Of a DNA stretch of 64,000 nucleotides, positions 1-64,000 are shown piece after piece (positions within the stretch are counted from its first letter, which is position 1; the number at the start of each line of letters is the position of its first letter). A model generated the notes under the pieces. The model was not told where the DNA came from. It saw only the letters and a list, made by a program, of their open reading frames with translations, and did no database searches. This DNA is from Macrostomum lignano. Its lineage: Eukaryota. Made by a program: the position numbers and the translations under genes. The DNA lies in assembly GCA_002269645.1 (NCBI GenBank), contig NIVC01000024.1, positions 829,437 to 893,436 on the forward strand, in the 5' to 3' direction.

Positions 1-475
1 CTGTTAGATATTGAGGTCACCTGTTAGATATTGAGGTCACCTGTTAGATATGAGGTCACATGTTAGATATGAGGTCACATGTTAGATATTGAGTTCACCT
101 GTTAGATATTGAGTTCACCTGTTAGATATTGAGGTCACCTGTTAGATACTGAGGTCACCTGTTAGATATTGAGGTCACCTGTTAGATATTGAGGTCACCT
201 GTTAGATATTGAGGTCACCTGTAAGATATTGAGGTCACCTGTTAGATATTGAGGTCACCTGTAAGATATTGAGTTCACCTGTAAGATATTGAGTTCACCT
301 GTTAGATATTGAGGTCACCTGTAAGATATTGAGGTCACCTGTTAGATATTGAGGTCACCTGTAAGATATTGAGTTCACCTGTAAGATATTGAGTTCACCT
401 GTAAGATATTGAGTTCACCTGTTAGATATTGAGGTCACCTGTTAGATATTGAGGTCACCTGTTAGATATTGAGAC
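1..475. repeat. 20-bp minisatellite (GTTAGATATTGAGGTCACCT)n, runs off window start
   Basis: Near-identical 20-bp units visible directly; no unique spacers. Confidence 0.95.
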
Positions 476-1215
476 TCAGAGATCACCTGTAAGACTCAGA
501 GATCACCTGTAGGACTCAGAGATCACCTGTAGGACTCAGAGATCGCCTGTAAGTCTCAGAGATCACCTGTAGGACTCAGAGATCACCTGTAGGACTCAGA
601 GATCGCCTGTAAGTCTCAGAGATCACCTGTAAGACTCAGAGATCACCTGTAGGACTCAGAGATCACCTGTAGGACTCAGAGATCACCTGTAGGACTCAGA
701 GATCACCTGTAAGACTCAGAGATCACCTGTAAGACTCAGAGATCACCTGTAGGACTCAGAGATCACCTGTAAGACTCAGAGATCACCTGTAGGACTCAGA
801 GATCACCTGTAAGACTCAGAGATCACCTGTAAGACTCAGAGATCACCTGTAAGACTCAGAGATCACCTGTAGGACTCAGAGATCACCTGTAAGACTCAGA
901 GATCACCTGTAAGACTCAGAGATCACCTGTAAGACTCAGAGATCACCTGTAAGACTCAGAGATCACCTGTAGGACTCAGAGATCACCTGTAAGACTCAGA
1001 GATCACCTGTAAGCCTCAGAGATCACCTGTAGGACTCAGAGATCACCTGTAAGACTCAGAGATCACCTGTAGGACTCAGAGATCACCTGTAAGTCTCAGA
1101 GATCACCTGTAGGACTCAGAGATCACCTGTAGGACTCAGAGATCACCTGTAGGACTCAGAGATCACCTGTAGGACTCAGAGATCACCTGTAGGACTCAGA
1201 GATCACCTGTAAGAC
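476..1215. repeat. 20-bp minisatellite (GTAGGACTCAGAGATCACCT)n
   Basis: About 37 tandem units ending just before the acceptor TTGCAG at 1225-1230. Confidence 0.95.
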
Positions 1216-1230
1216 TCTCATAATTTGCAG

Positions 1231-4200
1231 ATTCATCTAGAGCGCGAAAGACGCAGGGCAGAGTCGGAGGCGGCGCAGCGGGTTCAGCAGCACGCTGCAG
1301 CGCTGATGGAGCGCCGGAGGCTGGCTGCCGCATCCGCCGATGCCTTGGGTCCCGATGGCCAAAAACTGACCGCTGCTCAAGCGGTGGAGGCAGCTCGAAG
1401 AGACGTTGAAATTGTGAGTTCACTGGAGCCGTTGAAAAGTACTCTAACTGGAATGGAAATAAAAACAATTTATTTATCATTCTCACAATTGGCTACTGTT
1501 GTTTGTTTCACTCAGTAGCGTATTGCGGACGCAATATTATAAAGTTTCAATATCCTGCTTCACTGCTGCACCTGTGTTTCGATTCCGTCACTGCGATATT
1601 TAGTTGAGATGCTTAACAACTGCCAAGTTTACTAACATATTCAACTCGTTCTGTCCACTGAGGTGCCGTTCATGTAAATATTGATCTAGTAGACATTGTC
1701 AGTATTGATCTAGTAGACATTGTCAGTATTGATCTAGTAGACAATGTCAGTATTGATCTAGTAGACAATGTCAGTATTGATCTAGTAGACATTGTCAGTA
1801 TTGATCTAGTAGACAATGTCAGTATTGATCTAGTAGACAATGTCAGTATTGATCTAGTAGACAATGTAAGTCTTGATCTAGTAGACATTGTCAGCATTGA
1901 TCTAGTAGACATTGTCAGTATTGATCTAGTAGACAATGTCAGTATTGATCTAGTAGACAATGTCAGTATTGATCTAGTAGACAATGTCAGTATTGATCTA
2001 GTAGACATTGTCTGTATTGATCTAGTAGACAATGTCAGTATTGATCTAGTAGACATTGTCAGTATTGATCTAGTAGAAATTGTCAGTATTGATCTAGTAG
2101 ACATTGTCAGTATTGATCTAGTAGACATTGTCAGTATTGATCTAGTAGAAATTGTCAGCATTGATCTAGTAGACATTGTCAGTAGTGATCTAGTAGACAA
2201 TGTCAGTATTGATCTAGTAGACAATGTCAGTATTGATCTAGTAGACATTGTCAGTATTGATCTAGTAGACATTGTCAGTATTGATCTAGTAGACAATGTC
2301 AGTATTGATCTAGTAGACATTGTCAGCATTAATCTAGTAGACAATGTCAGTATTGATCTAGTAGAAATTGTCAGTATTGATCTAGTAGACATTGTCAGTA
2401 TTGATCTAGTAGACAATGTCAGTATTGATCTAGTAGACATTGTCAGCATTAATCTAGTAGACAATGTCAATATTGATCTAGTAGACAATGTCAGTATTGA
2501 TCTAGTAGACATTCTCAGTATTGATCTAGTAGACATTGTCAGTATTGATCTAGTAGACAATGTCAGTATTGATCTAGTAGACAATGTCAGTATTGATCTA
2601 GTAGACAATGTCAGTATTGATCTAGTAGACATTCTAAGTATTGATCTAGTAGACATTGTCAGTATTGATCTAGTAGACAATGTCAGTATTGATCTAGTAG
2701 ACAATGTCAGTATTGATCTAGTAAACATTGTCAGTATTGATCTAGTAGAAATTGTCAGTATTGATCTAGTAAACATTGTCAGTATTGATCTAGTAGAAAT
2801 TGTCAGTATTGATCTAGTAAACATTGTCCATATTGATCTAGTAGACATTGTCAGCATGCCAGTGTAGAGTGTCTAGTAGACCCTGTCCGAGTTATTCAGC
2901 CCGCAGAATGCCTCAAACTGACTCAAATCGCACACCGCTTGCTCCAAAAAACAGCTTAACGATCTGCAGAAGTCCCTGTTTTCAGCCACTGGGCGTTTGG
3001 CCCTGTGGCATTGAGAAGGACAGCAGCAGTTGAAATGAAAATGGTAGTGCCAAGAGAGCAACTGAGCGACCTGGGAGAGCCGCGTGAGTGCCCTGGAGTG
3101 GTTGGTATTGGCAACCGATTGCGTTAACTAAAAACGCTTATTTCCAAAGTAAAAAATGGTCTCTAAACTTACTCTCGCGTGAATTGCAGACTTCCTAATG
3201 CATAGCAACATTATCATTTGTAGTCTGGGGCACTGCATAGCGTTGACCTTCAAGCACTTTGTCCGTCCATCCAGCACTATACTACTTTCAATAGCTGACC
3301 TTGTGTTTTTCGCATGAGTCTTGGCAGAAGCAGGCCAATACATGTACATGTAGCGACAGAGTCTCTTGGTTCGGAAAAACCTTGCAGGAAAACCTCAGCT
3401 GGAAAACAATTATGCACTCATTTTAACAAAACTGAACAGTGTATGCAGGTCTAGACAATGTCAATATAGCTATAGTATCTGCAGAGCTTTTAATTTTCTC
3501 ACCTGTCTGTTCTGTTTTAATTTTTATACTAACTTGCGCCACGCATTTCGAATTCCACTTTTACTTTAATTTCTACTTTAACTATTTTGATCTTGTCATT
3601 TATTTGTTATTTTTATAAACCATGCAATATAGCGGAAAAATAGCTAGTCACAACAAAAACTACATTGTGAAACTTCTAGAGAAATTACTAAAACGTATAA
3701 TTTGTTAAAACGCTGTTGCACCAACCGTTAGAAAAATATTCGATAAACCATTAAAACCGTAAGAAATGCAAATTTTACTCAATAAATACTGTAATAGCAA
3801 TAATAAAAACCAGTAATAATCAAGCATTTTTATACAGAATTCAAGCATTTGTACCAAATTTATAAAAAATCGGGCAAAATAAAATTGGAAAATACTGTTG
3901 TCTTTGTTGCGAGTAATATAAGAAGCCAACATTTCTTTAAACTTTGAGAAAGTTCTAGTGTATGGCAAAATTTTTATCCTGAGAGTTCTGACCGTCTGAA
4001 AAGCCATGTACCTACAGTTACTATTGCAAATTTAATTTTAACAAATCTAAAAATATGCACTTGTTGTTAATTCCGAAAACAAGCTGTATAACAACTTCTA
4101 TATTACAATTGTAATTTTTTCACCTATACTTTCAAAAGAGTCTTAATTCCAGAAAAATATAGACTTCACTTCTAAACCTCATAATTTAGTAGTTAAAGAG

Positions 4201-4546
4201 TTATACTGCGCAAAAATTTCTGTTATTTTAAAATAAAAATCGGACAATTCGAAACGTCTTTAAAAATCGTCATTAAAATTTAGTTTAATATAAATAAATT
4301 TAGGAACAATAACATAATTGAAAGTATTAGTCAAAAGTGCATGGGCTTGCTTTAGCGTGTACTACGTATTTGCTGAGAAATTCAAAATAGTTTAACTCAA
4401 CTATTTATCGAATATCAATCCATCCCTTTCAGGCTATGGAGATGCAACGGGAGCTGGCGCTTCGTCGAGCCCAACTGGAGACTCGAACCCTGGCCCTCGT
4501 TAAGGACGGCAGACAGAGGAGGCCAGTTGAGGATAGGAAAAGTTGA
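1231..4546 (+). CDS. 3' exons of an unidentified coiled-coil protein (exons 1231-1413, 4433-4546; 5' part outside window)
   Basis: AG at 1229-30, IHLERERRRAESEAAQRVQQ...RRDVEI, GTGAGT donor at 1414 (phase 0). Acceptor CCCTTTCAG at 4432 gives AMEMQRELALRRAQLETR...DRKS-stop in phase 0. The exon pairing is inferred. Confidence 0.5.
1680..2850. repeat. 24-bp minisatellite (ATTGATCTAGTAGACATTGTCAGT)n, intronic
   Basis: Tandem 24-mers; explains the repetitive TMSTRSIL ORF. Confidence 0.95.
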
Positions 4547-5023
4547 TGGGAGAACAAAGTTGCCTCTCTGCACTCCACAGTGTTGTCAAATACGAGTATC
4601 ACTAAAACGCATATTTGTATTGACTAGCTAAACCCTGATCTTTTAAATAATAACTGGCTGATTAATGATAAAAAATTTGCAGTCTCTACTACCGAGTAGC
4701 GCTGTTCGAATGTTTTTGCTAGAATTTCTTGTTATTCATTCGTTCGTCTATTTTTTATTTTCTGCAAATAATAATTTTCCTAGAATCAAAATACAAATTC
4801 GAGATATGTATTATAGGGCCGCGAGAGCGTTCTTCCGTGTTTTTCAAGTTTTTTCAGGTACAACATCATGCACGATTAGCCAGCTGAATCACCGCTTCAG
4901 GAAGATTTCGGGTGAACTGCGTGCCTGCAAAAGTGCGCCCCATTAGTCAGCTGCGAAAGAGGATCATGAAACACCTGTTGTTTATACTGTTCCCCCGTCT
5001 GTCTGCCCTTCAGTCCTAGTTCC

Positions 5024-5043
5024 TGTCTGTCTGTCTGTCTGTC

Positions 5044-5083
<40 letters not shown>

Positions 5084-5114
5084 GCCTGTCTGTCTGTCTG
5101 TCTGTCTGTCTGCC

Positions 5115-5147
<33 letters not shown>

Positions 5148-5150
5148 GCC

Positions 5151-5183
<33 letters not shown>

Positions 5184-5242
5184 GCCTGTCTGTCTGCCTG
5201 TCTGTCTGTCCGTCTGCCTGTCTGTCTGCCTGTCTGTCTGTG

Positions 5243-5291
<49 letters not shown>

Positions 5292-5382
5292 GCCTGTCTG
5301 TCTGCCTGTCTGTCTGTCCGTCTGCCTGTCTGTCTGCCTGTCCGTCTGCCTGTCTGTCTGCCTGTCTGTCTGTCTGTCTGCC

Positions 5383-5415
<33 letters not shown>

Positions 5416-5418
5416 GCC

Positions 5419-5451
<33 letters not shown>

Positions 5452-5498
5452 GCCTGTCTGTCTGCCTGTCTGTCTGTCCGTCTGCCTGTCTGTCTGCC

Positions 5499-5559
<61 letters not shown>

Positions 5560-5700
5560 GCCTGTCTGTCTGCCTGTCTGTCTGTCCGTCTGCCTGTCTG
5601 TCTGCCTGTCTGTCTGTCTGTCTGTCTGCCTGTCTGTCTGCCTGTCTGTCTGTCTGTCCGTCTGCCTGTCTGTCTGTCTGTCTGTCTGTCTGTCTGCCTG
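5024..5700. repeat. (TCTG)n/(CCTG) tetranucleotide microsatellite
   Basis: Direct inspection. Confidence 0.95.
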
Positions 5701-5805
5701 TCATATTCAAAAGCCATATTTCTGATTATTGTGACGCCAGATAAAATCATTGGATTTGATATTCACTTTGTCAAAATACTTCAGCTTCCAGCCTCCCTGC
5801 ATCAG

Positions 5806-6805
5806 ATGTCCGGGCCAAAGCCAAATGAGATTAGCGAGGAGCAGCGAGTCGAGTTCAAGCTTATGTTCGACTCCTTCGTCAAGAATGAGGAGCGCACAGT
5901 GCTGCCGGAGGATCTGGAGATGATGATGCGGAAGTTGGGCTTCCACCCGTCCAAGATGGAGATCCAGGTGCGAAATTATGAAATCATTTCGCCTTTCTCT
6001 GTTAATATTATATCTCTTAAAACACCTACTCTACATTTGCCCCTGTCTCACCCTACCTCTCTCTCTACCTCTCTACCCTGTGCCTCTCTACCCCGTCTTT
6101 TCCGCTCTATCATATTCAGTCTGCATATTGAATAACTTTAGTCCATCTTCATTCATATGTGTCTGCTTCACTCCCAACTATCTTTTTTTCTGCCACTTTG
6201 CCCTTTAGCTACATGTACCTATCTTGGTGCCCATTCACAGACGTGAAAGCAACCGTTTTCCACCAAAACAACAAAAAAGCATAATAGTACACTTCTGTTT
6301 TGTTGCGTGGGCTGGAAATGTTGCACTTTTCTGCTTTGATAGGATCGACTTGATTAGAAAGGTTACAGTAGACATTCACTAGTGAAAAGTTCTGCTGTAC
6401 TCTGCGTTCAATTATCCAATTCTCTACGCTTGGCTTGCTCTCTCATGGCTGTTGTCAGTTGCACAAAGCTGTCACAGAACTCGTCGCTCACTCGCACAGG
6501 GCATGATCGAGGAGATCGACACGGACGGCTCCGTGACCATCAACGGCATGTCCTACGAGCAGTTCGAGCTGCTGGCGGCTAGAAAAGCTCACGACGACAT
6601 CAGCTCGGAGGACATCACGGATGCTTTCCGTGTGTTCGACCGGGACGCCAACGGGTTCATCTCGGCAGCTGAGATTCGCAACGTTCTCACCCAGGTAGGC
6701 GAGACCTACACCGACGAGGAGATCGATGCGTTGCTACAGGCGGCGAAGCCGGACATGGACGGAAACATCAACTATGAGGACTTTGTGCAGAGAATGATGG
6801 AGTGA
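5806..6805 (+). CDS. Calmodulin-like EF-hand protein, 155 aa (exons 5806-5967, 6500-6805)
   Basis: MSGPKPNEISEEQRVEFKLMFDSF...LGFHPSKMEIQ|GT donor 5968; acceptor CACAG 6499; GMIEEIDTDG...FRVFDRDANGFISAAEIRNVLTQVGETYTDEEID...DGNINYEDFV. Colinear with calmodulin; both junctions phase 0. Confidence 0.88.
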
Positions 6806-7839
6806 CGTTAGATTCCGCGTGATCTGTAAATCCCGATTTAATTGACTAACCATGCGTGACTGACTGACAGCCATCCGAGGGATGGTTATTCAGCAAAGAC
6901 TACACATTTGAAAGAAAATAAACTCTCAGTTGAACATTTTAATTGACTCAATATTTGTCTACATGATCGAATGGTGCACAATGGTCAATGCGGTATATTC
7001 ATAGTTACCCTTGTGGTGCTATATATATATAGTTGCCAGCATTCCACTCAAGACAGCGCATTAACCTTTGTCTAGCGATTCCGAGGGTCGTGAAAAGACT
7101 TGTAAAATTTTATTCGTACCATTCATTCGCTCAGACCGGTTTAGAAGTTTGACTGTCAGCAGCTTCCACCGCGAATCCCAGGCCCTATTCAAGAACTCCA
7201 GGCATGCTAGTTATAGCGGGAGTTTGATAAGACCGGCAGACAGTTCCCGTGGTGCAAGCGGTAGAAAGGAACGCTGTTACCCCGGTATTGCTGCTGCTAC
7301 TGTTGTTGCTTCCGCTGTTGCTGGAAATTCCTTTCAGACATACAGGATGTGAACAGCGGACAAAGAGTAGCTGATGGCGGAGATTCATGTCTGGCTGTGT
7401 CAGTCGGTCACCAGTAAGCCGGTTTTGTTAACTAAAAAAACGAGTACGCGACTGTCTGGGAAGCTAAGCATGAATGCGCTTTGCATGACAGCCAACATCA
7501 TTCATCTTCTACTTCAGTCCCATTCTAAATTCTTTAGCGACCGGACACACCCACGCAGTGGAGAGGATGAGAAAAAATTCCTATAGACTGAGCAGCTATT
7601 CTTAGCTCAGCCGAGACGATTTTCTTTTTGGCACATTGCCAAGCAGACTAAAAAGCTTTTTTTGGCCTTTGAGGAACTTCCGCTCGTACTGTAGACTAGT
7701 GAACTTTTCTGCAACTTCAAGTTCCTAGTTTGAAGAAAGGGTTATGGTGTAGGACCTAATGATTTCAAATAAATTTGTACGAGGTACATAAGAGTAGTAG
7801 AACGATTGCAGATTGAAGTAGAATGATCGTCTTATCGGA

Positions 7840-8500
7840 GTAGAATGGTCGTAGAACGGGGTAGAATGGTCGTTTATAGGAGTAGAATGGTCGTAGAACG
7901 GGGTAGAATGGTCGTTTATAGGAGTAGAATGGTCGTAGAACGGAGTAGAATGGTCGAAGAACGAAGTAGAATGGTCGTAGAACGGAGTAGAATGATCGTT
8001 TATCGGAGTAGAATGGTCGTCTATCGGAGTAGAATGGTCGTCCATCGGAGTAGAAGGGTCGTAGAATGGAGTAGAATGGTCGTAGAACGGAGTAGAATGG
8101 TCGTCTATCGGAGTAGAATGGTCGTCTATCGGAGTAGAAAGGTCGTCCATCGGAGTAGAAGAGTCGTAGAATGGAGTAGAATGATCGTTTATCGGAGTAG
8201 AATGGTCGTCCATCGGAGTAGAATGGTCGTCCATCGGAGTAGAATGGTCGTAGAACTGAGTAGAATGATCGTTTATCGGAGTAGAATGGTCGTCTATCGG
8301 AGTAGAATGGTCGTCCATCGGAGTAGAAGGGTCGTAGAATGGAGTAGAATGATCGTTTATCGGAGTAGAATGGTCGTCCATCGGAGTAGAATGGTCGTAG
8401 AACTGAGTAGAATGGTCGTCCATCGGAGTAGAATGGTCGTAGAACTGAGTAGAATGGTCGTCTATCGGAGTAGAAGGGTCGTCCATCGGAGTAGAATAGT
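7840..8500. repeat. 21-bp minisatellite (GGAGTAGAATGGTCGTCTATC-type)
   Basis: Tandem 21-mers; explains DDHSTP / MVVERSR ORFs. Confidence 0.93.
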
Positions 8501-8765
8501 CGTAAATTTAAACCTGAATTTCAATGAACCGCTCAGCAACTAAGTTAGGGACGTTTGAGATGCGTTCATGTTTTAAAAGATGCCAACGGTGATAATCAAT
8601 CTTCCTCAATAGATATTAATAACCTCTGCAGTTTATTTATTTTGATTTAATTTTCGCTCTAACACAGCAGAGACATAATGTCTGTTCTATTCGAAAATCA
8701 GCATTGTTAGTCGAATGATCGTGCTCTAGGTCGAGCATCTGTCTTAAGCCTCGGGATTCGAAGGC

Positions 8766-9341
8766 TTAGTTGTTCCAATTGTGAGATGACAGGTAGTAAC
8801 GGCACCGGCGCTGCTGGGCCTCGTGCCACTGAGTCAGCCGGTTCAGCGGCAGGCACAGGCTGTCGATGCACTGCGTCAGGCTGTTGAAAATGAAGCCATG
8901 ATCGCGCCAGTTGTTAATGTCCTTGCTCCTCAGGTGCCGGCACTTGGTCTCAATCTTCTGGAAGGACACCTCATCGTCTTGGTTTTCGAAGGCTCTGCAA
9001 TTGTCAAGCATATAGAATCGATTTTGTAGTGGATGCAGGACTGACGGAGTGTCGGAGATGCAGACGTCTTACCTGATTAGATACTGCTTGGAAGCCAGGC
9101 AGGCTTCCTTGGAGGCAGTCAGGATGTATACAGTGCTGGAATGGTCGTACCGGTCGGTGGACAAGAACAAGGCGTACTCGCAGAAGTTGGCGTAGCCGCT
9201 GCAGCTGTTCTGCGGCTGGCGCGTCCGGATGATCTCGTACTGGCCGACTATGATGTCCGGGCTGCTGTCAGAGAGGCACTCGTAGCGGTAGGCCTCCACC
9301 GTCGCCAGGCACACGAAGATGACGACAGTCAGCAGGGTCAT
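8766..9341 (-). CDS. Small secreted Cys-containing protein, ~165 aa, family unrecognised (exons 9341-9073, 8994-8766)
   Basis: Signal peptide MTLLTVVIFVCLATVEA; phase-2 GTAAGA donor at 9072 matches TTGCAG acceptor at 8995 (78-nt intron) and joins in frame to AFENQDDEVSFQKIETKC...HNWNN-stop; 8 Cys in mature part. Confidence 0.7.
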
Positions 9342-9457
9342 CCGGTGCGGAATTCTACGGATTGGCATGGCTGCAGAGTGGCCGCTTATTAACTGAACGG
9401 TTGCAACTTGCCACTAGGAACTAAAGAACTGAAAAAGCGGAGACTGAATCCTTGCAA

Positions 9458-9521
9458 TTTATAGCGATAATATAGCCCGGGACTGGTTTGGCCTTTCAGT
9501 CTCTGTCAGGTCCCTGATTGG
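9458..9521 (-). promoter_or_regulatory. TATA box (9463-9458) and CCAAT box (9521-9516) upstream of the secreted orphan
   Basis: Reverse complement reads TATAAA ~120 bp upstream of the ATG, with CCAATC ~55 bp further upstream. Confidence 0.55.
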
Positions 9522-10019
9522 CCGAATGGGGAGCTGCGGAGACCCAGCTGATGTCGGTGTGCGTTCCCTCCCCCCTCCGGCCCACTCGCACCTGGATCAG
9601 GTAACGCCCAACCAGTTTATTTGCATATAGCTCTCATTGTCAATCGAGTATCGAGGCCTCGTTGTCGGGGAGAGAGAGGTCTGAAGTCTGTCGGAGCAAA
9701 AACATGTTTACCGGGCAAGAAAGCAGTTCTCCCTGTTCTCTTGGAGCACACCGATAATCAAATCAATACTTTGACTCTGCCGATACGGAGAAAAATATTG
9801 CTAGGCAAAAAAATCAACAGCTATCAAAAACTGCTACTTTGTTCCGTTCGAGATTTTTTATGCTTCCAGACTTTGAACAGCAAAAAACAACAAAATATAT
9901 TTTTTCGAGTAATTAAGCAAAAACGGAAATTAACGTTTAGCTTTGAATATAGCTTCTCTTGTATTGAACTGAAAGCGTTATGCTCACAAGCGAGTTATGC
10001 ATTTTCGGATCAGCAGTTT

Positions 10020-13000
10020 CTAGACGTCAAACGCGTGTTGAATTCTGCAGTGTCGAAGCTGCGCCTGGTAGGGAGAGAAAACCAGGCCGCAAAGCACCGC
10101 GTTATTGTCGTAGTTGAACTCGGCTGATTTGAACTCCGGGTTGAGGACAACCTGCGAGGCGTGCTGTATACGATTTTCAAAATGACACTTGCGTCCCGGC
10201 CATTGAAATGAAAGTAACAGTAGAACCTAATCTGTCTATTGCATGATGCACTCTTGACATTTACATCTACCGCGACACTTGCATGACGCTCCCACACGTG
10301 TAAGATAACCTTTGCGTCACACCCATGAACAGCTGAAGGACGTTGAAGGGCGCTGCACTTTTCTTTCTTAGAAATGAGCTGGATATGTTTCGTATCGCCA
10401 GTGCATTTAGATTGTTCTCGAGTATTCAAGCTCGATATATCAAGCTCGTTTCTTAGAAAATCGAATCTATACGAGCGTAGTGGCCTTCTACAATGCTTCA
10501 GTTTTTCATGGACACACACCGATTGTACCATGACCTTTGTGCCCGCTGGGCACTTATTCTTGCCTTTTAATGCCATAGACTACATTTAAGCCCGCTTGCA
10601 GGACTTTAAATGCTATAAACCATGGATGAAGGAATACACTGGATTGCTCATCTGAAATAGTCTATGGTCGAGTTCTTTCCTCCAAACTTGGAATTTACCC
10701 CCCCCCCCCTAGGAATCTATTGGCTGATGAAAGTTAAAAATAATCCCCCCGTAGGACTTGACTGGCTGCTGAATCAGTCAGGGGGAATTCGAAGATCGGG
10801 GTGTGAGTTTGACTTTGAGTGTTTTCATAGAATATTGTATGTAGCAGTATGTATCAAAGCAGACGAGCTGCAGAGAGAAGGGTGCATATACATGTAAGAA
10901 GGTAAGAGCTATTTGTCATTAATTTGAAGGAAATCCAAAGATGTATTTGATAGACTGATTCAGCAGCCAGTCAAGTCCTACGGGGGATTATTTTTAACTT
11001 TCATCAGCCAATAGATTCCTAGGGGGATAAATTCCAAGTTTGGAGGAAAGAACTCGACCACATACTATTTCAGATGAGCAATCCAGTGTATTCCTTCATC
11101 CATGCTATAAACGTACTTTAATGCAAATTAGCGGGCAGTTAAGTATAAGATATCGGCTCGAGGCATTTAATGACATTTAACGCCCGATTATTCTGTCCCA
11201 CTTTGTCAAGGACACAAATGTGTATGGCACAATAATAATAATACCCATGCTTTAAGGGCGTTAATGGGAAAATCAGAGGGCGCCGTTAGGCAAGTTATGA
11301 TGTTATTGATGCAAGTTGCATAGCAGGGGGTATCCATCTGCCCTCCCTTCCTAGGGTCTTTTCGAGGGCCGTGGGGATGGTGCATGGGGTGGTCACCCCC
11401 TGATATGCAACTTGCATCAAAAACATCATAACTTGCCTAACGGCGCCCTCTGATTTCCCATTAACGCCCTTAAAGCATGGGTATTACTGTACTATTCTTA
11501 CATCTTACCAGTGGCGGCGCAGGGGGGGGGGGCAGGGGGGGGGCAACTGCCCCCGGGTGACCACAGGTCACTGCCTCAAGGGGGGTGACCACCCCACCAT
11601 CCCCACGGCCCTCGAAAAGACCCTAGGAAGGGAGGGCAGATGGATACCCACTGCTATGCAACTTGCATCAATGATTAAAAATGCATTTTTATAAGAATTT
11701 TCGTGTCGTACATTCGTTTTGTAAGAAGTGTGTCATAATTTGTTCGTAATTCTTTACTTTCTTAGAAAATTTGTGTTCTAATTCAAATGTTATCATTTGT
11801 TTAATTACAATTGGTAGGGGAAGAAGGTGACCACCTAACTACTGCCCCCCCCCAACCAGAGATACTGCGGCTGTGCCGCCACCGCATCTTACATGGCACT
11901 CTTACATGAAATTTACATGACACAGACCGTCTCTTACATGTAAATTTACGTGGCATTATTTTTCACAGAAAAAAAGTTTCGCATACATGTACATTGACAC
12001 ACTCCGACGCTATACATGGCAATTGTATCACACGTACATGAGTGCATGACGAACATGTCGTTTGCATGATAAAAATCTGGCGCATACACGAGACAGTTCG
12101 ACACTTTTGCGTAACAACGATGAAAATTGCATGACTGTGCATAGAAACACACGCAATAACATTGCGATTTAAAGCTCACTCTAAATCGGTAAAACCCGAA
12201 CGGCAGATCCGTGATGTCAATCCACTGGCAGTCCAGATCGTGCAGGTAGTTATCGCTGCAGCCCACCGAGATGCCCTGATTGCCGGTGTCCCAGGGGTCC
12301 CTGCTGCACTGGTACTTCGGCTGCAGGCCTCCGCGGCACGAGCTGTCCTCCAGACAGAAGCTGGCCTTGTGCCCGCTGGCCAAAGCCAAATGGGTGCCAT
12401 TGCGCTGCTGATAGATTTCGTAGGCTGCAAAGTACGGCATGCTGTGGTAGTGCATGTGGCAGGTGTGCCATGTCCAGCTTTCGCTGCCGTTGTAGGGCCG
12501 GTAGTCACTGGTGCCGATGTTGCTCACTATGGTGGAGAACCGGAGCAGAGTGCGAAGGGCGTAGGGCCAGTCTGCGGGTTGTTGCGGAGAAATTAAATTA
12601 CCGATCTACTGTAAGTAGCAATGCGCGGCTTGTTGATTGTGATTTAATCTACTAAAATTTCATCATCCAGCTTCGTTATGGTTTGTCTGAATAAGCTTAT
12701 ATTATTGCTATTTTTGTTATAGTAAGCATAGTGCACGTGTTTTAGTATTTTAACTAGCAATCTAGTGGTTAAATTGACATTAAAAAACACACATCTTCTA
12801 AAGTACCACATTTTCTTAAAATTAACATCTTTCTTCAATGTTATAAATTGAGTATTGTTTGTCTAGTTTTTAGTCTAGTGTAGCTGAACTTTATTTATTG
12901 TCATTTTTTAAATCTGTTCAACGATTTATTTATTTATGGGCTGGTTTAATTATTGCCTATAGGTCGCCCGTTTTTTGTTTATTGTTTGTAGAATTAAATA

Positions 13001-16000
13001 AGCTGTGCTGATTTATTATATAATTTAATATAAATCTAATTTCAAAAGTTCAAGTATTATTTTTTTAATAATTTTTTAATAGTTGTTTGTTCAATTTTTT
13101 AACTTTTTTGTTTTTATGTTTGTCATCCAGATAAGCACGTAAATTGCTTAATATGGCCTATTTATTTTTAGTCCAGCTTTACCTGATTTTTACCTCGTAT
13201 CGTTTTTTGTTTTGTTTAACTTTTTACGTATTTATTGGCTGGCCTATTGTTTAGCTATTTCGACTTTGTTTTGTTGACTTTTTGGTTTATTGCCATTGTA
13301 TTGAATTAAGTGCTGATTTAATTGTTGCTTTATTCAATTTGAATCCGTGCTTGTTTTTTACTGTTTAAATTTGTTTTGTTTAACTTTCTTCTTATTTATT
13401 TTTCTGCTTGTCCGGCATGGATGAATCATTCATCCATGTTGTCCGGCTTGAACGGCACATGATAATACAAAAACTGCAATTTACTTTTATCCCGAGGAAA
13501 ACCTGTGCCCCCACCTACGTGAGCTTCTATTTCGCACTTCGAAGGCAGTGCGGGCTGCGCAATTCTCCTCAAGCGCGCAGTTCATGTAGTACATCGGCAC
13601 CCTGGCCACGTAAGCTGATAACTGGAGCACTCGGTGATCCAGAACGAGATCCGGCAGGTCTGCGACGGGAATTTTTCCGGGAAATATTTTTGAAAACGAT
13701 GAAAACAAATTATAAGGGATCAAAGCAGTTCAATTCTTTAGTACCCCTCTTTTTACGGGATCAAAAAAAATTAATATTTGATTCTTGCATGGTTAGGTCG
13801 TCAAATTGTTTCTATCTTTAATGTTTTTGTTTTTAAACATATATTTTCTAGATATGGTTATTTTATAGTGTCTAAAAACCCCTATAGTACATATACGACT
13901 TAAGTCCCACCAGCTGTGCACTCAATCGCCAGCGTAAAGGTGGGCTCCAGGCAAACTGTTTGGTTTGAATGCCCAGGCCCGATGAGCTGAGCACAGTCTG
14001 ACAGTCGGGCTTCTCCGCCGCGGCAGCCAGCGACTGACAGCGCGGGTGAAATTCTGGCCGAGCCCGCGATCTGGGCGGCCTCAGGCGCGACGGGGTGCTG
14101 CGAGTTGCACAAAAAGGGAAAAAATTGATACTGGAAATATTCTAGATTCGTGCCAGAAAATTCAACACTGCTATCGAGTTGTTGCTAAGGAGAATTCCGG
14201 ATTAGTATATGTTGCTAAGGAGAATCCTGGATTGGTATCTGTTGCTAAGGAGAATCCCGGATTAGTATCTCTTGCTAAGTAGAATCCCGGATTAGTATCT
14301 GTTGCTAAGGAGAATCCTGGATTGGTATCTGTTGCTAAGGAGAATCCCAGATTAGTATCTGTTGCTAAGGAGAATCCTGGATTGGTATGGGTTGCTAAGG
14401 AGAATCCCGGATTAGTATCTGTTGCTAAGGAGAATCCTAGATTGGTATCTGTTGCTAAGGAGAATCCCGGATTAGTATCTCTTGCTAAGGAGAATCCTGG
14501 ATTGGTATCTGTTGCTAAGGAGAATCCCAGATTAGTATCTGTTGCTAAGGAGAATCCTAGATTGGTATCTGTTGCTAAGGAGGATTCCAGATTGGTGTCT
14601 ATTGCTAAGGGGAATCCCGGATTGGTATCAGTTGCTAAGGGGAATCCCAGTGTAGTATCTGTTGCTAAGGTGTGTTCTCAAGACAAAGAACTTTTGGCCA
14701 AACTCTCAGCAGGTTTTGACTATTGCCACGACGCGCTCTCACAAACAAACTCAAGCCATCGATCCTTTTATATTTAATTTCTAAATGTCACACAAAAGAT
14801 TGGGGTGGGGCTGAGATTGCATGTACACTAAGCGACAATGGGGGGCGGGGCCCGGGGACTTACATATCTCCGATATACAGAAATGAGACCTATAACTATA
14901 TTAACTCTAATCAACAGAAAAACATACATACAAAGCCTACGCAACAAGGAGAATCCCGGTTTGGTATCTGTTGCTAAGGAGAATCCTGTATTGGTATCTG
15001 TTGCTAAGGAGAATCCCGGATCAGTGTCTGTTGCTAAGGAGAATCCCGGATTGGCATCTGTTGCTAAGGAGAATCCCAGATTAGTTGCTAGCTTGCCAAA
15101 CAAAATGTGTTAACATCAGTTTGCGCACCTTCCAGACGGTTCTGGCAGCGCCCAGGCCGAGCTCTCGGCAGGCAACGCTGGCCTCGCGTAGCGTGACGTA
15201 ACTGTCCGCACAAAGCCCATCTGCTGGCGCTTGAAGACTGCTGCTGCTACCGTTAAAAACTACCAACACTATTCCGCTGGTTGTTCGATTATCAGAATCA
15301 CTGCTGCCATTTTCTGCTTTTAGAGGCACCAGTTTGAGTTGATAGGACGGCTGCAGAGAGTTCAAAAGTTAATAATGCAACTGACATTGCTTAGGTTCGC
15401 TTCGGTTTGCTTCAGGTTTTGATTTAACTTTTAAGTCTTCTTTAGAGTCTAATTTGGCGCTTACTTCTGAGTCTACTTTGGAGTGTACCTTGGAGTCTAC
15501 TTCTTAGTGTACTTCTCAGTCTATTCCTGAGTCTAACTTGGAGTCTGCTTTAAAGGTGTCAACTAATTAGTCTACTTCTTAGTCTTCTTATTAGTCTTCT
15601 TATTAGTCTACTTATTAGTCTACTTATTAGTCTACTTCTTAGTCTACTTATTAGTCTACTTATTAGTCTACTTATTAGTCTACTTCTTAGTCTACTTATT
15701 AGTCTACTTATTAGTCTACTTATTAGTCTACTTCTTAGTCTACTTCTTAGTCTACTTATTAGTCTACTTATTAGTCTACTTCTTAGTCTACTTCTTAGTC
15801 TACTTATTAGTCTACTTCTTAATCTACTTATTAGTCTACTTATTAGTCTACTTATTAGTCTACTTCTTAGTCTACTTCTTAGTCTACTTATTAATCTACT
15901 TAATATTCTACTTATTATTCTACTTATTATTTTACTTATAAATCTACTTCTTAGACTACTTACTATTCTACTCATTATTCTACTTATTAGTCTATTTATT

Positions 16001-17843
16001 AGTCTACTAATTAGTCCACGTCGAAGTATATTTTTCTCAGTCTAATTCGGAGTTTAACTCTAAGTTAACCGCCGAGTCTATGTCGGAATCTACAGTTGAT
16101 TCTACTGCTGGCTTTAATTACGGACTGTAAAAAATGGAGTCAATTTAAAAATCCGCGTCCACCCTACTAAAAGTAGTTTAAAAGCCTTTTCCGGTTTCTA
16201 AGGTTTGCGAAACTTGCAAAACGATCAGAAAAGTCAGAGGCTGTTGATGTAAAGGCATGACTCACCTTAGTCGAACTTGCGAGAGTGTTCTCAGTGTTCT
16301 CAGGCCGCCGCCAGCTGTTCAGTTCGACAACTCTGCCGGCAGCTGAGCAGCGAACTCCGGCGGCTTCTCCGACTTCGCAGTTGTGCTGACCGGGTGAGCG
16401 GCTGCGGCACTGGCTGAGGTCGGCCTCCGACCCCGAGCAGCGAACATCGTCGAGTAGGATTTGCCGTCCTGGTTTCGAGACATTCCGTAAAATGTTTCGC
16501 AAAGCCCCTGGTTCTGGCGCCACTGGTGCTGCTAAATTGCCATTGGTGCTAAAGCCTCTGGTGCTAAAGCCACTGGTGCTAAAGCCTCTGGTGCTAAAGC
16601 CTCTGGTGCTAAAGCCTCTGTTGCTAAAGCCTCTGGTGCTAAAGCCCCTGGTGCTAAAGCCCCTGGTGCTAAAGCCCCTGGTGCTAAAGCCTCTGGTGCT
16701 AAAGCCCCTAGTGCTAAAGACATTGGTGCTAAAGCCCCTGGTGCTAAAGTTCCTTGTGCTAAAGCCCCTGGATAAAGCCACTTGTGCTAAAGCCCCTGGC
16801 TAAAGCCAGTGGTGCTAAAGCAACTGGTGCCAAAGCCCCTAGTGCTAAAGCCACTGGTGCTAAAGTCCATGGTGCTAAAGCCCCAGGTGCTAAAGTCCAT
16901 GGTGCTAAAGCCACTGGTGCTAGGGCCCCAGGTGCTAAAGCCCCTGGTGCTAAAGCCATTGGTGCAAAAGCCCCTGGTGCTAAAAGTTCCTTGTGCTAAA
17001 GCCCCTGGATAAAGCCAGTGGTGCTAAAGCCCCTGGCTAAAGCCAGTGGTGCTAAAGCCGCTGGTGCTAAAGCCTCTGGTGCTAAAGCCTCTGGTGCTAA
17101 AGCCTCTGGTGCTAAAGCCCCAGGTGCTAAAGTCCATGTTGCTAAAGCCACTGGTGCTAGGGCCCCAGGTGCTAAAGTCCATGGTGCTAAAGCCACTGGT
17201 GCTAGGGCCCCAGGTGCTAAAGCCCCTGGTGCTAAAGCCATTGGTGCTCGGGCCCCAGGTGCTAAAGCCCCTGGTGCTAAAGCCATTGGTGCAAAAGCCC
17301 CTGGTGCTAAAGCCATTGGTGCAAAAGCCCCTGGTGCTAAAGCCATTGGTGCAAAAGCCCCTGGTGCTAAAGCCATTGGTGCAAAAGCCCCTGGTGCTAA
17401 AGCCATTGGTGCAAAAGCCCCTGGTGCTAAAGTTCCTTGTGCTAAAGCCCCTGGATAAAGCCACTGGTGCTAAAGCCCCTGGTGCTAAAGCATCCCGAGC
17501 TACATGCAGGTGCTCTGCTCTCACCTCTCAGATCTGTCTGAAACTTGTTGGCCACAGTGTACTGGAGAGCCGGACCGAACCCCAGCTGCTTGCAGACAAC
17601 ATCAGCGCTCGCAGTGCTCCAGCCGTCGTCGCAGAGCAGACCCCAAAGGCTCCAAGCCTGAGACGCATTATTCAAGCGTCGAAATCGCAGCATGACGGTG
17701 CCCTCCATCGAGGTGTGCCCATCAATCAGTTTGATTTGCATTTCAATTGAATCTCGACTCTCCTTCCCTGGTAGTCCGTTTGCATTCAATAAAAGCACAC
17801 ACGGAAATAGCGTCGTTAATATTACCAGCAAGATGACTTTCAT
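10020..17843 (-). CDS. LOXL2: Lysyl oxidase-like protein (LOXL2/3/4 type): signal peptide + 2 SRCR domains + LOX catalytic domain, 531 aa. Exons 17843-17525, 16468-16266, 15350-15129, 14097-13911, 13659-13519, 12571-12180, 10151-10020
   Basis: SRCR motifs WGLLCDDGW..A.VVCKQLGF and ILLDDVRCSGSE; LOX motifs DLPDLV, CALEENC, LLRFST, Cu site WTWHTCHMHYH, GHKASFCLED, YLHDLDCQWIDITD, VVLNPEF..NN.V.C. All six introns GT-AG with matching phases; total 1596 nt. Symbol denotes subfamily, not strict orthology. Confidence 0.92.
10621..11104. mobile_element. hAT-type MITE, ~155-bp terminal inverted repeats, 8-bp TSD CTATAAAC
   Basis: 10621-10779 is the near-exact reverse complement of 10953-11104 apart from a longer C-run; CTATAAAC at 10613-20 and 11105-12. 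An 8-bp TSD is typical of hAT. Confidence 0.88.
11244..11481. mobile_element. TA-flanked MITE (Tc1/mariner-like), ~85-bp TIRs
   Basis: CCCATGCTTTAAGGGCGTTAATGGG... mirrored by ...CCCATTAACGCCCTTAAAGCATGGG, with TA on both sides. Confidence 0.75.
11509..11884. mobile_element. hAT-type non-autonomous element, 8-bp TSD CATCTTAC
   Basis: Imperfect TIR CAGTGGCGGCGCAG / CTGTGCCGCCACCG; CATCTTAC at 11501-08 and 11885-92. Confidence 0.82.
14180..15095. repeat. 30-bp minisatellite (GTTGCTAAGGAGAATCCCGGATTAGTATCT)n in two blocks (14180-14670, 14948-15095), LOX intron 3
   Basis: Tandem units; explains VSVAKENPGL ORFs. Confidence 0.92.
15560..16015. repeat. 12-bp minisatellite (TTAGTCTACTTA/C)n, LOX intron 2
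   Basis: Tandem units with degenerate flanks. Confidence 0.9.
16540..17490. repeat. 15-bp minisatellite (GGTGCTAAAGCCCCT)n with higher-order blocks, LOX intron 1
   Basis: Tandem units; explains VLKPL / GAKAP ORFs. Confidence 0.92.
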
Positions 17844-18645
17844 GTCTTGAATTGCATTTAAAGCTTTCATTAATTTGCTGGTACAGTGTATTTGAGAGAC
17901 TCATACTAGAAGTCTAAGAAGCAGTAGTTTTCTACTAAATAAGTACCTCTTGCCACTCCGAAATAGCAGTTTTTATACGTTATAAAAAGCTGCCATTGTA
18001 ACAGACAATTGGGGTGGGTTTTTGCACCGGTCAGACAGACTAATAGGAATGTGATGACAACATAGCTGCTCTCTGCCAGTGTGCAGTGCAGTCTGAAGAA
18101 GCTGCATGTCTGCCTGCTCAGAAGCCGCACCCCTAGCTACGAGTATACTGTAAAAATGAGAGTATAAAAATTGTCTACGAGTGTTTGCTGTAAAATTGAC
18201 AAATTTAGCCGCTGACAAAGCTAGCCGCCATGCGACAGTCAGTGTTGTACTAAATAATAGGCCTGCAATATCATGTAACCGTAGATGCCTTGCCTGAATA
18301 TTTGTCCATATAGAACCTTTTTCTCTGTACCCGATCGCTTTAAATTTTATCCTAGGGTTAATATAATAACAAAAAAGATTGAGCTGCCGGGTTTACAAAG
18401 AGGTCACGGCGCAGCGTATTAACAGTCTGTTCAGCTTCATGCACATAGTACAACATGCGCATATGGTGTATACAGTACATGCTCACATGTACATGTACAT
18501 GTACATGTGAATTCGCATAATACATATATATATACAGATGTATTATAATATTTGATCTGATCTGCGCCTTCCCTTCTCGGTTATCCGCGAGCACTTGTGC
18601 GCTAGGACTCTTAGTCCTCTGCGTCGCTATACTCTGTACTACTAC

Positions 18646-19121
18646 CAGGGGCGTCGCGATGGATTTTATGGTGGGGGGACTAAAGCCAACAATTACACAT
18701 GTACCTGTACATGTACATGACTAAATTCCTACATTTCAATATTTTCAGAATAAGTTTTCAGCGCTCAATTTAGCGCCGCGTGCACTCATTTTAACGCCGC
18801 AGACACTCATTTTAGCGCCGTTATAGGCCCTCATTTTAGCGCCGCAGGCACTCATTTTGACGCCGCAGACACTCATTTTAGCGCCGTTATAAGGCCCTCA
18901 TTTTAGCGCCGCAGGCACTCATCTAAGCCCCGCAGGCACTCATTTTGGCGCCGCAGACACTCGTTTCAGCGCCGCAGGCGCTATGTTTTGTCGCCTTGCA
19001 GCAAAATTATTTCCGTAACGGGTCACAAAAAAGTGGTGTGGGGGGACAAAAGCATTGGCACGTCCCCCCAAATATTTTACTGGGGAGGGGGGACATGCCC
19101 CCCCCGTTGGCGACGCCCCTG
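18646..19121. mobile_element. hAT-type MITE with internal short tandem repeats, 8-bp TSD ACTACTAC
   Basis: TIR CAGGGGCGTCGC / GCGACGCCCCTG; ACTACTAC at 18638-45 and 19122-29; internal CACTCATTTTAGCGCCGCAG repeats. Confidence 0.85.
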
Positions 19122-20679
19122 ACTACTACACTGTACAGTGTATATATGTACGCATGACACAACACAAAAAAGGCCTGATCTGCGACTAGGCGGAACTGAC
19201 TTTCATAGAGCTTTAATGTTAATTACCTTAGAGCTCTAACCAGTTTTGACTATTATCTGTTCGCAAATCCAAACTCTAACCTAGGAGACAAGTCATCCTT
19301 GCAAGGCAAGCCACGAAGTATAATTGCTGCAGTTTTGAAATGGTAATGGAGTCAATAAATATAGTATGTGTTGAATTAATGACGACATATTTTTTTATGA
19401 AATAAATTTGCTATTGAATAGGCTGTGTTAGGATAAAAAGCATTTTATTTAATTTTAATTACCAGTACCCCACTTGTCGGCAGTTCTTTTAAAACACAAA
19501 TAAAATTAGTTTAACTTTGATAACGCGATAAAATTTGTTACTGTTAAAAGTTTAAGTTAAGCTAAAGTTTAATTTTTTACCGTGGAAAGAAAATAACTTC
19601 AGCTCAGTGTTATGTGACATCGCTATGTCTAAGCCAGCTATAAGCTCAACACAGCCAATAAATTTAATGCACTCGTCACACATTTTAAAGCATCTACCTT
19701 GAGAGCTCTTCCGTTTTGTATTTACAAATACTATAGTATAGGTGGACTACATAAAACGCATGTCTTGATGTCTTTATCCGTCCTGACCGTCCGCGTCCAT
19801 ATCCATTATTTACTATTGGACATTAGCATTACCATAATCCATCAGTATTTTTTCTTTTTTTGACTGTAAGATCATAATTATTAAACTAATTTTGGTATGA
19901 CTGGTAGCATAGTTTTTTTAGATTTTAGCTTAATTGAATATTGATGCTTTTTTTATTTTTTAAATAATATTTTAGCAAAAATGAAAGAAAATCTATATTT
20001 AATATTTCTTTCACAATCAATAAAATTAAACCTAATTCTAACGATGCAGTGAAAGTACTCGTAATTCTGCAGTTTAGTTAATATTCTAAAAAAAGAAAGA
20101 CTTTAAACAGTTTTGTTGCTTTATTAGTAAGTAGACTAGTTAGAAATATTAGATTTGTCAATTTATATTACTTGTATGATAAAATTTATATTATTATACT
20201 GTGCTGCTAAGTATACACATGAATTAAAAGCAAAATCATAGTTTTTTATGCCAATTTATGCAAAACTTTCCAATTTTGTTATGCTTGAGAGTTGTGGCAT
20301 GGTACCAATAGGAAACCATGCCAATTATTATTAAATTATTTTTACTTAAAAAATCTTTTCCACATAAAGCCTTTGCCTTTGTCAAAATTGTTATCAATAG
20401 AAAAAAATTACAAGTTTGGATGTAAAACTATAATAAATGCCTTCTTGGTCGATAGAAAACTAAAAAAATAAAATTTCAAGTCAATCAAAGCATCAACTTT
20501 TTTTCTGCTACAGTACCAATTTAGTGCACAGAAAAAACTTGTTTTGCCTACTGATACTGATAGTACTAAAGGTAACTATTCTCACCAAAAGTAGTAACAT
20601 TAGACATTGCTAAAGTAAATACAATATAATATGGCCTAAAAATTGTCAATAAAATGTTTATTTCAGCTGCAGGCCAGCC

Positions 20680-23600
20680 ATGGCAATCAGCTCTGTTGCT
20701 GGCAGCCTGCAGCAGGCCATAGCAACCACAGCGGTTGACCTAGCTGGATCGAAGCGCTCTCTGGCGCAAACTCTGCGCTCTGGGAAGGAGCAGGTTTGTT
20801 TCTTCTAGACTTTACAGTGGCTGGCCTAAAGCACTAGCAATTTTGTATATAATTTCCACTCTTCCCTCCCTGATCGAGTGGGTCGCAGTCTCTTTTTTTC
20901 CTCTCTCCCCACTTTTTTTTCTCTCGTCTCCCCCTTTCTCTCTTCTCTCCTCTCTAATCTCCCTCTTTTCTCTTCTCTCTTTTCTTCTCTTCTTTCTTCT
21001 CTCTTCTCTTCTCTATTCTCTCCCCTTTTCTCTCTCCCCTCTTCTCTCCCCTCTCCTTTCTGCCCATTCTCCTTTCTCTCCTCTCTTCTCTTTTCTCTTT
21101 TCTTCTCTTCTTTCTTTTCTTCTCTTCTCTCTTTTCTTCTCTTCTCTCTTCTCTTCTCTTCTCTCTTCTCTCCCCTTTTCTCTATCCCCTCTTCTCTCCC
21201 CTCTCCTTTCTGCCCATTCTTTCTCTCCTCTCTTCTCTTTTCTCTTTTCTTCTCTTCTCTCTTCTCTTCTCTTCTCTCTTCTCTCCCCTTTTCTCTCTCC
21301 CCTCTTCTCTCCCCTCTCCTTTCTGCCCATTCTCCTTTCTCTCCTCTCTTCTCTTCTCTCTTCTCTTCTCTTCTCTTCTCTCTTTTCTTCTCTTCTCTCT
21401 TCTCTTCTCTTCTCTCTTCTCTCCCCTCTTCTCTCCCCTCTCCTTTCTGCCCATTCTTTCTCTCCTCTCTTCTCTTCTCTTCTCTCTTCTCTTCTCTTCT
21501 CTCTTTTCTTCTCTTCTCTCTTCTCTTCTCTTCTCTCTTCTCTCCCCTCTTCTCTCCCATCTCCTTTCTGCCCATTCTTTCTCTCCTCTCTTCTCTTCTC
21601 TCTTCTCTCCCCTCTTCTCTCCCATCTCCTTTCTGCCCATTCTTTCTCTCCTCTCTTCTCTTCTCTCTTTCTCTCCCATCTTCTCTCTCCCCCATATTCT
21701 CTTTCCTCTCCTCTCTCCTCTAATTCTCTTTTCTCTTTCTTCTCACCTCTCTTCTCCCTTCTCTCCTCTTCCCTCTTCTCTCTCCTCTCCACTCTCCCTT
21801 CTCATCTCTTGTCTCCTTTCATCTCTCATCTTATCTATCCTCTCAACTCTTTCTTTTCTTTTTTCTTACTTTCTTTCTCATCTTCTCTCTCGCCTCTCGC
21901 CTCTCGCCTCTCCTCTTTCCTCCTCTCACTCCTCCATTCTCTCTCTTTTTCTCTCATCTGGCCCGCAGCAACGAGCTGGATTATTTATCTGGCCCATGAG
22001 GTCAAGAAGCTTGCCTACCCCAGGCTTAAAACCAGCCTCCAAATACTTTTTTCTAAGAAACCTCGTCCTTCCACTTAGCCGTAGATTTGCTCCTATCTTT
22101 CTCATACTGAAAGACCCGGCTTTCCTGACCGAATTAGCCGAGCTGGCGCGCCGTGACTTCTCCAGGCGCGACTGTCGCTCAGGCCTGATTCGCCTCATCC
22201 AGTTGAGAACACTCGACTGTTCTGGCGTAAGCGCTGGTCTCAGCTGGTCCGGAGTTCGAATCCTGGAGTCGATGAGTTCGAATAGATTCGCATTGAAGCG
22301 CCTGGCTTATCTGGCGGCCTCTTTGATCTTTGATAACGACAGCGCCGCCGAATTGCTTATCCTAGCAACTAATCTGCTGCGCAAGGACCTCTGCTCTACC
22401 TGTCCCGTGGAGACCAGCTCGACCCTGTGCTCACTGGCCTCGTTTATGACTGCCGACTTGGCTAAGTGAGTCCTAGGACTTTTTTGGAGGACTCATCGCT
22501 GGGTTTTCGGGGCTTTGTGAATTGTTGAATATGTCAGATCTTAGTTTTACTCATTAAATACGTATCCGAACCACAGAAACTAGAATAACTAGATGGGCCA
22601 CTCAGCAGATTTGCGTGTAAGCTACTTTCAGTTCAGTAGTAAGTTGAACTGAAGCATTTTAATGTATTTTTAAAGCCAAGGCTACTTTATTGGCTCTGGT
22701 CCCCAGCTTAAACCCTCCAACCGCGCCTTACCACACTAAACCCCCCGCCCCACCCTAATTTTTATTGCCTTTCTCGGAATTCCAGCCTAAAGCTGTCATG
22801 TACATTTCAGTGGACTGGCCAATGTAGATTATGGCTGAACCAATTAGCAAGTTGTTTACGCCTTTAAGCTTGGGCTTCTGAAATTATTAAAGTAATCTCA
22901 GCTGCCTTGATTTTTATAAAATAGCTTATTTATTCTTCTTTGCTACTGAACTGAAAGTAGAAAGCTGTTTTGCTAAGTATTGACTTATCAGATTTGTGTC
23001 AGATGTTTTTCAGCAGTCTTGAGCTGTATGGACCTCTAAAAACATTCGCAGAGACCTCTGCAACGATCTGCTCTCTCTTGCTGCCAGTTCGCCCCACGCC
23101 TGCGTCAGAGCTCGCTGCACTCTGCTGCTGCCCCGCCTGCTGGCCCGCTTCCCTGAAGCGGCCGGCCTAGCGTTTGCCAGCCTTCGCGACCGTCTCGGCG
23201 ATGCTCACGCCGCAGTTCGCGGCGCCGCCGTCTGCGCCACTTGCGAATTGGCCGGCAGCGCCGGCGCCAATCCCGGCGCCTGTTTGCCGTTGGCGCCGGC
23301 GCTGTTCCGCCTGCTCTGCTCCGGCGAGTGCTGCTTCGGCTTGGCAACGGCCTGGCACGCTGCCAAACTGTTGAGGCTGTTCGCTTTGCTGACTCAGCTG
23401 GAGCCGCGGCTTGGCAGGAAGCTGATCGACCCGATTGTGGCACAGCTGCAGGTTTGTGACTGCGCCATTTGGGAATACTTCTTAGGGATTCACTCTTCAC
23501 CGCTTCCCGGAGACTTGAGAAACTAACCAGAGAGCTTGGACATTCTTTATGGAACTTGAGCACCACAAATCCAGATCCCTGAGACACTTATGGGAGAGCT

Positions 23601-26600
23601 GAGACACTTATTGAAGAGTTGAGACACTTATCGGAGAGAGAGTTGGGACACTTATCGTAGAGCTGAGACACTTATCAGAAAGACAGCTGAGACACTTATC
23701 GGAGAGCTGAGACACTTATCGGAGAGACAGCTGAGACACTTATCGGAGAGACAGCTGAGACACTTATCGGAGAGCTGAAACACTTATCGGAGAGCTGAGA
23801 CACTTATCGGAGAGCTGAGACACTTATCGGAGAGCTGAGACACTTATCGGAGAGACAGCTGAGACACTTATCGGAGAGCTGAGACACTTATCGGAGAGAC
23901 AGCTGAGACACTTATCGGAGAGCTGAGACACTTATCGGAGAGACAGCTGAGACAATTATCGGAGAGACAGCTGAGACACTTATCGGAGAGCTGAGACACT
24001 TATCGGAGAGACAGCTGAAACACTTATCGGAGAGCTGAGACACTTATCGGAGAGCTGAGACACTTATCGGAGAGCTGAGACACTTATCGGAGAGACAGCT
24101 GAGACACTTATCGGAGAGCTGAGACACTTATCGGAGAGCTGAGACACTTATCGGAGAGACAGCTGAGACACTTACTAAGCTCTTTTCTTCTCAACTCCGC
24201 CTGTCAGGACTCCAGTTCGATACCCCTGCTGTACGAGTGCGTCAACACCTTGGTAACAGCCCTGCAGACTGCTCAGGATCGCGTGCCAGCCTCGTCACGT
24301 TCAACAGCTATTCACATGTGCTCATCTCGACTGCACTCCCTGCTTGAGCATTACGATCGAAATATTCGCTGTTTGGGCCTCATGTCTATGGCCAGACTCA
24401 CCGCCCTGGACCCTAAATCAGTGAGCCTTTAAGATAATCTCAATTTTAACTGAAACTTGATTCGAATGCCCAGATCCCCACCCAGATCCCCATTGAGGTC
24501 CCCACCCAGATCCCCACTGAGGTCCCCACCCAGATCCCCGAGGTCCCCACCCAGATCCCCGAGGTCCCCACCCAGATCCCCACCCAGATCCCCACCCAGA
24601 TCCCCACCCAGATCCCCACCCAGATCCCCACCCAGATCCCCACCCAGATCCCCACCCAGATCCCCACTCAGATCCCCACTCAGATCCCCACTCAGATCCC
24701 CACCCAGATCCCCACTGAGGTCCCCACCCAGATCCCCGAGGTCCCCACTCAGATCCCCACCCAGATCCCCACCCAGATCCCCATTGAGGTCCCCACCCAG
24801 ATCCCCACTGAGGTCCCCACCCAGATCCCCGAGGTTCCCACTCAGATCCCCACCCAGATCCCCACCCAGATCCCCACCCAGATCCCCACCCAGATCCCCA
24901 CCCAGATCCCCACCCAGATCCCCACCCAGATCCCCACCCAGATCCCCACCCAGATCCCCACCCAGATCCCCACCCAGATCCCCACCCAGATCCCCACCCA
25001 GATCCCCACCCAGATCCCCACCCAGATCCCCACCCAGATCCCCACCCAGATCCCCACCCAGATCCCCACCCAGATCCCCACCCAGATCCCCACCCAGATC
25101 CCCACCCAGATCCCCACTGAGGTCCCCACCCAGATCCCCACTCAGATCCCCACCCAGATCCCCACCCAGATCCCCACTCAGATCCCCACTCAGATCCCCA
25201 CCCAGATCCCCACCCAGATCCCCACCCAGATCCCCACCCAGATCCCCACCCAGATCCCAGCCACTGCAGCGAGTTCCGAACTCGGCACCACGCAGGCGCA
25301 GTCCCAGCGCGAGTTGGTGGCCTCGGCCTGCCTGACTGACTCCGACGCCTCGGTGTCGTGCCGCGCCGCCGACCTGCTGTGCCGCCTGGCCTGCCGCGAC
25401 AGCCTGGCCGACACGGTGCGCCTCCTTCGCGGCCACCTCGCCGACAGCCTCGGCTTGCACCGTCGAGCCCGCCTGCTGGAGCAGCTGCTCACTTGCTGCT
25501 CAGCCGCCAATTACAGCCTAGTCAGCCCGAATTTCGACTGGTACATTGTGGAGCTGTTCAACTTGTCCGTTGTGGTTGCTAATGACGCTCTGGTTAGCAA
25601 CGAGTGTCCGCTAGGACGCCAGCTAGTGGAAGTCAGCCGTTGCCTAGCAACAGTAGTGTCGCGTCGGAGAGCTCGGCAGCTCTGCTTGAACGTCCTGATC
25701 GGCGCTGCCGACTGCCGCCCGTCGCCCGTCCGCCTGCTGCCGGCGGCCGCCTGGCTGTACGCCGAATTTGCCGACGATGTCGAGGACGACGATCTGGCAG
25801 ACTCGGTCGCCGCTGAGGCGATGCTCCGCCTGCCGAGGTGTCCGATTGTTGTCGGCCGGCTGGCGGACTGGCAGCAGGCGGCTCTGCTGCACAGCGGCGT
25901 CAAGCTGACGGTGAAACGGGCGCTGCGGCGAGGACGGAACAGCAGCGGCAGGTGCGACCTGGCATGTGGCGGAGTGGCTGCTGATGCTCTATAGAAAGGG
26001 GGAAGAGAAGGAGAGAATAGAGGAGAAGGCAGAAGCGAAGGGAGAAAAGGGAAAAGAGAAAAGAAGAGAAGGGAAAAGAAAGGGGAGAAGAGAGGGGAGA
26101 AGAGAAGGGAGAAGAGAAGGGAGAAGAGAAGGGAAAAGATGCAGAGAGAGGGAGGAAGAGCGCTGGAGGTGACTATCTCACTATTACTAATGGTGAAGTA
26201 GAATCTACTCAATTCATTGACTCAAAAGGCCTGCACCGGCCGATCTGCTATCCGAGTGCGTGGAACGACTCGAGTCGCTGGTCCGGTCCCCGCTGCTGGA
26301 GGTTCAGGAGCGCGCGGTTAGCTGCCACAGTCTGCTGCGGGCGGCGGCGGCGGCTGCGCCAGCCTGCGGAGTGGACTGGCTGGCCGCTCTGTTCGAGCGG
26401 GACCGCCAACTGGAGCCGGTGGGGCCGGCAGCCCAGCGGCAGGTGCACCCGCCAGACGGTCTGGACCTCGAAGCTTGGATCAACGCTCCGTTGGCTGCGA
26501 CGGACTCTCAGAGGAAGAAGAAAAAGAAGACGAAACAAAAGCGGCAGGCAGCGGCGAATCCGGTGCCCGCGCCGGAGCTACGGGACTCGGCCGATGTGAG

Positions 26601-27892
26601 TCCTCCGTCTCTTTCCTCTCATGTCTTCTCTCTCATCTCATCTCTTCTCTCCCCCCTCATCTCTTCTCTCTCCTCTCATCTCTTCTCTCCCCCCTCATCT
26701 CTTCTCTCCCCTCTCATCTCTTCTCTACCCCTCATCTCTTCTCTCCCTCTCATCTCTTCTCTCCCTCTCATCTCTTATCTCCCTCTCATCTCTTCTCTCC
26801 CTCTCCTCTTCTCTCCCTCTCCTCTTCTCTCCCTCTCCTCTTCTCTCCCTTCTCATCTCTTCTCTCCCTCTCATCTCTTCTCTCCCTCTCATCTCTTCTC
26901 TCCCTCTCCTCTTCTCTCCCTCTCCTCTTCTCTCCCTCTCCTCTTCTCTCCCTTCTCATCTCTTCTCTCCCTCTTATCTCTTCTCTCCCTCTCATCTCTT
27001 CTCTCCCCTCTCATCTCTTCTGTCCCTCTCATCTCTTCTCTCCCTTTTCATCTCTTGTCTCTCCCAGCTTAGCTGCATAGTTCGAATTCCCAACATAATT
27101 CAGCGTTCTTGTTAGTTGAGTATCATGGCTGCCTTGCATGCAGTTTCTCGAGTAAACCGTATGCTTTTTCACTCGCTGCTTTTACCGGCAATTATTAATT
27201 TATGCGGACATTAAATACTATCCTCGGAAACTGGACTCTGTGATAGATATTTATATTCTATCAGCCCAAAGGAAGTTCAGTTCGAAAGCAGAAATGTCTC
27301 AAACTCAGCCCGCCTCTCTGCGGCTCGAGTGTATTCTGCCGAAGACCATAAAGCATGCAATATCGCGTGACAAACGCTGGAATTTCCTGAGCACTAATTG
27401 TTTAGTTTGAAGCACTGCTCTCCTGATCCTGGATTGGCTGCGTCTGTCTGATATCACAGAGGCAAAATATCTTTACTGTATTCTCCTGGTGGCTCCGGCA
27501 GCAGAGACATGGAAAGAAAGGAGCAGCTGGGGTGACTCACACAGATTGGGTGACAGCTGGGGTGACTCACACAGATTGGGTGACAGCTGGGGTGACTCAC
27601 ACAGATTGGGTGACAGCTGGGGTGACTCACACAGATTGGGTGACAGCTGGGGTGACTCACACAGATTGGGTGACAGCTGGGGTGACTCACACAGATTGGG
27701 TGACAGCTGGGGTGACTCACACAGATTGGGTGACAGCTGGGGTGACTCGCACAGATTGGGTGACAGCTGGGGTGACTCACACAGATTGGGTGACAGCTGG
27801 GGTGACTCACATGATTTCGATTCGCTGAAATCAATTCACTCAGTAAATCAAGTTAAGAATTAATGTTGAATGTGCACTGCACATTGCTCTTT

Positions 27893-27930
<38 letters not shown>

Positions 27931-30900
27931 TGTGTCAGTCGGGCAAGGAGCAGAACCCGCACTACCTGAAGAGTCCAGCTGACCAATCCAACAAATCGGA
28001 TGCGGTAGACTCTGCAAACTCGCCACTGTCGGTGGACCAGCAACTGCTCAGGGGCTTAGCCAGATCTGATTACTATTTGATGCAGCACCGGAGGCTGGCC
28101 GAGCAGTCGGTCGGTAGGAGAAGCAAATCCGGGTCGAAGAAGCTGCGCCAACCGCCACCACCTGTAGAGGCTGGGGTCCGCGACTGCGAGAACCTCGGAG
28201 AGGAGTCGGACGAGCTGTTCTCTGCCGCTGTGGTCAGTGCCGACATTGTGTGCCCGCATTTCTTCGTACTCCAGCCTTGGGTCACAGTTTTGGTGATGCA
28301 TTGGTCACAGTTCTGGTGATGCATTGGTCACAGTTCTGGTGATGCATTGGTCACAGTTCATATCACTCTAATTGGTCACAGTTCTGGTGATTGGTCACAG
28401 TTCTGGTGATTAGTCACAGTTCTGTTCATGCATTGGTCACAGTTCTGGTGATGCATTGGTCACAGTTCTGGTGATGCATTGGTCAAAGTTCTGGTGATGC
28501 ATTGGTCACAGTTCTGGTGATGCATTGGTCACAGTTCTGGTGATGCATTGGTCAAAGTTCTGGTGATGCATTGGTCACAGTTCTGGTGATGGTGATACAT
28601 TGGTTACAGTTCTGGTGATGCATTGGTCACAGTTCTGGTGATGCATTGGTCACAGTTCTGGTGATGCATTGGTCACAGTTCTGGTGATGCATTGGTCACA
28701 GTTCTGGTGATGCATTGGTCACAGTTCTGGTGATGCATTGGTCACAGTTCTGGTGATGCATTGGTTACAGTTCTGGTGATGCATTGGTCACAGTTCTGGT
28801 GATGCATTGGTCACAGTTCTGTTCATGCATTGGTCACAGTTCATATCACTCTAATTGGTCACAGTTCTGGTGATTGGTCACAGTTCTGGTGATTGGTCAC
28901 AGTTCTGTTCATGCATTGGTCACAGTTCATGTCACAACACATTGGTCACAGTTCATATCACTCTAATTGGTCACAGTTTATGTCACACACATTGGTCACA
29001 GTTCATATCACTCTAATTGGTCACAGTTTATGTCACACACATTGGTCACAGTTCATATCACTCTAATTGGTCACAGTTTATGTCACACACATTGGTCACA
29101 GTTCATGTCACACTATAATTGGTCACAGGTGTCCACCGCGCTTGATTCACCGGAAGTAGCTGGCGTTTCTAAGAAAGACAACGCCAATTCGCTTTTAAAA
29201 GAAAAGCAAAAGAAGAAGCGGAAGAAGGCAAAGCGCGAGTCAGTGAGCTCCTCGGTCGGAGACTACGAAAGCTTGCCAAACTCAAAGCTCAATAATTCGA
29301 AGGCGAAGTCGGTTAATCTGACCGAATACCTCACCGTGAGCAGCCTCTCTCCCGGCTGCGTGGAGCAGTCCGACCTGACAGCTAAACTGGAACTGGCTTG
29401 GCCAACTGATGCTGAGCAGAGGCTGCTGCATCTGAGACTGCGGGCTCCGGCTCGGCTATCAGTGGTGTCGGCGCACCTGCTCACTCTCGCTGCTCAAGAG
29501 CCGGCAGACACGCCTGTACACTTTCCTGGGTGCCCGCTGGCTCCTGGACAGTGCACCGCTTCCGTCTGCGTGCCAGTGAGTCTGTGGGGCATCGAGATTG
29601 TTTTCCAGATTTATAATTCAGTTGTGCCAGTCTGTAGAGTCAGTTGTGCCAGTCTGTAGAGTCTGTTGTGCCAGTCTGTAGAGTCTGTTGTGCCAGTCTG
29701 TAGAGTCTGTTGTGCCAGTCTGTAGAGTCTGTTGTGCCAGTCTGTAGAGTCTGTTGTGCCAGTCTGTAGAGTCTGTTGTGCCAGTCTGTAGAGTCTGTTG
29801 TGCCAGTCTGTAGAGTCTGTTGTGCCAGTCTGTAGAGTCTGTTGTGCCAGTCTGTAGAGTCTGTTGTGCCAGTCTGTAGAGTCTGTTGTGCCAGTCTGTA
29901 GAGTCTGTTGTGCCAGTCTGTAGAGTCTGTTGTGCCAGTCTGTAGAGTCTGTTGTGCCAGTCTGTAGAGTCAGTTGTGCCAGTCTGTAGAGTCAGTTGTG
30001 CCAGTCTGTAGAGTCAGTTGTCCCAGTCTGTAGAATCAATTGTCCCAGTCTGTAGAGTCAGTTGTCCAGAGAGTCCTACCAGTCCGCAGTCTGAGAGTCC
30101 CTCAGTCCGCAGTCTGAGAGTCCCCCAGTCCGCAGCCTGAGAGTCCCCAGTCCGCAACCTGAGAGTCCCCAGTCCGCAGCCTGAGTGTCCCCCAGTCCGC
30201 AATCTGAGAGTCCCCCAGTCCGCAGCCTGAGAGTCCCCCAGTCCGCAGCCTGAGAGTCCCCAGTCCGCAGCCTGAGAGTCCCCAGTCCGCAGCCTGAGAG
30301 TCCCCAGTCCGCAGCCTGAGAGTCCCCCAGTCCGCAGCCTGAGAGTCCCCCAGTCCGCAGCCTGAGAGTCCCCAGTCCGCAACCTGAGAGTCCCCAGTCC
30401 GCAGCCTGAGTGTCCCCCAGTCCGCAATCTGAGAGTCCCCCAGTCCGCAGCCTGAGAGTCCCCAGTCCGCAGCCTGAGAGTCCCCAGTCCGCAGCCTGAG
30501 AGTCCCCAGTCCGCAGCCTGAGAGTCCCCAGTCCGCAGCCTGAGAGTCCCCAGTCCGCAGCCTGAGAGTCCCCCAGTCCGCAGCCTGAGAGTCCCCCAGT
30601 CCGCAGCCTGAGAGTCCCCAGTCCGCAACCTGAGAGTCCCCAGTCCGCAGCCTGAGTGTCCCCCAGTCCGCAATCTGAGAGTCCCCCAGTCCGCAGCCTG
30701 AGAGTCCCCCAATCCGCAGCCTGAGAGTCCCCAGTCCGCAGCCTGAGAGTCCCCAGTCCGCAGCCTGAGAGTCCCCCAGTCCGCAGCCTGAGAGTCCCCA
30801 GTCCGCAGCCTGAGAGTCCCCCAGTCCGCAGCCTGAGAGTCCCCCAGTCCGCAGCCTGAGAGTCCCCAGTCCGCAGCCTGAGAGTCCCCAGTCCGCAGCC

Positions 30901-31517
30901 TGAGAGTCCCCCAGTCCGCAGCCTGAGAGTCCCCAGTCCGCAGCCTGAGAGTCCCCAGTCCGCTGCCTGAGAGTCCCCAGTCCGCAGCCTGAGAGTCCCC
31001 CAGTCCGCAGCCTGAGAGTCCCCCAGTCCGCAGCCTGAGAGTCCGCACCCTGCCGCACCCTCAGTGGAGCAGCAAGCGCCGCGCCAGGCTGAAGCTGCAC
31101 TGCCTGTTTGGCGACGCGGTGAATTTTTGCGTCGCCGACGTTCGTCTGCCGTCGCTCCGCTTGTCCGCGCAGCTCCGCCCGGATTCGTCGATGACGCCGG
31201 AGCTGCTTCAGCAGCGCGTGGCCGAAGGCCGCCTGCCCGGGCAGGCGCAAGTTCAGCTACGCCTCGTTGCTAAGGGCGCCACCGAGTTTGGCGCTATCGA
31301 AGCTCGGCTGGCGCCGATCGCGCGCCCTCTCATTTCGGCGCCGAATTCGACGCTCTGCGCCTCGGTCGATTCTCGAGGTTGGTCGGCCTCCCTGCTGGCG
31401 AAATTGTCGGCTGACTCGTCGGTCAGACTGGAGATCCGGGCCAGGGATCAGGCTGCGGCGGACGGGCTGGCCGAGGAGCTGCGCTGGGTTCTTGATCGAT
31501 CGGTTTCTTCACTCTGA
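20680..31517 (+). CDS. AP3D1: AP-3 complex subunit delta (divergent). Exons 20680-20793, ~22114-22465, 23052-23451, 24208-24420, 25296-25951, 26229-26595, 27897-28232, 29129-29575, 31065-31517
   Basis: Colinear with delta-adaptin: MAISSVAGSL, FALKRLAYLAAS, TNLLRKDL, LEPRLGRKLIDP, LLYECVNT, LGLMSM, NFDWYI, AAAWLYAEF, LEVQERA, LDLEAWINAP, NPHYLKS. Junctions from exon 2 onward are phase-consistent; the exon1/exon2 junction is not resolved. Confidence 0.85.
20885..21955. repeat. CT-rich low-complexity/polypyrimidine tract (similar tract 26605-27065; GA-rich tract 26000-26155)
   Basis: Direct inspection; source of the SLLFS / REEKR ORFs. Confidence 0.9.
22572..22995. mobile_element. Dispersed MITE-like repeat, right-truncated copy of the element at 32561-32956
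   Basis: AGATGGGCCACTCAGCA...GAAAGCTGTTTTGCTAAGTATTG closely matches 32577-32910. Confidence 0.7.
23600..24175. repeat. 20/24-bp minisatellite (GAGACACTTATCGGAGA[GACA]GCT)n, AP3D1 intron
   Basis: Tandem units. Confidence 0.92.
24468..25260. repeat. 12-bp minisatellite (CCCACCCAGATC)n, AP3D1 intron
   Basis: Tandem units; explains RSPP / GGDL ORFs. Confidence 0.95.
27525..27812. repeat. 30-bp minisatellite (GGGTGACAGCTGGGGTGACTCACACAGATT)n
   Basis: About 9-10 homogeneous units; reverse complement of the array at 33325-33915. Confidence 0.92.
28280..29128. repeat. 23-bp minisatellite (TTGGTCACAGTTCTGGTGATGCA)n with longer variant units
   Basis: Tandem units; the last TTGGTCACAG is the acceptor of the next AP3D1 exon. 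Confidence 0.92.
29620..30070. repeat. 22-bp minisatellite (GTTGTGCCAGTCTGTAGAGTCT)n
   Basis: Tandem units. Confidence 0.93.
30080..31045. repeat. 22/23-bp minisatellite (CAGTCCGCAGCCTGAGAGTCCCC)n
   Basis: Tandem units; explains DSQAADWG ORFs. Confidence 0.93.
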
Positions 31518-31546
31518 TGCAGAGTGTGGTGCGTTTTCTAGCAACG

Positions 31547-32215
31547 GTTGCTATGGAAACAAGCCGATAAATAATCAGCCACGGTTGCTATGGTAACAAG
31601 CCGAAACAATATACTATAACAACGATTGTTATTACAATAATTCTAGAGAAACTACTATAGAAACGGTTGCTATGGAAATAAATCGTGAGAAAATATCATA
31701 GCAACGGTTGCTATGGAAACAAGCCGAGAAATTATCATAGCAACGGTTGCTATGGAAATAAGCCGAGAAATTATCATAGCAACGGTTGCTATGGAAACAA
31801 GCTGAGAAATTATCATAGCAACGGTTGCTATGGAAACAAGCTGAGAAATTATCATAGCAACGGTTGCTATGGAAATAAGCCGAGAAATTATCATAGCAAC
31901 GGTTGCTATGGAAACAAGCTGAGAAATTATCATAGCAACGGTTGCTATGGAAATAAGCCGAGAAATTATCATGGCAACGCTTGCTATGGAAACAAGCCGA
32001 AACAATATACTATAGCAACGATTGCTATAACAATAATTCGAGAGAAACTACTATAGAAACGGTTGCTATGGAAATAGATCGAGAGAAACTATCATAGCAA
32101 TGTTTTCTATGGAAACAAGTCGAGAGGAAATACCATTGCAACGGTTGCTAATTAAGAAAATAAATCAAAGGCTATGATATGGTGTTCATGTGACAGCGGT
32201 TGCTATGGTAACACG
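31547..32215. promoter_or_regulatory. 39-bp tandem repeat whose unit contains an RFX X-box-like motif GTTGCTATGG(A/T)AA(C/T); about 13 copies
   Basis: Repeat seen directly; GTTGCTATGGAAAC / GTTGCTATGGTAAC fit the X-box consensus. Regulatory function is untested. Confidence 0.55.
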
Positions 32216-32560
32216 TCACAAATGCTTCACAAAGATTTAAAAAAAATCCTATCAAGATGGCTTAAGTAACAGCACAGCCATGACACAGTTTGATTAGCAT
32301 GACATGTAATTTAGCCGTGCAGTGTTGTTCAGAATTGCGTGCCTTAACTTAATAGTATTTTTTAAATATTTGTTTTCAAATATTTGTTGTTTATTAAACG
32401 GTTGAAGGTATTTTTCGTCTTTAATAGAATCTATTTTGGTTCATTATTTTCAGTGCTTCATCGCGAGTATTTGTCAGGTTTCAAAGTGTGTACATTATGC
32501 ACTTTTAGGCTAATGAAAATATATTTGCTGTTATTTCAATTAGGTATTTACCACGTTTAC

Positions 32561-32956
32561 CACAGATACTAAAATAAGATGGGCCACTCAGCACATTTGC
32601 GTGCAAGCTACTTTCAGTTCAGTAGTAAGTTAAACGGAAACATTTTAATTCATTTTTAATGCCAATGCTCATTTATTGGCTCTTACCCCCCTCACTTAAA
32701 CCCTCCAACCGCGCCTTTCCACACCACCCCACCCCCAGTGGACTGGCCAATGTACATTATGGCTGAACCAATTAGCCAGTTGTTTACGCCTGCAAGCTTG
32801 GGCTTCTGAACTTATCAAAGTAATTTCAGCTGCCTCTATTTTTATAAAATAGCTTCTGTATTCTTCTCTGCTACTGAACTGAAAGTAGAAAGCTGTTTTG
32901 CTAAGTATTGCAATATATGTGCCTGAGTGGCCCATCTGGTTATTCTAGTATCTGTG
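32561..32956. mobile_element. MITE-like element with ~35-bp imperfect TIRs
   Basis: CACAGATACTAAAATAAGATGGGCCACTCAG... / ...CTGAGTGGCCCATCTGGTTATTCTAGTATCTGTG; second copy at 22572; TSD only degenerate. Confidence 0.72.
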
Positions 32957-33324
32957 CCATGTTACTTAATTATTTTTCGTCGTCTTGTGCGGTGACTTTC
33001 TGCAGCTTATTTTAATAATTTTTATTCCAGTCAGTTTCTGTGTTTGTTATGTAAGTCAGATTTTATATTTTTCAAATATGACTGGTTTCATTTTTATCGC
33101 CTTCATCTGTTCCTCATAGCGCCACGGAGATGCTTCTGCTATTTCTCGTTTTCCAGTCAGTTCTCGTGCAGCAAAAGTATTCTTAACTAGTCACGTTTGA
33201 GTCCCAGCAGCTCTTCTCCTCATTGATATTATTCTTTTCTCATCTCGCATACATGTTAATGTGCTTGTTGCTCTGGCTCTGCAACCACCTTGTGTTTTTG
33301 CTTTATCTCACAAACTACAGCTGT

Positions 33325-33915
33325 CACCCAATCTGTGCGAGTCACCCCAGCTGTCACCCAATCTGTGCGAGTCACCCCAGCTGTCACCCTATCTGTGTGA
33401 GTCACCCCAGCTGTCACCCAATCTGAGAGTCACCCCAGCTGTCACCCTATCTGTGTGAGTCACCCCAGCTGTCACCCAATCTGTGTGAGTCACCCCAGCT
33501 GTCACCCCATCTGTGTACGTCACCCCCAGCTGTCACCCCATCTTTGAGTCACCCCAGGTGCCACCCTATCTGTGTGAGTCACCCCAGCTAACTATCTATG
33601 AGTCACTCCAGCTGTCACCCCATCTGTGTGAGTCACCCCAGCTGTCACCCCATCTGTGTGAGTCACCCCAGCTGTCACCCCATCTGTGTGAGTCACCCCA
33701 GCTGTTACCCTATCTGTGTACGTCACCCCCAGCTGTCACCCCATCTGTGAGTCACCCCATCTGAGTCACCCCAGGTGCCACCCTATCTGTGTGAGTCACC
33801 CCAGCTAACTATCTATGAGTCACCCCAGCTGTCAACCCATCTGTGAGTCACCCCATCTGTGAGTCACCCCTGCTGTCACCCCGTCTGTGAGTCCCCCATC
33901 TGTGAGTCACCCCAA
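33325..33915. repeat. 30-bp minisatellite (CAGCTGTCACCCAATCTGTGTGAGTCACCC)n, more degenerate
   Basis: Inverse of the 27525-27812 unit. Confidence 0.9.
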
Positions 33916-34497
33916 CTGCCCCTTGTTTCCTTCTCTCAAAAAAGCAACTCTCAATTATCATGCATTGATCGGTGACTTCCACACTGCAGCAATATATTAA
34001 AGTTGTCAAACTTGTGTCCAATTCTTCATGGGACATTTTTAAAACAGTTGACTGTATTCCAAAATTCTTTTGCTATGACTGTCTTTCTTTTTGAGATTAA
34101 CCGTTTTACTCCCAGTAATAGTTTTCATTGTTTTTTGACAACACACGAAGCAATATCTATTGCACTGCTTGCAATAGCTGGCTTTGAATTTACTCCTCTC
34201 TGTCGGTGTTTGTGCTCTTGTATTTGTGTCTGACTGTCTGTCTGTTTACCTTTCTGCTAGATATTTTAAGTTTTTTTATCGTTATTAATTGAGATTTGGT
34301 GTCCAATTTCCAATGCTGAACTATAAAGTTTGAAAAGCACTTCCAATGAGAGAAAAATTCTTTAATTGTGTTTTTTATTTACAAATTGCACTACTTATAA
34401 AACTTGATAGCTTAGTAGTGCAGTAAAAATACGGTTTTGATTTTTTGCAATGCGATGTTTGGGTTAAATTAACATAAAAAGTAGGTAGAATCACGGA

Positions 34498-35220
34498 CTA
34501 ACTGAACCACCAGCTGACCCACTAACTGACCCACCAGCTGACCCACCAACTGACCCACCAGCTGACCCATCAACTGACCCACCAGCTGACCCATCAACTG
34601 ACCCACCAGCTGACCCATCAACTGAACCACCAACTGACCCACCAACTGCCAAACTGACCCATCAACTGACCCACCAACTGACCCACCAGCTGACCCATCA
34701 ACTGACCCACCAGCTGACCCATCAACTGAACCACCAACTGACCCACCAACTGCCAAACTGACCCACCAACTGACCCACCAGCTGACCCACCAACTGACCC
34801 ATCAACTGACCCACCAACTGACCCATCAACTGACCCACCAGCTGACCCATCAACTGAACCACCAACTGACCCACCAACTGCCAAACTGACCCACCAACTG
34901 ACCCACCAGCTGACCCACCAACTGACCCATCAACTGACCCACCAACTGACCCATCAACTGACCCACCAACTGACTCATTAACTGACCCACCAGCTGACCC
35001 ACCAAATGACCCACCAACTGACCCATCAACTGACCCACCAACTGACCCACCAGCTGACCCACCAGCTGACCCACCAGCTGACCCACCAACTGACCCATCA
35101 ACTGACCCATCAACTGACCCATCAACTGACCCATCAACTGAACTACCAACTGACCCACAACTGACCCACCAGCTGACCCACCAACTGACCCAAACTGACC
35201 CAAACTAATCCACAACTGAC
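34498..35220. repeat. 12-bp minisatellite (CTGACCCACCAA/G)n
   Basis: Tandem units ending at the acceptor CTCCGCAG (35237). Confidence 0.92.
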
Positions 35221-35237
35221 CCGCCGACGCTCCGCAG

Positions 35238-39748
<4,511 letters not shown>

Positions 39749-40039
39749 CTAACTGTCAAATAATTTGTTCTCTTGCGCTATGCACTGGGTCCGATTTTTA
39801 ATGACATTCCAATTTTTTCTTTTCAATTTTTGTAGCCTTTTTTAGTGTTTTTCTACCGATATTACTGCATAGAGAATCTCGCGAAAGTTTTTTCTTGGGC
39901 GTTGACGCGTGCAGCTTCACTTGATGCTGGGTTGACTTTTTTTACCTGAGACATATTTACTAGTTATAATGTACTTTTTATTGATGAGATTGATTAGAAT
40001 CGTGAGCATTCCTTTTTCCTCTCCCTCGGTGTTTGAGAA

Positions 40040-41425
40040 TCTGCCTCTCCGCTCCCTCAGTGCTTGAGAATCTGCCTCTCCGCTCCCCTCAGTCACTGAA
40101 TCTGCCTCTCCGCCCCCCTCAGTCACTGAATCTGCCTCTCCGCTCCCTCAGTCACTGAATCTGCCTCTCCGCTCCCTCAGTCACTGAATCTGCCTCTCCG
40201 CTCCCTCAGTCACTGAATCTGCCTCTCCGCCCCCCTCAGTCACTGAATCTGCCTCTCCACCCCCCTCAGTCACTGAATCTGCCTCTCCGCTCCCTCAGTC
40301 ACTGAATCTGCCTCTCCGCCCCCCTCAGTCACTGAATCTGCCTCTCCACCCCCTCAGTCACTGAATCTGCCTCTCCACCCCCTTCAGTCACTGAATCTGC
40401 CTCTCCACCCCCTCAGCCACTGAATCTGCCTCTCCGCTCCCTTAGTGCTTGAGAATCTGCCTCTCCACCCCCCTCAGTCACTGAATCTGCCTCTCCACCC
40501 CCCTCAGTCACTGAATCTGCCTCTCCACCCCCCTCAGTCACTGAATCTGCCTCTCCACCCCCCTCAGTCACTGAATCTGCCTCTCCACCCCCTCAGTCAC
40601 TGAATCTGCCTCTCCGCCCCCTCAGTCACTGAATCTGCCTCTCCGCCCCCCTCAGTCACTGAATCTGCCTCTCCACCCCCTCAGTCACTGAATCTGCCTC
40701 TCCACCCCCTTCAGTCACTGAATCTGCCTCTCCACCCCCTCAGCCACTGAATCTGCCTCTCCGCTCCCTTAGTGCTTGAGAATCTGCCTCTCCACCCCCC
40801 TCAGTCACTGAATCTGCCTCTCCACCCCCCTCAGTCACTGAATCTGCCTCTCCACCCCCCTCAGTCACTGAATCTGCCTCTCCGCTCCCTCAGCCACTGA
40901 ATCTGCCTCTCCGCTCCCTTAGTGCTTGAGAATCTGCCTCTCCGCCCCCCTCAGCCACTGAATCTGCCTCTCCGCTCCCTTAGTGCTTGAGAATCTGCCT
41001 CTCCGCCCCCCTCAGCCACTGAATCTGCCTCTCCGCTCCCTTAGTGCTTGAGAATCTGCCTCTCCGCCCCCCTCAGTCACTGAATCTGCCTCTCCACCCC
41101 CTCAGTCACTGAATCTGCCTCTCCGCCCCCTCAGCCACTGAATCTGCCTCTCCGCCCCCTCAGTCACTGAATCTGCCTCTCCACCCCCTCAGTCACTGAA
41201 TCTGCCTCTCCACCCCCTCAGTCACTGAATCTGCCTCTCCGCCCCCTCAGTCACTGAATCTGCCTCTCCACCCCCTCAGTCACTGAATCTGCCTCTCCAC
41301 CCCCTCAGTCACTGAATCTGCCTCTCCGCCCCCTCAGCCACTGAATCTGCCTCTCCGCCCCCTCAGCCACTGAATCTGCCTCTCCGCCCCCTCAGCCACT
41401 GAATCTGCCTCTCCGCCCCCTCAGT
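40040..41425. repeat. ~28-29-bp minisatellite (CAGTCACTGAATCTGCCTCTCCGCCCCCT)n
   Basis: Tandem units. Confidence 0.93.
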
Positions 41426-41776
41426 TCTCAAACTGATTTCCGTCCTTTACTTAAATATTTAGCTTTTTTTGTCAACTGTGTTTAGAAGCATTCGAGAAAG
41501 GCTCACATTTTTATTCCAGTTTATGGTAAGCCAGCTGCCTTATTAGCTTGAGTAATTTTACGTGTGCCGCTTTTTCCACTATAGACATGTATTTAATGTT
41601 CTATTGATAATATAATTATAATTTATCGTATTTGCCAAGAAGTTAATCCAGAGGGCAATGAACCACGCAAACAAATTCTGTTTTCACTTAGCATTGATCT
41701 GCATGGCTTCAGATCGTAAATTCAAATCCGTAACATCTAATTAAAGTCATAGAGTAAGGCCATGCGAGTTGCAGCT

Positions 41777-42188
41777 TCAACCCGTCTCGAACTCCGCCTC
41801 TACTTGAGCGTCGTTGAACAGTCGGACAGTCGGATGCAGTCACAGTTGACACCACTATTTGACTTATTGTTGGAAACAGCTCGACGTCCTCCGGGACGAT
41901 GTCGTTTCCAGTGACCCTCTGCCAGCAGGCTCTGCTCCTGCGGTCTCTCATCGGTCAGGTTGCTCAATCCGGCCCACAGGTTGCAGCTGCAGCCGGCACC
42001 GAGTTGAGCAGCTCGCCTCCGATCGATGCGCACTGCCGATTGGCTGAGCACCAGCTGTGGCTGTGAGCTGTGCTCACGAACAGGCACAGACCGGCCTGCA
42101 TGGTGAACGGTGCGGGACACGGCAGGAGCAGCTGCAGTAGCTTTAATGTCATAGAAAAAAAGAAAAAAGGCAGAAGGCGCAGTTCCAT
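41777..42188 (-). pseudogene. C-type lectin pseudogene (paralog of 43382-44134)
   Basis: PCPAPFTMQAGLCLFVSTAHSHSWCSANRQCASIGGELLNS, then frameshifts and deletions; remnants CSCNLWAGLS, WQRVTGN and FNDAQVEAEFET lie in different frames. Confidence 0.8.
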
Positions 42189-42220
42189 CGCCTGTTGACA
42201 CAGACAAACAGTCTGCGAGT

Positions 42221-42375
42221 CACTCTGGTGTGAGTGAGCGGGCGGCAGATTCACAAACAAAAAGGCGAATCACTCTGGTGTGAGTGAGCGGGCGGCAGAT
42301 TCACAAACAAAAAGGCGAATCACTCTGGTGTGAGTGAGCGGGCGGCAGATTCACAAACAAAAAGGCGAATCACTT
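42221..42375. repeat. Three tandem 50-bp repeats upstream of the lectin pseudogene
   Basis: CACTCTGGTGTGAGTGAGCGGGCGGCAGATTCACAAACAAAAAGGCGAAT at 42221, 42271, 42321. Confidence 0.9.
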
Positions 42376-42494
42376 TTTGCTTGTTTGTAGTAAAATTCAA
42401 AGCTGATTCCTTCCAAATTCGATAAGATCTTAAAAATTCTCACTCTGATAAAAAGCATTCAATACTTTTAATAATACTATTGATATTATTTTTT

Positions 42495-42849
42495 TTATTA
42501 TTAGAGGCAGGGGGTTGTGTGCACCATGGCGCACTTTAAGCGACATAGGCACACAACCGGCGAGAGGCATTACTGCCCATTCCGCCGACTCCCCTGAGCA
42601 GGCACACAAGCGCGCGGATACGTACGCAGGCACACACTCACACAGGAGTGTACAGCGGCCCTAACTTTATATTATCGTTAGGCATGTACACTTCACTGCG
42701 CCTTGGGGGGTTGGCTCTCAAGGCCGTTAATTGCACGAGCAGAGCCAAGCCGAGATTCCAATTCAGCCCCAAATTAATGTGACTGCACTTGGAATCGAGC
42801 CTGGGTCGCTGGCACACCACAGCAGCTGCGCTACCGCTGGGCTACGGCC
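42495..42849 (-). mobile_element. tRNA-derived SINE, family B (copy lacking the head at 55135-55420)
   Basis: Minus strand begins GGCCGTAGCCCAGCGGTAGCG (A-box-like) ...GGCTCGATTCC (B-box-like) and ends in a TAA/A tail; body matches 55135-55420. Confidence 0.7.
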
Positions 42850-43381
42850 CCCCTCCCCTATTGATATTATGGGCTGAATGCAAATCAGTCGAATCCATTT
42901 TTTTGTAAAATAGTTTGGATTTCCAGCTTTGAACAATATCCTAAGAAACAAAGCATTCCGATCCCGCCCTTCTACGCTTGTCGAGTACTTGAGTGCTCTC
43001 TGCTTCCGCCTGAGGCCAGCTAACGTTTTGCTCAGTTTGTCCATGGAATTGCAAATTCTTGAAATGATTCCAATTATCCTACCCTCCTTACTTAGAAAGT
43101 TATCAAAACTATTCGTAAATTCTTTCAACAGCTGCGGCAGAAGCAGAATGTTTGCCATAGATTTATCAATTTGTTATTCCATTGAAAAAACTCCATTAGC
43201 AAACCTGCGCATCCTTAAAAGCTGTTGATTCTTCAGCACCGAGATGCATATGGGGGTACTCCAGTGACTGACAAGTTCTGAACCAGCTTTTAAATTGACA
43301 GGAGATCAATTATTATTGGTACGCTTCTCAAGGTAAAAGCCCTGACAGAACTGAGTCTCATCGGTGAGCCCCAACATCCGC

Positions 43382-44134
43382 ATGCAGCTTCATCAGATCG
43401 CCACAGCACTCGCTCTGCAAGCGGCAGTCTGCCAGCTGCTCTGGGCGTCAGCTCAACCGTGCCCCGCTCCGTTCAGCCTCGAGGCCGGCAAATGCGTGTT
43501 CGTGAGCACAGCTCACAGCCACAGCTGGTGCTCAGCGAATCGGCACTGCGCATCGATCGGAGGCGAGCTGCTCAACTCGTACAGCTCATTGCAGTTGCTG
43601 GGCAGCATGCCGAGTACCAAATGTGGCTGCAACATCTGGCTCGGAGTGTCTGACCTGGCTGAGGAGAGAGTCACGAGCAGGTCGGACTGGCAGAGGGTCA
43701 ACGGCAACGGCCAGCTGCCAAAAGACGACTCGCTGTGGCATAGAAATGATCCGAGCAACTCTGGAGGACATGAGGACTGCATCGCGTGGTACTTCACATC
43801 ATATGCGAAGATAGTCGACATGAAGTGCTCAGCGCTGGCTGGCTTTGCCTGCGAGTTCGTTGAGACTCCGCGAGAAGCTCCAGCTGGAGCATCATGGCTG
43901 CGGACTCCGTTCAAGCGCACCAGCTACAACCCCAGCTCCGAGTTCTGCCACGCTGACCTGCTGCAGGTGAAGAACGCAATGCACTGCGTGGCAGCCGGCA
44001 TGCGTGCGGCCAGCTGCAGACACGTGCTGTACAACAGCAAGCTGAGAGCCTGCCGTCTGCTGCTGTTTACTGACGCTCAGGTGGAGGCGGAGATCGAGAC
44101 GAACGCCGACTGGGTCAAGTTCAGCGTGTTCTGA
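43382..44134 (+). CDS. Secreted C-type lectin domain + C-terminal PAN/apple-like domain, 250 aa, intronless
   Basis: Signal peptide; CP..F....GKCV, W..A..HC...GG.L, IWLG.SD, W....P.N....EDC, D.KC....F.CE; C-terminal FC...HC....SC..V.Y....CRL pattern (PAN assignment is less certain). Confidence 0.85.
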   Translation: MQLHQIATALALQAAVCQLLWASAQPCPAPFSLEAGKCVFVSTAHSHSWCSANRHCASIGGELLNSYSSLQLLGSMPSTKCGCNIWLGVSDLAEERVTSRSDWQRVNGNGQLPKDDSLWHRNDPSNSGGHEDCIAWYFTSYAKIVDMKCSALAGFACEFVETPREAPAGASWLRTPFKRTSYNPSSEFCHADLLQVKNAMHCVAAGMRAASCRHVLYNSKLRACRLLLFTDAQVEAEIETNADWVKFSVF

Positions 44135-44633
44135 CGTCAAACTGACCTTGAATGAACCTTCACACCAATGAAGTTAAAATCTGTTTCCCAGCCTCAAATA
44201 CATGATGAAATGCGTTCAACCAACGCGCTTTTCTTCGATGCAAAAAATCTGACTTATATCCATTTATCCAAACAGCAGAAATATTTTCACATTAATTTGG
44301 ATAAAGCGGTAAAAAGTATGGGAAATAACAGACATCAAGTAGCCATAGCTGCGTGCGGCTGAAACAGCACATCGCTCGCTACGGTTTCACGGGTTACCTT
44401 GCCAACACTCCAAAGGCTCTCGTCTACTTCCCGACGCACTCGGCACTCGAATGCCCAAATCCAGCAGTCGGAAACGCTGGTTCGCTGATAAGATTGGCGC
44501 TCACACGAGCCGCCCATGCAGTCAGGAAAAGTGCGGCTAAAAAATAACCTTATCAGAGAACGCCTCCGCTCTCGGTCTGCGGTGGCGGTGCGATCGCGAA
44601 CTGATCGTTGCAGGTGCATTTCCGGTTAAACAG

Positions 44634-44640
44634 TATAAAA
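44634..44640 (+). promoter_or_regulatory. TATA box upstream of the tandem-domain precursor
   Basis: TATAAAA ~130 bp before the ATG at 44767. Confidence 0.5.
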
Positions 44641-44766
44641 GACCATCGGATCTGATAGAGCAGGTATTCATTGAGCTCATCTCCGAGCACTCAGACCAAA
44701 GCAAACACCTGCGAGCACTCAGTCCAAAGCAAGCACCTCTGAGCACTCAGTCCGATGCACTTTGCA

Positions 44767-46623
44767 ATGCGCGCTCTGCTGCCTCTGCTGTTCGTCCTCT
44801 GCGGCGCTCTGGTCGTCGCCGACCCACTGCCCGAGGCCGACCAGCGAAGCCTTCGAGCGTCCCTGGCCGGCTTCGCCAGCCGCCTGGCCGCCACCGAGGC
44901 CGCTGACGTCGCTCGGCTGGTGCGCAACTTCACGAGCTCCGCGGAGGACGTCAGCTTTGTCGAGGGCTCGGTGGACGCGGCAAAGGCGGTCCAGCAGCTG
45001 CGCTTCCTGCCCGCCCACTTCGTCAGCCGGCTGCTGCGAGTTGCCGAGTCCGAAGACTTTGCGGCCACCTCGTTCGCGATTGAGGTCGAGGTGCCGCTGT
45101 GTCGCTACCAGCTGTTCGTCGGCTCCGCCCGGACCTCCGGAAGCGCCATCTAGTTCGGCGCTTTCTCCACTCTCGTCTCGTGCAGCTTCGCGTCTAGGGA
45201 CTGCGGAGACTGGGCGTTGCCATGGAGACGCTGCGATGAGGCGGAGTGGGGACCGGCTGTCCGTGAAATGCCGGCGCTGACGGCACTGCTCAGGCGAGAA
45301 GCAGCAAGTCGGATCCTGAGTCACCCAGCCATGGCTGCTCAACCGGCTTCACTCAGGAGGTATCGGAGGTCGGCGGGAAGCCAGGATTCGCTCCGCACCG
45401 GCGTGAGCAGCTTCCTGTCGAAGTTCCAGTGGTTGAGCGACCTCGTGAAGAGGCAGGAGCTGACGGTGTCCACGCCGATCCGAAGAATCACCAGCAGAGG
45501 CTTCGAGGTTTTCAGCCAGAGCGCCTCCATGCAGGCGATCGCGGAGGTCGATCCCAGCCAGTACCCTAGCTTTGTTGAGTACGCGCTCAACATGATTGAC
45601 GTGTCGCCGACCGTAAGAAGCGAGGTGAGGCGGGGCGTCTTCGACCTGCTGCCGTTCCTCGGACAGAGCGAGTGGCACGACTTCAACATCCTGTTTCGCT
45701 CCGGCTCGGGCGGCTCCACGAAGTTCGTCAGCGTCCTGGCGCACAATGGCGGCTCCCGGGGCTTCGACTTCGTGATTGCCGACTTCCAGACGTCGTTCCA
45801 GCTCGCCCCGGACCTGCTGGTGGTCGAGCGAAAGTCCAGCTCGATGTGGGGCGCCTTCGGCTCATCCGAGACCGTCATCCACAAAGTCCCCGCGTCCATT
45901 CGGGACGCCGACCTCGACGTTCTGATGGCGTTCTTCGACCTGGCTGCTTTCCGCAGGTTTGCCCTCATGCTGGACATCCCGGTGAGAGGCGCCCGCTTCA
46001 GAAGGTCTGCAGCCGTTGGGTACATCGCCGCGGTGCAGGCAGGCGTCAAGCTGTATGGCCAGATCGCCAAGACCTTCTCCACCAAGAAGACGTCGCAGAT
46101 TGTCGGCAAGATCATCGGGAAGGGCTTCGACTTCTTCTCCATGCAGTCGCGGGCCCACGTGATCTCCCGGATGAACCCAGTCTTCCTGCCGCGGTTTCTC
46201 GGAATGCTGGACCGGCTGTACGGCTTTCCCGCAAAGTACCTGCCTCAGGTGAGCGCCGTGATGGAGATGGTGCAGTTCGTGAGCCACCAGGACTGGAACA
46301 AGAACGACTTCCTGTTTGACGTGAACAGCGGCGGCCACAACGCGTGGGTGACGGTTCTGTCCAACCGGAACGAGGACGGCACCTTCAACTTCCTGATCGC
46401 CAACGTGCGGCAGCGCTTCCGGCTGGCACCGGATGTGCTCATCATCAAGGAGTCCAAGTCCGTGCTGGGCGGCATCTACCAGTCGGAGAAGTACAAGCTC
46501 CAGCGAATTCCAAGGAGCATCACAGAGGAGGACCTGCAGGCGCTGACCAACTTCTTCAACATCATCACCTTCAAGAGGTTCGGCCTGCAGCTGAACGTCG
46601 ACACCCAGCAGCTGGACCCGTGA
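44767..46623 (+). CDS. Secreted precursor of unknown family: signal + pro-region + two homologous ~205-aa domains preceded by RYRR and RFRR; single in-frame TAG at 45151-45153
   Basis: ORFs 44755-45153 and 45217-46623 are in the same frame and the intervening 21 codons are stop-free. Signal MRALLPLLFVLCGALVVA; internal duplication visible by eye (GFEVFS/GFDFFS, LAPDLLVV/LAPDVLII, FRRF/FKRF). Confidence 0.75.
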
Positions 46624-47125
46624 GGTCCCTGGACTGGCTGAACAGCCTCTTTGACTGCGCCAAGCTCCTGCCGACACTGACGTTTTGCTGTGTGGAATGA
46701 CAAGCAGCATTGCTACTGGCAGTAGTCGTATTGACATATTTCCTTTTTCCTGTTATTTCCAGCGCCAAAAGTGCATTGCTCTGTTTTCAAGGCAATTAAT
46801 TTTTAGCAACTGCCAAATTGTGCTTCGAAATTAATTTGTGCCATCCATCTGCGTCTTCAAGGCAATAATATTGAACAAAATGAGTCTGCTCATTTGAGCT
46901 GAAAACACAGTTGACTTAACAGTTTATTTCGAAACAAATCTTTTTTATCTGATTGCATGACAGTGTGGTTCAAGATATTTTAGTCAGAGTGCTTTTACGG
47001 GCATTTGAGTCTCTTCTTTAGCACTTCAAGTATCCTCAAACACCTCAAACTCATCGTGACTGAATAGCATTAGGTCCATCATTATCATGATCTAATCGTA
47101 GCCATCCTGCTGAGGCTCCTGTCAC

Positions 47126-47872
47126 TCAGTGCACGCTGAACTTGACCCAGTCGGCGCTCGTCTCGATCTCCTCCTCCACCTGAGCGTCGGTGAACAGCAG
47201 CAGGCGGCAGGCTCTCAGCTTGCTGTTGTACAGCACGTGTCTGCTGATTCCGGAGTCGGAAGCGGAAATCACGCAGGCAACCTCTGATTTGACGTTCTCT
47301 AAATCAGCGTGGCAGTACTCGGAGCTGGGGTTGTAGCTGGTGCGCTTGAACGGAGTCCGCTGCCACAGCAGGCCAGAGGCAGAGCGAGGCTGAGCTGCGC
47401 CAACGAACTCGCAGGCGAAGCCGCGCAGTTCCGAGCAGACGTTGTCAGACAGCTTCCCGATCGCGTCATTGTACTGTCCGATGCAGTCCTGGTTGTTTCC
47501 TCTGTTGTTTGGATCGCCTGCTCGCCACACGGAGTCATTCAGAGGCAGAATGCCCTTGCCTTTCACCAGCTGCCAGCCCGACTTGCTCGTGCCTCTCTCC
47601 TCAGCCAGGTCGGACACTCCGAGCCAGATGCTGCAGTTGCAGCTGAGACTCGGCATGCTGCCCAGCAACTGCAGCGAGCTGTGCGAGTTGAGCAGCTCGC
47701 CTCCGATCGATGCGCAGTGCCGATTCGCTGAGCACCAGGTGAAGCTTTGAGCTGTGCTCACGAACACGCATTTGCCGGCCTCGAGGCGGAACGGAGCGGG
47801 GCACTGGCACAGAGCTCGCTGCAAGTTCACCGCAACCAGAGCCAACAAGACGATAGCAGAGCTCGAAGGCAT
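47126..47872 (-). CDS. Secreted C-type lectin + PAN/apple-like protein, 248 aa, intronless paralog of 43382-44134
   Basis: Signal MPSSSAIVLLALVAVNLQRALC; near-identical blocks CPAPF.LEAGKCVFVSTA, TPFKRTSYNPSSE.CHADL, VLYNSKLRACRLLLFTDAQVE. Confidence 0.85.
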   Translation of the reverse strand: MPSSSAIVLLALVAVNLQRALCQCPAPFRLEAGKCVFVSTAQSFTWCSANRHCASIGGELLNSHSSLQLLGSMPSLSCNCSIWLGVSDLAEERGTSKSGWQLVKGKGILPLNDSVWRAGDPNNRGNNQDCIGQYNDAIGKLSDNVCSELRGFACEFVGAAQPRSASGLLWQRTPFKRTSYNPSSEYCHADLENVKSEVACVISASDSGISRHVLYNSKLRACRLLLFTDAQVEEEIETSADWVKFSVH

Positions 47873-50800
47873 CAGCTCAGCAGTTTCTGGGAACGGATAC
47901 CGCAAGGCGATTTTTTGAGCTTTCAAAGGAATCATTTATATAGATGATTGCAGGGTGTTGCGAATTCAAGGGTATTTGGCAAGCCATCATTCTATTTGTT
48001 TTGACAGCAGCTTGTTTGAATAGTTAATTGACTCGCTCAACTGTTACGGGCAGAAAATTTCCCGCTTTCAGATCCACCTGGTTTGGCGCGTCAGCTGACT
48101 CGACAGGAGCTCCGGCTTCGTGGGTTTCCTTGACCAAAGTAGCAGCATGCATGATTGACAGTCCATTAGCCAAAATATATTTCTCTGTGAGCGGAGAGCC
48201 AAGCCATCGACTGTGGAGAGAAAGCTGTTAGGCATCTCAGAAAGCTTTTAAGTGAGTCGTCCATTACAGCATTATTCAGCGTGCAGTAACTGACTCCCAG
48301 ATAAAATGTTGATTTAGACATCTTGACATCCTTGAATCAAAACTTTTGTCCTGGCACTGTTTACCAGACCCAAACTGATGGGTACTATCTCTGGCCTCTC
48401 ACTCCTATCGGATAGTCAGCCCCAAGGCTAGCATAGGTGTAAACCGGGACAATTTCGAATAATAAACATTAGCTAATCCTGAGATTAACCTAATCCAACC
48501 AGTCCAAACCAGCCGTCTCGAAAACTGACTAAAAAGGGCTCTGCACCAACCTGCAAACTAGATGCCTTTTACCTGCTGCTGGGAATGGATCGCATTGACC
48601 ATGCAGGGACAGAGGACTCATTTTTGAAGGAGGTTCTTGCAAGGCCAGACTATAGGGTAGGGGAATGCATACTAATACATTATCAAGTTCCTATATGCAA
48701 GCTTCTGGCCATATGTGACTGCAAACTCTCCAATAGCGCTGATGCTGAGCAGTCATAGCCCTCTGCAAGACCCCATCGGTAGCATGGTGAATTCTGACAT
48801 TAGATAAGCCACTTATGAAGCCTGAGTCAGCACTAGACCCTCTGGTAAATAAACCAGATAACATCACTAGAACTTTCGCTCAAACAAGCTAACATGCCCT
48901 ATTCCGGTTATGCAAAATTTTATCTTGTATGAATCCTGTTTGCGTGACGAAATCTTACGTTTCCTTGTTTCAAACAAGATTCAAATAGGATTCACTGACC
49001 AGGTAACAGTCGGATAATTTATGCGAATCTTGCAGGGAAACATCGTGTTATCCTGTTTGTTATCTTGTCCGACAAACAAGATTCGCTGACAAGGTAATAT
49101 AGCCGGGTAATTCATGCGAATGAAAGGCGGAAAGCATTGAAATAAAATATTTCGCAGTAAAGAAGCGTATAAAAAGTGGTTGCTTCAAGATGTTATGAGT
49201 AGCACCTATTTAACAGCGGGGTGTCATTTGTAAGCGCCTTATACAAACTAAACGGTAGCTCAACAGGAACGGAAACGTATGGAGTACAGCTTAGCAGAAG
49301 TCTATGAGTTTCGGGAGTCCAGTTATAATAAGTAGACCTTTAGACCTACTTATTATACTGTGGATACCGATTGATACTACAGAATTGCTGATCTGCTGCG
49401 ATTTGGTGCTGAGTCGCAGGTCGGACCTGCTGGACTCGGACGCGAATCTGACGCCAGTCGACGCGTGAGCCAGACGTTGGAAAGATCGGGTCGCGCGGCC
49501 GGACGGCGATTAATGAGACCACTGACGGGGGCTTGCATTATATGCCGGCGCAGTGGAACGACTCTGCATTATAAAGTTAAATTAAATGGCGATGGAAGGC
49601 AGTTTCTCAGAAATATACACAGAAAACAGTAATGTACATACACATTCGATTGTCTCGCTCTAAGAGACAGCGACGGTTCGCCGACAGGCATTGCAACCAG
49701 ATTGGACTGTTCGCTAGTAATGTCAGCTGCGTCGATAGAATTGTCATTCGTAGGCTGGTCGTCATCCGGAATCAACTGGCTTTCGTTGATCGGCTGCTCG
49801 TAGACCCGAGACGAAGTGAATGGCGTATCATCTGATGCGCCGGCTCAAGCGGCGATGGCTTCGTCGTGCAGTTGCGTCCACGAAATGCCGACTGCGCTGG
49901 AAACTCTCCCGTTGGAAAATTTATGCACCAGCAGAGGCATAAAAGGTGAGCGAGGTGCACAAAAGAGGCACTTAGTGGCCTATTTCGTGTGTGTTTTGGA
50001 AGTGCACCTGAGTGCACCTTTTTGTGCCTAAATGTCACCAGCCGTTATTATCCCCTAACTGATTCTTCAGGAGGATCACTCACTGTTATCCCCCCTCTCA
50101 TCAGTCCCTGAGAAGTGGCACTAAAACAAGACCGAGAGATGTCAGTCCAATTCAAATGGCTTCAGCATCGCCAGCTTCAGCGTCGGTGGATTCAGCATCG
50201 TCGGCTTCAGGGTCGGCGTCAGCTTCGGCTGATGACTGACCGGCCGTCTGCTTCCTCTGCGTATTTTCGCCGGAGGGCCGGACAGCTGTTTTCATTTCAT
50301 CATCCGGTCGGGTTATAAAATTGCGCATTTAGGTTTTACAACTTGAACGGTTGAAAACGCGGATGGGAGTTTTTAAAAAGGAAAAAAATTGTCCCACACT
50401 TGCCGAAAAGGTGCCACAACTCTTAATGCTACATATGTAAGTAAAAGAAAATCATGAAAGTAACATTTCCTACACTGATAAGTCCCAATGACTTTCAAAT
50501 ACAGAGGAAAAGTTCCGAAAAGCGGTGAAAAGGTCCCAAGCCGCTTTGGGGCAAACAGCACCCAACTAATCAAACCGCAGGCACATCTGTGACAACAGGG
50601 CATATGTTGTTATAACATCTGCAGATGAGACGGTCTGATAACAATACGGTGTGTATCAAATTATGTTTTTTAGTACTTTTCATTTTATTTGTGCAAAAAA
50701 GGGATGCACGATAATGAAGATAGTAAGAAAGAGTAGGAAGCTGCTGAGGAAAATTTATGAGGGAAAAGTGTATATAGTATAAGTTACTATGCAAAATTAA

Positions 50801-51527
50801 ATACTATGAATATTCATGAATAATAATCCTAACGAATGTGGACGTTGTAGACATTGTAGACAATGACATGCTTACTACACTCGCTGTTTCTGGTCGTTCC
50901 AAGTTCAGTTCTATTGATACTTCAAATCCTAATTCACGTTGAGCATGAAACATGAAACAGTAAACACAAAGAAATTATGTAAAATATGGCACAAAATAAT
51001 AATTAGCGGAAATACGAGACTAGTTTTCCATAGATTAGCGTCCCGTATTAGAATAGAAGAGCTGCTAAGGGATGAAATGTGCCAAACAGGACGTCAAAGC
51101 TCCGTGCAGAAAACAAACAGAGAAACAAAAAAACAGTAAAACAATGGACAAAACAGGATAAATTTAACGAATGGATAAGCTGTCCTGCCTACAGTTTTGG
51201 GCAAAGTTCCGGCACTTGTGGTACAGAAAGTTACTTTTTTAAGACGGCACTTTTCCGGTTCTTTTTCTAGAATGCTTGACTTAGGTAGCTAATGGAAATC
51301 ACTTGTGATAAGTCCGGTGCCTCTGGTAATTGAAAATGAAAATTAGAAAGGACCGGTAACGGAAGTACGTACCGGAAGTTACTTTTTTTAATACCGGTAC
51401 CAGAACAAGTATCGAAAGTTACTTTCCTTGGAACCGAATTAATTTAATCGGAAGTCACTTTTCTCAGAGAAAAAGTGCCTAAAACTGCATGACTACAACT
51501 GCTCGACAGTCCACACCGACAGTCTGC

Positions 51528-51800
51528 TTAAAGTTCGGCGGCTCCCTGATCGGTGGTGTCGGCCATTCGCGTCTTCTTAGAAAGCCGGCGCTTCATAGCA
51601 GTCTCGCGGCACTGATAGTGCTGTCGACGGAACTCCTTTTCATCCGCGTTCACGCCGACGTGCTTGGCGTATGCAATTGCCACAGCCAGTTTTCCGGCGT
51701 CGCATCGCTGGCCACCTACCTGACCCTTGACGCGACCAGAGCAGGTCTCTCGCAAGAACTGGTCCTCGCTGAATAAAGCGCGAAGGTGTCGACGATGTCG
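51528..51800 (-). CDS. Possible BEN-domain ORF or remnant
   Basis: LRALFSEDQFLRETCSGRVKG...CDAGKLAVAIAY...QCRE resembles the BEN pattern L..LF..e.l...t.sG...LD..kl..i. The 5' structure is unresolved. Confidence 0.35.
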   Translation of the reverse strand, partial: RHRRHLRALFSEDQFLRETCSGRVKGQVGGQRCDAGKLAVAIAYAKHVGVNADEKEFRRQHYQCRETAMKRRLSKKTRMADTTDQGAAEL

Positions 51801-53352
51801 TTGTCGTCGACGCGCAGCAGCCCTGCGCAGTACGCGGCCACAAACTCGCGTATACTGGAGCATCCAACACTCTGGGCCGCTTCAAAAAGCGATTGGCCCC
51901 GGTTTTGTTGGCTTCCTGCAAGCTCTTTCTTTGGTCAAACGCCTGATGTGGCCGAGGCACGCGTACCATAGCGGTCGAACGAACCTTTTTCGATGGTGGA
52001 TTGCTCTGAAATTGCAGGATACATTTATCCTCGATTTGAACGCACGGTTCTGTAGTACCATCTCAGTGAATATTTAGACATTTGAACTGAACTACTTTGG
52101 TATAATTGCTGATCTGATTAAAGGCAATATACGAGCTATCCATAAAGTATATTGTATATATATCTACGCGGTTATCGAATTAGATCCCGGCGGTTTTATG
52201 AACAAAATGAGTGATTCTGTGCAACTGTATAATGAATCAGGCTATCAGAGATTAATAACATATGAATAACTAGTTGAAATTCCTGCCCAGCTTCTATATC
52301 CCTCTATTTCCTCTATATCCCTTTGATATACGCGCTAGTGTACTGATACTACCAATATTAAAATAAGCAAGAAATGAATGCGAGCGTCTCGAGCACATTT
52401 ATTTGCGCCAGCTGTACGAGTACATGATTTGTACGAAAATCTTTAACGACTACTCTCTTGACTTGATCTGCTCACGGCTGGTGCAACTGCAAACGCCTTA
52501 GACAAACCAATGGAGCATGCACTGACAAAAATCGGATTAGCGTCTTAATCTTAATAGGAAAGCTTCTTTGCATACTGGGCCAGTTAGAGCTATTTGGAAC
52601 CATGCCACAGTCTCCGTCTAGACACCCAGCTGTGCCAAACAATATGGTTGGCTGATTTATGCTTCTAAGCGTCAAATATGACGATAGAATCATTCAGCCC
52701 GTTGACACACTAAGCAGTTGTGACAGACTACATGCCAGTGGTAGTCAAACCTCTCGCACACAATCAGGGCGCAACAAATTTTCAATTTTCGCCTGTATGG
52801 AGGATGGGCACAGCCACACATTACGGACGCCACAGTGCCGCCGTAAAGCAGATCAATTGGAGAGAATTAGAGAGTGGAGAGGTTTCGCGCCGCAGTTCAC
52901 GGATGCCAGCTGAATTATACTTAGCCAGATATTAAACTCCTAATCTACTGACTTTATTGTTTCCAACAAGTTCCGGCCACGTTATCTGGTGCAATTCCGA
53001 TTCAAACAAGATAACAGAGAATTATCTGGTGGCGAATCTTGTATTGTTATCTGTTTTTCAAACAAGATTCCCGCCATGTTATCCTGTAAAATTCAGTTAA
53101 CTCACCAGATAACAGTCAAACCAGACAACACTAAAATTATCTGGTGGCGAATCTGGTGGTTTCACCAGTTTCGCAACCCAACCAAAGAAATCGGTAGTGA
53201 ATCTGACAAGATTCGCAGATTATCTTGTGGTGTTATCTGGTTTATTTACCAGAGGGGGATGCTTGACTGGCTTGAATTCTGATTCAAAATAGTCACATGG
53301 CCCCAAAAATTTCGTATGCCATCCTTGATAAGCAGGCCGTCAAGTCTCCTCA

Positions 53353-53549
53353 GGGGTCGCCATCACAAACCCGAAAGCACTTCCCATCATAAACCCGAAA
53401 TATCATAACTTCGAGACCAAAATAGCGTCGGACATTGCTAACATTATCGGAGTTATGGTATTTCGGGTTAGTGATATTTCGGTGGTATGATGGGAAATGC
53501 TATTTTGGTTTTCGGAATTGTCATTTTTCGGGTTTGTGATGCCCCCCCC
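53353..53549. mobile_element. PIF/Harbinger (Tourist-like) MITE, 3-bp TSD TCA
   Basis: G-rich/C-rich termini, TIR ..CATCACAAACCCGAAA / TTTCGGGTTTGTGATG..; TCA at 53350-52 and 53550-52. Confidence 0.6.
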
Positions 53550-53560
53550 TCACCTCTTTA

Positions 53561-53770
53561 GACATGAACCCCATCAAGCATGTCTGGGACTTTATAAAGC
53601 GAAGAGTTCAAAAGAGGCTGCCGCGCAGGATGCAGAAGAGTTGCGACAGATGGTTCTGAATACTCGTACCTGGTAGCAGCTGCCCGAAGACTTCATCAAT
53701 CGGCTGGTGATCAGGATGCAATGGTGAGTGACAGCTGTTTTGCATGTTTGTGGTTCCTGCACACGATTGC
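53561..53770 (+). pseudogene. Degenerate Tc1/mariner transposase C-terminal fragment
   Basis: DMNPIKHVWDFIKRRV (cf. Tc1 DLNPIE.LW..LKRRV), then a frameshift to ELRQMV..W*QLPEDFINRLV.RM with stops. Confidence 0.65.
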
Positions 53771-54602
53771 TTAAATTTTGTGCCGCGTGACAGCATCACT
53801 TGTAGGGGGGGGGGGGTATAGCTGTTGTTGAATGTAGAGAGAATGCTCAATCCGACTACTCAAGTAGGACGAGAAACCTCGTTTCTTGGAAAATTTTAGG
53901 AGGCCTGTTTTACCAAAAAAATACACTACGGAGATAGGAAGTTTTCATTTTTTCAGCACAAAAATTGCTATTGCTTTTGATAGGAGGCAGATCCAGTGTT
54001 CATCTTTTGATATGTTGTGCCTTTTTTATTGCTCTATCGATATTCATAGAGCTTTTCGTTCAGGAAATTAGGATTCTATGTTAATTTTTCATTCTACGAA
54101 CATTTGAACGTATCTTGTGCCTAAAAACCATTAAACTGGCACAGCTTGGCTCATTAGTTTTATGAGTCTATTTTATCATTCTTAGCTGACTGTGGAGCAA
54201 TATGTGCAACAGAGGTGATAAAATAGATTCATAAAACCAAAGATTGGAGCTGTGCCATGCATTTTATGATTTTAGGTACAGGAAATGTACGTAGAATTAA
54301 AAATTAACATAGAATCCTAATTTGAGTTTCCAAGAAATGAGATCTCCCGTCATTCTACTCGAGTAGTCCTTGGCTCAATCACGCTCGTCACTGAATGACT
54401 ACAGAGGAAGACCAGTCCGTAGCCAGTTTTTAGCATTGCAGCCGCACGAAGGACAAAATTGCAACTGTAAAATAAATGTATTTTAATTAGCGGCATTGAC
54501 ATGAAATTTGTTAACTTCGAAGACGTGAAAACATTAATTACATAATATATGTACAATGGAGGTGTAATTTAATCAAGTCACAATTGCAAGCATTTGGACA
54601 GA

Positions 54603-56880
54603 TCAGCTGGGCAGGTCCTCATGCTTGATTGCCCAACTGGGAGCGTCAGCTGGCACAGTCCGGTTGCTATAGTGACCGGGCACTCGGACGCAGCGCTGCA
54701 GACTGGAGGCGCGCAACTTCTGCGTGGCAACCCGACGCTGATAAGTCTCGTCCAGGTGCTGCTTCATCCGACAGACCGTCTCAGACTCCCACACCAGAGA
54801 GCGGATTCGCAGTGCACTGCCGCCGCCGCTGCCGGCTTCGGTGCAGTCAGCGGCATCAGTTGTCTCCTCATCAGAGGAGGTGAACTCGCGGGTGAGCACA
54901 GTCTGATATTTGGACATCTCGTCGGAGCTCAGCTCCGGCAACAGGCGTTCGAACGCTTTCTGCCGACGGGATAACTTCTGTAGGCATTAAAACCGTGGGG
55001 TTTGTTTAGCCAAATTGTTAACATATTAAACTAATACTGGATTAATAAAGGTTCAGTAGTAAGGGGAAAATTATTGATGCAGTCGTAATGTACATTAGCT
55101 AGCTTCACTCAGAATGTACATGGCCTAATTTAGCTAAAGGCAGGGGTTGTGTGCATTCTGGCGCACTTTAAGCGACATTGTCACACAACCGGCGAGAGGC
55201 ATTACTGTCTATTCCGCCGACAAGCGCAAGGATACGTACGCAGTCATAAGCACAGCACACACTCACACAGGACTGTACAGCGGGTCTAACTTTATTTATC
55301 GTTAGGCATGTACACTTCACTGTGCCTTGGGGGTTGGCCCTCAAGGGCGTTAATTGCACGATCAGAGCCAAGCCGAGATCCCGATTTAGCCGAAAAATAA
55401 TGTGACTGCTTTTGGAATCGTTAGACCACTAGGCTACTCACCGCTTGAACGCGGAAGCACTTTCTCTGCGTGCGCTTCTTAAACTCGTATCGATACTGTT
55501 CGTCTTGGAAGAACGATGCCACAGCCGCTGATGATGAAACTGAAACAGACATGATCCGCATTTAAATAAAAATATCATTGCATTCCGAAAAATAGGCTAT
55601 GAAGTGGTGTTAGTAAAAGTTTAGAAACTTTGCTCAGGTGTTTTTTCTCCAAGATCTCCAAGCCTTAATATACGAGTCAATCTAAAGCGTTTTATTGTCT
55701 GCGACTCTGGGGCCGTAGCGTCGCATTTCGTTTTTTCTAACAACTCTATTTAGTCTACTTGAGTCAGTAGAAAGTAAAGCACAAAAACAACGACTCTTGG
55801 ACGACCTTTTCGCGACTTTTTTACGACTCTGCAACTCACGTGATGCGCTCGTGACTCAACAGTCGCCTCTACGTCGTATTTGCAGTCGTTTGAGTCGTTA
55901 AAAAGTCTCAAGAGTCTCCCTAAGGTCGCTTGAGTGACAAGTGAATTGTTTGAAATGACTCTTTAGCTTATCAGCTAAACTTTGCCTGTTCATAAAATTC
56001 ACGTCATTAGGGAGGAAATTACTGAGATGTTCGTGGGTGAGAGCGCCAATTGCAGATATCCAGTGCTTCCAGGACAGCTACAGGTACACAGGTACAAAAA
56101 CTAAATTAAGCAGGTCTCACATTTCAACTGTTCAACAGAAACGCCGCTGGATGGACCAAGATTTGTTGACGCGATGTGATTGAAAATCTTGTCCGTAACA
56201 GCCTGATTGACTGGGTCGTTCCATCTGAAGAAATAAATAAATAAAATTTAGAATTGAAAATTTACACAGCCGATAAAGATGAAAGGATTGTTGGCAACTC
56301 ACCGTCGACTCAAATCATACAGATGCAGCTGCTTAGCGGAGCTGCATAAAGCTCGATAGGCCTGCTTAATCAGCTGCTTAACCTGCTCGGTACTCACTGA
56401 CGCCAGCTCTCCGACATCGCTACCTTCGATACTGTCGGGGCAGCCGTCTCCTTGCCCGGCGGCCATCAATACAACGCAGTCATCATTGTCGCCTTCGCCA
56501 TAATGTTTAGCTTCGTCTGGCAGAACGAATTCCTGGTCGTTACTGTCTGTAATGTCCAAAGACTCAAACTTCGGTCGCTTTGTACAAGTAGGAGGTGAGT
56601 CTGGGCGTTGACGCTGACTCCGCTGGTTCTTAGTTGATGAAGCATTGAACGATTGACGCTTAGACAGATCCTCCAACTGAGCGCAGGTGCTGCTGACTCC
56701 GGGCTCCAGGATGGTCAGCACCCTGCCGTGCAGACTGCCAATGATGCGCAGTGCGGATACCAGCTCCGGGAGAGACATGCTCTCCAGCAGCATGTCCGCA
56801 TTGTTCATGGTGCATTCGAACAGTGTTAAAGAGTTAAATGCTGGGGCAGAAGCAACCGCCGGAGACGCTGCCGTAGCCAT
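54603..56880 (-). CDS. Four-exon uncharacterised protein, ~380 aa, of a type associated with DNA transposons. Exons 56880-56303, 56224-56121, 55527-55442, 54977-54603
   Basis: Phase-consistent GT-AG splicing (2,1,0) gives ...RWNDPVNQAVTDKIF...AVASFF...KLSRRQK...EFTSSDEE...SLVWES...LD...P..APSWAI-stop. The transposon association is from recall of similar motifs, not a search. Alternative acceptor at 55539. Confidence 0.7.
55135..55420 (-). mobile_element. SINE family B copy in intron 3 of the 54.6-56.9 kb gene
   Basis: Matches 42505-42800. Confidence 0.7.
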
Positions 56881-57495
56881 CTAGTGCAGCAAATTTGGCA
56901 TTCATTTTTAATGAATATTCTAATATTTTTTATGAAAATTTTTAAATATCGCTGTCTTAATACACGAGACAGCACACGGCACAAAACAGCCACCCTATAG
57001 ATAATAACTCAATACTCACAATGCACACTTGGTTGCACCCTCATAAATGGCATTTTGGGGTACCTCCCCGATGACTCATCAGTCAATTAGAGTCGCCTAA
57101 CAGTCAATTTGAGACATTTTTTGTCTGTGACTGTGAAACGACTCCGGAGGTGGGGGCGCATCTTTGATGACTCTGAGGCCGTAGAGTCGTATTGAGCCAT
57201 GCTAGAGTTGCTGCAGAATCACCGAGTTTTGTCTACGTCACTGTGTCACTTTTTGAATTAGAATCGCATTTCAAATTTATTAGAATTCTAATTAGTCTAC
57301 TTGAGTCAGTAGGAAGTTAAGCGTTAAAACGACTCTTGGATGACTTTTTCGTGACTCAAACGATTCTGCAACTCACGTGACGCGCTCGCGACTTAACAAT
57401 CGCCTCTCCGTCGCATTGCAGTCGTTTGAGTCGTTAAAAAGTCACAACAATCGCCCCAGAGTCGCTAGTGAGCTGTTTGCAATGAGCCTTTAGCC
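55705..57495. repeat. Dispersed direct repeat pair (~55745-55975 and ~57290-57495), rich in GACTC/GAGTC
   Basis: TAGTCTACTTGAGTCAGTAG...GCAACTCACGTGA...GCAGTCGTTTGAGTCGTTAAAAAGTC occurs in both. Confidence 0.75.
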
Positions 57496-58319
57496 ATTGT
57501 TGTCACGGTAACGTTCTCAACAAGCCCAAGGTGATTTTCTTATAAAGCATGGAGAAACCAGTAGGAGCTAAGCCAGGAATCGAGCCCGGGACCTTGACTC
57601 CCTTTAACGCTAGGCTACCCAGCCTTTTTGGCATAGTTTACGCAAGCATAGTTTAAGCAAGTCCCTGGATTGAACTCAAAGGTTATTTGACAGCACAGCA
57701 GTGTAAATGGTAGGGTAGAACTGTTAATATTTCATTTGATTTACAAATTTTTAACTGATGGCACCTGGCATCCCGGTTATAAATTTGGCATCCAACCATG
57801 TTTTAAAAAGCTACCTTAGTGTTACTGCCCCAGCGCAATCTAAAATTAAGCTAAAGTTTAACAAAAAATTAAAACAAAAGACATAAAATAACTAATTAAT
57901 GCATTTTACTTAAAGTACTCTGGTCAAGTCAGTTGAAAACAAATAAAATTACATAGTTAGAAAAGACTAGACAAATACTGGGAAGCGTTCCTTGCAGTTG
58001 TAGTAATTTCAAGTGTGTACACATCGAGCACCGAAACTGTTTGATGTACAGCAGTAACATACCGTTATAGCATAAATAATTATATGTACAAAATCGCTAA
58101 CAGTAGCAAGTATCAAGCATTGCACTACAAATTTAGGCAGTAACACGCATTTAGACAGCAATAGTCTGCCAGTTTGATTTTATACTGCATTGTTAATTTT
58201 TAATAGTACTACTGATACTACTACTACGAGTACTATATCTAAATGTGTAGAGTTACGGACATAGAAATATTTGCCACTGAATAACTGGGACTTAAAGGAT
58301 TTAAAAGACTGGGGGGCGC

Positions 58320-58505
58320 GCCACACACATCCTCAATTATCCCAGCTAATGCTGGCACCCATTTTACAGCTGGGTGAACTGAAGCAATGCAGAGTTAAGT
58401 GTCTTGCTCAAGGACACAAATTGTTCCAAGTGGGGTCGGGAATCGAACCCCTGACCTTTCAGTTGAGTCAGACTCAGACAATATCCACTAGGCTACGACC
58501 CCTGT
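58320..58505 (-). mobile_element. tRNA-derived SINE, family A
   Basis: Minus strand GGTCGTAGCCTAGTGG (A-box) ...GGTTCGATTCCC (B-box), followed by a body shared with 39345-39490. Confidence 0.7.
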
Positions 58506-58573
58506 TAGTCACAATACCTACACTGTCAGTCAATAAATCAATCAAAAGTAGGCAACGGCTATATTTACTCGGG

Positions 58574-59030
58574 CTACACAGCACAGTACGGAGTGACGCC
58601 AGTATCGCAGTGCAATTGAACGCACACCACTGAAGCTGGCTGTGCTCCATCAATAGCCAGGCTGTACCGGCGGGTCACCCGATACCGCAAGCTGTCCATA
58701 CCGCTGGTTCTATCTCGCCTGAAGGTCAATTCCCGCTGATTGCCAACAATGCGGCTGTCCCGGGCGTGCCTGCGCGGATCGTGCAGATGGACGAAACTGG
58801 CCGTGCCGCTTGACAGATTGCGCAATCGACCAATAGACAGACCGGCCTCCATTAATCTAAGCCGGAACTCGTCGTCCTCGCGACCCCAGCCCCAGAATAG
58901 GTTGGAGAAGCCGCCAGACTTGGCGAATGCCTCACGCGTTAACAGCAGAATGCCGCCCATGTACTCTTTGTAGTGGTACTGCGGGTTGAGGGTTGACGGG
59001 TCGACGGTGTTCTTGAATGGGGCTTCATTG
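58574..59030 (-). CDS. B4GALT7: Beta-1,4-galactosyltransferase 7 (xylosylprotein galactosyltransferase), C-terminal part only
   Basis: LNPQYHYKEYMGGILLL...SNLFWGWGREDDEF...FVHLHDP...RD...LHCD...TPYC matches B4GALT7. The N-terminal TM region and DVD motif are not present in the window. Confidence 0.85.
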
Positions 59031-60060
59031 CGATTGTTTCTTAGCAGTACATCACAACTCTTTTTTGAAGGGTTGTACATGTACAGGACAACTCTCTTTT
59101 GAAGGATTGTACATGTACATGATGTAACCGCCCTTGTCGCCTGTCCGCTCCGTAGAGAGACGAACGCATGGCTAGAGGGGGCAATGACCGTAGGCTGCCT
59201 ATGACCGGGCAATGACCTGACGGACCTCCAGCACCAGACTGTCCCGCCCACATGATTAGTAGCTTTGGTAGCGCTTCGTGACCAGAGGGCCAAGGACCCA
59301 CATGGACCCCACCTGTAGCCAAGGTGCAATAGTTGGTCACTCGGTCATGGTATGACCGAGTGGCTGCCACCACTCTATGTGACCTGGCGCACCTGGATCT
59401 TTCTACCAGACCTCTCGAGGCTAGAGCCCCGCCTGGATTGGTTACCAGGGGATTTAGGCTAACAGGGGAGACGCATGCAGCCGAGTACAGGGACTCTGCT
59501 TGGGGCATGATCGGGAACTCTGGGCTCAATCCTGGAGGATTTCTCAGCAGGGGATCCTTTGTGGCTGTGAGCGAGGCTGACTTGCGACTTTGATTACTAA
59601 GAGTAGTATGAGGCGAACATGTACTGTCTACAGTTTAGATTGCTCAGGGCGAAGGGACGCGTTAGCATGGGGTTGCAACCTTCCTGCTGCCATTCTGTGC
59701 CAAGACTCGCTAATCCCTCTACTGCACGCACACGCGGCCCCGCAGCACGCACTCACAGGCGGGCTTTGCACGGGGAGAGGCCATTAGCTTACCCAAACTT
59801 CCTTATGCTTTGCCACCCCGGGAGAAAGGCTTAGCAAGCCATGAGTGAAATGATGGTGAAAGATTGAATAATGATGAAGTTAGTTAATAGTTAATAATTA
59901 GGCCCTTAGGCAAATAATCAGGCAATTAGGCGGCTTCACTATTGAGTAAAATACAGCAAAAGATACGGTATCACAATTGGCTCAGCTCTCTAATCAGACA
60001 ATGGAAAATAGGCAAACCCCGGATAAGCAAAGGCAATTAGAGCACAAATTAGTAACAGGA

Positions 60061-60476
60061 ACTTACCGGCAGCTGCACAGAGAGAGAGAGAGGCGGAGTG
60101 ACCGAGGGCGGCTGTAGGCTGCAATCAGGCAGACGGTGAAGCGGCGATGCGCTGGAGCGACGAGGCGCTGATGTGGATCAGGCGATGCTGATGATGCTGG
60201 GCGGTATCAGACCGCTGGCCGATAGGCGAGCTCACTTGGGGAGCTAAGGATAACTTGGCGGTAACAGACCGCGGACCGGCAGGGACTCGTCTTATAGACG
60301 AATGGGTCAGAACTCAATCTGACGGCAAGTCCAAAGAAGGACGAGGAGAGGAAAAGTTGAGTATTCTCATGCCGAAATCGCTTCCTTTTATAGACCTCAC
60401 AGCCGCCTCCTCAAGGTCGTTACCGTGGCTCCCTCTCTCTGATTGGCTGCCGGCAGAATGACGTCAGAATGAGTCA
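60061..60476 (-). promoter_or_regulatory. Candidate Pol II promoter (AP-1, CRE, CCAAT, TATAAAAGG) with first-exon donor
   Basis: TGAGTCA 60470-76, TGACGTCA 60459-66, CCAATC 60446-41, TATAAAAGG 60392-84, G|GTAAGT at 60066. Confidence 0.5.
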
Positions 60477-61929
60477 TGATGAGAAGCATGAGACCGGCAT
60501 AGCAACATGAGAAATAGGGAAATTGCGCAATCCGGAGGTGGGGTGGGGGGATAATTGGCGCAGCGGGAGGTCGCGAAAGTGTTGCGCAAGCAAACATTGA
60601 GAACAATAGGGCTGGGGTCGAGAACAAAGGAATTGGAAATCGGGGATAATTGGGGAAAACTGAGAACAATGGAAAAGTAAACATTGGAGAAAAGGTGATA
60701 ATTAGGTGCGAAAACGAGAACAAAAGAAAGAGAAAATCGGAGAAAATGTGATAATTGGTGGGGGTCGAGAGAACAAAAGAATCAAAAACGAGAACAATAG
60801 AAGCGGAGGTGGGGTGGGTGTCGCATGAGAAATTTGGGGAGGAGAACAATAGCATGAGAAAAGGTTGCGCAAGAGAGGGGGATGAGTCATCGATGAGTCA
60901 TCGGGGGGAAGAAGGGGTCACACGACTTGCGTCACCGTTTGGGAGTTTGGGAGGGGATGGGGAGACGGTGAGCACACAAAATACTGTAAGTAGACACAGA
61001 GAAGGAGGGGACAGCGCAGGAAAAAAAAAGTGCAGAGAGAGATAAAAAGAGGGGGGAAAGGGAAAGTACAGGAAGAATAGGGCGGAAACAGAAGAGATAG
61101 GGTAGAGGGGGAGGTACAGAAAGGGGTAGGGGGCTCCGGAAAGGCAGGTGTGGCGGCAGGAGAGACGGGACCAAGGCAGCAGGAGGGGTGCAGCAGAGCG
61201 GGAGTCTCCAGGCCCGGTCGGAGACCTGGCCGAGTCTCGACAGCTCTGTGCAGAGGGTGCACGGGATAGGAGGCACTTTCGAAAAAGTTCCCATGCCCTA
61301 TCCCGCGACCAGAGCGTGGTTACATCACACCCCCACTGCCTTTTGTGACGGAACTGGTTCCGTCATCATCACTGCCCAACATGGAACCACACAGACGGGA
61401 GCGGGATCTCAACCGAACGTGAAATCACAGAATTAACAAACGCGAGCGGGAATGGAAAAAGGCGATAAAATAGAGGGGATAGCAATAAATTCACAAAACG
61501 AGATACATAGGTTGAAGTGCAATACAGATTTTCAAAAATTTCAACTGTTGCTGTGGCTAAAGTGGGAGGGGGGAAACACAGACAGCGCAATAGTAGGGAG
61601 AAAAATAGCGAATTGTCAACAATAAATTATCATAATTGGATAGAAGCGCAGCTGGGAAAGAGAGGAAACGGGGAAGGGTGAGGGAAGTGGGGAAAAAGAA
61701 GGGGGAAGGGTTGCTAGCACACAGCCAAGGGCAGAGCCTCGGGGAGAATGACAATTACACAGGGGAAAAATACTAATGCAGCGCAGTAAATTAATAAGCT
61801 AATTTCGCCGGGAGTTCAACCGCACGGAGGCCTAGCGTCCTTGAAGGCTCGGACCCCGCTTCAGCCAGTCAGAGGGCTTCGGGCGATCGGTTGTAGGCTG
61901 GGAGGCGCCGCGCCGTGCGCTGGCCACTG

Positions 61930-62042
61930 TATAAAAGGCGCCACTGATAACGGGAGCCGGCTGCCTGCAACCTACACGGAGTCGCAGTTTCCAACCAAGG
62001 CACTCAGCGCGATTTTCCAAACTATACAACTACTCGGTAAGT
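61930..62042 (+). promoter_or_regulatory. Candidate Pol II promoter TATAAAAGG with first-exon donor
   Basis: TATAAAAGG 61930-38; G|GTAAGT at 62037; candidate acceptor TTTTCAG at 62859. Confidence 0.4.
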
Positions 62043-64000
62043 CCCATCACCAACCTGATTTCCTTTCGCCTATACGTTAAACGAAATCCACCCACTTGCC
62101 ATGCCTTTCATATTAAACTGAGCCAACTGTAGTAGTACAATATGTCTTTTCTTACGGTACTAAGAGTGAGAGGCCAACACAGACTTATTTTTATGAATTT
62201 GATTGACGCACAACAAAGACTCGTATATTATTAGTAAAAGGTGGCATATTAGAAAAACAAGTTTTTATTAGAAAAATAGTGAAATTAAAAATAGTGGCAC
62301 ACACAGAAACACACACACAGGCCTCATTCACATCTCCGAAACCCTCAAAAACTTAACAGCCGAAAGAGTTTTGAAAGAGGAATTAGTCATTAATTTGACT
62401 GCCACCAGTTTGATGTACTATTATAAAAAGAAAAGGGGAACCTACCACCACCTTGGCGCATTACTAAAGAAAAGAAAAGGAGGATCCGCCACCATTTTGA
62501 GAGAGGTTGCTAGGGAAAACTGCCACCATTTGTACATTACCAGGGAAGAGAAAGAGGGACCTCGTCACCAATTAGAGTGGATTGCACGGCGGGAAACTGT
62601 CACCATTTGCCCTTCTACCAGAGGAGAGGAAGACGAAAAAACTGCCTTCACTTTGAGGTGTATTATTAAAAGAAGGCGGGAATAAGGCTACCACTACTTG
62701 ATCACCTAGAGCTCAAGAGAAGGAGAGGGAATGAAGAAATGAAGAAACCCCCAAAAGGCCACTATCACACGCCATAAAGTTAAGATCCCCATCTATCTAC
62801 ATCCTAATAATTTGCTAGTTTCCTAACTCCTATCTCATCCCTTAAATTCTCATTTTCAGGATTCCGGCCGCTAGTAGCCGAGCCCATCCTTGAAGAGGAG
62901 TCCGACTACGAAGCGCCCGAAGACAGCCATTCAGAGCCGGACGCCCCCTCTGATTCTGGGCCGGCTGCGCCATCTGGTGACATAGGCGCCGCGGCTCCCG
63001 GGCCATGCGACCGCCGAGCCGCCAGCGAACCAGCGTCCGGGCCGGTTGGCATTCGGTACCACCGCCGTTGTCAGCCCGAGCGCACGCTCCGCCGCCGGTC
63101 GCCGCGGTGGCGCCCGTGGCTGCCGCTCCACAGCCCTTGCCAACCCCTGTGGTGGAGACCGACGGCTCCTGGCACTTGGTCGTGCTGTCGACGGCCCTAA
63201 TAGCCGGTCTCACAATGCACTGGCTACTGCTCTTGGAGCTATTTCTGCGGCTTCCCAACTGCTGATGCTGGTGGTTCTTAATGCTTACTTAACTTACTAA
63301 TTCTAAACTATCTGTCCCCATAACTTGACTTTAATTAACTCTCTACTTTACATTGACTAAACCACTGGCCTACTCTAAACTAATTGCTGCCCCATTTGCC
63401 TGATAAACTTAATTACATCGAATGCCCCCCCTATTGCCTCATCGAAACCAATTAAAAGTTTCCCAAAATCGGACTTTCACAAAGTGTGAACAAACACACG
63501 AAATCAGACCTAAAGGTGCTAATTTCCTACGGTCCCAGACTTCCATTGTTCCCAGAAAATCTTAAACAGCGGGACAGGACCTCCTGTGGAGCAGACCCAT
63601 AGAAATTTTACTAGTTTCCAAGTTAATATTACTGTTTAGGCGAATTAACGCATACCGTACGGGCCTAATTTTCAGCTAAAATCTTAGATATTTAAACAAC
63701 ACAACGAGCACGACGGTCACAACATAAATTCGAGTAATAGAGGGCATACGTAAATACGCGAAAAGCGGTCTCCAACGGGCAACACGAGCAAAATTTCGAC
63801 ACGCGAATCGGGGGGCGGGAATTAAGCAATCACTGGCTAGCTACCGATCTGTTACTCAGCGGGGGTCGAATGGGAGACTCACACTTAGCAAGTAAACCTT
63901 TTCTGTTCGATAGTCTATGATAGCATGCGTACTGGCTAGAAAAGCCACTACCCAGAGGGAAACTGCTGCTGGAATTGCCAACGACCAGAAAGAGGATTCT

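What the first reader, a model, noticed from the sequence alone, without database searches (positions are those of the whole stretch)
44767..46623. Intronless secreted precursor with two homologous domains released by furin-type sites; candidate two-component effector or toxin
Seen: signal peptide, a ~180-aa pro-region with 4 Cys, RRYRR|S (45355-69), domain 1 (45370-46005) ending in RFRR|S (45994-46005), and domain 2 (46006-46620). The two Cys-free domains align throughout: ITSRGFEVFS/IIGKGFDFFS, EW.DF..LF/DW.KNDFLF, FDFVIA..FQLAPDLLVV/FNFLIA..FRLAPDVLII, MWGAF.SSE/LGGIY.SE, VP.SI...DL..FF...FRRF/IP.SI...DL..FF...FKRF. Known: R-X-R/K-R is the furin consensus. Inference: processing yields two related subunits, each opening with an amphipathic-looking helix (e.g. 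VGYIAAVQAGVKLYGQIAKTF) and carrying a Gly/aromatic-tipped hairpin, features seen in membrane-active proteins. I recognise no named family.
Basis: partly seen in the sequence, partly recalled or inferred. Interest (0 to 1): 0.85.

Follow-up and report, generated by a model that had tools for sequence, protein, structure and literature searches.

The report
Broken copy of uncharacterised secreted three-module gene
This flatworm (Macrostomum lignano) gene encodes a secreted protein made of three related modules of a so-far undescribed protein family shared with protists and probably giant viruses, with convertase-type cutting sites exactly between the modules; the copy in this window carries a premature stop codon, and nothing found here shows it is a toxin.

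Summary
However, this copy has an in-frame TAG at 45151-45153, where two sister copies in Macrostomum lignano have CAG (Gln). NCBI models this copy as a 451-aa protein with no signal peptide.

The "pro-region" is a diverged third copy of the same module (hhalign 93.9%, E=1.6e-7). The module defines a large unnamed family: 581 clusters at 50% identity. Members looked up come from environmental eukaryote data, the protist Ancoracysta twista and a giant-virus-like contig.

No Pfam or PDB sequence match was found. A confident AlphaFold model (pLDDT 85.8) has no Foldseek match in the PDB.

The only two R-X-[KR]-R motifs sit at the two module junctions (shuffle P=1.5e-4). One lies in a low-confidence linker. 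Both are absent from about 18 other distinct two-domain relatives, including the worm's own paralog. Cleavage is therefore plausible but specific to this gene group.

Support for a membrane-active toxin is weak: low helical amphipathicity, no structural match to pore-formers, and no conserved catalytic-type residues. Function remains unknown. My best guess is a non-enzymatic secreted binding or assembly module.

The parts
44685..44754 (+). 5' leader: a 28-nt direct repeat (GAGCACTCAG[A/T]CCAAAGCAA[A/G]CACCT..), about 2.5 copies, ending at the start codon. Copy g3 has one unit fewer, judged from its partial protein model.
   Evidence: Sequence read; P0183.
44755..44820 (+). Start codon and predicted signal peptide (MHFAMRALLPLLFVLCGALVVA). 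Cleavage after VVA is inferred.
   Evidence: GRAVY 2.04. No signal-peptide predictor was available.
44821..45354 (+). N module (residues 23-200) with 4 Cys. It is a diverged third copy of the D fold and the fastest-evolving part of the gene.
   Evidence: jackhmmer finds it in N-D-D relatives. hhalign of N profile against D profile: 93.9%, E=1.6e-7. Substitutions against g1: 2 synonymous, 9 nonsynonymous.
45151..45153 (+). In-frame TAG (codon 133) that breaks this copy. It is CAG (Gln) in g1 and Gln in g3.
45355..45369 (+). RRYRR, an R-X-R-R convertase-type site at the N/D1 junction, followed by SAGSQ.
   Evidence: g1 has RRSRR and g3 has GRSRR.
45370..46005 (+). Module D1 (212 aa). No amino-acid change among the three M. 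lignano copies.
   Evidence: 12 synonymous and 0 nonsynonymous differences against g1.
45994..46005 (+). RFRR, the convertase-type site at the D1/D2 junction, followed by SAAVG. It lies in a linker with pLDDT below 50.
46006..46623 (+). Module D2 (205 aa) plus the TGA stop. This is the canonical family-type module.
45268..46623 (+). The ORF as modelled in the public annotation of this copy (P0184, 451 aa, starting at an internal Met, no signal peptide).
   Evidence: exact identity to the window translation.

Best explanation
The window is Macrostomum lignano DNA.

The locus is one of three 97-98% identical copies of gene cluster Mlig000053. The gene is single-exon. Its product is a signal peptide followed by three homologous alpha+beta modules of about 200 aa: a diverged, disulfide-bearing N module, then D1 and D2.

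The modules belong to a large protein family that has no name and no solved structure. Family members are secreted or membrane-anchored and carry one to four modules. They occur in many unicellular eukaryotes and probably in giant viruses.

The conserved positions are Gly, Pro, aromatic and hydrophobic residues (GF..F, W, F.LAPD, S..GG, P..T..D..FF). There is no catalytic-type set of residues. I therefore infer that the module is a non-enzymatic binding or assembly scaffold.

In the Mlig000053 lineage only, R-X-R-R sites arose in both flexible inter-module linkers. I infer that the intact copies are cut by a furin/PC-type convertase in the secretory pathway into three pieces of about 20-23 kDa. 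This resembles a small polyprotein. Cleavage is not required for the family's basic function.

The copy in this window has a CAG>TAG change in the N module and an excess of private amino-acid changes. It is most likely a recently disabled duplicate.

Shown: anatomy, homology, family size, site placement, the stop codon. Inferred: cleavage, non-enzymatic binding role, pseudogene status.
For: Species and copies:
- Identified.
- The public gene models are transcript-derived (PMC5730564).

Stop codon:
- Seen: - Of the amino-acid changes that can be polarised, 9 are private to the window copy and 3 to g1.

Selection:
- D1 has 12 synonymous and 0 nonsynonymous differences, D2 has 5 and 3, and N has 2 and 9.

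Domain homology:
- D1 against D2, E=4e-29.
- N profile against D profile, hhalign 93.9%, E=1.6e-7.

Family:
- 581 representative clusters at E<=1e-3 and 79 at E<=1e-30.
- Architectures seen are N-D-D, D-D, D, D-N-D and proteins with three or four detected D stretches.
- Sources of the 30 clusters looked up: M. lignano, Ancoracysta twista (EukProt), MERC/Tara, JGI and Logan.
- Two relatives sit in eukaryotic gene contexts.
- One relative is on a contig with 29% GC, 89% coding density and mostly ORFan genes, from a 0.22-0.45 um Tara sample.
- Foldseek against BFVD: the best hits are uncharacterised Mimiviridae proteins of about 190-270 aa, probability 0.84-0.96.

No known family:
- Pfam gave nothing for the window protein or 83+20 relatives.
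- PDB sequence and profile searches gave nothing.
- The AlphaFold model has pLDDT 85.8. Foldseek against PDB gave a best E of 0.04 and TM of 0.13.

Cleavage sites:
- There are only two motifs, both at junctions, P=1.5e-4.
- The D1/D2 linker has pLDDT below 50.
- The sites are absent from all other two-domain relatives.

Conservation pattern.
Against: - No direct evidence of cleavage, secretion, expression of this particular copy, or any ligand.
- The TAG comes from the same public assembly as the window, so a base-calling error or a strain polymorphism is not excluded.
- 9 versus 3 private changes is only suggestive.
- Only 30 of the 581 clusters were looked up for their source, so the taxonomic picture is partial.
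- No library of predicted cellular structures (AlphaFold DB) or InterPro could be searched, so a named relative may exist.
- The giant-virus assignment of contig L002 rests on gene density, GC content and size fraction only.
Confidence: 0.6

Rival explanations
1. Convertase cleavage releases two related subunits that act together as a membrane-active (pore-forming or lytic) two-component toxin or antimicrobial effector. The freed N-terminal helices and the Gly/aromatic hairpins insert into target membranes.
For: - Both sites are placed precisely upstream of the N-terminal helix of a module.
- The D2 helix SAAVGYIAAVQAGVKLYGQIA is rich in Gly/Ala and mildly hydrophobic (<H> 0.47), and D2 is basic (pI 9.8).
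- The conserved GG-aromatic motif is at a hairpin tip.
- One relative (P0112) carries a weak arthropod-defensin-like Cys motif: E=0.0011, 19.3 bits, below the Pfam cut-off of 20.4.
- In P0026 the helix before one module looks like a glycine zipper and gave a sub-threshold Pfam hit (C19orf12, E=0.079).
Against: - Hydrophobic moments of the opening helices are low, 0.20-0.32.
- No Pfam or Foldseek similarity to actinoporins, aerolysins, Cyt toxins, MACPF or BPI.
- The typical family domain is acidic (median pI 5.7), and most carry a Cys.
- The cleavage sites are absent in all relatives outside Mlig000053.
- The M. lignano paralog is a single uncleaved chain by sequence.
Confidence: 0.15
2. The modules are self-assembling cargo of regulated secretory granules or an extracellular coat, for example flatworm rhabdite or mucus glands and protist extrusomes. 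Convertase cleavage is then a maturation step that permits condensation. This would be analogous to ciliate trichocyst matrix proteins.
For: - Relatives include the extrusome-bearing predator Ancoracysta twista, and some come from MERC marine metatranscriptome data.
- Conserved residues are core or scaffold types with no conserved surface site.
- The family domains are mostly acidic and about 20 kDa.
- Trichocyst matrix biogenesis involves proteolytic maturation of precursors into small acidic polypeptides that crystallise (PMC2119969).
Against: - Homology to trichocyst (TMP) or granule lattice (Grl) proteins was not tested because no sequences were at hand. From my own memory those proteins are predicted to be mostly helical heptad repeats, unlike the beta-rich D module.
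- None of the 30 clusters looked up came from the annotated Paramecium or Tetrahymena proteomes.
- No expression or localisation data were found for Mlig000053.
Confidence: 0.15
3. The window copy is intact and functional. The TAG would be an assembly or base-calling error, or a polymorphism of the sequenced line.
For: - The difference is a single base.
- D1 and D2 downstream of the stop are still under apparent purifying selection against g1, 17 synonymous to 3 nonsynonymous.
- The assembly is known to be redundant, with many blocks at least 95% identical (PMC5730564).
Against: - The public annotation of the same contig also truncates this copy (P0184).
- The window copy has three times more private amino-acid changes than g1.
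- The synonymous differences could predate a recent nonsense mutation.
Confidence: 0.2

Closest known systems
Convertase-processed polyprotein precursors of repeated binding units, e.g. nematode polyprotein allergens/lipid-binding proteins (own knowledge, not tested here)
   Same: A secreted precursor made of tandem homologous units, separated by R-X-K/R-R sites in the linkers, so that one gene yields several similar small proteins.
   Different: - Only three units here.
- The units are about 200-aa alpha+beta modules, not ~15-kDa helical bundles.
- No sequence or structural similarity.
- The sites are confined to one M. lignano gene cluster.
- Ligand binding is not shown.
Ciliate trichocyst matrix / granule lattice protein precursors
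   Same: Secreted protist precursors that are proteolytically matured into small, mostly acidic polypeptides (PMC2119969). The size range of two-module family members (440-470 aa) is similar to my recollection of those precursors.
   Different: Homology was not tested. No ciliate proteins appeared among the clusters looked up. The predicted beta-rich fold differs from the helical heptad-repeat character I recall for those proteins.
Bet v 1 / START (helix-grip, SRPBCC) ligand-binding domains
   Same: The order of secondary-structure elements in each D core (strand, two helices, five antiparallel strands, long C-terminal helix) resembles the helix-grip order.
   Different: No Pfam match and no Foldseek match to any of the many solved helix-grip structures. 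D also has an extra N-terminal helical segment.
Small alpha+beta pore-forming toxins (actinoporins, Bacillus Cyt toxins) and furin-activated toxins
   Same: Modules of about 20 kDa with an N-terminal helix. A proteolytic step is positioned just before that helix.
   Different: No sequence or fold match. The helix is weakly amphipathic. No activity data exist.
Uncharacterised ~190-270-aa proteins of Mimiviridae (Hyperionvirus A0A3G5A862, Terrestrivirus A0A3G4ZN21, Borely moumouvirus A0A6G6ADX5)
   Same: These are the best structural matches found (Foldseek probability 0.84-0.96, E=4e-3 to 9e-3). They have the length of a single module.
   Different: The scores are marginal and sequence identity is 12-14%.

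Membership tests
Unnamed 'D-module' family (defined here) | Significant match to the profile built from the four M. lignano modules, with the motifs GF..F, W, F-x-L-A-P-D/N, S-x-x-G-G, P-x-x-x-T-x-x-D and FF. | tested here: met
   Both window modules are seeds of the profile. 581 clusters match at E<=1e-3. The motif conservation over 169 modules is listed.
Unnamed 'D-module' family (defined here) | A common predicted fold: N-terminal helices, strand, two helices, five-strand antiparallel sheet, long C-terminal helix. | tested here: met
   The AlphaFold model built with an 83-sequence alignment has pLDDT 85.8. D1 and D2 show the same order of elements.
Furin / proprotein-convertase substrates | Entry into the secretory pathway (signal peptide). 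| tested here: inconclusive
   The N-terminus is hydrophobic with a plausible VVA cleavage site, but no predictor was run. In this window copy the stop codon separates the signal peptide from the modules.
Furin / proprotein-convertase substrates | R-X-K/R-R motif in an exposed, flexible segment. | tested here: met
   RRYRR|S and RFRR|S are the only such motifs, and both lie at junctions (P=1.5e-4). The D1/D2 linker has pLDDT below 50. The N/D1 linker is Pro/Ala-rich.
Furin / proprotein-convertase substrates | Conservation of the sites in orthologs. | tested here: not met
   The sites are kept in the three 97-98% identical copies only. They are absent in Mlig009159 and about 18 other distinct two-domain relatives.
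Furin / proprotein-convertase substrates | Demonstrated cleavage products. | not testable with these tools
   This needs N-terminal sequencing or mass spectrometry.
Pore-forming toxins (actinoporin, aerolysin, Cyt, MACPF, BPI-like) | Sequence or fold match to the family. | tested here: not met
   Pfam: no hits for the window protein or 83 relatives. Foldseek against PDB: no match with E<0.04, and TM at most 0.13 for the top hit.
Pore-forming toxins (actinoporin, aerolysin, Cyt, MACPF, BPI-like) | A strongly amphipathic or hydrophobic membrane-inserting segment. | tested here: inconclusive
   The opening helices have a hydrophobic moment of 0.20-0.32. The D2 helix has <H> 0.47, which is mild.
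Bet v 1 / START helix-grip | Structural superposition on solved members. | tested here: not met
   None appears among the Foldseek PDB hits listed. Only the order of secondary-structure elements is similar.
Ciliate trichocyst matrix / granule lattice proteins | Sequence homology to TMP or Grl proteins. | not tested
C-type lectins (the flanking genes, not the finding itself) | Pfam Lectin_C above the gathering score. | tested here: met
   43364-44134(+) scores 28.4 bits and 47126-47935(-) scores 28.7 bits, against a cut-off of 22.6.

The most novel reading that the evidence does not exclude
The D module is a new protein fold carried by a secreted family that moves between protists, giant viruses and at least one animal. 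Macrostomum acquired it horizontally and then, by evolving convertase sites in both linkers, turned a single-chain protein into a processed multi-subunit membrane-active or defence effector.
Probability: 0.1. Interest if true: 0.8.

Novelty: categorically new. Interest (0 to 1): 0.5.

Why it matters
The family has hundreds of sequence clusters, and some members come from marine plankton metatranscriptome catalogues. Yet it has no Pfam entry, no solved structure and no function. A confident model with no PDB match suggests an undescribed fold.

Macrostomum lignano supports RNAi and transgenesis and would be a convenient animal in which to find out what the module does. The lineage-specific convertase sites offer a natural experiment on whether separating the modules changes the function.

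The patchy distribution (protists, giant-virus-like contigs, one flatworm) makes this a candidate case of gene transfer into an animal.

For this particular window the practical message is more modest. The copy here is probably a dead duplicate, and the 'toxin' label is unsupported.

Tried and rejected
- **Intron spanning the TAG.** Rejected. The window aligns without gaps to the intact single-exon copy g1 over all 1869 nt, and the stop is a single C>T change.
- **Second gene copy in the window.** None found by tblastn.
- **First AlphaFold run.** The full 622-aa protein with a 3-sequence alignment gave pLDDT 32 and was unusable.
- **The search for homologous proteins with alignments.** The run with A1 returned nothing and the run with A4 returned only the query's sister copy. 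This is a limit of the word index, not evidence of absence.
- **The search for related loci.**
  - P0112 against IMG/VR found no relatives.
  - The A1 pattern scan of 185,579 bacterial and archaeal genomes found no relatives. A bacterial origin is therefore unsupported, though sensitivity was limited.
- **Pfam on fusion partners of relatives.** Nothing above threshold.
- **Compositional sign of recent transfer.** None. The gene's GC3 is 85%, against 75-76% in the flanking animal-type lectin genes.
- **Expression and literature look-ups.** Searches for Mlig000053, Mlig009159 and their accessions found nothing in full text or in the supplements of four M. lignano papers.
- **Trichocyst/Grl homology.** Could not be tested. 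The older papers are held only as abstracts or not at all.

Full report
**What is in the sequence.**
Everything else checks.
- The N-terminus is hydrophobic (MHFAMRALLPLLFVLCGALVVA).
- Cys occurs at residue 16 (in the signal peptide) and at 116, 143, 150 and 160 only.
- RRYRR is at 45355-45369 and RFRR at 45994-46005.
- The two segments after these sites are clearly homologous: BLASTP E=4e-29, 29% identity over 173 residues.

**Whose gene it is, and the state of this copy.**
The closest database protein is BOX15_Mlig000053g1 of the flatworm Macrostomum lignano (P0001, 622 aa, 98% identical). The cluster has three members.
- g1 is P0001.
- g3 is P0183.
- P0184 is a 451-aa model that matches the window translation exactly from the internal Met at nt 45268 to the end. 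It lies on a contig of the same length (893,436 bp) as g1's contig, presumably the same one.

The public annotation of this copy therefore starts after the stop and has no signal peptide. The window aligns to g1 without gaps over 1869 nt with 31 differences, and the stop is a CAG>TAG substitution. An intron is excluded, and 'intronless' is correct for the intact copy.

Substitutions against g1 differ sharply by region.

| Region | Synonymous | Nonsynonymous |
|---|---|---|
| D1 | 12 | 0 |
| D2 | 5 | 3 |
| Signal peptide + N region | 2 | 9 |

Using g3 to polarise the changes, the window copy has 9 private amino-acid changes (including the stop), against 3 in g1. The simplest reading is that the modules are under purifying selection, the N region evolves fast, and this copy was recently disabled. 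An assembly error is not excluded, because the window and the annotation come from the same assembly.

Gene models in that assembly are built from RNA-seq transcripts, and copies at least 95% identical share one name (PMC5730564). The cluster as a whole is therefore transcribed, but which copy is expressed is unknown.

**The 'pro-region' is a third module.**
An iterative search seeded with residues 23-200 finds the same region in many relatives, usually in the order N-D-D but once as D-N-D (P0014). A profile-profile comparison of the N alignment against 169 aligned D modules gives 93.9% probability and E=1.6e-7 over 130 columns. In that alignment the S-x-x-G-G hairpin of D is replaced by a Cys-flanked hairpin in N. 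The precursor is thus a triple repeat, not a propeptide followed by two domains.

**The family.**
- A profile of the four M. lignano modules matched 581 representative clusters (50% identity level) at E<=1e-3 and 79 at E<=1e-30.
- Most complete members start with a signal-peptide-like segment and carry one to four modules. One has a C-terminal membrane anchor.
- Of 30 clusters looked up, the named sources were M. lignano and the predatory flagellate Ancoracysta twista (EukProt). The rest came from Tara/MERC, JGI, ENA and Logan environmental assemblies.
- Two relatives lie among ordinary eukaryotic genes such as TIP49, UQ_con, RabGAP-TBC and LITAF.
- One relative (P0112) lies on a 25-kb contig from a 0.22-0.45 um Tara sample. 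That contig has 29% GC, 89% coding density and mostly ORFan genes, which looks like a giant virus.
- A pattern scan of bacterial and archaeal genomes found nothing.

**Comparison with known families.**
- Pfam gave no hit for the window protein, for 83 aligned relatives or for 20 further relatives.
- PDB sequences gave nothing, whether searched with the single sequence or with a profile.
- With an 83-sequence alignment, AlphaFold2 gave a confident model of D1-D2 (pLDDT 85.8, pTM 0.61). Each module has N-terminal helices, a strand, two helices, five antiparallel strands and a long C-terminal helix. The RFRR linker has pLDDT below 50.
- Foldseek found no credible PDB match: best E=0.04 and TM 0.13.
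- Against predicted viral structures, the top four hits were uncharacterised Mimiviridae proteins of roughly single-module length (about 190-270 aa), at probability 0.84-0.96. This is marginal, but it fits the giant-virus-like contig.

**The cleavage sites.**
The protein contains exactly two R-X-[KR]-R motifs, each followed by Ser-Ala and each at a module boundary. Shuffling puts motifs in both 15-residue junction windows at a frequency of 1.5e-4. All three M. lignano copies keep them (RRSRR, RRYRR or GRSRR at the first site; RFRR at the second).

They are absent from the M. lignano paralog group Mlig009159, which has a signal peptide and D-D with no N module. They are also absent from about 18 other distinct two-domain relatives, whose linkers vary from about 10 to more than 60 residues.

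From established knowledge of proprotein convertases, such motifs in exposed linkers of secretory proteins are good substrates. Processing of the intact copies into N, D1 and D2 is therefore a reasonable inference. It is a lineage-specific addition, not a property of the family.

**What the modules do.**
The best-conserved positions across 169 modules are Gly, Pro, Trp, Phe and aliphatic residues, plus a capping-box-like T-x-x-D. There is no invariant His, Cys or Glu. This points to a scaffold rather than an enzyme.

- The opening helices have hydrophobic moments of 0.20-0.32.
- The D2 helix is only mildly hydrophobic.
- The median family module is acidic, with pI 5.7.
- Most family modules contain a Cys.

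Two sub-threshold Pfam hints exist: a defensin-like Cys motif in P0112 and a C19orf12-type hit at a Gly-rich helix in P0026.

I therefore favour a non-enzymatic secreted binding or assembly module. The membrane-active effector and granule-matrix cargo readings stay as less likely rivals. None of the three can be decided without experiments.

**D1/D2 history.**
The window's D2 scores best against the D2 of nearly all two-module relatives. D1 matches the D1 of only the closer relatives. The tandem arrangement is therefore old, and D2 is the canonical module.

**Origin.**
The gene sits between two animal-type C-type lectin genes, and a galactosyltransferase gene fragment lies downstream. Its GC3 of 85% is close to the 75-76% of its neighbours. 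It is a resident, compositionally adapted flatworm gene present as two subfamilies of three copies each. Transfer from a protist or virus is possible given the patchy distribution, but it would be old, and it was not tested phylogenetically.

**Verdict.**
It is unsupported on the toxin role and on the nature of the pro-region. The wider finding is a large, unnamed module family with no structural match in the PDB. That makes it moderately interesting. This particular copy is probably defunct.

Noticed in passing
window 43364-44134 (+) and 47126-47935 (-): Two paralogous secreted C-type-lectin genes flank the gene in inverted orientation. Lectin_C scores 28 bits in each; the upstream one has a weak PAN-like tail. 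They share about 81% nucleotide identity (inferred from matches of both to the same L001 segment). The same lectin-gene-lectin arrangement occurs at the g1 locus (L001), where about 6.3 kb of extra DNA sits between the upstream lectin and the gene.
   Followed up: partly
window 1-42400: The first two-thirds of the window are a mosaic of more than 25 different tandem arrays (periods 4-50 bp, up to about 1.4 kb each, many 85-99% internally identical). These arrays coincide with the extreme GC- and AT-skew blocks seen in the composition profile.
   Followed up: no
window 58574-59329 (-): An ORF with a strong beta-1,4-galactosyltransferase domain (Glyco_transf_7C, E=4.6e-21). It is probably one exon of an animal B4GalT gene.
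   Followed up: partly
window 44685-44754: A 28-nt direct repeat, about 2.5 copies, lies in the 5' leader directly before the ATG. Copy g3 appears to have one unit fewer. A TATAAAAG motif lies at 44634-44641.
   Followed up: no
L002 2763-5135 (relative P0112) and P0026 of Ancoracysta twista: These two relatives share an unusual architecture in which the profile detects three D stretches, the middle one only partially. A Gly-rich hydrophobic helix precedes the middle module, and P0112 also has a defensin-like Cys motif. P0112 sits on a giant-virus-like contig, which raises the question of virus-protist exchange of this family.
   Followed up: partly
P0187 (UniRef A0A1I8F1J1, M. lignano): An older 887-aa gene model fuses the Mlig009159 paralog to an unrelated C-terminal region and is named 'Lipase_3 domain-containing protein'. 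This is probably a gene-model fusion artefact and not a real domain combination.
   Followed up: no
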